Shown here: positions 1 to 64,000 of the stretch, piece after piece | Layout of the letters: the number at the start of each line of letters is the position of its first letter | How positions within the stretch are numbered: position 1 is the stretch's first letter | DNA from: Squalus acanthias | Taxonomy: Eukaryota | Reading direction: 5' to 3' | NCBI GenBank assembly: GCA_030390025.1 | Contig: JASTWF010000325.1 | Span: 434,001 to 498,000 of the forward strand | DNA: 64,000 nucleotides | The notes under the pieces: generated by a model | The model's input: only the letters and a program-made list of their open reading frames with translations | Database searches by the model: none | Told to the model about the DNA's origin: nothing | Program-made: the position numbers and the translations under genes

Positions 1-1083
1 AACAAAGAGTAGGAGTAAATGGGTACTTTTCAGAATGGCAGGCAGTGACCAGCGGGGTACCGCAGGGTTCGGTGCTGGGGCCCCAGCTGTTTACATTATA
101 TATTAATGATTTGGACGAAGGGATTAATTGTAATATCTCCAAATTTGCGGATGACACTAAATTGGGAGGCAGTGTGAACAATGAGGAGGATGCTAGGAGG
201 CTACAGAGTGACTTGGACAGGTTGGGTGAATGGGGAAATGTATGGCAGATGAAGTACAATGTGGATAAATGTGAGGTTATCCACTTTGGTGGTAAAAATA
301 GGGAGGCAGACTATTACCTGAATGGTGGCAGATTAGGGAAAAGGGAGGTGCAACGAGACCTGGGCGTCATGGTACATCAGTCACTGAAGGTGGGAAGGCA
401 AGTGCAGCAGGCAGTCAAGAAAGCAAATGGCATGATGGCCTTCATAGCAAGGGGATTTGAGTACAGGAGTAGGGAGGTGATGCTACAGTTGTACAGGGCC
501 TTGGTGAGGCCACACCTGGAGTATTGTGCGCAGTTTTGGTCTCCTAACTTGAGGAAGGACATTCTTGCTATTGAGGGAGTGCAACGAAGGTTCACTAGAT
601 TGATTCCTGGGATGGCCAGACTGACATATCAAGAAAGACTGGATCAATTGAACTTGTATCCTCTGGAGTTCAGAAGAATGAGGGGGGATCTTATAGAGAC
701 GTTTAAAATCCTGACTGGTTTAGACAAATTAGATGCGGGCAGAATGTTTCCAATGTTAGGGAAAACTAAAACCAGGGGTCACAGTCTAAGGATAAAGGGG
801 AAGCCATTTAAGACTGAGATGAGGAGGAACTTCTTCACCCAGAGAGTGGTGAATCTGTGAAATTCTCTACCACAGAAGGTTGTTGAGGCCAGTTCGCTAA
901 ATATATTCAAAAGGGAGTTAGATATAATACTCACAACTAGGGGGATCAAGGGGCATGGCGAGAAAGCAGGAATGGGGTACTGAGGTAGCATGTTCAGCCA
1001 TGAACGCATTGAATGGCGGTGCAGGCTCGAAGGACCGAATGGTCTACTCCTGCACCTATTTTCTATGTTTCTATGTTTCTATG
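1..1083 (+). mobile_element. CR1-clade LINE (HER1-like), 3' part of ORF2 plus 3' tail; runs off the left window edge
   Basis: RT motifs [35 protein letters not shown] at 858-860 in place of the Trp codon (VVNL*NSLP); natural stop at 981-983 after GHGEKAGMGY; tail CAGCCATGA..GAATGGCGG..GCAGGCTCGAAGG..CTACTCCTGC then (TTCTATGT)n. Confidence 0.95.
45..983 (+). pseudogene. CR1 ORF2 reverse transcriptase C-terminal region with one premature stop
   Basis: ORF 45..860 continues in the same frame past TGA 858-860 to TGA 981-983 and aligns by eye with the ORF2 ends at 41375 and 49324. Confidence 0.85.
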
Positions 1084-1208
1084 ATGCGCGGCGGCCATTT
1101 TACAGGCTTCTGTGTCCTTTATTATCAGGACAGCATTTCGTTTAATAAAACTGATCACACGAATCTGCTTCTCTTATGTTATTTTGAATCGCGATAATTG
1201 CGAAACTT

Positions 1209-2383
1209 TACACATGTGCAGCCATTGAGACATGTGCAGCCATTGGGACATGTGCAACCATTGAGACATGTGCAGCCATTGAGACATGTGCAGCCATTGG
1301 GACATGTGCAACCATTGAGACATGTGCAGCCATTGAGACATGTGCAGCCAGTTTAGTCAGTTTGACATGTGAATCCATTGGGGATGTGCAGCCAGTGGGA
1401 GATGTACAGCCACTGGGAGATGTGCAGCCAGTGGGAGATGTGCAGCCACTGGGAGATGTGCAGCCAGTGGGAGATGTGCAGCCAGTGGGAGATGTGCAGC
1501 CACTGGGAGATGTACAGCCACTGGGAGATGTGCAGCCAGTGGGAGATGTGCAGCCAGTGGGACATGTGCAGCCACTGGGACATGTGAAACCAGTGGGAGA
1601 TGTGCAGCCAGTGGGAGATGTGCAGCCAGTGGGACATGTGCAGCCACTGGGACATGTGAAACCAGTGGGAGATGTGCAGCCAGTGGAAGATGTGCAGCCA
1701 GTGGGACATGTGCAGCCACTGGGACATGTGCAGACAGTGGGAGATGTGCAGCCACTGGGACATGTGCAGCCAGTGGGACATGTGCAGCCACTGGGAGATG
1801 TGCAGCCAGTGGGACATGTGCAGCCAGTGGGAGATGTGCAGCCAGTGGGACATGTGCAGCCAGTGGGACATGTGAAACCAGTGGGAGCTGTGCAGCCACT
1901 GGGACATGTGAAACCAGTGGGAGATGTGCAGCCAGTGGGACATGTGAAACCAGTGGGAGATGTGCAGCCAGTGGGACATGTGCAGCCAGTGGGACATGTG
2001 CAGCCAGTGGGAGATGTGCAGCCAATGGGACATGTGCAGCCAGTGGGAGATGTGCAGCCAATGGGAGATGTGAAACCAGTGGGACTAATGCAGCCAGTAC
2101 AGTTGGTGGGGCATATGGAGCAAGTGTCACAAGTGCAGCCAGAGGGACATATCCAGTCAGTGTCACATGTGCAGCTTGTGGGAGATGTGCAGCCAGTGTG
2201 AGGAGATGTGCAGCCAGTGTGAGGAGATGTGAAGCCAGTGTGAGGAGATGTGAAGCCAGTGGGATTAATGCAGCCAATGGGAGATGTGAAGCCAGTGTGA
2301 GGAGATGTGAAGCCAGTGTGAGGAGATGTGAAGCCAGTGTGAGGAGATGTGAAGCCAGTGTGAGGAGATGTGCAGCCAGTGCA
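1209..2383. repeat. 18-bp minisatellite (GGGAGATGTGCAGCCAGT and variants) grading into a 21-bp unit
   Basis: Directly visible tandem units: 18-bp in 1209-2080, degenerate in 2080-2180, 21-bp GTGTGAGGAGATGTGAAGCCA in 2180-2383. Confidence 0.95.
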
Positions 2384-2695
2384 GTCAACATCAAACAGCA
2401 AAGGTTAAGTATAGGGATTTTATTGAGTTAAAATACCAGATCTAACTCTGAGATTAAATCCGTTCCAATCAGCAACATCTCTGGGTGTTTCTGTGCCCGT
2501 GCACAGTCCCCGGGTAATTACATTACGAGTCATACAGAAACTCACATACATGAATATAATGAACATATCTTCTACTTATGAAGTAGCTCAGAAGTAAATA
2601 ATATCCAAATCCGTTGAGATTTACATCAATATTTCTCAGAAACAGATAGATGGAGCTAGTGAGCTGGGTTCCAGCTGCTGGTGATGTTGCACAGA

Positions 2696-5212
2696 GAAAG
2701 CGGGGCAGTGGGATTAGTCTGGGATTGATATAGGACTATGGGGAGAGAGCGGGACAGTGGGATTAGTCTGGGATTGATAAAGGGCTATGGGGAGAGAGCG
2801 GGACAGTGGGATTAGTCTGGGATTGATACAGGACTATGGGGAGAGAGGGGCAGTGGGATTAGTCTGGGATTGATACAGGACTATGGGGAGAGAGGGGCAG
2901 TGGGATTAGTCTGAGATTGATACAGGACTATGGGGAGAGAGGGGCAGTGGGATTAGTCTGGGATTGATACAGGACTATGGGGAGAGAGGGGCAGTGGGAT
3001 TAGTCTGAGATTGATACAGGACTATGGGGAGAGAGGGGCAGTGGGATTAGTCTGGGATTGATACAGGACTATGGGGAGAGCGCGGGGCAGTGGGATTAGT
3101 TTGGGGATTGATACAGGGCTATGGGGAGAGAGCGGGGCAGTGGGATTAGTTTTAGATTGATACAGGGCATTGGGGAGAGAGTGGCACAGTGGGATTAGTT
3201 TGGGATTGATACAGGGCTATGGGGAAAGAGTGGGGCAGTGGGATTAGTTTGGGATTGATACAGGGCTAGGGGGAGAGAGCGGGGCAGTGGGATTAGTCTG
3301 GGATTGATACAGGGCTATGGGGAGAGAGCGGGGCAGTGGGATTAGTTTGGGATTGGTACAGGGCTATGGGGAGAGAGGGGCAGTGGGATTAGTTTGGGAT
3401 TGATACAGGGCCGTGGGGAGAGAGCGGGACAGTGGGATTAGTTTGGGATTGATACAGGGCTATGGGGAGAGAGCGGGACAGTGGGATTAGTTTGGGATTG
3501 ATACAGGGCTATGGGGAGAGAGCGGGGCAGTGGGATTAGTTTGGGATTGATACAGGGCTATGGGGAGAGCGGGGCAGTGGGATTAGTTTGGGACTGATAC
3601 AGGGCTGTGGGGAGAGAGCGGGACAGTGGGATTAGTTTGGGATTGATACAGGGCTATGGGGAGAGCGCGGGGCAGTGGGATTAGTTTGGGATTGGTACAG
3701 GGCTATGGGGAGAGAGCGGGGCAGTGGGATTAGTTTGGGATTGATACAGGGCTATGGGGAGAGAGCGGGGCAGTGGGATTAGTTTTAGATTGATACAGGG
3801 CTATGGGGAGAGAGCAGGGCAGTGGGATTGATACAGGGCTATGGGGAGAGAGTGGGGCAGTGGGATTAGTTTGGGATTGATACAGGGCTATGGGGAAAGA
3901 GTGGGGCAGTGGGATTAGTTTGGGATTGATACAGGGCTAGGGGGAGAGAGCGGGGCAGTGGGATTAGTCTGGGATTGATACAGGGCTATGGGGAGAGCGG
4001 GGCAGTGGGATTGGTTTTAGATAGATACAGGACTATGGGGAGAGAGCGGGGCAGTGGGATTGGTTTGGGATTGATACAGGACTATGGGGAGAGCGCGGGG
4101 CAGTGGGATTAGTTTGGGGATTGATACAGAGCTATGGGGAGAGCGCGGGGCAGTGGGATTAGTTTGGGATTGGTACAGGGCTACGGGGAGAGAGCGGGGC
4201 AGTGGGATTAGTTTGGGATTGATACAGGGCTATGGGGAGAGAGGGGCAGTGGGATTAGTTTGGGATTAATACAGGGCTATGGGGAGAGAGCGGGGCAATG
4301 GGATTAGTTTTAGATTGATACAGGGCTATGGGCAGAGCGCGGGGCAGTGGGATTAGTTTGGGATTGGTACAGGGCTGTGGGGAGAGAGCGGGGCAGTGGG
4401 ATTAGTTTGGGATTGATACAGGGCTATGGGGAGAGAGGGGCAGTGGGATTAGTTTGGGATTAATACAGGGCTATGGGGAGAGAGCGGGGCAATGGGATTA
4501 GTTTTAGAATGATACAGGGCTATGGGGAGAGCGCGGGGCAGTGGGATTAGTTTGGGATTGGTACAGGGCTGTGGGGAGAGAGCGGGGCAGTGGGATTAGT
4601 TTGGGATTGATACAGGGCTATGGGGAGAGCGGGACAGTGGGATTAGTTTGGGATTGATACAGGGCTACGGGGAGAGAGCGGAGCAGTGGGATTAATTTGG
4701 GATTGATACAGGGCTGTGGGGAGAGAGCGGGGCAGTGGGATTAATTTGGGATTGATACAGGGCTATGGGGAGAGAGAGGGGCAGTGGGATTAGTTTTAGA
4801 TTGATACAGGGCATTGGGGAGAGAGTGGGGCAGTGGGATTAGTTTGGGATTGATACAGGGCTATGGGGAGAGAGCGGGGCAGTGGGATTAGTTTGGGATT
4901 GATGCAGGGCTATGGGGAGAGAGCGGGGCAGTGGGATTAGTTTTAGATTGATACAGGGCATTGGGGAGAGAGTGGGGCAGTGGGATTAGTTTGGGATTGA
5001 TACAGGGCTATGGGGAGAGAGCGGGGCAGTGGGATTAGTCTGGGATTGATGCAGGGCCGTGGGGAGGGAGCGGGGCAGTGGGATTAGTCTGGGATTGATG
5101 CAGGGCCGTGGGGAGGGAGCGGGGCAGTGGATTAGTCTGGGATTGATGCAGGGCCGTGGGGAGGGAGCGGGGCAGTGGGATTAGTCTGGGATTAATACAG
5201 GGCCGTGGGGAG
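2696..5212 (+). repeat. 47-50-bp G-rich minisatellite (~50 copies), apparently derived from a CR1 ORF2 C-terminus
   Basis: Unit GGGGAGAGAGCGGGGCAGTGGGATTAGTTTGGGATTGATACAGGGCTAT; translates as IQGYGERAGQWD*. Confidence 0.93.
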
Positions 5213-5319
5213 GGTGAGGTGAGACTTGCTAAGTTTCTTCCAGTGAACTCTGGACCAGCTTCTGGCTGAGGTGAATATCACCTCATACAAGAGGTAGTTT
5301 ACCTGGTAACATTAATCAT

Positions 5320-5542
5320 GGCCAGGGTGATCTCCTGGATTTGTTTTCGAAAGCCTAAGGGGCTGATGGAGGAATATTTCTGATTGTTTCTCCCTGATTG
5401 GCCTGGGTTTTTACCTGCTCCTTTACATGACGCAGGTGGGGTGATGAGTGTCTGTAGCGTCATGCATGACATTTTGGACTGGATGGGACAAGCTGGAAGG
5501 CCCTGTAGGTCTTTTCCTGTCCAAAAGTTTTCATATGTTCGC
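5320..5542 (+). mobile_element. Degenerate LINE/SINE 3'-end fragment
   Basis: GGACAAGCTGGAAGGCCCTGTAGGTCTTTTCCTGTCC...TTTTCATATGTTCG resembles the GCTCGAAGGGCCG..TGGCCT..TCCTG + TATGTT tails of the CR1 copies in this window. Confidence 0.45.
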
Positions 5543-5650
5543 AAAACACAAAGGGAAGAACTAAATCACGAACCAGTTTTTGGGTATCGGCACAGCAGGA
5601 AGCGAGCAGAGACTCAGAGCGAGGAGGGATAGGCCCCGGAATGTCAGCTC

Positions 5651-5819
5651 GAATTCCCCGTGCATTCCATTGAGTTGCCCTTTCCTTGGGTCGGTTTCCG
5701 CTTTCAGTTTCCTCTGCTGGGCATCCCAGGGCGCACATCGGAAATCGAGGTCAAGGAGCAAAGGTCAAAAGCAAGCTACAGGTTGGTTCAACTTGGCTGA
5801 TGCACAAAAAAAGTAAACA
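5651..5819. promoter_or_regulatory. Candidate enhancer: cluster of ISRE/IRF-like, NF-kB-like, nuclear-receptor and forkhead motifs
   Basis: GAATTCCCC 5651-5659; GGTTTCCGCTTTCAGTTTCC 5693-5712; AGGTCA 5748-5753 and 5762-5767; GTAAACA 5813-5819. Motif matches only. Confidence 0.3.
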
Positions 5820-5834
5820 GTGGTTAAATACTTA

Positions 5835-5846
5835 GGGGGAAAAATT
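5835..5846 (+). repeat. Harbinger left terminal inverted repeat
   Basis: GGGGGAAAAATT preceded by TTA. Confidence 0.9.
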
Positions 5847-6146
5847 AGCGCCTGGTGCTAATTATCGCCACTGACTGGAAACTTCACTTTTACCGCCCCG
5901 GGAGGTGAGTGGAGCACTAAAGCAGGCGCTGCACACCTGTCTTAAGGCGCAAAGGCCAAGGAGTGAGGCGCTAACTCAGCGCGCGAGCGCAGCGCAGCTG
6001 CTGCCAGTTAGCGAGGGAACACAGACACACTGGCGCCGGACACTTCTTAAAGCGGGGGGGGCCAACTTGCTCCCCAGCCACACCCTGCTCATTGCAGCCT
6101 TGAATCTCGGCCTGGAGAGACCTGTGAATCCATTTTGCTGCCAAGC

Positions 6147-7966
6147 ATGGAGAGGGTGAGAGAACGCGCTCAGCGCTTCACCGAGTGGGCCTTGGATGCT
6201 CTGGTTGGCGCGGTGGAGCGCAGAAGATCTATACTCTTCCCTGAGAGTGGCAGGAGGCCTTTGCCACGCGAGTACAGAAGAGTGTGGAGGGAGGTGGCTC
6301 AGAGCGTCTCCTCCAGGAGCATGGTGCCCAGGACCCATACTCAATGCCGCAAAAAGTTCAACGACCTCACTCGGGTCGTCAGGGTGAGTGGCTTTTTCTC
6401 AATACCTCTCCATCCCTCCATCTCAAACTCACTCTATGGCCAGAGGGTCTTAAAACCCCAATGCACAACACTCATCCAACACCTATGGCCCTTTCATGAA
6501 ACACACACACACATTCCACACTTTGCATACAGTAAGGGCTATTCACCTATGGGAGGCACATCAGGCAAGACCATGGCTTCATACAGTAAGGGCTATTCAC
6601 CTATGGGAGGCACATCAGGCAAGACCATGGCTGTATATTTACTCAGATGCTGCCCTTTTACTTGCAGGCCAAGCTGGCGCATAATAGGAGACAGCAGCAA
6701 CGGACAGGTGGAGGGCGGCCTCAGCTGCAACCCCTCAGCGATCTTGAGGAGCGCGTCCACAGGATTGTGGCAAGCCGGGTGATCGGTCCCGTCGCCACTG
6801 GAGACGCTGACCCCGTTCTGGACAGCAATGGTAAGGTCATCACCTTTTTGTCCTCTGTCCTTCCACTTGTCCCTCACAACACCAGCCTTTGACACTTTCA
6901 ATCCAACTTGCTAACTCGCTGCACTTATTCCTCCCTTACTGCCACCCTGTCCTCACGCTAAAGCCACTCTTGTACCTCCCTGCTTTCAGATGGTGATTCA
7001 CCAGCTGAGGAGACGGGCACTGAAGCTGCCAGTGGGAGTGAAGCTGCAGCCGAGGAGGAAGAGGAAGCCGGAGCATCAGTGCCACCCTCTCCCGAGGAAG
7101 CCCATGCCCACACTGGGAACACGCCTTCCCTGGAGGGGAGCAGGGGGGAAGGGTCTGACGAGGGTGAAGCTCCAGGACCCAGCGGGCTGCAGCAACGCCA
7201 TGGGGGTAGGGAAGAACGGGGGCCTTCTCCCCAGAGGGAGAGTATGCCAGCGACTCCTACTGCAATGGACGCAGAGGAGGAGCGGCTGATCGCAGAAATG
7301 AACACCCAGGCGGTGGGCATGCACACTGAGCTCATGGGTGCAGTGGGAAGGGTGCCCGAATGCATTGAGTCACTGGCAAGGAGTGTGGAGCACTTCGCTG
7401 TAGCACAGGCGGATGCCACACTAACGCTTAGTGCTGCAATTCAGTCACTGACTGCCGTGATCCCATCTCTGACTGCTCTCATGCAGACTCAGATTGAGGC
7501 CACGCGAGCACTGACTGCTGCCAACCTCGATGGTTCGTTCACATGTCCCCGGGGCTCTCACCGCGCCGTAGCAGGCCAGCAATCTGTGCTCCAGCAGATT
7601 GCTCCGGATGCTGAAGTGCTGCCCCGTGGGAGTGCCAGTGTGTCGGGCGAGCAGGGAGTTGCTGTCCTCTCTCACGATGACAGCATTCCTGCTGCCAACA
7701 CTGTCACTTCTCCACTGCACTTGCCACCGCCTGTAGGACAGACTGCTGCCGCCCATGCAGAGTTGGTGCAGTCTGCAGCCGGGCCCTCCAGGCCCAGAAC
7801 TGGTCGAGGCCGTCCTTCAGGGGCATCTGCAGTGTCAGGGTCTGACAATCTGCAGCCTTCCACCAGCCTTGCTGCAGCCACTGAGGTCCCATTACGGAGG
7901 AGCAGTAGGGTTAGAAGGGGGGAAGTGCGCAAGGGAAGGAGATCACCCTCGAAGGGCAAAAAGTAG
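6147..7966 (+). CDS. Harbinger Myb/SANT-like DNA-binding protein (NAIF1/MSANTD-like), exons 6147-6383, 6668-6830, 6990-7966; 458 aa
   Basis: RFTEWALDALVGAVERRRSILF..WREVAQSVS..RTHTQCRKKFNDL trihelix motif, then AKLAHNRRQQQRTGGG; donors GTGAGT (6384) and GTAAGG (6831), acceptors TTGCAG (6667) and TTTCAG (6989); phases 0 and 1 join into one open frame ending TAG 7964-7966; basic C-terminal tail; AATAAA 8144-8149. Confidence 0.88.
6526..6632. repeat. 54-bp tandem duplication in intron 1 of the Myb-like gene
   Basis: CATACAGTAAGGGCTATTCACCTATGGGAGGCACATCAGGCAAGACCATGGCT at 6526 and 6580. Confidence 0.9.
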
Positions 7967-8278
7967 GAGGTGTGACAAAATGCTGGTCATTTTTTTATTA
8001 AAGGCCGAGGTTCGTGGTCCAACTTTTGTCTAGTGTTTTGGACATTATCTCCAGGTTGTGAGAACCAGTTATGTTAATGACTGTTTTTTTGTGTTTATTT
8101 CTATGAGTTTGTCATGAGGAAATGACACACACAGAGTTTGTAAAATAAATAAGTTTTTGTATTCAAAATATACATGTTTGGTGTTTGGAATCATTGGTGC
8201 CTTGGCCGGCTTAGGGGTTGCGTGCTGGGTTCATTGATGTTGTTAGCAATGGCAGAAGCCATTTCCACAGCAGGGGCC

Positions 8279-9385
8279 CTAGAAGCGGCTTGCTATCAGC
8301 CGTTGACGGACGGCCCTTGCAGTTTCACCATTGTGGGCCGCCCTCCCGCCTTGGTGCTGCTGATGATCATCCTCCTCGTCCTCTTCCTCCTCTTCCTCCT
8401 CCTCCTCTGGTGGTGCTCCAAGGCCTGGTGGCATTGGCTGGGTCCTGACGATTGCCATGTTATGCAACATGCAGCACACAACTACGAAGTTGGATACTCG
8501 CTCAGGCAAGTACTGCAGGGCTCCTCCAGAATGGTCGAGACAGCGGAACCGTTGCTTCAGCACGCCGATTGTGCGCTCAATGATGTTCCTGGTAGCTTGA
8601 TGGCTCTCGTTGTACCACAGCTCAGCAGGGGTGTTGGGCGTACGGAGCGGTGTCATCAGCCAGGTGCTCAATGGATACCCCTTGTCCCCGAGAAGCCAAC
8701 CAACTGGCTGATGCGGTGCCTCGAAAAGTTCTGCCACAGTGGTCTGGCGCAGGATGAAAGCATCGTGGCAGCTGCCAGGATAGTGGGCATTGACAGCGAG
8801 TATCAGCTGTCTGTGGTCACAGACCAACTGAACATTCAAGGAATGGAACCCCTTTCTGTTCCGGAATTCCTCGGCATTCTCCTGTGGAGCACGCAAAGCC
8901 ACATGCGTGCAGTCAATGGCGCCCTGCACCATGGGGAAGCCCGCTATCCTCGCAAAGCCCAGAGCGCGGTCACGCTGCTTGTCTGGGGTCATGGGGAAAG
9001 AGATGAACTCTCGTCTCCTTTTAAAGAGGGCATTTGTGACCTGCCGGATGCAGCAATGCACCGCAAACTGGGAGATATTGGATGGTCCCCAGCAGCAGCT
9101 TGAAATGAGCCAGTAGCATAGAAGTTGAGAGCCACTGTGACCTTCACTGCCACCGACAGAGACGTCCTGGACCTCAGTTGAGGCTGCAGATCTGGCTGCA
9201 GCAGGTGGCAGAGCTCAGTGACCACCTCCTTGCTGAATTGCAGCCTTCGCAAACACAGCTCCTCAGACATATGAATGTAGGAGAGCTGTTCACGATATAC
9301 CCATCATTGCCACTCTCTCTCTGCGTCTCTGTGTCCTCCGATTCAGCTGGAGCAGGACGACGCCCCCAATCAGTGCAGCCCCCAT
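8279..9385 (-). pseudogene. Harbinger transposase (HARBI1-like DDE nuclease) with two frameshifts
   Basis: Catalytic motifs GAIDCTHV, LLGDKGYP, RNIIERTIG intact in 8279..9061; upstream LNFYATGSFQ..GD in another frame (shift at ~9081-9085); N-terminus MGAALIGGVVLLQLNRR from ATG 9385 shifts at ~9301 into VYREQLSYIHMSEE; minus-strand AATAAA at 8094-8099. Confidence 0.9.
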
Positions 9386-9885
9386 AGTCTCTTTGCAAGC
9401 AAAGTTATGAAGGACAGCAACCAAAGTACCAGCGAAGTTAGGATCAGTAGGCAAAACTACCTCACAAAGCGTTGACTCAATGCAGAAGTCTCTCTTTCTC
9501 TCTCTCCGAATCTCTCTCTCTCTCTCAGAACGAGTGGTGCAAAAATGTCAACCACAGAAAAAGACAGGAAGAGGCCCCCTTTAAATAGCACCCCCCCCCA
9601 GCCCCACAGCGATTGATAGCGTTCCAGTCTTCCGGTCGTTGGATGCGCCAGGCGGTAAGGCAGGGGGCGCCACTCAATTTCCGCTCCAGGGCGCCACAAG
9701 GGCGTTGCACCATGGAATGACGTCACAATCTGCGCGCGCAGGTGGTCGCGGCGGTAAAGTTTAGTGCCGCCGCACGATGTCTAGTTAAGTTCCCGAGCGG
9801 CGCAAACATCGCTGCGCCCGGGCGTTCGCGGCTTTGCGCCCCATTAGCGCCCTCTTAAGGCGCTAACGGGAGGCGCAACCAACTG

Positions 9886-9897
9886 AATTTTTCCCCC
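9886..9897 (-). repeat. Harbinger right terminal inverted repeat
   Basis: AATTTTTCCCCC followed by TTA. Confidence 0.9.
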
Positions 9898-9946
9898 TTA
9901 GTATTTACGTTCCCCTCGGCTAGCTCTGGGCGCTAGTCACCGCCTG

Positions 9947-11478
9947 GCCAGAGGCACTGTCCTGCCAGAGGCACTGTCTGGTCAGAGGCACTGTCCTGTC
10001 AGAGGCACTGTCCTGTCAGAGGCACTGTCTGGTCAGAGGCACTGTCTGGTCAGAGGCACTGTCCTGTCAGAGGCACTGTCCTGTCAGAGGCACTGTCTGG
10101 TCAGAGGCACTGTCTGGTCAGAGGCACTGTCCTGTCAGAGGCACTGTCCTGTCAGAGGCACTGTCTGGTCAGAGGCACTGTCCTGTCAGAGGCACTGTCT
10201 GGTCAGAGGCACTGTCCTGTCAGAGGCACTGTCTGGTCAGAGGCACTGTCCAGTCAGAGGCACTGTCCTGTCAGAGGCACTGTCTGGTCAGAGGCACTGT
10301 CCTGTCAGAGGCACTGTCTGGTCAGAGGCACTGTCCTGTCAGAGGCACTGTCTGGTCAGAGGCACTGTCCTGTCAGAGGCACTGTCTGGTCAGAGGCACT
10401 GTCTGGTCAGAGGCACTGTCCTGTCAGAGGCACTGTCCTGTCAGAGGCACTGTCTGGTCAGAGGCACTGTCTGGTCAGAGGCACTGTCTGGTCAGAGGCA
10501 CTGTCCTGTCAGAGGCACTGTCTGGTCAGAGGCACTGTCCTGTCAGAGGCACTGTCCTGTCAGAGGCACTGCCCTGTCAGAGGCACTGCCCTGTCAGAGG
10601 CACTGTCCTGTCAGAGGCACTGTCTGGTCAGAGGCACTGCCCTGTCAGAGGCACTGTCTGGTCAGAGGCACTGTCCTGTCAGAGGCACTGTCTGGTCAGA
10701 GGCACTGTCCTGTCAGAGGCACTGTCTGGTCAGAGGCACTGTCTGGTCAGAGGCACTGTCCTGTCAGAGGCACTGTCTGGTCAGAGGCACTGTCCTGTCA
10801 GAGGCACTGTCTGGTCAGAGGCACTGTCTGGTCAGAGGCACTGTCCTGTCAGAGGCACTGTCTGGTCAGAGGCACTGTCTGGTCAGAGGCACTGTCCTGT
10901 CAGAGGCACTGTCTGGTCAGAGGCACTGTCCAGTCAGAGGCACTGTCTGGTCAGAGGCACTGTCCTGTCAGAGGCACTGTCTGGTCAGAGGCACTGTCCA
11001 GTCAGAGGCACTGTCTGGTCAGAGGCACTGTCCAGTCAGAGGCACTGTCTGGTCAGAGGCACTGTCCAGTCAGAGGCACTGTCTGGTCAGAGGCACTGTC
11101 CAGTCAGAGGCACTGTCTGGTCAGAGGCACTGTCCAGTCAGAGGCACTGTCCAGTCAGAGGCACTGTCTGGTCAGAGGCACTGTCCAGTCAGAGGCACTG
11201 TCCAGTCAGAGGCACTGTCTGGTCAGAGGCACTGTCCAGTCAGAGGCACTGTCTGGTCAGAGGCACTGTCCAGTCAGAGGCACTGTCTGGTCAGAGGCAC
11301 TGTCCAGTCAGAGGCACTGTCCAGTCAGAGGCACTGTCCTGTCAGAGGCACTGTCCAGTCAGAGGCACTGTCTGGTCAGAGGCACTGTCCAGTCAGAGGC
11401 ACTGTCCAGTCAGAGGCACTGTCTGGTCAGAGGCACTGTCCAGTCAGAGGCACTGTCTGGTCAGAGGCACTGTCCTGT
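9947..11478. repeat. 17-bp minisatellite GTCAGAGGCACTGTC(CT/TG/CA), ~90 copies
   Basis: Directly visible; the rightmost unit overlaps the last codons and stop of the ETS gene. Confidence 0.97.
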
Positions 11479-11774
11479 GGCTCCACTCCCCAGGAACTCC
11501 AGGACCTGCTGGTTGAACTGGTAGGTCAGTTTGCACTTGACTTTGCAGATCTGCCCGGTGCTGGAGTAGTTCCTCAGCGCCCGCGCCATCTTCTGGTATG
11601 TCATAGTCTTGCGGTTGCCCTTCCTGTGCCCCCACATGGCCGCCAGCTGCTCCTTGTTGTGCGAGGAGAATCGGAAGGTGCCAACGGCCCTGGCCACCCA
11701 CCAGGTGCAGTGCCCCATCCTCGGCTCCTCCAGCATCTCGTACAAGAAGTGGAAGAGCCGCTGCCGGCCTTTAC
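11461..11774 (-). CDS. Spi-C-like last coding exon (ETS DNA-binding domain)
   Basis: [56 protein letters not shown]; the [19 protein letters not shown] signature is the SPIC type; acceptor CCCGACAG at 11775-11776. Confidence 0.95.
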
Positions 11775-14700
11775 CTGTCGGGACCAAGGAGACTCTCTCA
11801 CACGGAGCTAATGATATCTGCAGCCAGTGGGCTAGTCCTATCCCTCCCCTCCCCTCCCCTCTGTGGGTGATTTCCCTGCACATCAAGGTGAGGCATTTCA
11901 GAGCTGGTCAATGTGAGACTATCCAATCATCTATCGATCTCAGTCTTGAAAGCTCCAATTGACCCCCAGCATCCACATCTTTTTGGGACAGAGAGTTACA
12001 GATTTCCATTACCCTTTGCGTGAAGAAGTGATTCCTGATTTCGCCCCTGAATGACCCAGCCCTAATGTTAAGGTTATGCCCCCTTGTTCTGGACTCCCCC
12101 CGCCAGAGGAATTTCTCTCCATCTACCCTATCAAATCCTTCAATCATCTTAAACACCTCAATTGTATCACCCCTTAATCTTCTAAACTCAAGGGAATACA
12201 AGCCTAGTCTATGCAACCTGCCCTCATAATTTAATCATTTAGACCCAGTATCGTTCTGATGAATCTGCGCCGCACCCCCTCCAAGGCCTCTCTCACTCAC
12301 TTATCTGTCTATATTCCTTAGCAACTTCCTGCTCCCATCTACACGACTTACTGTTCCTTCTAACTTAGTGCCATTTTCAAACTTAGACATGCAACTCTCT
12401 CTTCCTTCATTCAATTTTTTAATAAATACGGTGAAAAGCTGAGGCCCTAGTACAGATCCCTGGGGAACACCACTAGTCACCTCCTGCCAATCAGAGCACA
12501 TTCCCTTTATCCCTACTCTCTGTCTCCGACCTTCCAACAAATTCCCAACAAATTCCCAACCCATGTCCCATCAAACACTCCCGGGGCAGGTACAGCACGG
12601 GTTAGATACAGAGTAAAGCTCCCTCTACACTGCCCCATCAAACACTCCCAGGGCAGGTACAGCACGGGTTAGATACAGAGTAAAGCTCCCTCTACACTGT
12701 CCCATCAAACACTCCCAGGGCAGGTACAGCACGGGTTAGATACAGAGTAAAGCTCCCTCTACACTGTCCCATCAAACACTCCCAGGGCAGGTACAGCACG
12801 GGTTAGATACAGAGTAAAGCTCCCTCTACACTGTCCCATCAAACACTCCCAGGGCAGGTACAGCACGGGTTAGATACAGAGTAAAGCTCCCTCTACACTG
12901 TCCCATCAAACACTCCCAGGGCAGGTACAGCACGGGTTAGATACAGAGTAAAGCTCCCTCGACACTGTCCCATCAAACACCCCCAGGGCAGGTACAGCAC
13001 GGGTTAGATACAGAGTAAAGCTCCCTCTACACTGTCCCATCAAACACTCCCAGGGCAGGTACAGCACGGGTTAGATACAGAGTAAAGCTCCCTCTACACT
13101 GTCCCATCAAACACTCCCAGGGCAGGTACAGCACGGGTTAGATACAGAGTAAAGCTCCCTCTACACTGTCCCATCAAACACTCCCAGGGCAGGTACAGCA
13201 CGGGTTAGATACAGAGTAAAGCTCCCCCTACACTGTCCCATCAAACACTCTCAGGGCAGGTACAGCACGGGTTAGATACAGAGTAAAGCTCCCTCTACAC
13301 TGTTCTGTGCACAAACACAGCAGCCACTCGGTGTGAGCTCTGTCCTACAAGCAGCGATGAAATTATTGTCATTTTGTGACAAATCGGGGGAGAGTTTGTT
13401 GCTGTGGGCCTGGCCCACTCGGAGCTGGACTGAGACTGAGACTGAGACCGCTCAACGTATTTCACCTTCAATCCCCTGTCGCTAAGATTGAAGCTGCGAT
13501 AGCTGGAGTTACGAAGACCGAGGATTTGGATTGTTTGTGTGTTTCATCAACCCACGTATCCCGAGGCCCATTGATTGGCTGAACTCCAACTGCGCAACAT
13601 GGCACAGAGCCAACTGGAGAACCCCTCAAACCAATGGAAAGAGTGAAAGGCCCGACAGTGCCAGCATCCCATAATATTTGCACCACATTGTGGGGTGCGG
13701 GGGCGGGCAGCAAGTACCCAGAGGCTGTAGAAAGAGTTGTGGTTGCAGAGTACAGCTCAGTGTCTGTGTGCACAGGAAGGGGTGGCGCTATGATGCCTAC
13801 CATAGTGCAATAGCCAGCCGGTAGGCACTGTGCAGATTTGTCTACTTGGGCCAGGTCCTGGAGAGCAGCTCAGGACTGGAGGACGGATGCCCAGTGGGAG
13901 TCAGTGCCCTCAGGAGGAGGGGAGAAGGACCCTGGCACCGCCCTCACTGGTACTGGCAGGTCCTGTTGCGTTGGTGCTGGGTAGGGCATGTTGGGGGTGG
14001 GTTATGCGCCCTTACCTGTACCACCGGTGCTGCCGACCGGCTTCGCCCTGAGCGAGAGGGTGGGGGCCTCGATGGTGCCGGACAGGGTGGAGCCCAAGTC
14101 CCAGCTCTGCTCCGAGTCCTCGGCCCGGGCAGCTTGCTGTCCACAGACCTGTAAAACAGGAGGAGACCGGCAGTGAGTCCAATGGCACCTGACACGGTAT
14201 CATCGCCCACTGCAACCTTCCCAGAACAGCCTTGGACCCCACCCCTCCCCCCACCACACCCCTCCCCCACCCCACCCCAACCCCTCCCCCACCCCACCCC
14301 AACCCCTCCCCCACCCCACCCCTCCCCCCACCACACCCCTCCCCCACCCCGCCCCAACCCCTCCCCCACCCCACCCCAACCCCAACCCCACCCCCACCAC
14401 ACCCCTCCCCCACCCCCACCACACCCCTCCCCCACCACACCACAACCCCTCCCCCACCACACCCCAACCCCTCCCCCACCCCTCCCCCACCCCCACCACA
14501 CACCTCCCCCACCCCACCCCACCCCCTCACCCACCCCCACCCCTCCCCTCCCCCACCCCAACCCCTCACCCACCCCCACCCCACCCCAACCCCTCCCCCA
14601 CCCCACCCCAACCCCTCCCCCACCCCTCCCCCCACCACACCCCTCCCCCACCCCACTCCAACCCCTCCCCCACCCCACCCCAACCCCTCCCCCACCCCAC

Positions 14701-17700
14701 CCCAACCCCTCCCCCACCCCACCCCTCCCCCCACCACACCCCTCCCCCACCCCGCCCCAACCCCTCCCCCACCCCACCCCAACCCCAACCCCACCCCCAC
14801 CACACCCCTCCCCCACCCCCACCACACCCCTCCCCCACCACACCACAACCCCTCCCCCACCCCCACCCCAACCCCACCCCTCCCCACCCCTCCCCCACCC
14901 CCACCCCTCCCCCCACCACACCCCTCCCCCACCCCACCCCAACCCCTCCCCCACCCCACCCCAACCCCTCCCCCACCCCTCCCCCACCCCCACCACACAC
15001 CTCCCCCACCCCACCCCCTCACCCACCCCCACCCCTCCCCCACCCCAACCCCTCACCCACCCCCACCCCTCCCCCTCCCCCACCCCCACCACACCCCTCC
15101 CCCACCCCACCCCAACCCCTCACCCACCCCCACCCCACCCCAACCCCTCCCCCACCCCACCCCAACCGCTCCCCCACCCCTCCCCCCACCACACCCCTCC
15201 CCCACCCCACTCCAACCCCTCCCCCACCCCACCCCAACCCCTCCCCCACCCCCACCCCTCCCCCACCCCCACCACACCCCTCCCCCACCCCACCCCACCC
15301 CAACCCCTCCCCCACCCCCACCACCCCCCTCCCCCACCCCACCCCAACCCCTCACCCACCCCACCCCTCCCCCACCCCCACCCCAACCCCTCCCCCACCC
15401 CAACCCCTCCCCCACCCCAACCCCTCCCCCACCACACCCCTCCCCACCCCACCCCAACCCCTCCCCTCCCCCACCCCTCCCCCTCCTCTCCCCACCCCTC
15501 CCCTCCTCCCCCCACCCCTCCCCCACCCCTCCCCTACCCTCCCCCACCCGTCCCCCTCCCCCTACCCCTCCCCCACCCTCCCCCCCACCCACCCCTCCCC
15601 CTACCCTCCCCCACCCCTCCCCCACCCCCACCCCCCCACCCTAACCCCTCACCCAACCCCACCCCACCCCCTCCCCTCCCCTCTCCCACCCCCTCCCCTC
15701 CCCCACCCCTCCCTCCCCTCTCCCCTCCCCTCTCTCCCACCCTCCCCTCTCTCCCCTCCCCTCTCTCTCTCTCCCCTCCCTCCTTCCCCTCTCTCCCTCC
15801 CCTTCCCTCTCTCTCTCCCCTCCCTCCCTCCCCTCCCTCTCTCCCTCCCCTCTCTCCCTCCCCTCTCTCTCGTCCCTCTCTCTCTCCCCTCCCCTCCCTC
15901 CCTCTCTACCTCCCCTCCCTCCCTCCCTCTCTCCCTCCCCTCCCTCCCTCCCCTCCCCTCTCTCTCTCCCCTCTCGCTCTCCCCTCCCTCTCTCCCTCTC
16001 TCCCCTCCCTCCTTCCCCTCCCCTCCCTCTCTCCCTCCCCTCCCTCCCCTCCCTTCTCTCTCTCCCCTCTCTCTCCCCTCTCTCCCTCCCCTCCCTCTCT
16101 CCCTCCCCTCCCTCCCCTCTCTCCCTCCCCTCCCCTCTCTCCCTCCCCTCCCTCTCTCTCTCCCCTCACCTCCCCTCTCTCCCTCCCCTCCCTCCCTCTC
16201 TCCCTCCCCTCTCACCCTCCCCTCCCCTCTCTCTCTCCCCTCCCTCCCTCCCCTCCCCTCCCTCTCTCCCTCCCCTCCACTCCCTCCCTCTCTCCCCTCC
16301 CTCCCTCCCCTCCCCCTCTCCCTCACCTCCCTCTCTCCCTCCCCTCCCTCTCTCCCTCCCCTCCCTCCCTCCCCTCTCTCCCTCCCCTCCCTCTCTCCCC
16401 TCTCTCCCTCCCCTCCCTCCCTCCCCTCCCCTCTCCCCCCTCTCTCTCCCCTCCCTCCCTCCCCTCCCCTCTCTCTCCCCTCTCTCTCCCCTCTCTCCCT
16501 CCCTCCCTCTCTCCCTCCCCTCTCTCCTCCCCTCCCCTCTCTCTCTCCCCTCTCTCTCTCCCCTCCCTCCCTCCCTCTCTCCCTCCCCTCCCCTCTCTCC
16601 CTCCCCTCCCCTCTCTCCCTCCCCTCTCTCTCTCCCCTCTCTCTCTCCCCTCCCTCCCTCCTCTCTCTCCCTCCCCTCCCCTCTCTCCCTCCCCTCTCTC
16701 TCTCCCCTCTCTCTCTCCCCTCCCTCCCCTCCCCTCTCTCCCTCCCCTCTCTCTCTCCCCTCTCTCCCTCCCCTCCCCTCTCTCCCTCCCCTCTCTCTCT
16801 CCCCTCTCTCTCTCCCCTCCCTCCCTCCCTCTCTCCCTCCCCTCCCCTCTCTCCCTCCCCTCCCCTCTCTCCCTCCCCTCTCTCCCTCCCCTCCCTCTCT
16901 CCCCTCTCTCCCTCCCCCACTCTCTTCCCTCCCTCCCTCCCCTCACCTCTCTCCCTCCCTCCCTCTCCTCCCACCCCGCCTGTGTTCGCGGTCTGCACCG
17001 GCCTCTAAACCCAGCGTGCTCTCACCAGGTAGCAGCTGCTGCCCTGGGCACCGTCCGATGCCAACAGGTCCCAGTCAGAGAAGCAGTGTGTGTCGCCGCG
17101 TGTTAGCTGGCGAGGGGCCTGGTGACTCCATCTGTGATCTGGTGGAGGGAAGAGAGAGAGAGAAACCGTCACCAACTGCGACCTATACCACGGCGGAGTG
17201 GGGCAGGGTGGTGCGGGGGGACCCCAGGATGTGTCTTGGTTGGAGTTTGTGGGGGCCACATATCCACCAGTAGTGTCCGCAGGGGGAGTTGTCCCGATCC
17301 CTCTGCACCGTAACAAGGCCCAGACTGGGGAACCCCTCCCGTGCAGGGGTTCACCCCCAACACAGAATAAGTCGGCACTCCCGTTAATTCCCAGATATCC
17401 CGAACTGCGGGAGCCGACAGATCTCAGTGTCCTGATTTAGAACTGACCCCACAGAGAGGCAACAACAATGAGACCCGCACCCACCCAAACCTCCAGACCC
17501 CAGAAAGACCAAACTGGACCGACACAGTCTGACAAAAACACTCGCTGGTGTCACCGAGTGTGATAACAACCCAACACTTGTGTCACCGAGTGTGATAACA
17601 ACCCAACACTTGTGTCACCGAGTGTGATAACAACCCAACACTTGTGTCACCGAGTGTGATAACAACCCAACACTTGTGTCACCGAGTGTGATAACAACCC

Positions 17701-20700
17701 AACACTTGTGTCACTGAGGTCCCACCAAGGGCGGGGGTCCCGGCGAGAGGGGTCCTGGGGTTGGGGGGTGGCGGGAAAGTCCCACTAAAATCCGGGAAAT
17801 GATGATCATTGCGTGCGGGAGCAATAGCACACACAGAGAGGTCACCGAGTGATGGGTGCAGCCGATACTGGATTCACTGAACTGCAGGAAAGACCCTCAC
17901 CTGCCCAGCAGCCTCTTTCCTCATTCTTCAGCTGTGTGACAAGAGGCTGCTGGCTGGCGGCCAGACCCAGGCTCTGCTCCTTCAGGAACTCCTCCATCAG
18001 TTCCAGCTCCGGCACTTGGAGCCGATACAGCTGGAGAGAGAGAGAGAGAATCAGGATCAAACCAATCCACTCAACTCAGGGTCAAGGCACAGCGAACAGG
18101 CACCACCACACTCACACTCACACTCACACTCACACTCACACTCACACTGTCAACTCACACTCACACTCACACTCACACTCACACTGTCAACTCACACTCA
18201 CACTCACACTCACACTCACACTGTCAACTCACACTCACACTCACACTCACACTGTCAACTCACACTCACACTGTCAACTCACACTCACACACACACTGCC
18301 TCACTCACACTCACACTGTCAACTCACACTCACACTGCCTCACTCACACTCACACTGCCTCACTCACACTCACACTCACACTGCCTCACTCACACTCAAA
18401 CTCACACTGTCACACTCACACTGTCACACTCACACTCACACTCACACTGTCACACTCACACTCACACTCACACTGTCACACTCACACTCACACTGTCACA
18501 CTCACAATCACACTCACACTGTCACACTCACACTCACACTCACACTGTCACACACAACACTCACACTGTCACACTCACACTGTCACACTCACACTCACAC
18601 TGTCACACTCACACTGTCACACTCACACTCACACTGTCACACTCACACTGTCACACTCACACTGTCACACAGTCACACTCACACTGTCACACTCACACAC
18701 ACATTCACACTCACACTGTCACACTCACACTCACACTGTCACACTCACACTCACACTCACACTGTCACACTCACACTCACACTGTCACACTCACACTCAC
18801 ACTCACACTGTCACACTCACACTCACACTCACACTGTCACACTCACACTCACACTGTCACACTCACACTGTCACACTCACACTCACACTGTCACACTCAC
18901 ATTCACACTCACACTGTCACACTCACACTCACACTGTCACACTCACACTGTCACACTCACACTCACACTGTCACACTCACACTCACACTCACACTGTCAC
19001 ACTCACACTCACACTGTCACACTCACACTGTCACACTCACACTCACACTGTCACACTCACACTGTCACACTCACACTCACACTGTCACACTCACACTGTC
19101 ACACTCACACTCACACTGTCACACTCACACTGTCACACTCACACTCACACTCACACTCACACTGTCACACTCACGCTATCACACTCATACTCACACTCAC
19201 ACTGTCACACTCACACACTCACACTCACACTGTCACACTCACACTGTCACACTCACACTCACGCTGTCACACTCACACTCACACTGTCACTGTCACACTC
19301 GCACTCACACTCACACTGTCAACTCACACTCACACTGTCACACTCACACTGTCACACTCACACTGTCACACTCACACTCACACTGTCACACTCACACTCA
19401 CACTGTCACACTCATACTCACACTCACTGTCACACTCACACACTCACACTCACTGTCACACTCACACTGTCACACTCACACTGTCACACTCACACTCACG
19501 CTGTCACACTCACACTCACACTGTCACTGTCACACTCACACTCACACTCACACTGTCAACTCACACTCACACTGTCACACTCACACTCACACTGTCACAC
19601 TCACACTGTCACACTCACACTCACACTCACACTGTCACACTCACACTGTCACACTCACACTCACACTGTCACACTCACACTCACACTGTCACACTGTCAC
19701 ACTCACACTCACACTCACACTGTCACTGTCACACTCACACTCACACTGTCACACTCACTCTGTCACACTCACACACTCACACTCATACTCACACTCACAC
19801 TGTCACACTCACACTCACACTCACACTGTCACACTCACACTCACACTGTCATACTCACACTCACACTGTCACACTCACACTCACACTCACACTGTCACAC
19901 TCACACCCACACTCACACTGTCACACTCACACTGTCACACTCACACTCACATTCACACTGTCACACTCACACTCACACTGTCACACTCACACTCACACTC
20001 ACACTGTCACACTCACACTCACACTGTCACACTCACACTGTCACACTCATACTGTCAAACTCACACTCACACTCACACTGTCACACTCACACTCACACTG
20101 TCACACTCACACTCACACTCACACTGTCACACTCACATTCACACTCACACTGTCACACTCACACTCACACTGTCACACTCACACTGTCACACTCACACTC
20201 ACACTGTCACACTCACACTCACACTCACACTCACACTCACACTGTCACACTCACACTGTCACACTCACACTCACACTGTCACACTCACACTGTCACACTC
20301 ACACTCACACTGTCACACTCACACTGTCACACTCACACTCACACTGTCACACTCACACTGTCACACTCACACTCACACTGTCACACTCACGCTATCACAC
20401 TCATACTCACACTCACACTGTCACACTCACACACTCACACTCACACTGTCACACTCACACTGTCACACTCACACTGTCACACTCACACTCACGCTGTCAC
20501 ACTCACACTCACACTGTCACTGTCACACTCACACTCACGCTCACACTGTCAACTCACACTCACACTGTCACACTCACACTCACACTGTCACACTCACACT
20601 GTCACACTCACACTCACACTCACACTGTCACACTCACACTCACACTGTCACAGTCACACTGTCACACTCATACTCACACTCACACTGTCACACTCACACA

Positions 20701-23080
20701 CTCACACTCACTGTCACACTCACACTGTCACACTTACACTGTCACACTCACACTCACGCTGTCACACTCACACTCACACTGTCACTGTCACCCTCACACT
20801 CACACTCACACTGTCAACTCACACTCACACTGTCACACTCACACTCACACTGTCATACTCACACTGTCACACTCACACTCACACTCACACTGTCACACTC
20901 ACACTGTCACACTCACACTGTCACACTCAGACTCACACTCACACTGTCACTGTCACACTCACACTCACACTGTCACACTCACACTGTCACACTCACACAC
21001 TCACACTCACACTGTCACACTCACACTCACACTGTCACACTCACACTGTCACACTCACACTCACACTGTCACACTCACGCTATCACACTCATACTCACAC
21101 TCACACTGTCACACTCACACACTCACACTCACACTGTCACACTCACACTGTCACACTCACACTGTCACACTCACACTCACGCTGTCACACTCACACTCAC
21201 ACTGTCACTGTCACACTCACACTCACACTCACACTGTCAACTCACACTCACACTGTCACACTCACACTCACACTGTCACACTCACACTGTCACACTCACA
21301 CTGTCACACTCACACTCACACTGTCACACTCCACTCACACTCACACTGTCACACTCACACTCACACTGTCACACTCATACTCACACTCACACTGTCACAC
21401 TCACACACTCACACTCACTGTCACACTCACACTGTCACACTCACACTGTCACACTCACACTCACGCTGTCACACTCACACTCACACTCACACTGTCAACT
21501 CACACTCACACTGTCACACTCACACTCACACTGTCACATTCACACTGTCACAAACACACTGTCACACTCACACTCACACTCACACTGTCACACTCACACT
21601 GTCACACTCACACTCACACTGTCACACTCACACTCACACTGTCACACTCACACTGTCACACTCACACACTCACACTCACACTGTCACACTCACACTGTCA
21701 CACTCACACACTCACACTCACACTGTCACACTCACACTGTCACACTGTCACTGTCACACTCACACTCACACTGTCACACTCACACTGTCACACTCACACA
21801 CTCACACTCACACTGTCACACTCACACTGTCACACTCACACTGTCACACTCACACTCACACTGTCACACTCACACTCACACTGTCACACTCACACTGTCA
21901 CACTCACACTGTCACACTCACACTCACACTGTCACACTCACACTGTCACACTCACACTCACACTGTCACACTCACACTGTCACACTCACACTCACACTGT
22001 TACACTCACACTCACACTGTCATGCTCACACTGTCACACTCACACTCACACTGTCACACTCACACTGTCACACTCACACTCACACTGTCACACTCACACT
22101 GTCACACTCACACTCACACTGTCACACTCACACGGTCACACTCACACGCATACTCACACTCACACTAACATTGTCACACTCACACTCACACTGTCACACT
22201 CACACTGTCACACTCATACTCACACTCACACTGTCACACTCACACACTCACACTCACTGTCACACTCACACTGTCACACTCACACTGTCACACTCACACT
22301 CACGCTGTCACACTCACACTCACACTGTCACACTCACACTGTCACACTCACACTCACACTCACACTCACACTGTCACACTCACACTGTCACACTCACACT
22401 CACACTGTTACACTCACACTCACACTGTCACGCTCACACTGTCACACTCACACTCACACTGTCACACTCACACTGTCACACTCACACTCTCACTGTCACA
22501 CTCACACTCACACTCACACTGTCACACTCACACTCACACTGTCACAGTCACACTGTCACACTCACACTCACACTGCCTCATTCACACTCACACTGTCACA
22601 CTCACACTCACACTCACACTGCCTCATTCACACTCACACTCACACTGCCTCATTCACACTCACACTCACACTGCCTCATTCACACTCACACTGCCTCATT
22701 CACACTCACACTCACACTGCCTCATTCACACTCACACTCACACTGTCACACTCACACTCACACTGCCTCATTCACACTCACACTCACACTGTCACACTCA
22801 CACTCACACTGTCACACTCACACTCACACTGCCTCATTCACACTCACACTGCCTCATTCACACTCACACTCACACTGCCTCATTCACACTTAGACTCACA
22901 CTGCATCATTCACACTCACACTCACACTGCCTCATTCACACTCACACTGCATCATTTACACTCACACTCACACTGCCTCATTCACACTCACACTCACACT
23001 GCATCATTCACACTCACACACATTCTCTCACTCACACTTACCATGTTGTATGATTTTGGAGAGGAGTCAGACAATGGCAT
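11461..23080 (-). CDS. Transcription factor Spi-C-like (SPI/PU.1 subfamily ETS), 5 coding exons, ~242 aa
   Basis: join(23080..23042, 18030..17901, 17138..17026, 14148..14016, 11774..11461) = 729 nt, all GT-AG, phases 0,1,0,1 consistent, no internal stop; C-terminal ETS domain. Confidence 0.82.
11925..12563 (-). mobile_element. Old, internally deleted CR1 LINE fragment in the last intron of the ETS gene
   Basis: [23 protein letters not shown] with decayed SKFENGTK (12301-12564); [26 protein letters not shown] (11908-12216); the intervening RT segment is missing. Confidence 0.88.
12564..13303. repeat. 67-bp minisatellite (~11 copies)
   Basis: Unit CTGTCCCATCAAACACTCCCAGGGCAGGTACAGCACGGGTTAGATACAGAGTAAAGCTCCCTCTACA, nearly identical copies. 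Confidence 0.95.
14016..14148 (-). CDS. Spi-C-like internal exon (133 nt)
   Basis: Acceptor CCTGTTTTACAG, donor [54 protein letters not shown]; phase 0 to 1 fits the ETS exon. Confidence 0.8.
14237..15700. repeat. C-rich low-complexity tract (CCCCA/CCCCTCCCCCA); G-rich on the minus strand
   Basis: Almost no G on the + strand; dense C3-C6 runs. Confidence 0.95.
15700..16975. repeat. Polypyrimidine/polypurine tract (CCCT/CT)n
   Basis: ~1.3 kb almost purely C and T on +. Confidence 0.95.
17026..17138 (-). CDS. Spi-C-like internal exon (113 nt)
   Basis: Acceptor CTCTCTTCCCTCCACCAG, donor CTG|GTGAGA; (D)[37 protein letters not shown]; phase 1 to 0. Confidence 0.75.
17548..17717. repeat. 32-bp minisatellite (~5 copies)
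   Basis: GTGTCACCGAGTGTGATAACAACCCAACACTT tandem. Confidence 0.92.
17901..18030 (-). CDS. Spi-C-like internal exon (130 nt), acidic/hydrophobic N-terminal segment
   Basis: Acceptor (CT)nCCAG, donor [36 protein letters not shown]; phase 0 to 1. Confidence 0.8.
18106..23037. repeat. Compound microsatellite (TCACAC)n/(TCACACTG) filling a ~5-kb intron
   Basis: Directly visible; GCCTCAT variant near 22570-23010. Confidence 0.97.
23042..23080 (-). CDS. Spi-C-like first coding exon ([13 protein letters not shown]; either ATG could initiate)
   Basis: Consensus donor ATG|GTAAGT at 23041, phase 0; in-frame upstream TGA; candidate acceptor CTCCAG at 23115-23116. Confidence 0.6.
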
Positions 23081-23149
23081 CAGTGCAGTCCAGAGATAAC
23101 CTCATGCAGCAATTCTGGAGATGTAAGATCACAGCAGGTTAGTTCACTA

Positions 23150-24612
23150 CAGACAGACAGACACACAGAAACACACACACACACACACACACAGAAACAC
23201 ACACACACAGAAACATACACACACACAGAAACACACACACACAAAAACACACACACAGAAACACACACACAGAAACACACACACACACAGAAACACACAC
23301 AGAAACACACACACACACACACAGAAACACACACACACACAGAAACACACACACACAGAAACATACACACACACAGAAACACACACACACAAAAACACAC
23401 ACACAGAAACACACACACAGAAACACACACACACACAGAAACACACACGGAAACACACACAAACACACACACAGAAACACACACACAGAAACACACACAG
23501 AAACACACACGGAAACACACACAAACACACACATAGAAACACACACACAGAAACACACATGGAAACACACACACACACAGAAACACATAAACACACAGAA
23601 AAACACACACACACAGAAACACATAAACACACAGAAACACACACACACACAGAAACACACACAGAAACACACACACACACACACAGAAACACACACACAC
23701 ACAGAAACACACACACACAGAAACATACACACACACAGAAACACACACACACAAAAACACACACACAGAAACACACACACAGAAACACACACACACACAG
23801 AAACACACACGGAAACACACACAAACACACACACAGAAACACACACACAGAAACACACACAGAAACACACACGGAAACACACACAAACACACACATAGAA
23901 ACACACACACAGAAACACACATGGAAACACACACACACACAGAAACACATAAACACACAGAAAAACACACACACACAGAAACACACACACAGAAACACAC
24001 ACATACACAGAAACACACACACAGAAACACACACACACACAGAAACACACACACAGAAACACACACACACACAGAAACACATAAACACACAGAAAAACAC
24101 ACACACACAGAAACACACACACAGAAACACACACATACACAGAAACACACACACAGAAACACACACACACACAGAAACACACACACAGAAACACACACAC
24201 ACACAGAAACACATAAACACACAGAAAAACACACACACACAGAAACACACACACAGAAACACACACATACACAGAAACACACACACAGAAACACACACAC
24301 ACACAGAAACACACACACAGAAACACACACACACACAGAAACACACACACAGAAACACACACACACACAGAAACACACACACACAGAAACACATAAACAC
24401 ACAGAAAAACACACACACAGAAACACACACACACACAGAAACACACACACAGAAACACACACATACACAGAAACACACACACAGAAACACACACACACAG
24501 AAACACATAAACACACACAGAAACACACACACAGAAAAACACACACACACAGAAACACACACAGAAACACACACATACACAGAAACACAGAAACACACAC
24601 ACAGAAACACAC
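23150..24612. repeat. Compound (AC)n-AGAA microsatellite
   Basis: ACACACACAGAA units of variable length. Confidence 0.95.
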
Positions 24613-24949
24613 GTGCACATTCGATGTTCTCCCAGACACAGGATCGACAGTCGGATTCTCAGCCCTTGCTCTATGTGTGAAGTCTGCTATCTCCCAGGAC
24701 AGTATAAACAGAGCTTTCGGACAGTACCCGCACCTGGAGCAGTGGACAACACTAGTAAACCCAGGGAGAGACATTCTTCGACAGAGTCCCGCCCTCCTTC
24801 TCTGCTAAATAGTATTTACACAACTGGAATCACTTTCTCTCCCAAGGACTCATTGTATGGAATCACAGTGTTAACATCAAACTGTGAACCTTTAACACAG
24901 GATGTCTTTCACACTCCGACTCTCACATCTGGATCACTCTCACTCTAAT

Positions 24950-25448
24950 TCTCCATTTCACTCCCTCTTCCTCTTTGACCCTCATCCTTGTTCTCTCTCT
25001 CCTCGCTCCCTATCACTATCACACTCTCTCTGACTCTCCCTTACACCCTCTACCCCTTTCTTATTCTTTAACTATCTCTTTATCTGACTTTTACTTTCTC
25101 TCACTCACTCTCTCACCCTCTCCCTCATTCTCTTTCCCCTCTCTCACACCCTTTATCTCACATCCTTCCACCCTCACTGCCACCCTCCCCCTCCCTCATT
25201 CTCTCACAGATCTCTCTCCTTTTATCCCTCCCTTTCTGTCTCTCTCTCTCTCCCTCTCTCTCCCTATCTATTTATCTCTCTCCCTCTCTCCCTCCGCTAC
25301 CGCTCCCTCTCTCCCTCTTTCCCCTGGAAGACTCTCTCCATCTCATGGCTGTCTGTCTTTCTCTCTCCCCCTCTCTTGCTCCCTCTCTCCCCTCCTTCCC
25401 TCCCTCCCTCTCTCACCTCCTGTCAGTGTCGGGCTTTCTCTCTCTCTG
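24950..25448. repeat. CT-rich low-complexity region
   Basis: Pyrimidine-rich, degenerate. Confidence 0.8.
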
Positions 25449-25466
25449 TTGCTCTATTTGTACCCG

Positions 25467-25558
25467 ATGCCCGTGTTGCGATTCTTGAAATCCCCGGTTA
25501 TTCTCCGCCCCTTTCAATCGCTATTCTACCGTCAGCAGCAGCGGACCGGCCCGCGGAG
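25467..25558 (+). CDS. Probable first coding exon of an unidentified gene; mitochondrial-presequence-like peptide
   Basis: ATG 25467, MPVLRFLKSPVILRPFQSLFYRQQQRTGPR, CpG-rich unique island between repeats, consensus donor GAG|GTGAGT at 25559 (phase 2); Arg/Leu-rich with no acidic residues. Confidence 0.5.
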
Positions 25559-25562
25559 GTGA

Positions 25563-26732
25563 GTGAGTGTGACAATCCCACCCTCTGTGTGTGAGTGTGA
25601 CAATCCCACCCTCTGTGGGTGAGTGTGACAATCCCACCCTCTGTGTGTGAGTGTGACAATCCCACCCTCTGTGTGTGAGTGTGACAATCCCACCCTCTGT
25701 GGGTGAGTGTGACAATCCCACCCTCTGTGGGTGAGTGTGACAATCCCACCCTCTGTGGGTGAGTGTGACAATCCCACCCTCTGTGGGTGAGTGTGACAAT
25801 CCCACCCTCTGTGGGTGAGTGTGACAATCCCACCCTCTGTGGGTGAGTGTGACAATCCCACCCTCTGTGGGTGAGTGTGACAATCCCACCCTCTGTGTGT
25901 GAGTGTGACAATCCCACCCTCTGTGTGTGAGTGTGACAATCCCACCCTCTGTGGGTGAGTGTGACAATCCCACCCTCTGTGGGTGAGTGTGACAATCCCA
26001 CCCTCTGTGGGTGAGTGTGACAATCCCACCCTCTGTGGGTGAGTGTGACAATCCCACCCTCTGTGGGTGAGTGTGACAATCCCACCCTCTGTGGGTGAGT
26101 GTGACAATCCCACCCTCTGTGGGTGAGTGTGACAATCCCACCCTCTGTGAGTGAGTGTGACAATCCCACTTTCTGTGGGTGAGTGTGACAATCCCACCCT
26201 CTGTGAGTGAGTGTGACAATCCCACCCTCTGTGAGTGAGTGTGACAATCCCACTTTCTGTGGGTGAGTGTGACAATCCCACCCTCTGTGGGTGAGTGTGA
26301 CAATCCCACCCTCTGTGAGTGAGTGTGACAATCCCACTTTCTGTGGGTGAGTGTGACAATCCCACCCTCTGTGGGTGAGTGTGACAATCCCACTCTCTGT
26401 GGGTGAGTGTGACAATCCCACTTTCTGTGGGTGAGTGTGACAATCCCACCCTCTGTGGGTGAGTGTGACAATCCCACCCTCTGTGGGTGAGTGTGACAAT
26501 CCCACCCTCTGTGGGTGAGTGTGACAATCCCACCCTCTGTGGGTGAGTGTGACAATCCCACCCTCTGTGGGTGAGTGTGACAATCCCACCCTCTGTGGGT
26601 GAGTGTGACAATCCCACCCTCTGTGGGTGAGTGTGACAATCCCACTCTCTGTGGGTGAGTGTGACAATCCCACTCTCTGTGGGTGAGTGAGACAATCCCA
26701 CCCTCTGTGGGTGAGTGTGACAATCCCACCCA
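25563..26732. repeat. 28-bp minisatellite GTGAGTGTGACAATCCCACCCTCTGTGG (~42 copies)
   Basis: Directly visible; starts immediately after the donor at 25559. Confidence 0.97.
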
Positions 26733-26811
26733 CAAGTGTAGCTGCATAATTGGGTAGAAACAGTGTGAATCAGAGACAGGGTAAATAACAAACATTGTGA
26801 TTATAACACAA

Positions 26812-29800
26812 AGTGAATGGGAGACAGTGTGAATGAGACACAGTGTGAATGAGACACAGTGTGAATGGGACACAATGTGAATGAGACACAATGTGAATGA
26901 GACACAGTGTGAATGGGACACAATGTGAATGAGACACAGTGTGAATGAGACACAGTGTGAATGGGACACAATGTGAATGAGACACAGTGTGAATGAGACA
27001 CAATGTGAATGAGACACAGTGTGAATGAGACACAATGTGAATGGGACACAGTGTGAATGAGACACAGTGTGAATGAGACACAGTGTGAATGGGACACAGT
27101 GAGAATGAGACACAATGTGAATGGGACACAATGTGAATGAGACACAATGTGAATGGGACACAGTGTGAATGAGACACAGTGTGAATGAGACACAGTGTGA
27201 ATGGGACACAATGTGAATGAGACACAATGTGAATGGGACACAGTGAGAATGAGACACAATGTGAATGGGACACAATGTGAATGAGACACAATGTGAATGA
27301 GACACAGTGTGAATGGGACACAGTGTGAATGGGACACAGTGTGAATGGGACACAGTGTGAATGAGACACAGTGTGAATGGGACACAGTGTGAATGAGACA
27401 CAATGTGAATGGGAAACAGTGAGAATGAGACACAGTGTGAATGAGACACAGTGAGAATGGGACACAATGTGAATGAGACACAGTGTGAATGGGACACAAT
27501 GTGAATGGGACACACTGTGAATGGGACACAGTGTGAATGAGACACAATGTGAATGGGACACAGTGAGAATGAGACACAGTGTGAATGAGACACAGTGTGA
27601 ATGGGACACAGTGAGAATAAGACACAGTGTGAATGAGACACAATGTGAATGAGACACAGTGTGAATGGGACACAGTGTGAATGAGACACAGTGTGAATGA
27701 GACACAATGTGAATGGGACACAATGTGAATGGGACACAGTGTGAATGAGACACAATGTGAATGGGACACAGTGAGAATGAGACACAGTGTGAATGAGACA
27801 CAGTGTGAATGAGACACAATGTGAATGAGACACAATGTGAATGGGACACAGTGAGAATGAGACACAGTGTGAATGAGACACAGTGTGAATGAGACACAAT
27901 GTGAATGGGACACAGTGTGAATGAGACACAGTGTGAATGAGACACAATGTGAATGGGACACAGTGTGAATGGGATACAGTGTGAATGAGACACAATGTGA
28001 ATGGGACACAGTGAGAATGAGACACAGTGTGAATGAGACACAGTGTGAATGGGACACAGTGAGAATGAGACACAGTGTGAATGAGACACAGTGTGAATGA
28101 GACACAGTGTGAATGAGACACAATGTGAATGGGAGACAATGTGAATGGAACACAGTGAGAATGAGACACAGTGTGAATGGGACACAATGTGAATGGGACA
28201 CAATGTGAATGAGACACAGTGTGAATGAGACACAGTGTGAATGAGACACAGTGAGAATGAGACACAGTGTGAATGAGACACAGTGTGAATGAGACACAGT
28301 GTGAATGAGACACAGTGTGAATGGGACACAATGTGAATGGGACACAGTGAGAATGAGACACAGTGTGAATGAGACACAGTGTGAATGAGACACAATGTGA
28401 ATGGGACACAGTGAGAATGATACACAGTGTGAATGAGACACAGTGTGAATGGGACACAGTGAGAATGAGACACAATGTGAATGAGACACAGTGTGAATGA
28501 GACACAGTGTGAATGAGACACAATGTGAATGCGACACAATGTGAATGGGACACAGTGAGAATGAGACACAGTGTGAATGAGACACAATGTGAATGGGACA
28601 CAGTGAGAATGAGACACAGTGTGAATGAGACACAGTGTGAATGAGACACAATGTGAATGAGACACAATGTGAATGGGACACAGTGAGAATGAGACACAGT
28701 GTGAATGGGACACAATGTGAATGGGACACAATGTGAATGAGACACAGTGTGAATGAGACACAGTGTGAATGGGACACAGTGTGAATGAGACACAGTGTGA
28801 ATGAGACACAATGTGAATGGGACACAGTGTGAATGAGACACAGTGTGAATGAGACACAGTGTGAATGGGACACAGTGAGAATGAGACACAATGTGAATGG
28901 GACACAATGTGAATGAGACACAATGTGAATGGGACACAGTGTGAATGAGACACAGTGTGAATGAGACACAGTGTTAATGAGACACAGTGTGAATGGGACA
29001 CAATGTGAATGAGACACAATGTGAATGGGACACAGTGAGAATGAGACACAATGTGAATGGGACACAATGTGAATGAGACACAATGTGAATGAGACACAGT
29101 GTGAATGGGACACAGTGTGAATGGGACACAGTGTGAATGGGACACAGTGTGAATGAGACACAGTGTGAATGGGACACAGTGTGAATGAGACACAATGTGA
29201 ATGGGAAACAGTGAGAATGAGACACAGTGTGAATGAGACACAGTGAGAATGGGACACAGTGAGAATGAGACACAGTGTGAATGGGACACAATGTGAATGG
29301 GACACACTGTGAATGGGACACAGTGTGAATGAGACACAATGTGAATGGGACACAGTGAGAATGAGACACAGTGTGAATGAGACACAGTGTGAATGGGACA
29401 CAGTGAGAATAAGACACAGTGTGAATGAGACACAATGTGAATGAGACACAGTGTGAATGGGACACAGTGTGAATGAGACACAGTGTGAATGAGACACAAT
29501 GTGAATGGGACACAATGTGAATGGGACACAGTGAGAATGAGACACAGTGTGAATGAGACACAATGTGAATGGGACACAGTGAGAATGAGACACAGTGTGA
29601 ATGAGACACAGTGTGAATGAGACACAATGTGAATGAGACACAATGTGAATGGGACACAGTGAGAATGAGACACAGTGTGAATGAGACACAGTGTGAATGA
29701 GACACAATGTGAATGGGACACAGTGTGAATGAGACACAGTGTGAATGAGACACAATGTGAATGGGACACAGTGTGAATGGGATACAGTGTGAATGAGACA

Positions 29801-32800
29801 CAATGTGAATGGGACACAGTGAGAATGAGACACAATGTGAATGGGACACAATGTGAATGAGACACAATGTGAATGGGACACAGTGAGAATGAGACACAGT
29901 GTGAATGAGACACAGTGTGAATGGGACACAGTGAGAATGAGACACAGTGTGAATGAGACACAGTGTGAATGAGACACAGTGTGAATGAGACACAATGTGA
30001 ATGGGAGACAATGTGAATGGAACACAGTGAGAATGAGACACAGTGTGAATGGGACACAATGTGAATGGGACACAATGTGAATGAGACACAGTGTGAATGA
30101 GACACAGTGTGAATGAGACACAGTGAGAATGAGACACAGTGTGAATGAGACACAGTGTGAATGAGACACAGTGTGAATGAGACACAGTGTGAATGGGACA
30201 CAATGTGAATGGGACACAGTGAGAATGAGACACAGTGTGAATGAGACACAGTGTGAATGAGACACAATGTGAATGGGACACAGTGAGAATGATACACAGT
30301 GTGAATGAGACACAGTGTGAATGGGACACAGTGAGAATGAGACACAATGTGAATGAGACACAGTGTGAATGAGACACAGTGTGAATGAGACACAATGTGA
30401 ATGCGACACAATGTGAATGGGACACAGTGAGAATGAGACACAGTGTGAAAGAGACACAATGTGAATGGGACACAGTGAGAATGAGACACAGTGTGAATGA
30501 GACACAGTGTGAATGAGACACAATGTGAATGGGACACAGTGTGAATGAGACAAAGTGTGAATGAGACACAGTGTGAATGGGACACGGTGAGAATGAGACA
30601 CAATGTGAATGGGACACAATGTGAATGAGACAAAATGTGAATGGGACACAGTGTGAATGAGACACAGTGTGAATGAGACACAGTGTGAATGAGACACAGT
30701 GTGAATGGGACACAATGTGAATGAGACACAATGTGAATGGGACACAGTGAGAATGAGACACAATGTGAATGGGACACAATGTGAATGAGACACAATGTGA
30801 ATGAGACACAGTGTGAATGAGACACAGTGTGAATGAGACACAATGTGAATGCGACACAATGTGAATGGGACACAGTGAGAATGAGACACAGTGTGAATGG
30901 GACACAATGTGAATGGGACACAATGTGAATGAGACACAGTGTGAATGAGACACAGTGTGAATGGGACACAGTGTGAATGAGACACAGTGTGAATGGGACA
31001 CAGTGTGAATGGGACACAGTGTGAATGGGACACAGTGTGAATGAGACACAATGTGAATGAGACACAGTGTGAATGAGACACAATGTGAATGGGACACAGT
31101 GTGAATGAGACACAGTGTGAATGAGACACAGTGTGAATGGGACACAGTGAGAATGAGACACAATGTGAATGGGACACAATGTGAATGAGACACAATGTGA
31201 ATGGGACACAGTGTGAATGAGACACAGTGTGAATGAGACACAGTGTGAATGAGACACAGTGTGAATGGGACACAATGTGAATGAGACACAATGTGAATGG
31301 GACACAGTGAGAATGAGACACAATGTGAATGGGACACAATGTGAATGAGACACAATGTGAATGAGACACAGTGTGAATGGGACACAGTGTGAATGAGACA
31401 CAATGTGAATGGGAAACAGTGAGAATGAGACACAGTGTGAATGAGACACAGTGAGAATGGGACACAATGTGAATGAGACACAGTGTGAATGGGACACAAT
31501 GTGAATGGGACACACTGTGAATGGGACACAGTGTGAATGAGACACAATGTGAATGGGACACAGTGAGAATGAGACACAGTGTGAATGAGACACAGTGTGA
31601 ATGGGACACAGTGAGAATAAGACACAGTGTGAATGAGACACAATGTGAATGAGACACAGTGTGAATGGGACACAGTGTGAATGAGACACAGTGTGAATGA
31701 GACACAATGTGAATGGGACACAATGTGAATGGGACACAGTGAGAATGAGACACAGTGTGAATGAGACACAATGTGAATGGGACACAGTGAGAATGAGACA
31801 CAGTGTGAATGAGACACAGTGTGAATGAGACACAATGTGAATGAGACACAATGTGAATGGGACACAGTGAGAATGAGACACAGTGTGAATGAGACACAGT
31901 GTGAATGAGACACAATGTGAATGGGACACAGTGTGAATGAGACACAGTGTGAATGAGACACAATGTGAATGGACACAGTGTGAATGGGATACAGTGTGAA
32001 TGAGACACAATGTGAATGGGACACAGTGAGAATGAGACACAATGTGAATGGGACACAATGTGAATGAGACACAATGTGAATGGGACACAGTGAGAATGAG
32101 ACACAGTGTGAATGAGACACAGTGTGAATGGGACACAGTGAGAATGAGACACAGTGTGAATGAGACACAGTGTGAATGAGACACAGTGTGAATGAGACAC
32201 AATGTGAATGGGAGACAATGTGAATGGAACACAGTGAGAATGAGACACAGTGTGAATGGGACACAATGTGAATGGGACACAATGTGAATGAGACACAGTG
32301 TGAATGAGACACAGTGTGAATGAGACACAGTGAGAATGAGACACAGTGAGAATGAGACACAGTGTGAATGAGACACAGTGTGAATGAGACACAGTGTGAA
32401 TGAGACACAGTGTGAATGGGACACAATGTGAATGGGACACAGTGAGAATGAGACACAGTGTGAATGAGACACAGTGTGAATGAGACACAATGTGAATGGG
32501 ACACAGTGAGAATGATACACAGTGTGAATGAGACACAGTGTGAATGGGACACAGTGAGAATGAGACACAATGTGAATGAGACACAGTGTGAATGAGACAC
32601 AGTGTGAATGAGACACAATGTGAATGCGACACAATGTGAATGGGACACAGTGAGAATGAGACACAGTGTGAATGAGACACAATGTGAATGGGACACAGTG
32701 AGAATGAGACACAGTGTGAATGAGACACAGTGTGAATGAGACACAATGTGAATGAGACACAATGTGAATGGGACACAGTGAGAATGAGACACAGTGTGAA

Positions 32801-35800
32801 TGGGACACAATGTGAATGGGACACAATGTGAATGAGACACAGTGTGAATGAGACACAGTGTGAATGGGACACAGTGTGAATGAGACACAGTGTGAATGAG
32901 ACACAATGTGAATGGGACACAGTGTGAATGAGACACAGTGTGAATGAGACACAGTGTGAATGGGACACAGTGAGAATGAGACACAATGTGAATGGGACAC
33001 AATGTGAATGAGACACAATGTGAATGGGACACAGTGTGAATGAGACACAGTGTGAATGAGACACAGTGTTAATGAGACACAGTGTGAATGGGACACAATG
33101 TGAATGAGACACAATGTGAATGGGACACAGTGAGAATGAGACACAATGTGAATGGGACACAATGTGAATGAGACACAATGTGAATGGGACACAGTGTGAA
33201 TGGGACACAGTGTGAATGGGACACAGTGTGAATGAGACACAGTGTGAATGGGACACAGTGTGAATGAGACACAATGTGAATGGGAAACAGTGAGAATGAG
33301 ACACAGTGTGAATGAGACACAGTGAGAATGGGACACAATGTGAATGAGACACAGTGTGAATGGGACACAATGTGAATGGGACACACTGTGAATGGGACAC
33401 AGTGTGAATGAGACACAATGTGAATGGGACACAGTGAGAATGAGACACAGTGTGAATGAGACACAGTGTGAATGGGACACAGTGAGAATAAGACACAGTG
33501 TGAATGAGACACAATGTGAATGAGACACAGTGTGAATGGGACACAGTGTGAATGAGACACAGTGTGAATGAGACACAATGTGAATGGGACACAATGTGAA
33601 TGGGACACAGTGAGAATGAGACACAGTGTGAATGAGACACAATGTGAATGGGACACAGTGAGAATGAGACACAGTGTGAATGAGACACAGTGTGAATGAG
33701 ACACAATGTGAATGAGACACAATGTGAATGGGACACAGTGAGAATGAGACACAGTGTGAATGAGACACAGTGTGAATGAGACACAATGTGAATGGGACAC
33801 AGTGTGAATGAGACACAGTGTGAATGAGACACAATGTGAATGGAACACAGTGTGAATGGGATACAGTGTGAATGAGACACAATGTGAATGGGACACAGTG
33901 AGAATGAGACACAATGTGAATGGGACACAATGTGAATGAGACACAATGTGAATGGGACACAGTGAGAATGAGACACAGTGTGAATGAGACACAGTGTGAA
34001 TGGGACACAGTGAGAATGAGACACAGTGTGAATGAGACACAGTGTGAATGAGACACAGTGTGAATGAGACACAATGTGAATGGGAGACAATGTGAATGGA
34101 ACACAGTGAGAATGAGACACAGTGTGAATGGGACACAATGTGAATGGGACACAATGTGAATGAGACACAGTGTGAATGAGACACAGTGTGAATGAGACAC
34201 AGTGAGAATGAGACACAGTGTGAATGAGACACAGTGTGAATGAGACACAGTGTGAATGAGACACAGTGTGAATGGGACACAATGTGAATGGGACACAGTG
34301 AGAATGAGACACAGTGTGAATGAGACACAGTGTGAATGAGACACAATGTGAATGGGACACAGTGAGAATGATACACAGTGTGAATGAGACACAGTGTGAA
34401 TGGGACACAGTGAGAATGAGACACAATGTGAATGAGACACAGTGTGAATGAGACACAGTGTGAATGAGACACAATGTGAATGCGACACAATGTGAATGGG
34501 ACACAGTGAGAATGAGACACAGTGTGAAAGAGACACAATGTGAATGGGACACAGTGAGAATGAGACACAGTGTGAATGAGACACAGTGTGAATGGGACAC
34601 AATGTGAATGGGACACAATGTGAATGAGACACAGTGTGAATGAGACACAGTGTGAATGGGACACAGTGTGAATGAGACACAGTGTGAATGAGACACAATG
34701 TGAATGGGACACAGTGTGAATGAGACAAAGTGTGAATGAGACACAGTGTGAATGGGACACGGTGAGAATGAGACACAATGTGAATGGGACACAATGTGAA
34801 TGAGACAAAATGTGAATGGGACACAGTGTGAATGAGACACAGTGTGAATGAGACACAGTGTGAATGAGACACAGTGTGAATGGGACACAATGTGAATGAG
34901 ACACAATGTGAATGGGACACAGTGAGAATGAGACACAATGTGAATGGGACACAATGTGAATGAGACACAATGTGAATGAGACACAGTGTGAATGAGACAC
35001 AGTGTGAATGAGACACAATGTGAATGGGACACAATGTGAATGGGACACAGTGAGAATGAGACACAGTGTGAATGGGACACAATGTGAATGGGACACAATG
35101 TGAATGAGACACAGTGTGAATGAGACACAGTGTGAATGGGACACAGTGTGAATGAGACACAGTGTGAATGGGACACAGTGTGAATGGGACACAGTGTGAA
35201 TGGGACACAGTGTGAATGAGACACAATGTGAATGAGACACAGTGTGAATGAGACACAATGTGAATGGGACACAGTGTGAATGAGACACAGTGTGAATGAG
35301 ACACAGTGTGAATGGGACACAGTGAGAATGAGACACAATGTGAATGGGACACAATGTGAATGAGACACAATGTGAATGGGACACAGTGTGAATGAGACAC
35401 AGTGTGAATGAGACACAGTGTGAATGAGACACAGTGTGAATGGGACACAATGTGAATGAGACACAATGTGAATGGGACACAGTGAGAATGAGACACAATG
35501 TGAATGGGACACAATGTGAATGAGACACAATGTGAATGAGACACAGTGTGAATGGGACACAGTGTGAATGGGACACAGTGTGAATGGGACACAGTGTGAA
35601 TGAGACACAGTGTGAATGGGACACAGTGTGAATGAGACACAATGTGAATGGGAAACAGTGAGAATGAGACACAGTGTGAATGAGACACAGTGAGAATGGG
35701 ACACAATGTGAATGAGACACAGTGTGAATGGGACACAATGTGAATGGGACACACTGTGAATGGGACACAGTGTGAATGAGACACAATGTGAATGGGACAC

Positions 35801-38800
35801 AGTGAGAATGAGACACAGTGTGAATGAGACACAGTGTGAATGGGACACAGTGAGAATAAGACACAGGGTGAATGAGACACAATGTGAATGAGACACAGTG
35901 TGAATGGGACACAGTGTGAATGAGACACAGTGTGAATGAGACACAATGTGAATGGGACACAATGTGAATGGGACACAGTGAGAATGAGACACAGTGTGAA
36001 TGAGACACAATGTGAATGGGACACAGTGAGAATGAGACACAGTGTGAATGAGACACAGTGTGAATGAGACACAATGTGAATGAGACACAATGTGAATGGG
36101 ACACAGTGAGAATGAGACACAGTGTGAATGAGACACAGTGTGAATGAGACACAATGTGAATGGGACACAGTGTGAATGAGACACAGTGTGAATGAGACAC
36201 AATGTGAATGGGACACAGTGTGAATGGGATACAGTGTGAATGAGACACAATGTGAATGGGACACAGTGAGAATGAGACACAATGTGAATGGGACACAATG
36301 TGAATGAGACACAATGTGAATGGGACACAGTGAGAATGAGACACAGTGTGAATGAGACACAGTGTGAATGGGACACAGTGAGAATGAGACACAGTGTGAA
36401 TGAGACACAGTGTGAATGAGACACAGTGTGAATGAGACACAATGTGAATGGGAGACAATGTGAATGGAACACAGTGAGAATGAGACACAGTGTGAATGGG
36501 ACACAATGTGAATGGGACACAATGTGAATGAGACACAGTGTGAATGAGACACAGTGTGAATGAGACACAGTGAGAATGAGACACAGTGTGAATGAGACAC
36601 AGTGTGAATGAGACACAGTGTGAATGAGACACAGTGTAAATGGGACACAATGTGAATGGGACACAGTGAGAATGAGACACAGTGTGAATGAGACACAGTG
36701 TGAATGAGACACAATGTGAATGGGACACAGTGAGAATGATACACAGTGTGAATGAGACACAGTGTGAATGGGACACAGTGAGAATGAGACACAATGTGAA
36801 TGAGACACAGTGTGAATGAGACACAGTGTGAATGAGACACAATGTGAATGTGACACAATGTGAATGGGACACAGTGAGAATGAGACACAGTGTGAATGAG
36901 ACACAATGTGAATGGGACACAGTGAGAATGAGACACAGTGTGAATGAGACACAGTGTGAATGAGACTCAATGTGAATGAGACACAATGTGAATGGGACAC
37001 AGTGAGAATGAGACACAGTGTGAATGGGACACAATGTGAATGGGACACAATGTGAATGAGACACAGTGTGAATGAGACACAGTGTGAATGGGACACAGTG
37101 TGAATGAGACACAGTGTGAATGAGACACAATGTGAATGGGACACAGTGTGAATGAGACACAGTGTGAATGAGACACAGTGTGAATGGGACACAGTGAGAA
37201 TGAGACACAATGTGAATGGGACACAATGTGAATGAGACACAATGTGAATGGGACACAGTGTGAATGAGACACAGTGTGAATGAGACACAGTGTTAATGAG
37301 ACACAGTGTGAATGGGACACAATGTGAATGAGACACAATGTGAATGGGACACAGTGAGAATGAGACACAATGTGAATGGGACACAATGTGAATGAGACAC
37401 AATGTGAATGAGACACAGTGTGAATGGGACACAGTGTGAATGGGACACAGTGTGAATGGGACACAGTGTGAATGAGACACAGTGTGAATGCGACACAGTG
37501 TGAATGAGACACAATGTGAATGGGAAACAGTGAGAATGAGACACAGTGTGAATGAGACAGAGTGAGAATGGGACACAATGTGAATGAGACACAGTGTGAA
37601 TGGGACACAATGTGAATGGGACACACTGTGAATGGGACACAGTGTGAATGAGACACAATGTGAATGGGACACAGTGAGAATGAGACACAGTGTGAATGAG
37701 ACACAGTGTGAATGGGACACAGTGAGAATAAGACACAGTGGGAATGAGACACAATGTGAATGAGACACAGTGTGAATGGGACACAGTGTGAATGAGACAC
37801 AGTGTGAATGAGACACAATGTGAATGGGACACAATGTGAATGGGACACAGTGAGAATGAGACACAGTGTGAATGAGACACAATGTGAATGGGACACAGTG
37901 AGAATGAGACACAGTGTGAATGAGACACAGTGTGAATGAGACACAATGTGAATGAGACACAATGTGAATGGGACACAGTGAGAATGAGACACAGTGTGAA
38001 TGAGACACAGTGTGAATGAGACACAATGTGAATGGGACACAGTGTGAATGAGACACAGTGTGAATGAGACACAATGTGAATGGGACACAGTGTGAATGGG
38101 ATACAGTGTGAATGAGACACAATGTGAATGGGACACAGTGAGAATGAGACACAATGTGAATGGGACACAATGTGAATGAGACACAATGTGAATGGGACAC
38201 AGTGAGAATGAGACACAGTGTGAATGAGACACAGTGTGAATGGGACACAGTGAGAATGAGACACAGTGTGAATGAGACACAGTGTGAATGAGACACAGTG
38301 TGAATGAGACACAATGTGAATGGGAGACAATGTGAATGGAACACAGTGAGAATGAGACACAGTGTGAATGGGACACAATGTGAATGGGACACAATGTGAA
38401 TGAGACACAGTGTGAATGAGACACAGTGTGAATGAGACACAGTGAGAATGAGACACAGTGTGAATGAGACACAGTGTGAATGAGACACAGTGTGAATGAG
38501 ACACAGTGTGAATGAGACACAATGTGAATGGGACACAGTGAGAATGAGACACAGTGTGAATGAGACACAGTGTGAATGAGACACAATGTGAATGGGACAC
38601 AGTGAGAATGATACACAGTGTGAATGAGACACAATGTGAATGGGACACAGTGAGAATGAGACACAGTGTGAATGGGACACAGTGAGAATGAGACACAATG
38701 TGAATGAGACACAGTGTGAATGAGACACAGTGTGAATGAGACACAATGTGAATGCGACACAATGTGAATGGGACACAGTGAGAATGAGACACAGTGTGAA

Positions 38801-39760
38801 TGAGACACAATGTGAATGGGACACAGTGAGAATGAGACACAGTGTGAATGAGACACAGTGTGAATGAGACACAATGTGAATGAGACACAATGTGAATGGG
38901 ACACAGTGAGAATGAGACACAGTGTGAATGGGACACAATGTGAATGGGACACAATGTGAATGAGACACAGTGTGAATGAGACACAGTGTGAATGGGACAC
39001 AGTGTGAATGAGACACAGTGTGAATGAGACACAATGTGAATGGGACACAGTGTGAATGAGACAAAGTGTGAATGAGACACAGTGTGAATGGGACACGGTG
39101 AGAATGAGACACAATGTGAATGGGACACAATGTGAATGAGACAAAATGTGAATGGGACACAGTGTGAATGAGACACAGTGTGAATGAGACACAGTGTGAA
39201 TGAGACACAGTGTGAATGGGACACAATGTGAATGAGACACAATGTGAATGGGACACAGTGAGAATGAGACACAATGTGAATGGGACACAATGTGAATGAG
39301 ACACAATGTGAATGAGACACAGTGTGAATGAGACACAGTGTGAATGAGACACAATGTGAATGGGACACAATGTGAATGGGACACAGTGAGAATGAGACAC
39401 AGTGTGAATGGGACACAATGTGAATGGGACACAATGTGAATGAGACACAGTGTGAATGAGACACAGTGTGAATGGGACACAGTGTGAATGAGACACAGTG
39501 TGAATGGGACACAGTGTGAATGGGACACAGTGTGAATGGGACACAGTGTGAATGAGACACAGTGTGAATGGGACACAGTGCGAATGAGACACAGTGTGAA
39601 TGAGACACAGTGTGAATGGGACACAGTGAGAATGAGACACAATGTGAATGAGAGACAGTGTGAATGGGACACAGTGTGAATGAGACACAGTGTGAATGAG
39701 ACACAATGTGAATGGGACACAATGTGAATGGGACACAGTGAGAATGAGACACAGTGTGAA
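26812..39760. repeat. 16-bp satellite GTGAATG(A/G)GACACA(G/A)T, block 1
   Basis: ~800 units with recurring variant units forming higher-order structure. Confidence 0.98.
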
Positions 39761-41375
39761 GGAAGACAAAAAAAACCTCCCTGGGATATCGGGAAAAATG
39801 GGGACATTGGCAAAGGAGGAACTGACGCAAATCAATATCTCTAAGGATATGGTGTTAAGGAAGCTAAAGGGATTGAAGGCGGACAAATCCCCAGGGCCTG
39901 ATAACATGCATCCTAGGGTGCTGAAGGAGGTGGCCCTAGAGATAGCGGATGCACTAAGTATGATTTTTCAGAATTCATTAGACTCGGGAACAGTGCCCAT
40001 GGATTGGAGGGTAGCTAACGTTACCCCACTATTCAAAAAGTGGGGTAGGGAAAAAGCAGGTAATTACAGACCTGTAAGCCTTACATCAGTTGTGGGCAAA
40101 ATGCTGGAGTCCATCATTAAGGATGAAATAGCGGAGCACTTAGCAAATGGGGACAGGATAGGACAGAGTCAACATGGATTTACAAAGGGTAAATCGTGCT
40201 TGACTAATCTATTGGAATTTTTTGAGGGAGTAACTGGTAAAATAGATGGGGGAGAGCCAGTAGATGTGGTGTACCTGGACTTCCAAATGGCCTTCGATAA
40301 GGTCCCACATAAAAGATTAGCATGGAAAATTGAAGTTCATGGGATAAAGGGGAAAGTATTGACGTGGATAGAGAACTGGCTGTCAGATAGAAAACAGAGA
40401 GTTGGAATAAACGGCTCATTTTCTGAATGGCAGGCAGTAACAAGTGGGGTACCACAGGGATCTGTCCTGGGTCCCCAGCTGTTCACAATTTACATTAATG
40501 ACCTGGATCAGGGAGTCGGATGCAGCATTTCCAAATTTGCAGACGACACTAAACTAGGAGGGGGGGTGGGCTCAGAGGAGGAGACCAGGAAGCTCCAGAG
40601 CGATTTGGACAGACTGGGTGATTGGGCGGATAAATGGCAGATGCACTATAATGTGGACAAGTGCGAAGTTATCCACCTTGGGTGCAGGAACGGGAGGGCA
40701 AATTATTATTTAAATGGCAATAAATTGGGAGAGGGGGAAGTACAGAGAGACCTGGGTGTTCTTGTACACCAGTCACTGAAGGCGAGCATGCAGGTGCAAC
40801 AGGCGGTCAAGAAGGCAAACGGTATGCTGGCCTTCATAGCAAAAGGGTTGGAATACAGGAACAGGGATACCTTGCTGCAGCTGTACAGGGCACTGGTGAG
40901 ACCACACCTCGAGTACTGTGTACAGTTTTGGTCGCCTCATCTGAGGAAAGATGTTCTTGCCATGGAGGGGGTGCAGCGGCGATTCACCAGGCTGATACCA
41001 GGAATGGCGGGATTGACCTATGAGGAGAGACTATGTAGTTTAGGGATGTACACACTGGAGTTTAGAAGATTGAGAGGGGACCTCATAGAAGTGTATAAAA
41101 TTCTGACAGGTCTAGACAGACTAGATGCAGAAGGAATGTTTCCCTTGGCGGGTGAGAACAGAACTAGAGGACATAATTTAAGGATAAGGGCTAAACCATT
41201 TAGGACAGAAATGAGGGGGAATTTCTTCACTCAGAGGGTGGTGAACCTGTGGAACTCATTGCCACAGAGGGCAGTGTACGCCAGCTCATTAAATATATTT
41301 AAGAGGGAATTAGATATATTTCTACAGGCAAAAGGGGTTAAGGGTTACGGAGAGAAGGCGGGGACGGGATACTGA
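39761..41375 (+). CDS. CR1 ORF2 reverse transcriptase domain (N-terminally truncated, frame intact)
   Basis: [44 protein letters not shown]; stop at 41373-41375. Confidence 0.88.
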
Positions 41376-41468
41376 ATTGGAGGATCAGCCATGATCTCAT
41401 TAAATGGCGGAGCAGGCTCGAAGGGCCGGATGGCCTACTCCTGCTCCTATCTTCTATGTATCTAAGTA
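39761..41468 (+). mobile_element. 5'-truncated CR1 LINE inserted in the satellite
   Basis: Abrupt junction GTGTGAA|GGAAGAC; uninterrupted RT frame; tail GATCAGCCATGATCTCATTAAATGGCGGAGCAGGCTCGAAGGGCCGGATGGCCTACTCCTGCTCCTATCTTCTATGT. Confidence 0.96.
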
Positions 41469-44400
41469 TGAATGAGACACAATGTGGATGGGACACAGTG
41501 AGAATGAGACACAGTGTGAATGAGACACAGTGTGAATGAGACACAGTGTGAATGAGACACAATGTGAATGAGACACAATGTGAATGGGACACAGTGAGAA
41601 TGAGACACAGTGTGAATGAGACACAGTGTGAATGGGACACAGTGTGAATGGGACACAGTGAGAATGAGACACAGTGTGAATGAGACACAGTGTGAATGAG
41701 ACACAGTGTGAATGAGACACAGTGTGAATGGGACACAGTGAGAATGAGACACAGTGTGAATGAGACACAGTGTGAATGAGACACAGTGTGAATGATTAAC
41801 AGTGTGAATGGGACACAATGTGAATGGGACACAGTGTGAATGGGACACAGTGTGAATGAGACACAATGTGAATGAGACACAGTGTGAATGGGACACAGTG
41901 TGAATGGGACACAGTGTGAATGGGACACAGTGTGAATGAGACACAGTGTGAATGGGACACAGTGAGAATGAGACACAGTGTGAATGAGACACAGTGTGAA
42001 TGGGACACAGTGAGAATGAGACACAGTGTGAATGAGACACAGTGTGAATGAGACACAGTGTGAATGAGACACAGTGTGAATGGGACACAATGTGAATGGG
42101 ACACAGTGTGAATGGGACACAGTGTGAATGAGACACAATGTGAATGGGACACAGTGAGAATGAGACACAGTGTGAATGAGACACAGTGTGAATGGGACAC
42201 AGTGAGAATGAGACACAGTGTGAATGAGACACAATGTGAATGAGACACAGTGTGAATGGGACACAGTGTGAATGAGACACAGTGTGAATGAGACACAATG
42301 TGAATGGGACACAATGTGAATGGGACACGGTGAGAATGAGACACAGTGTGAATGAGACACAATGTGAATGGGACACAGTGAGAATGAGACACAGTGTGAA
42401 TGAGACACAGTGTGAATGAGACACAATGTGAATGAGACACAATGTGAATGGGACACAGTGAGAATGAGACACAGTGTGAATGAGACACAGTGTGAATGAG
42501 ACACAATGTGAATGGGACACAGTGTGAATGAGACACAGTGTGAATGAGACACAATGTGAATGGGACACAGTGTGAATGGGATACAGTGTGAATGAGACAC
42601 AATGTGAATGGGACACAGTGAGAATGAGACACAATGTGAATGGGACACAATGTGAATGAGACACAATGTGAATGGGACACAGTGAGAATGAGACACAGTG
42701 TGAATGAGACACAGTGTGAATGGGACACAGTGTGAATGAGACACAGTGTGAATGAGACACAGTGTGAATGAGACACAATGTGAATGGGACACAATGTGAA
42801 TGGGACACAGTGAGAATGAGACACAGTGTGAATGGGACACAATGTGAATGGGACACAATGTGAATGAGACAGTGTGAATGAGACACAGTGTGAATGGGAC
42901 ACAATGTGAATGGGACACAGTGAGAATGAGACACAGTGTGAATGAGACACAATGTGAATGGGACACAGTGAGAATGAGACACAGTGTGAATGAGACACAG
43001 TGTGAATGGGACACAGTGAGAATGAGACACAATGTGAATGAGACACAGTGTGAATGAGACACAGTGTGAATGAGACACAGTGAGAATGAGACACAGTGTG
43101 AATGGGACACAATGTGAATGAGACACAGTGTGAATGAGACACAGTGTGAATGAGACACAATGTGAATGGGACACAATGTGAATGGGACACAGTGAGAATG
43201 AGACACAGTGTGAATGAGACACAGTGTGAATGAGACACAATGTGAATGGGACACAGTGAGAATGAGACACAGTGTGAATGAGAGACAGTGTGAATGAGAC
43301 ACAATGTGAATGAGACACAATGTGAATGGGACACAGTGAGAATGAGACACAGTGTGAATGGGACACAATGTGAATGGGACACAATGTGAATGAGACACAG
43401 TGTGAATGAGACACAGTGTGAATGGGACACAGTGTGAATGAGACACAGTGTGAATGAGACACAATGTGAATGGGACACAGTGTGAATGAGACAAAGTGTG
43501 AATGAGACACAGTGTGAATGGGACACAGTGAGAATGAGACACAATGTGAATAGGACACAATGTGAATGAGACACAGTGTGAATGGGACACAGTGTGAATG
43601 AGACACAGTGTGAATGAGACACAGTGTGAATGAGACACCGTGTGAATGGGACACAATGTGAATGAGACACAATGTGAATGGGACACAGTGAGAATGAGAC
43701 ACAATGTGAATGGGACACAACGTGAATGAGACACAATGTGAATGAGACACAGTGTGAATGAGACACAGTGTGAATGAGACACAATGTGAATGGGACACAA
43801 TGTGAATGGGACACAGTGAGAATCAGACACAGTGTGAATGGGACACAATGTGAAAGGGACACAATGTGAATGAGACACAGTGTGAATGAGACACAGTGTG
43901 AATGGGACACAGTGTGAATGAGACACAGTGTGAATGGGACACAGTGTGAATGGGACACAGTGTGAATGGGACACAGTGTGAATGAGACACAGTGTGAATG
44001 GGACACAGTGAGAATTAGACACAGTGTGAATGAGACACAGTGTGAATGGGACACAGTGAGAATGAGACACAGTGTGAATGAGACACAGTGTGAATGAGAC
44101 ACAGTGTGAATGAGACACAGTGTGAATGGGACACAATGTGAATGGGACACAGTGTGAATGGGACACAGTGTGAATGAGACACAATGTGAATGGGACACAG
44201 TGAGAATGAGACACAGTGTGAATGAGACACAGTGTGAATGGGACACAGTGAGAATGAGACACAATGTGAATGGGACACAGTGAGAATGAGACACAGTGTG
44301 AATGAGACACAATGTGAATGGGACACAGTGAGAATGAGACACAATGCTAATGAGACACAGTGTGAAGGGGACACAGTGTGAATGAGACACCGTGTGAATG

Positions 44401-47400
44401 AGACACAATGTGAATGGGACACAACGTGAATGGGACACAGTGAGAATGAGACACAATGTGAATGGGTCACAGTGAGAATGAGACACAGTGTGAATGAGAC
44501 ACAGTGTGAATGGGACACAGTGAGAATGAGACACAGTGTGAATGAGACACAATGTGAATGAGACACAGTGTGAATGGGACACAGTGTGAATGAGACACAG
44601 TGTGAATGAGACACAATGTGAATGGGACACAATGTGAATGGGACACAGTGAGAATGAGACACAGTGTGAATGAGACACAATGTGAATGGGACACAGTGAG
44701 AATGAGACACAGTGTGAATGAGACACAGTGTGAATGAGACACAATGTGAATGAGACACAATGTGAATGGGACACAGTGTGAATGAGACACAATGTGAATG
44801 AGACACAGTGTGAATGGGACACAGTGTGAATGAGACACAGTGTGAATGGGACACAGTGTGAATGGTACACAGTGTGAATGGGACACAGTGTGAATGAGAC
44901 ACAGTGTGAATGGGACACAGTGAGAATGAGACACAGTGTGAATGAGACACAGTGTGAATGGGACACAGTGAGAATGAGACACAGTGTGAATGAGACACAG
45001 TGTGAATGAGACACAGTGTGAATGAGACACAGTGTGAATGGGACACAGTGTGAATGGGACACAGTGTGAATGAGACACAATGTGAATGGGACACAGTGAG
45101 AATGAGACACAGTGTGAATGAGACACAGTTTGAATGGGACACAGTGAGAATGAGAGACAGTGTGAATGAGACACAATGTGAATGAGACACAGTGTGAATG
45201 GGACACAGTGTGAATGAAACACAGTGTGAATGAGACACAATGTGAATGGGACACAATGTGAATGGGACACAGTGAGAATGAGACACAGTGTGAATGAGAC
45301 ACAATGTGAATGTGACACCGTGAGAATGAGACACAGTGTGAATGAGACACAGTGTGAATGAGACACAATGTGAATGAGACACAATGTGAATGGGACACAG
45401 TGAGAATGAGACACAGTGTGAATGAGACACAGTGTGAATGAGACACAATGTGAATGGGACACATTGTGAATGAGAGACAGTGTGAATGAGACACAATGTG
45501 AATGGCACACAGTGAGAATGAGACACAGTGTGAATGGGACACAATGTGAATGGGACACAATGTGAATGAGACAGTGTGAATGAGACACAGTGTGAATGGG
45601 ACACAATGTGAATGGGACACAGTGAGAATGAGACACAGTGTGAATGAGACACAATGTGAATGGGACACAGTGAGAATGAGACACAGTGTGAATGAGACAC
45701 AGTGTGAATGGGACACAGTGAGAATGAGACACAATGTGAATGAGACACAGTGTGAATGAGACACAGTGTGAATGAGACACAGTGAGAATGAGACACAGTG
45801 TGAATGGGACACAATGTGAATGAGACACAGTGTGAATGAGACACAGTGTGAATGAGACACAATGTGAATGGGACACAATGTGAATGGGACACAGTGAGAA
45901 TGAGACACAGTGTGAATGAGACACAGTGTGAATGAGACACAATGTGAATGGGACACAGTGAGAATGAGACACAGTGTGAATGAGAGACAGTGTGAATGAG
46001 ACACAATGTGAATGAGACACAATGTGAATGGGACACAGTGAGAATGAGACACAGTGTGAATGGGACACAATGTGAATGGGACACAATGTGAATGAGACAC
46101 AGTGTGAATGAGACACAGTGTGAATGGGACACAGTGTGAATGAGACACAGTGTGAATGAGACACAATGTGAATGGGACACAGTGTGAATGAGACAAAGTG
46201 TGAATGAGACACAGTGTGAATGGGACACAGTGAGAATGAGACACAATGTGAATAGGACACAATGTGAATGAGACACAGTGTGAATGGGACACAGTGTGAA
46301 TGAGACACAGTGTGAATGAGACTCAGTGTGAATGAGACACCGTGTGAATGGGACACAATGTGAATGAGACACAATGTGAATGGGACACAGTGAGAATGAG
46401 ACACAATGTGAATGGGACACAATGTGAATGAGACACAATGTGAATGAGACACAGTGTGAATGAGACACAGTGTGAATGAGACACAATGTGAATGGGACAC
46501 AATGTGAATGGGACACAGTGAGAATCAGACACAGTGTGAATGGGACACAATGTGAAAGGGACACAATGTGAATGAGACACAGTGTGAATGAGACACAGTG
46601 TGAATGGGACACAGTGTGAATGAGACACAGTGTGAATGGGACACAGTGTGAATGGGACACAGTGTGAATGGGACACAGTGTGAATGAGACACAGTGTGAA
46701 TGGGACACAGTGAGAATGAGACACAGTGTGAATGAGACACAGTGTGAATGAGACACAGTGTGAATGAGACACAGTGTGAATGGGACACAATGTGAATGGG
46801 ACACAGTGTGAATGGGACACAGTGTGAATGAGACACAATGTGAATGGGACACAGTGAGAATGAGACACAGTGTGAATGAGACACAGTGTGAATGGGACAC
46901 AGTGAGAATGAGACACAATGTGAATGGGACACAGTGAGAATGAGACACAGTGTGAATGAGACACAATGTGAATGGGACACAGTGAGAATGAGACACAATG
47001 CTAATGAGACACAGTGTGAATGGGACACAGTGTGAATGAGACACCGTGTGAATGAGACACAATGTGAATGGGACACAACGTGAATGGGACACAGTGAGAA
47101 TGAGACACAATGTGAATGGGACACAGTGTGAATGGGACACAGTGAGAATGAGACACAGTGTGAATGAGACACAATGTGAATGAGACACAGTGTGAATGGG
47201 ACACAGTGTGAATGAGACACAGTGTGAATGAGACACAATGTGAATGGGACACAATGTGAATGGGACACAGTGAGAATGAGACACAGTGTGAATGAGACAC
47301 AATGTGAATGGGACACAGTGAGAATGAGACACAGTGTGAATGAGACACAGTGTGAATGAGACACAATGTGAATGAGACACAATGTGAATGGGACACAGTG

Positions 47401-49078
47401 TGAATGAGACACAATGTGAATGAGACACAGTGTGAATGGGACACAGTGTGAATGAGACACAGTGTGAATGGGACACAGTGTGAATGGTACACAGTGTGAA
47501 TGGGACACAGTGTGAATGAGACACAGTGTGAATGGGACACAGTGAGAATGAGACACAGTGTGAATGAGACACAGTGTGAATGGGACACAGTGAGAATGAG
47601 ACACAGTGTGAATGAGACACAGTGTGAATGAGACACAGTGTGAATGAGACACAGTGTGAAGGGGACACAATGTGAATGGGACACAGTGTGAATGGGACAC
47701 AGTGTGAATGAGACACAATGTGAATGGGACACAGTGAGAATGAGACACAGTGTGAATGAGACACAGTTTGAATGGGACACAGTGAGAATGAGACACAGTG
47801 TGAATGAGACACAATGTGAATGAGACACAGTGTGAATGGGACACAGTGTGAATGAAACACAGTGTGAATGAGACACAATGTGAATGGGACACAATGTGAA
47901 TGGGACACAGTGAGAATGAGACACAGTGTGAATGAGACACAATGTGAATGAGACACAATGTGAATGGGACACAGTGAGAATGAGACACAGTGTGAATGAG
48001 ACACAGTGTGAATGAGACACAATGTGAATGGGACACATTGTGAATGAGAGACAGTGTGAATGAGACACAATGTGAATGGCACACAGTGTGAATGGGACAC
48101 AGTGAGAATGAGACACAATGTGAATGGGACACAATGTGAATGAGACACAATGTGAATGGGACACAGTGAGAATGAGACACAGTGTGAATGAAACACAGTG
48201 TGAATGAGACACAATGTGAATGAGACACAGTGTGAATGGGACACAGTGAGAATGAGACACAGTGTGAATGAGACACAGTGTGAATGAGACACAGTGTGAA
48301 TGAGACACAATGTGAATGGGACACAGTGTGAATGGGACACAATGAGAATGAGACACAGTGTGAATGGGACACAATGTGAATGGGACACAATGTGAATGAG
48401 ACACAGTGTGAATGAGACACAGTGTGAATGGGACACAGTGAGAATGAGACACAGTGTGAATGAGACACAGTGTGAATGAGACACAGTGTGAATGAGACAC
48501 AGTGTGAATGGGACACAATGTGAATGGGACACAGTGAGAATGAGACACAGTGTGAATGAGACACAGTGTGAATGAGACACAATGTGAATGGGACACAGTG
48601 AGAATGAGACACAGTGTGAATGAGACACAGTGTGAATGAGACACAGTGAAAATGAGACACAATGTGAATGAGACACAGTGTGAATGAGACACAGTGTGAA
48701 TGAGACACAATGTGAATGGGACACAATGTGAATGGGACACAGTGAGAATGAGACACAGTGTGAATGAGACACAATGTGAATGGGACACAGTGAGAATGAG
48801 ACACAGTGTGAATGAGACACAGTGTGAATGAGACACAATGTGAATGAGACACAATGTGAATGGGACACAGTGAGAATGAGACACAGTGTGAATGGGACAC
48901 AATGTGAATGGGACACAATGTGAATGAGACACAGTGTGAATGAGACACAGTGTGAATGGGACACAGTGTGAATGAGACACAGTGTGAATGAGACACAATG
49001 TGAATGGGACACAGTGTGAATGAGACAAAGTGTGAATGAAGCACAGTGTGAATGGGACACAGTGAGAATGAGACACAA
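41469..49078. repeat. 16-bp satellite, block 2
   Basis: Same unit; contains a ~2.7-kb internal duplication. Confidence 0.98.
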
Positions 49079-52000
49079 TAAGAACATCAGAACATAAGAA
49101 CATAAGAAATAGGAGCAGGAGTAGGCCAATCGGCCCCTCGAGCCTGCTCCGCCATTCAATAAGATCATGGCTGATCTGATCCTAACCGCCAATCTACTAT
49201 CTATCACAGAACCATCTCCTGCATCTAACAGAATTGCACACACGAAATAGGAGCAGAATCAGGCTACACAGTCCCTGGGCCCGCTCCACTACCCACAGGG
49301 CCATGACCGATCCGAACCTAGACTCATGTCCAAATTCCTGCCCGCTCCCCGTAACCCTTAATGCCCTTTACTTCTAGGAAACTGTCTATTTCTGTTTTAA
49401 ATTTAATTAATGTTGTAGCTTCTACAGCTTTTTGTGGCAGCATATTCCATGGACCTACCACCCTCTGAGTGAAGTAGTTCCTCCTCATCTCAGTTTTGAA
49501 AGAGCAGCCCCTTATTCTAAGACTATGTCCCCTAGTTCTCGTCTCACCCGTCATCGGGAACATCCTCCCCGCATCCACCCGATCCAACCCCTTCACAATC
49601 TTATATGTTTCAATAAGATCGCCTCTCATTCTTCTGAACTCCAATGAGTAGAGTCCCAATCTACCCAACCTCTCCTCATATGACCACCCCCTCATCCCCG
49701 GGATTAACCGAGTGAACCTTTTTTGCACTGCCTCGAGAGCAAGGATGTCTTTCCTTAAGTAAGGACACCAAAACTGTATGCAGTATTCCAGGTGCGGTCT
49801 CACCAATACCTTGTACAACTGAAGCAATACCTCCCTATTTTTATATTCTATCCCCCTAGCAATGAAAGCCAACATTCCATTTGCCTTCTTAATCACTTGC
49901 TGCACCTGCATACTAACCTTTTGAGTTTCGTGCACCAGGACCCCCAGATCCCTTTGCACTTCAGTACTCTCCAGTTTCTTGCCATTAAGATAATAAATTG
50001 CTCTAGGATTTTTCCTGCCAAAGTGCATCACCTCACACTTTCCAGTGTTGTATTCCATCTGCCAAATCTCTGCCCACTTACTTAGCCTGTCTATGTCCCC
50101 TTGCAGGTTTTTTATGTCCTCCTCACTCACTACTTTCCCTCCCATCTTTGTATCATCTGCAAATTTTGATATGTTACACTTGGTCCCTTCCTCCAAATCG
50201 TTAATATAGATTGTGAAGAGTTGGGGACCCAGCACTGACCCCTGTGGAACACCACTAGTTACTGATTGCCAGTCTGAGAATGAACCATTTATCCCAACTC
50301 TTTGCTTTCTGTTAGATAGCCAATCCTCTATCCATGCCAGAATATTACCCCCAATCCCGTGATTTTTTACCTTAAGCAATAATCTTTTGTGTGGCACCTT
50401 GTCAAATGCCTTTTGGAAGTCTAAATACACTACGTCCACTGGTTCCCCTTTATCCACTCTATATGTTACTTCCTCAAAGAACTCCAGCAAATTTGTCAAA
50501 CATGACTTCCCCTTCGTAAAACCATGCTGACTTTGTCCTATTAAATTATGATTATCCAAATGTCCTGTTACTGTTTCCTTAATAATGGACTCCAAAATTT
50601 TACCTACCACAGATGTTAGGCTAACCGGTCTATAGTTACCAGCCTTCTGTCTACTGCCCTTTTTAAATAAGGGTGTTACATTAGCAGTTTTCCAGTCTGC
50701 CGGGACCTTAGCGGAATCCAGGGAGTTTTGAAAAATTATTACCAATGCATCTACAATCCCTACCGTCACTTCCTTCAAGACTCTAGGATGTAAGCCATCA
50801 GGTCCAGGTGATTTATCCGCCTTGAGTCCCATTATTTTACCGAGTACCACTTCCTTAGTGATTTTGATCGTGTTTAGCTCCTCTCCCCCTATAGCCCCCT
50901 GTTTGTCCAGTGTTGGGATATTCTTAGTGTCCTCTACTGTAAAGACTGATACAAAATATTCATTCAGTGTTTTTGCCATCTCCATATTTCCCACCATTAA
51001 TTTCCCGGTCTCATCCTCTAAGGGACCAACATTTACTTTAGCCACCCTTTTTCTTTTTATATAACTATAAAAACTCTTACTATCTGTTTTTATATATTTT
51101 GCTAATTTACTTTCATAATCTATCTTCCCTTTCTTAATCAATCTTTTTGTTATTTTTTGCTGCCTTTTAAAGTTTTCCCAATCCTCTGTCCTCCCACTAG
51201 ATTTCGCTACCTTATATGCCCTTGTTTTTAGTCGAATACTATCCTTAATTTCTTTACTTAGCCACGGATGACTGTCCTTTCTTTTACACCCTTTTCTTTT
51301 CAGTGGAATATATTTTTTTTGGAAGTTGTAAAATAACTCCTTGAATGTACACCACTGATCATGTGTCGTCTTACCCTTTAATCTATTTTCCCAATCCACT
51401 CTACTCAATTCCGCTCGCATACCTTCATAGTCTCCTTTATTCAAGCTTAGCACGCTTGTTTGAGATCCAACCTTCTCACCCTCTAATTGAATATGGAATT
51501 CAACCATGTTATGGTCACTCATTCCAAGGGGATCCTTTACTAGGACATTTTTAATTAATCCTGTCTCGTTACACAGGACCAGATCTAAGGTTGCTTGCCC
51601 CCTGGTCGGTTCAGTTACATACTGCTCAAGAAACCCATCCCTAATACACTCAATGAACTCATCCTCAAGGCAGCCCTGCCCCATTTGATTTGTCCAATTA
51701 ATATGATAGTTAAAATCCCCCATAATTATAGATGTTCCCTTATTACATGCCTCAACTATTTCCTGATTGATACTCCGTCCAATAGAGTTGCAACTGTTCG
51801 GCGGCCTATAGACTACGCCCACTAATGATTTTTTCCCCTTATTATTCCTTATCTCCACCCAAACTGTTTCATTATCATGATTTTTTGACCCAATATCATT
51901 ACTCTGTATTACAGTGATTCCTTCCTTTATTAACATAGCCACCCCACCTCCCCTTCCTTCCTGCCTGTCCTTCCTGATCGTTAAATAACCTGGTATGTTT

Positions 52001-52089
52001 AATTCCCAGGCATTGTCACCCTGCAGCCATGTTTCTGTAATGGCCACAATATCATAACCATATGTAGTTATTTGTGCCATTAACTCGTC
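49079..52089 (-). mobile_element. CR1 LINE with near-complete ORF2, inserted antisense in the satellite
   Basis: ORF2 52089..49324; 3' UTR ending in the HER1/HE1-type tail and (TTCTTATG)n at 49079-49108. Confidence 0.97.
49324..52089 (-). CDS. CR1 ORF2: APE endonuclease + reverse transcriptase (921 aa uninterrupted, extreme N-terminus missing)
   Basis: EN motifs VAITETWL, GGGVA, VYRPPN, MGDFN, LDLV, SDHN; RT motifs [23 protein letters not shown]. Confidence 0.92.
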   Translation of the reverse strand, partial: DELMAQITTYGYDIVAITETWLQGDNAWELNIPGYLTIRKDRQEGRGGGVAMLIKEGITVIQSNDIGSKNHDNETVWVEIRNNKGKKSLVGVVYRPPNSCNSIGRSINQEIVEACNKGTSIIMGDFNYHINWTNQMGQGCLEDEFIECIRDGFLEQYVTEPTRGQATLDLVLCNETGLIKNVLVKDPLGMSDHNMVEFHIQLEGEKVGSQTSVLSLNKGDYEGMRAELSRVDWENRLKGKTTHDQWCTFKELFYNFQKKYIPLKRKGCKRKDSHPWLSKEIKDSIRLKTRAYKVAKSSGRTEDWENFKRQQKITKRLIKKGKIDYESKLAKYIKTDSKSFYSYIKRKRVAKVNVGPLEDETGKLMVGNMEMAKTLNEYFVSVFTVEDTKNIPTLDKQGAIGGEELNTIKITKEVVLGKIMGLKADKSPGPDGLHPRVLKEVTVGIVDALVIIFQNSLDSAKVPADWKTANVTPLFKKGSRQKAGNYRPVSLTSVVGKILESIIKETVTGHLDNHNLIGQSQHGFTKGKSCLTNLLEFFEEVTYRVDKGEPVDVVYLDFQKAFDKVPHKRLLLKVKNHGIGGNILAWIEDWLSNRKQRVGINGSFSDWQSVTSGVPQGSVLGPQLFTIYINDLEEGTKCNISKFADDTKMGGKVVSEEDIKNLQGDIDRLSKWAEIWQMEYNTGKCEVMHFGRKNPRAIYYLNGKKLESTEVQRDLGVLVHETQKVSMQVQQVIKKANGMLAFIARGIEYKNREVLLQLYKVLVRPHLEYCIQFWCPYLRKDILALEAVQKRFTRLIPGMRGWSYEERLGRLGLYSLEFRRMRGDLIETYKIVKGLDRVDAGRMFPMTGETRTRGHSLRIRGCSFKTEMRRNYFTQRVVGPWNMLPQKAVEATTLIKFKTEIDSFLEVKGIKGYGERAGIWT

Positions 52090-55000
52090 GAATGGGACAC
52101 AATGTGAATGAGACACAATGTGAATGGGACACAGTGTGAATGAGACACAGTGTGAATGAGACACAGTATGAATGAGACACATTGTGAATGGGACACAATG
52201 TGAATGAGACACAATGTGAATGGGACACAATGTGAATGAGACACAATGTGAATGGGACACAATGTGAATGAGACACAATGTGAATGGGACACAGTGTGAA
52301 TGAGACACAGTGTGAATGAGACACAGTGTGAATGAGACACAGTGTGAATGGGACACAGTGAGAATGAGACACAATGTGAATGGGACACAATGTGAATGAG
52401 ACACAATGTGAATGAGACACAGTGTGAATGAGACACAGTGTGAATGAGACACAATGTAAATGGGACACAATGTGAATGGGACACAGTGAGAATGAGACAC
52501 AGTGTGAATGGGACACAATGTGAATGGGACACAATGTGAATGAGACACAGTGTGAATGAGACACAGTGTGAATGAGACACAGTGTGAAGGGGACACAATG
52601 TGAATGGGACACAGTGTGAATGGGACACAATGTGAATGAGACACAATGTGAATGGGACACAGTGAGAATGAGACACAGTGTGAATGAGACACAGTTTGAA
52701 TGGGACACAGTGAGAATGAGACACAGTGTGAATGAGACACAATGTGAATGAGACACAGTGTGAATGGGACACAGTGTGAATGAAACACAGTGTGAATGAG
52801 ACACAATGTGAATGGGACACAATGTGAATGGGACACAGTGAGAATGAGACACAGTGTGAATGAGACACAATGTGAATGTGACACCGTGAGAATGAGACAC
52901 AGTGTGAATGAGACACAGTGTGAATGAGACACAATGTGAATGAGACACAATGTGAATGGGACACAGTGAGAATGAGACACAGTGTGAATGAGACACAGTG
53001 TGAATGAGACACAATGTGAATGGGACACATTGTGAATGAGAGACAGTGTGAATGAGACACAATGTGAATGGCACACAGTGTGAATGGGATACAGTGTGAA
53101 TGAGACACAATGTGAATGGGACACAGTGAGAATGAGACACAATGTGAATGGGACACAATGTGAATGAGACACAATGTGAATGGGACACAGTGAGAATGAG
53201 ACACAGTGTGAATGAAACACACTGTGAATGGGACACAGTGAGAATGAGACACAGTGTGAATGAGACACAGTGTGAATGAGACACAGTGTGAATCGGGACA
53301 CAGTGAGAATGAGACACAATGTGAATGGGACACAATGAGAATGAGACACAAGTGAATGAGACCACAGTGTGATGGAGACACAATGTATGGACACAGTGTG
53401 AATGAGGACACAATGTGAATGGGACACAGTGAGAATGAGACACAGTGTGAATGGGACGACAATGTGAATGGAGACACAATGTGAATGAGACACAGTGTGA
53501 ATGAGGACTCAGTGTGAATGGGACACAGTGTGAATGAGACACAGTGTGAATGGGACACAGTGTGAATGGGGACACTGTGAGAATGAGACACAGTGTGAAT
53601 GAGACACAGTGTGAATGAGACACAGTGTGAATGGAGACACAGTGTGAATGGGACACAATGTGAATGTGGACACAGTGAGAATGAGACACAGTGTGAATGA
53701 GACACAGTGTGAATGAGACACAATGTGAATGGGACACAGTGGAGAATGAGACACAGCGTGGAATGAGACACAGTGTGAATGGGACACAGTGAGAATGAGA
53801 CACAATGTGAATGAGACACAGTGTGAATGAGACACAGTGTGAATGAGACACAATGTGAATGGGACACAATGTGAATGGGACACAGTGAGAATGAGACACA
53901 GTGTGAATGTGACACAGTGTGAATGAGGACACAATGTGAATCAGACACAATTGTGAATGGGACACATGAGAATGAGACACACAGTGTGAATGGGAACAAT
54001 GTGAATGGGAAACCAATGTGAATGAGACACAGTAGTGAATGAGCCACAGTGTTGAATGGGACACAGTGTGTATGAGACACGTGTGAATGAGACACAAATG
54101 TGAATGGGACCTGTGTGAATGAGCAAATTGTGAATGAGGCACAGTTTGTGAAGGGGAACAGTGAGGAATGAGACACAATGTGAAAGGGAACACAATGTCG
54201 AAAGAAACAATCGTTGAATGGGGACACAGTGTGAATGAGACACAAGTGTGAATGAGACACGTGTGAATGGAACAGTGTGAATGGACACAATGTGAATGGA
54301 CACAATGTGAATGGGACACAATGTGTTTGAGACACAATGGAATGAGACTCAGTAGTGAATGAGACACAGTTCGGTGAATGAGACACAATGTGAAATGGGA
54401 CACAATGTGAATGGGACACAGTGAGAATGAGACACAGAGTGAATGGGACAAAATGGGAATGAGGACACAATGTGAATGGGACACAATGTGAATGAGACAC
54501 AGTGTGAATGAGACACAGTGTGAATGAGACACAGTGTGAATGGGACACAGTGTGAATGAGACACAGTGTGAATGAGGACACGTGTGAATGAGACACAGTG
54601 TGAATGGGACACAATGTGAAAGAGACACATGTGAATGGGACACAGTGTGAATGAGACACAAGTGTGAATGGGTACAGTGTGAATGAGACACAGTGTGAAT
54701 GAGACACAGTGTGAATGAGACAACAGGGTGATGGGACACATTGTGAATGGACACAATGTGAATGGGACACAATGTGAATGAGACACAGTGTGAATGAGGA
54801 CACAGTGTGAATGTGACACAGTGTGAATCGAGACACAATGTGAATGGGACACAAGTGTGAATGGGACACAGTGAGACTGAGACACAATGTGAATGGGACA
54901 AATGTGTGATGGGACACAGTGTGAATGAGACACAGTGTGAATGAGACACAGTGTGAATGGGACACAGTGTGAATGAGGACACAGTGTGAATGGGACACAG

Positions 55001-58000
55001 TGTGAATGGGACACAGTGTGAATGGACACAGTGTGAATGAGACACCAGTGTGAATGGGACACAGTGAGAATGAGACACAGTGTGAATGAGACACAGTGTG
55101 AATGGACACAGTGAGAATGAGACACAGTGTGAATGGACACAGTGTGAATGAGACACAGTGTGAATGAGACACAGTGTGAATGGGACACAATGTGAATGGA
55201 CACAGTGTGAATGAGGACACAGTGTGAATGAGACACAGTGTGAATGAACACAATGTGAATGGACACAATGTGAATGAGACACAGTGTGAATGAGACACAG
55301 TGTGAATGGACACAGTGAGAATGAGACACAATGTGAATGAGGACACAGTGTGAATGGACACAGTGTGAATGAGACACAATGTGAATGGGACACAGTGTGA
55401 ATGGGACACAGTGTGAATGAGACACAGTGTGAATGAGACACAGTGTGAATGAGACACAGTGTGAATGAGACACAGTGTGAATGAGACACAGTGTGAATGA
55501 GACACAATGTGAATGAGACACAATATGAATGGGACACAGTGTGAATGAGACACAGTGTGAATGGGACACAATGTGAATGAGACACAATGTGAATGAGACA
55601 CAGTGTGAATGAGACACAGTGTGAATGGACACAGTGTGAATGAGACACAGTGTGAATGAGACACAATGTGAATGAGACAACAGTGTGAATGAGACAAATG
55701 TGAATGAGACACAGTGTGAATGAGACACAGTGAGAATGAGACACAGTGTGAATGAGACACAGTGTGAATGAGACACAATGTGAATGGGACACAGTGTGAA
55801 TGAGACACAGTGTGAATGAGACACAATGTGAATGAGACACAATGTGAATGGGACACAGTGTGAATGAGACACAGTGTGAATGGGACACAATGTGAATGGG
55901 ACACAATGTGAATGAGACACAGTGTGAATGAGACACAGTGTGAATGGGACACAGTGTGAATGAGACACAGTGTGAATGAGACACAATGTGAATGGGACAC
56001 AGTGTGAATGAGACACAGTGTGAATGAGACACAGTGTGAATGGGACACAGTGAGAATGAGACACAATGTGAATGGGACACAATGTGAATGAGACACAATG
56101 TGAATGGGACACAGTGTGAATGAGACACAGTGTGAATGAGACACAGTGTGAATGAGACACAGTGTGAATGGGACACAATGTGAATGAGACACAATGTGAA
56201 TGGGACACAATGTGAATGAGACACAATGTGAATGAGACACAGTGTGAATGAGACACAGTGTGAATGAGACACAATGTGAATGGGACACAATGTGAATGGG
56301 ACACAGTGAGAATGAGACACAGCGTGAATGGGACAAAATGTGAATGGGACACAATGTGAATGAGACACAGTGTGAATGAGACACAGTGTGAATGGGACAC
56401 AGTGTGAATGAGACACAGTGTGAATGGGACACAGTGTGAATGGGACACAGTGTGAATGGGACACAGTGTGAATGAGACACAGTGTGAATGGGACACAGTG
56501 AGAATGAGACACAGTGTGAATGAGACACAGTGTGAATGGGACACAGTGAGAATGAGACACAGTGTGAATGAGACACAGTGTGAATGAGACACAGTGTGAA
56601 TGAGACACAGTGTGAATGGGACACAATGTGAATGGGACACAGTGTGAATGGGACACAGTGTGAATGAGACACAATGTGAATGGGACACAATGTGAATGAG
56701 ACACAATGTGAATGAGACACAATGTGAATGGGACACAGTGTGAATGAGACACAGTGTGAATGGGACACAATGTGAATGAGACACAGTGTGAATGAGACAC
56801 AAAGTGAATGAGACACAGTGTGAATGAGACACAATGTGAATGGGACACAGTGTGAATGGGACACTGTGTGAATGAGACACCACGTGAATGAGACACAGTG
56901 TGAATGAGACACAGTGTGAATGAGACACAGTGTGAATGAGACACAAATTGAATGAGACACATTGTGAATGAGACACAATATGAATGGGACACAGTGTGAA
57001 TGGGACACAGTGTGAATGGGACACAGTGTGAATGAGACACAATGTGAATGGGACACAGTGAGAATGAGACACAGTGTGAATGAGACACAGTGTGAATGGG
57101 ACACAGTGTGAATGAGACACAATGTGAATGAGACACAGTGTGAATGAGACACAATGTGAATGGGACACAGTGTGAATGAGACACAATGTGAATGGGACAC
57201 AGTGTGAATGGGACACAGTGTGAATGGGACACAGTGTGAATGGGACACAGTGTGAATGGGACACTGTGTGAATGAGACACAATGTGAATGGGACACAGTT
57301 GAAAGGGACACACTGTGAATGAGACACAGTGTGAATGAGACACAGTGTGAATGGGACACAGTGTGAATGGGACACAATGTGAATGGGACACAGTGTGAAT
57401 GGGACACAGTCTGAATGGGACACAGTCTGAATGGGACACAATGTGAATGGGACACAATGTGAATGAGACACAGTGTGAATGGGACACAGTGTGAATGGGA
57501 CACAGTGTGAATGGGACACAGTGTGAATGAGACACAGTATGAATGAGACACAATGTGAATGGGACACAATGTGAATGAGACACAGTGTGAATCGGACACG
57601 GTGTGAATGAGACACAGTGTGAATGAGACACAATGTGAATGGGACACAATGTGAATGAGACACAATGTGAATGGGACACAGTGTGAATGGGACACAGTGT
57701 GAATGAGACACAATGTGAATGGGACACAATGTGAATGAGACACAGTGTGAATGGGACACGGTGTGAATGAGACACAGTATGAATGAGACAGAGTGTGAAT
57801 GAGACACAGTGTGAATGAGACACAGTGTGAATGAGACACAATGTGAATGAAACACAGTGTGAATGGGACACAATGTGAATGAGACACAGTGTGAATGAGA
57901 CACAATGTGAATAAAAAACAGTGTGAATGAGACACAGTGTGAATGAGACACAGTGTGAATGAGACACAGTGTGAATGAGACACAGTGTGAATGGGACACA

Positions 58001-61000
58001 GTGTGAATGAGACACAGTATGAATGAGACACAATGTGAACGGGACACAGTGTGAATGAGACACAGTCTGAATGAGACACAATGTGAATGGGACACAGTGT
58101 GAATGAGACACAGTATGAATAAGACACAATGTGAATGGGACACGATGTGAATGAGACACAGTGTGAAAGAGACACAGTGTGAATGAGACATAGTTTGAAT
58201 GAGACACAGTGTGAATGGGACACAGTGTGAATGAGACACAGTCTGAATGAGACACAGTGTGAATGGGACACAGTGTGAATGAGACACAGTGTGAATGGGA
58301 CACAGTGTGAATGAGACACAATGTGAATGAGACACAGTGTGAATGGGGCACAGTGTGAATGAGAAACAGTGTGAAATGGGACACAATGTGAATGAGACAC
58401 AATGTGAATGGGACACAGTGTGAATGAGACACAGTGTGAATGAGACACAATGTGAATGAGACACAGTGTGAATGAGACACAGTGTGAATGAGACAACAGT
58501 GTGAATGAGACACAGTGTGATGGACCAGTGGAAGAGACACAGTGTGAATGGGACACAGTGTGAATGAGACACAGTGTGAATGGGACACAGTGTGAATGAG
58601 ACACAATGTGAATGAGACACAGTGTGAATGGGACACAGTGTGAGACCATGTGATGACACAGTGTGAATGGGACACAGTGTGAATGGAGACAGTGTGAATG
58701 GGACACAGTGTGAATGGGACACAGTGTGAATGAGACACAGTGTGCACTGGGACACAGTGTGAATGGGACACAGTGGTGGAATGGGACACAGTGTGAATGA
58801 GACACAGTGTGAATGAGACACAGTGTGAATGGGACACAGTGTGAATGAGACACAGTGTGAATGGGACACAATGTGAATGGGACACAATGTGAATGAGACA
58901 CAGTGTGAATGAGACACAGTGTGAATGGGACACAGTGTGAATGAGACACAGTGTGAATGAGACACAATGTGAATGGGACACAGTGTGAATGAGACAAAGT
59001 GTGAATGAGGCACAGTGTGAATGGGACACAGTGAGAATGAGACACAATGTGAATGGGACACAATGTGAATGAGACACATGTGAATGGGACACAGTGTGAA
59101 TGAGACACAGTGTGAATGAGACACAGTGTGAATGGGACACAGTGTGAATGAGACACAATGTGAATGGGACACAATGTGAATGAGACACAATGTGAATGAG
59201 ACACAGTGTGAATGAGACACAGTGTGAATGAGACACAGTGTGAATGGGACACAATGTGAATGGGACACAGTGTGAATGAGACACAGTGTGAATGGGACAC
59301 AATGTGAATGAGGACACAGATGTGAATCGAGGACACAGTGATGGAATGGTGTGAATGGGACACAGTGTGAATGAGACACAGTGTGAATGAGACACAGTGT
59401 GAATGAGACACAGTGTGAATGGACACAGTGTGAATGAGACACAGTGTGAATGGACACAGTGTGAATGAGACACAGTGTGAATGAGACACAGTGTGAATGA
59501 GGACACAGTGTGATGGAGAACAGTGTGAATGAGACACAATGTGAATGGGACACAGTGTGAATGTGACACAGTGTGAATGAGACACATGTGAATGAGACAC
59601 AATGTGAATGGGACACAGTGTGAATGAGACACAGTTGAATGAGACACAGTGTGAATGGGACACAGTGTGAATGAGACACAGTGTGAATGGGACACAGTGT
59701 GAATGAGACACAATGTGAATGAGACACAGTGTCGAATGGGACACAGTGTGAATGAGACACAGTGTGAATGGGACACAATGTGAATGAGACACAGTGTGAA
59801 TGAGACACAGTGTGAATGGGACACAGTGTGAATGAGACACAGTGTGAATGAGACACAGTGTGAATGGGACACTGTGTGAATGAGACACCACGTGAATGAG
59901 ACACAGTGTGAATGAGACACAGTGTGAATGAGACACAGTGTGAATGAGACACAAATGAATGAGACACATGTGAATGAGACACAATGTGAATGGGACACAG
60001 TGTGAATGGGACACAGTGTGAATGGGACACAGTGTGAATGAGACACAATGTGAATGGGACACAGTGTGAATGAGACACAGTGTGAATGAGACACAGTGTG
60101 AATGGGACACAGTGTGAATGAGACACAATGTGAATGAGACACAGTGTGAATGAGACACAATGTGAATGGGACACAGTGTGAATGAGACACAATGTGAATG
60201 GGACACAGTGTGAATGGGACACAGTGTGAATGGGACACAGTGTGAATGGGACACAGTGTGAATGGGACACAGTGTGAATGAGACACAATGTGAATGGGAC
60301 ACAGTGTGAATGGGACACAGTGTGAATGAGACACAGTGTGAATGAGACACAGTGTGAATGGGACACAGTGTGAATGAGACACAGTGTGAATGGGACACAG
60401 TGTGAATGGGACACAGTGTGAATGGGACACAGTGTGAATGGACACAGTGTGAATGGGACACAGTGTGAATGGGACACAGTGTGAATGGGACACAGTGTGA
60501 ATGAGACACAGTGTGAATGGGACACAGTGTGAATGAGACACAGTATGAATGAGACACAGTGTGAATGGGACACAATGTGAATGAGACACAGTGTGAATCG
60601 GACACAGTGTGAATGAGACACAGTGTGAATGAGACACAATGTGAATGGGACACAATGTGAATGAGACACATGTGAATGGGACACAGTGTGAATGGGACAC
60701 AGTGTGAATGAGACACAATGTGAATGGGACACAATGTGAATGAGACACAGTGTGAATGGGACACAGTGTGAATGAGACACAGTATGAATGAGACAGAGTG
60801 TGAATGAGACACAGTGTGAATGAGACACAGTGTGAATGAGACACAATGTGAATGGAGACAAGTGTGAATGGGACACAATGTGAATGAGACACAGTGTGAA
60901 TGAGACACAATGTGAATGAGACACAGGTGATGAGCACAGTGGGTGAATGGACACAGTGTGAATGAGACACAGTGTGAATGAGACACAGTGTGAATGGGAA

Positions 61001-64000
61001 CACAGTGTGAATGAGACACAGTGATGAAATGGGGCACAGTGTGAATGAGACACAGTGTGAATGAGACACAGTGTGAATGAGACACAGTGTGAATGAGACA
61101 CAGTGTGAATGAGACAAGTGTGAATGGGACACAGCTGAATGAGACACAGGTGAATGGACACAGTGTGAATGAGACACAATGTGAATGAGACACAGGTGAA
61201 TGGGACACATGTAGAATGGACACAGTGTGAATGAGACACAGTGTGAATGTAACACAATGTGAATGGGACACAGTGTGAATGAGACACAGTGTGAATGAGA
61301 CACAATGGTGAATGGGACACAGTGATGAATGAGACACAGTGTGAATGAGACACAGTGTGAATGAGACACAATGGTGAATGAGACACAGTGTGAATGGGAC
61401 ACAGTGTGAATGAGAAACAGTGTGAATGGGACACAATGTGAATGAGACACAATGTGAATGGGACACAGTGTGAATGAGACACAGTGTGAATGAGACACAA
61501 TGTGAATGAGACACAGTGTGAATGAGACACAGTGTGAATGAGACACAGTGTGAATGAGACACAGTGTGAATGGGACACAGTGTGAATGAGACACAGTGTG
61601 AATGGGACACAGTGTGAATGAGACACAATGTGAATGAGACACAGTGTGAATGGGACACAGTGTGAATGAGAAACAGTGTGAATGGGACACAATGTGAATG
61701 AGACACAGTGTGAATGGGACACAGTGTGAATGGGACACAGTGTGAATGAGACACAGTGTGAATGGACACAGTGTGAATGGGACACAGTGTGAATGGGACA
61801 CAGTGTGAATGAGACACAGTGTCACTGGGACACAGTGTGAATGAGACACAGTGTCACTGGGACACAGTGTGAATGGGACACAGTGTGAATGAGACACAGT
61901 GTGAATGGGACACAGTGTGAATGGGACACAGTGTGAATGAGACACAGTGTGAATGGGACACAGTGTGAATGGACACAAGTGTGAATGGACACAGTGTGAA
62001 TGAGACACAGTGTGAATGAGACACAGTGTGAATGCGACACAATGTGAATGGACACAGTGTGAATGAACACAGTGTGAATGAGACACAGTTGTGAATGAGG
62101 ACACAGGTGAATGGACCAGTGGAATGGACACAGATGTGAATGAGACACAGTGTGGAATGGGACACAGTGTGAATGAGACACAATGTGAATGAGACACAGG
62201 TGTGAATGAGACACAGTGTGAATGAGACCACAATGTGAATGAGACACAATGTGAATGGGACACAGTGTGAATGAGACACAATGTGAATGGACACATGTGA
62301 ATGGGACACAAGTGTGAATGAGACACAGTGTGAATGAGACACAGTGTGAATGAGACACAATGTGAATGAGACACAGTGTGAATGGGACCCACAGTGTGAA
62401 TGAGACACCAGTGTGAATGGGACACAGTGTGAATGAGACACAGTGTGAATGAGAGCACAGTGTGAATGGGACACAGTGTGAATGAGACACAGTGTGATGA
62501 GGACACAGTGTGAATGGGACACAGTGTGAATGAGACACAGTGTGAATGAGACACAGTGTGAATGAGACACAGTGTGAATGGACACAATGTGAATGAGACA
62601 CAGTGTGAATGAGACACAGTGTGAATGGACACAGTGTGAATGAGACACAGTGTGAATGAGACACAGTGTGAATGAGACACAGTGTGAATGAGACACAGTG
62701 TGAATGAGACACAGTGTGAATGAGACACAATGTGAATGGGACACAGTGTGAATGAGACACAGTGTGAATGAGACACAGTGTGAATGAGACACAGTGTGAA
62801 TGGGACACAGTGTGATGAGACACAATGTGAAGGGACACAGTGTGAATGAGACACAAGTGAATGGGACACAGTGTGAATGAGACACAGTGTGATGAGACAC
62901 AGTGTGAATGAGACACAGTGTGAATGAGACACAGTGTGAATGGGACACAGTGTGAATGGACACAGTGTGAATGAGGCACAATGTGAATGAGACACAGTGT
63001 GAATGAGACACAGTGTGAATGAGACACAGTGTGAATGAGACACAGTGTGAATGAGACACATTAGTGAATGAGACACAAGTGTGAATTGAGACACAATGTG
63101 AATGGGACACAGTGTGAATGAGACACAGTGTGAATGAGACACAGTGTGAATGAGACACAGTGGAATGAGACACAGTGTGAATGAGACACAGTGTGAATGA
63201 GGACACAGTGTGAATGAGACACAGTGTGAATGAGACACAGTGTGAATGAGACACAGTGTGAATGAGACACAATGTGAATGAGACACAGTGTGAATGGGCA
63301 CAGTGTGAATGAGGACACAGTGTGAATGGGGACACAATGTGAATGAGGACACAGTGTGAAGGGACACAGTGTGAATGAGACACAGTGTGAATGAGACACA
63401 ATGTGAATGAGACACAGTGTGAATGAGACACATGTGAATGAGACACAGTGTGAATGAGACACAGTGTGAATGAGACACAGTGTGAATGAGACACAGTGTG
63501 AATGGGACACAGTGTGAATGAGACACAATGTGAATGGGACACAGTGTGAATGAGGACACAATGTGAATGGGACACAGTGTGAATGAGACACAGTTTGAAT
63601 GAGACACAGTGTGAATGGGACACAGTGTGAATGAGACACAGTGTGAATGAGACACAAGTGAATGGGACACAGTGTGAATGGGACACAGTGTGAATGAGAC
63701 ACAGTGTGAATGAGACACAGTGTGAATGAGACACAGTGTGAATGAGACACAGTGTGAATGAGACACAGTGTGAATGAGACACAGTGTGAATGAGACACAA
63801 TGTGAATGGGACACAGTGTGAATGGGACACAGTGTGAATGGGACACAGTGTGAATGAGACACAGTGTGAATGAGACACAGTGTGAATGAGACACAGTGTG
63901 AATGAGACACAATGTGAATGGGACACAGTGTGAATGAGACACAGTGTGAATGGGACACAATGTGAATGAGACACAGTGTGAATGAGACACAAAGTGAATG
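52090..64000. repeat. 16-bp satellite, block 3 (patchily indel-rich), continues beyond the window
   Basis: Same unit; many 1-bp indels in ~53290-55350, ~58490-59720 and ~60840-63400. Confidence 0.97.

What the first reader, a model, noticed from the sequence alone, without database searches (positions are those of the whole stretch)
5825..9907. Complete Harbinger transposon sitting in a 17-bp palindromic target (TAAATAC-TTA-GTATTTA)
Seen: removing 5835-9897 and one TTA restores TAAATAC|TTA|GTATTTA, with perfectly complementary 7-bp arms around the 3-bp duplication. Known: zebrafish Harbinger3_DR has a long, roughly palindromic target preference, unusual among cut-and-paste transposons. Inference: this is a shark-type Harbinger family with its own long target specificity, i.e. 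a possible two-component site-selective integration system.
Basis: partly seen in the sequence, partly recalled or inferred. Interest (0 to 1): 0.72.

Follow-up and report, generated by a model that had tools for sequence, protein, structure and literature searches.

The report
Shark Harbinger in zebrafish-like palindromic target
A young but broken copy of a very abundant shark "jumping gene" sits in a palindromic landing site that nearly matches the one already known for a zebrafish relative, so it is a new example of a known habit, not a new targeting system.

Summary
A 4,063-bp Harbinger (5835-9897) has 12-bp TIRs, a TTA duplication and perfect 7-bp flanking arms (chance about 6e-5). Its Myb-like gene reads open (458 aa, predicted introns), but the DDE transposase has two frameshifts, so this copy is whole in outline yet not autonomous.

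The specificity is not the family's "own". The arms AAATAC/GTATTT match the published zebrafish Harbinger3_DR target AAACAC-CWG-GTCTTT at 10 of 12 positions (p about 4e-5); only the duplicated triplet differs (TTA versus CWG). An extended palindromic preference is described for all characterised PIF/Harbingers.

The family is very high-copy, while the exact 17-mer should occur under once per Gb. So this is a degenerate preference, not site-specific integration. Flanks of other copies could not be read: no genome was held and the read output was truncated. The family-wide logo is therefore untested.

The scan earlier noted a related flank motif elsewhere in this genome (e1-7807215; unchecked AI note).

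Verdict: new member of a known kind; modest interest.

The parts
5825..5831 (.). Left arm of the target palindrome (TAAATAC); its inner 6 bp match the Harbinger3_DR left arm AAACAC at 5 of 6
5832..5834 (.). [quoted passage not shown]
5835..9897 (.). Harbinger DNA transposon, 4,063 bp, member of a very high-copy family; no second copy in the window
5835..5846 (+). Left terminal inverted repeat, 12 bp, GGGGGAAAAATT
5845..5974 (.). Left subterminal region with repeated TT(A/T)(N)CGCC motifs in both orientations (5845, 5862, 5890 on +; 5953, 5974 on -); candidate Myb-like binding sites (inference). Two other samples diverge from the window right after 5848
6147..6383 (+). Myb/SANT-like gene, predicted exon 1 (Myb_DNA-bind_5, E 3e-10)
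6526..6633 (.). 54-bp tandem duplication inside predicted intron 1
6668..6830 (+). Myb-like gene, predicted exon 2 (canonical GT-AG signals; splicing not shown)
6990..7966 (+). Myb-like gene, predicted exon 3; the three-exon model reads open for 458 aa plus stop
8279..9385 (-). DDE_Tnp_4 transposase gene (E 6e-39), convergent with the Myb-like gene; broken by frameshifts near 9083-9085 and 9305-9340; catalytic D, D, E codons at 8912-8914, 8684-8686 and 8576-8578 are intact
9651..9866 (.). Right subterminal region with the same TT(A/T)(N)CGCC motifs (9833, 9844 on +; 9658, 9757, 9806, 9866 on -)
9886..9897 (-). Right terminal inverted repeat, 12 bp
9898..9900 (.). Right copy of the TSD, TTA
9901..9907 (.). 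Right arm of the target palindrome (GTATTTA); its inner 6 bp match the Harbinger3_DR right arm GTCTTT at 5 of 6

Best explanation
This is a young, now non-autonomous copy of a very abundant shark Harbinger family related to zebrafish Harbinger3_DR (the Nuwa branch of PHIS in Han et al. 2015). It inserted by ordinary two-protein cut-and-paste transposition into a site that closely fits an extended, degenerate, palindromic preference of about 15 bp, AAANAC-(3-bp TSD)-GTNTTT. Mechanism, step by step. (1) The Myb-like protein binds the element ends, partners the transposase and helps its nuclear import (shown for Harbinger3_DR in the literature; inferred here, with the subterminal CGCC repeats as candidate sites). 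(2) The DDE transposase excises the element and makes a 3-nt staggered cut in the target, giving the TTA duplication (duplication shown by the sequence; chemistry from family knowledge). (3) A two-fold symmetric complex reads the same half-site on each side of the cut, so preferred targets are palindromic (inference). The half-site looks shared with the zebrafish element while the central triplet differs (TTA here, CWG there). It is a preference, not a fixed address; this copy happens to sit in a near-ideal site.
For: Perfect 7-bp arms, p about 6e-5; 0 of 1,038 control TNA sites have arms of 6 bp or more. The arms match the independently published consensus AAACACCWGGTCTTT (PMC3016246, passage seen) at 10 of 12 positions, p about 4e-5. 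That includes all ten positions at which the zebrafish consensus is self-complementary, p about 1.2e-6; 0 of 1,038 control sites reach 10 of 12. Extended preference is described for all characterised PIF/Harbingers and is kept in heterologous hosts, so it is element-encoded (PMC2836001). The architecture equals Harbinger3_DR's row in Han et al. Table S5: 12-bp TIR, about 4.2 kb, DDE_Tnp_4 plus Myb_DNA-bind_5. The copy is young, about 1% from the closest contigs of low-coverage runs, so its flanks should be little eroded. The left flank next to the site is single-copy by depth (bin 5564-5720: 24.9 and 5.9, against 2.5e5-2.1e6 inside the element), so the palindrome is not part of a repeat on that side.
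Against: n = 1 site. No other flank of this family was read: no genome was held; the read-laying output cut 1,741 loose ends and showed none at the TIRs; the metagenome pattern scan gave 0 hits. The site was selected by a reader looking for palindromes in a genome with many copies, which inflates the odds. Distant relatives in metagenomes do not show the full arm: 0 of 3 left junctions of a 38%-identity CAG-TSD family have A at -4, and L046 fits on the right (ATCTTT) but not on the left. The TSD is TTA, not the CWG of Harbinger3_DR. No empty site was seen in other samples.
Confidence: 0.72

Rival explanations
1. The family has only a short core preference (C|TNA|G as in NuwaII, or A-N-N-Y[TSD]R-N-N-T). 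The outer AAA/TTT matches and the perfect 7-bp palindrome are the lucky tail among many copies.
For: C|TTA|G is exactly the NuwaII target (PMC4482050). An earlier, unchecked note from this genome reports only the A-N-N-Y/R-N-N-T core across families (e1-7807215). The family is very abundant, and the finding was selected for its palindrome.
Against: Given that core, the remaining matches to the zebrafish arms still have a probability of order 1e-4 per site (my arithmetic from the composition), and they match a motif published independently.
Confidence: 0.16
2. Pure chance: the family needs only TWA and the flanks are random.
For: Most PIF/Harbinger families are listed with just a TWA TSD. Only one site is known here.
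Against: p about 6e-5 for the palindrome and about 1e-6 for the ten-position match to the known consensus. Extended preferences are typical of characterised members.
Confidence: 0.05
3. TAAATACTTA belongs to the element, giving a 22-bp TIR with a different outer duplication.
For: The repeat finder reports one 22-nt inverted pair at 95%. PHIS TIRs of 13-46 bp are common.
Against: The central TTA is a direct repeat, which causes the single mismatch in the 22-mer. There is no outer duplication (GGT on the left, CGT on the right). The TIR would start with TA, not the GG/GGG typical of Nuwa elements. The single-copy left-flank contigs of two samples reach 21 and 24 bases past 5834, slightly further than a 22-bp TIR shared by all copies would allow at k = 31; this is weak, because a private variant could also extend them.
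Confidence: 0.04
4. One reading: a family-specific, strictly site-selective 17-bp integration system.
For: The perfect 17-bp palindrome; the outermost T/A pair extends one base beyond the zebrafish 15-mer.
Against: The exact 17-mer is expected 0.1-0.6 times per Gb, and even AAANAC-TWA-GTNTTT only 30-93 times per Gb. Yet 36,572 and 44,481 contigs of two runs map to the stretch, with summed depth four to five orders above the flank (depth is not a copy number). The arms are shared with zebrafish rather than family-specific.
Confidence: 0.03

Closest known systems
Harbinger3_DR of zebrafish (= NuwaI-2_DRer in Han et al. 2015; reconstructed by Sinzelle et al. 2008, seen only as cited in PMC3016246 and PMC2836001)
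   Same: 12-bp TIR, about 4.1-4.2 kb, DDE_Tnp_4 transposase plus Myb_DNA-bind_5 protein; palindromic target arms identical at 10 of 12 positions.
   Different: TSD is TTA, not CWG. The host is a shark-like genome. The predicted Myb-like protein is longer (458 aa against 221 aa). This copy's transposase is frameshifted. Sequence relatedness to Harbinger3_DR itself was not measured (no reference sequence available through the tools).
NuwaII group of the PHIS superfamily (PMC4482050)
   Same: Target core C|TNA|G; two ORFs (DDE plus Myb/SANT); TIR starting with GG.
   Different: The NuwaII rows seen (26 families shown, of 30) carry Myb_DNA-bind_4/3, Myb/SANT-like or NAM-associated domains, none Myb_DNA-bind_5. 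Their TIRs are 13-46 bp (12 here). No cartilaginous fish is listed.
Plant PIF and Ping/Pong/mPing
   Same: Two-protein transposition, TTA/TAA duplication, and an extended preference around the TSD (9 bp).
   Different: Shorter motif and plant hosts; protein similarity not measured here.
Shark and ray 'putative nuclease HARBI1' proteins (e.g. Pristiophorus japonicus P0001, Narcine, Heptranchias, Mobula, Carcharodon)
   Same: Closest proteins to this transposase, 66% identity at best; 468 hits of 760 candidates at E <= 1e-30.
   Different: Annotated only as proteins; no element ends or targets are attached. Many lack the catalytic E.

Membership tests
PIF/Harbinger (PHIS superfamily) | DDE transposase of the DDE_Tnp_4 type with a D-D-E triad | tested here: met
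   PF13359 E 5.9e-39; D, D, E present; gene frameshifted in this copy
PIF/Harbinger (PHIS superfamily) | Second ORF with a Myb/SANT-like domain | tested here: met
   PF13873 E 3.3e-10; open three-exon model
PIF/Harbinger (PHIS superfamily) | TIRs and a 3-bp TWA target-site duplication | tested here: met
   12-bp TIR and TTA on both sides; not confirmed by an empty site
PIF/Harbinger (PHIS superfamily) | Extended target preference across copies | tested here: inconclusive
   One site fits strongly; other flanks could not be read
PIF/Harbinger (PHIS superfamily) | Transposition needs both proteins | not testable with these tools
   Needs a cell assay
NuwaI (Harbinger3_DR group) | CWG target-site duplication | tested here: not met
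   TSD is TTA; definition. It works like NuwaI but is not filed as NuwaI
NuwaI (Harbinger3_DR group) | TIR 12-61 bp starting GGG; DDE plus Myb/SANT ORFs | tested here: met
   8 of the 10 Myb_DNA-bind_5 rows in the paper's supplement 1 are NuwaI
NuwaII | Target C|TNA|G | tested here: inconclusive
   Met at this single site (C|TTA|G); not tested across copies
Nuwa clade (NuwaI plus NuwaII) | Transposase falls in the Nuwa clade of a DDE-domain tree | not tested
   No labelled reference sequences were available through the tools

The most novel reading that the evidence does not exclude
The Harbinger target is modular. The half-site AAANAC/GTNTTT has been conserved between a zebrafish element and a shark family, while the duplicated central triplet switched from CWG to TWA. 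This shark family would bridge NuwaI (arms, Myb type) and NuwaII (C|TNA|G core). As a young, very abundant family in a lineage where Harbingers were reported absent from the one species examined (elephant shark), it would offer thousands of natural insertion sites to map which of the two proteins reads the arms and which sets the centre.
Probability: 0.4. Interest if true: 0.45.

Novelty: new member of a known kind. Interest (0 to 1): 0.27.

Why it matters
Which of the two Harbinger proteins reads the extended target was left open in PMC2836001 (section 11), and I found no solved structure related to the transposase. A second vertebrate family with the same arms but a different central triplet gives a natural contrast for swap experiments. 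It also shows Harbingers abundant in sharks, which PMC9179366 left to be tested after finding none in elephant shark. It is not a new targeting principle, and the preference is too loose for single-site integration.

Tried and rejected
- Whole-genome copy collection: no genome is held for this window.
- Other copies in the window: none (blastn). A TIR+TSD scan gave 4 pairs, of which only this one is credible.
- Reads: 20 of 24 listed runs hold part of the stretch; 4 of them were laid. The output showed no loose ends at the TIRs (24 shown, 1,741 cut) and no empty-site joint among the 15 joints shown (51 cut), so neither is evidence of absence.
- Right-end pattern in metagenome contigs: 0 hits.
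- Related loci: 80 of 128 candidates in metagenomes, all distant (29-56% identity); 0 of 41 in viral contigs; 0 of 25 in prokaryote genomes.
- Element ends in those loci: I screened 38 and then 36 of the 80 loci (the longer ones). The stricter screen gave 2 with TIR plus TSD (L031, AAT; L046, CTG). One further CAG-TSD family (L003/L004/L008 left ends, L005 right end) came from flank comparison. These are too few and too distant to test the motif, and they do not show the AAA arm consistently.
- Solved structures: no PDB relative of the transposase (one chance hit, E 0.17).
- Myb-like homologue search: 1 hit among 245 candidates.
- The primary Harbinger3_DR paper (Sinzelle 2008) was not held; Kapitonov and Jurka 2004 was not seen. 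Repbase and Dfam could not be searched, so the family may already be named there.
- Rejected: a 22-bp TIR; a palindrome belonging to a repeat on the left side (single-copy depth); a strict 17-bp site.
- No structure or complex prediction was run, as it would not test the target claim.

Full report
Observation. The sequence is as described: TAAATAC TTA, a 4,063-bp element at 5835-9897, then TTA GTATTTA. The 12-bp TIR occurs only at these two places in the window (2 matches, 0.07 expected). The flanking arms pair perfectly for 7 bp and no further. The chance of this is 6.2e-5 per site, and none of 1,038 TNA sites in the non-satellite parts of the window has arms of 6 bp or more.

Anatomy. Two convergent genes lie inside. 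On the + strand a Myb/SANT-like gene (Myb_DNA-bind_5, E 3e-10) reads open for 458 aa in a three-exon model with canonical splice signals (splicing not shown). On the - strand a DDE_Tnp_4 transposase (E 6e-39) keeps its D, D and E residues, but the alignment to its best homologue changes frame twice, near 9083-9085 and near 9305-9340. Contigs of all four runs laid carry an extra base at 9081-9084, so that break is not shared by the whole family. Both subterminal regions carry repeated TT(A/T)(N)CGCC motifs, candidate binding sites for the Myb-like protein (inference).

Abundance and age. Twenty of 24 listed runs hold part of the stretch. In the two best, 36,572 and 44,481 contigs map to it. Summed depth is 2.5e5-2.1e6 inside the element against 25 and 6 in the adjacent left flank. 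The tool warns that depth is no copy number, but the contrast shows a very abundant family. The closest long contigs of two low-coverage runs differ from this copy by about 1% (18 of 1,690 and 10 of 1,235 letters). Those figures use 4 of 8 and 5 of 8 listed rows, chosen as the closest; all 8 rows give about 2.8% and 2.1% by my own arithmetic. Left-flank contigs of two samples, which differ from the window at 4 and 3 of 599 letters, continue 14 bp into the element, so the insertion is present there too. Both then differ from the window for their last 10 and 7 letters. The window's left end aligns to its right end with a 21-bp gap just inside the TIR, so a small deletion in this copy is plausible but unproven.

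The target. The published Harbinger3_DR target is the 15-bp AAACACCWGGTCTTT (PMC3016246, passage). The window's arms AAATAC and GTATTT match it at 10 of 12 positions (p about 4e-5). The two mismatches fall on the one pair at which the zebrafish consensus is itself not self-complementary; the ten-position match has p about 1.2e-6, and 0 of 1,038 control sites reach 10 of 12. The central triplet differs: TTA here, CWG there. PMC2836001 (passages and section 11) calls an extended preference, 9 bp in plants and 15 bp in vertebrates, a feature of all characterised PIF/Harbingers, encoded by one or both element proteins. In the scheme of PMC4482050 (passages, part 2 of section 4, and searches of supplement 1), Harbinger3_DR is NuwaI (CWG, 12-bp TIR, Myb_DNA-bind_5) and NuwaII targets C|TNA|G. 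This element has NuwaI-like architecture and arms with a NuwaII-like core. It fails the NuwaI TSD test, and its tree position was not tested.

Limits and contrary results. Everything about the target rests on one site, chosen by a reader because it was palindromic. No genome was held. The read output showed no loose ends at the TIRs and no empty site among the rows printed. A pattern scan of metagenomes found nothing. Distant relatives do not consistently show the arm: 0 of 3 left junctions of a 38%-identity CAG family have A at -4, though all 3 have a pyrimidine at -1 and its one right junction reads GTTTGT; L046 fits only on the right. A strict site is excluded by arithmetic: the exact 17-mer is expected 0.1-0.6 times per Gb and the 15-bp pattern 30-93 times per Gb, far fewer than the family's apparent abundance.

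Mechanism. Shown: the two genes, the TIRs, the TTA duplication and one near-ideal palindromic site. From the literature on Harbinger3_DR (as cited): the Myb-like protein binds the ends and the transposase and helps nuclear import, and both proteins are needed. Inferred: a two-fold symmetric complex reads one half-site on each side of a 3-nt staggered cut, which yields a palindromic, degenerate preference. This copy can at most supply the Myb-like protein and be moved in trans. I put 0.72 on an extended Harbinger3_DR-type preference, 0.16 on a short core plus luck, 0.05 on pure chance, 0.04 on a 22-bp TIR and 0.03 on a strict family-specific site.

Novelty. Eight paper searches gave no description of a shark Harbinger target in the listings I saw. 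The library lacks most subscription papers, Sinzelle 2008 was not held, and Repbase and Dfam were not searchable. PMC9179366 (passages) found no Harbingers in elephant shark and asked for other cartilaginous fishes to be tested. PMC8437027 and bioRxiv 10.64898/2026.05.26.728016 (passages only) added nothing on extended targets; supplements of the preprint and supplements 2-3 of PMC4482050 were not seen. Earlier unchecked notes of this scan from the same genome report a shared A-N-N-Y[TSD]R-N-N-T motif and motif-driven hot spots. This site fits that core, but I could not test their claim on other copies. The finding is a new member of a known kind. What remains of interest is the possible conservation of the arms with a changed centre.

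Noticed in passing
window 11464-11790 (-): ETS-domain exon (Pfam Ets, E 2.8e-23), which by recalled resemblance looks SPI1/PU.1-like. Its reading frame ends just inside the 17-bp tandem array. The Harbinger lies about 1.6 kb downstream of this stop, beyond the array.
   Followed up: partly
window 9944-11475: Tandem array of a 17-bp unit about 1.5 kb long, starting 46 bp from the element's right end; its unit is unrelated to the 17-bp target.
   Followed up: no
window 26756-64000: 37-kb satellite with a 16-bp unit (about 2,316 copies), almost free of CpG, interrupted by reverse-transcriptase ORFs at 39696-41375 (+; RVT_1 E 2e-29) and in the 49324-53508 (-) frame; both look CR1-like by recalled resemblance.
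   Followed up: no
window 5849 onward: Contigs of two other samples match the window up to 5848 and then differ for their last 7-10 letters, so the left end of this copy may carry a haplotype-specific change or deletion.
   Followed up: partly
window 5835-9897 in runs X1/X2: Joints such as 5921 to 9559 and higher depth at the ends point to internally deleted, MITE-like derivatives of the family.
   Followed up: no
window 12564-13303: Eleven copies of a 67-bp unit at 98% identity.
   Followed up: no
L003:1239, L004:852, L008:1824, L005:6636: A distant (38% identity) CAG-TSD Harbinger family of about 7 kb with independent insertion sites in host-associated metagenomes; pyrimidine at -1 in 3 of 3 left junctions.
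   Followed up: partly
alignment A1: Many shark and ray 'HARBI1-like' proteins lack the catalytic glutamate (K, R, H or Q in its place), suggesting decayed or domesticated copies.
   Followed up: no
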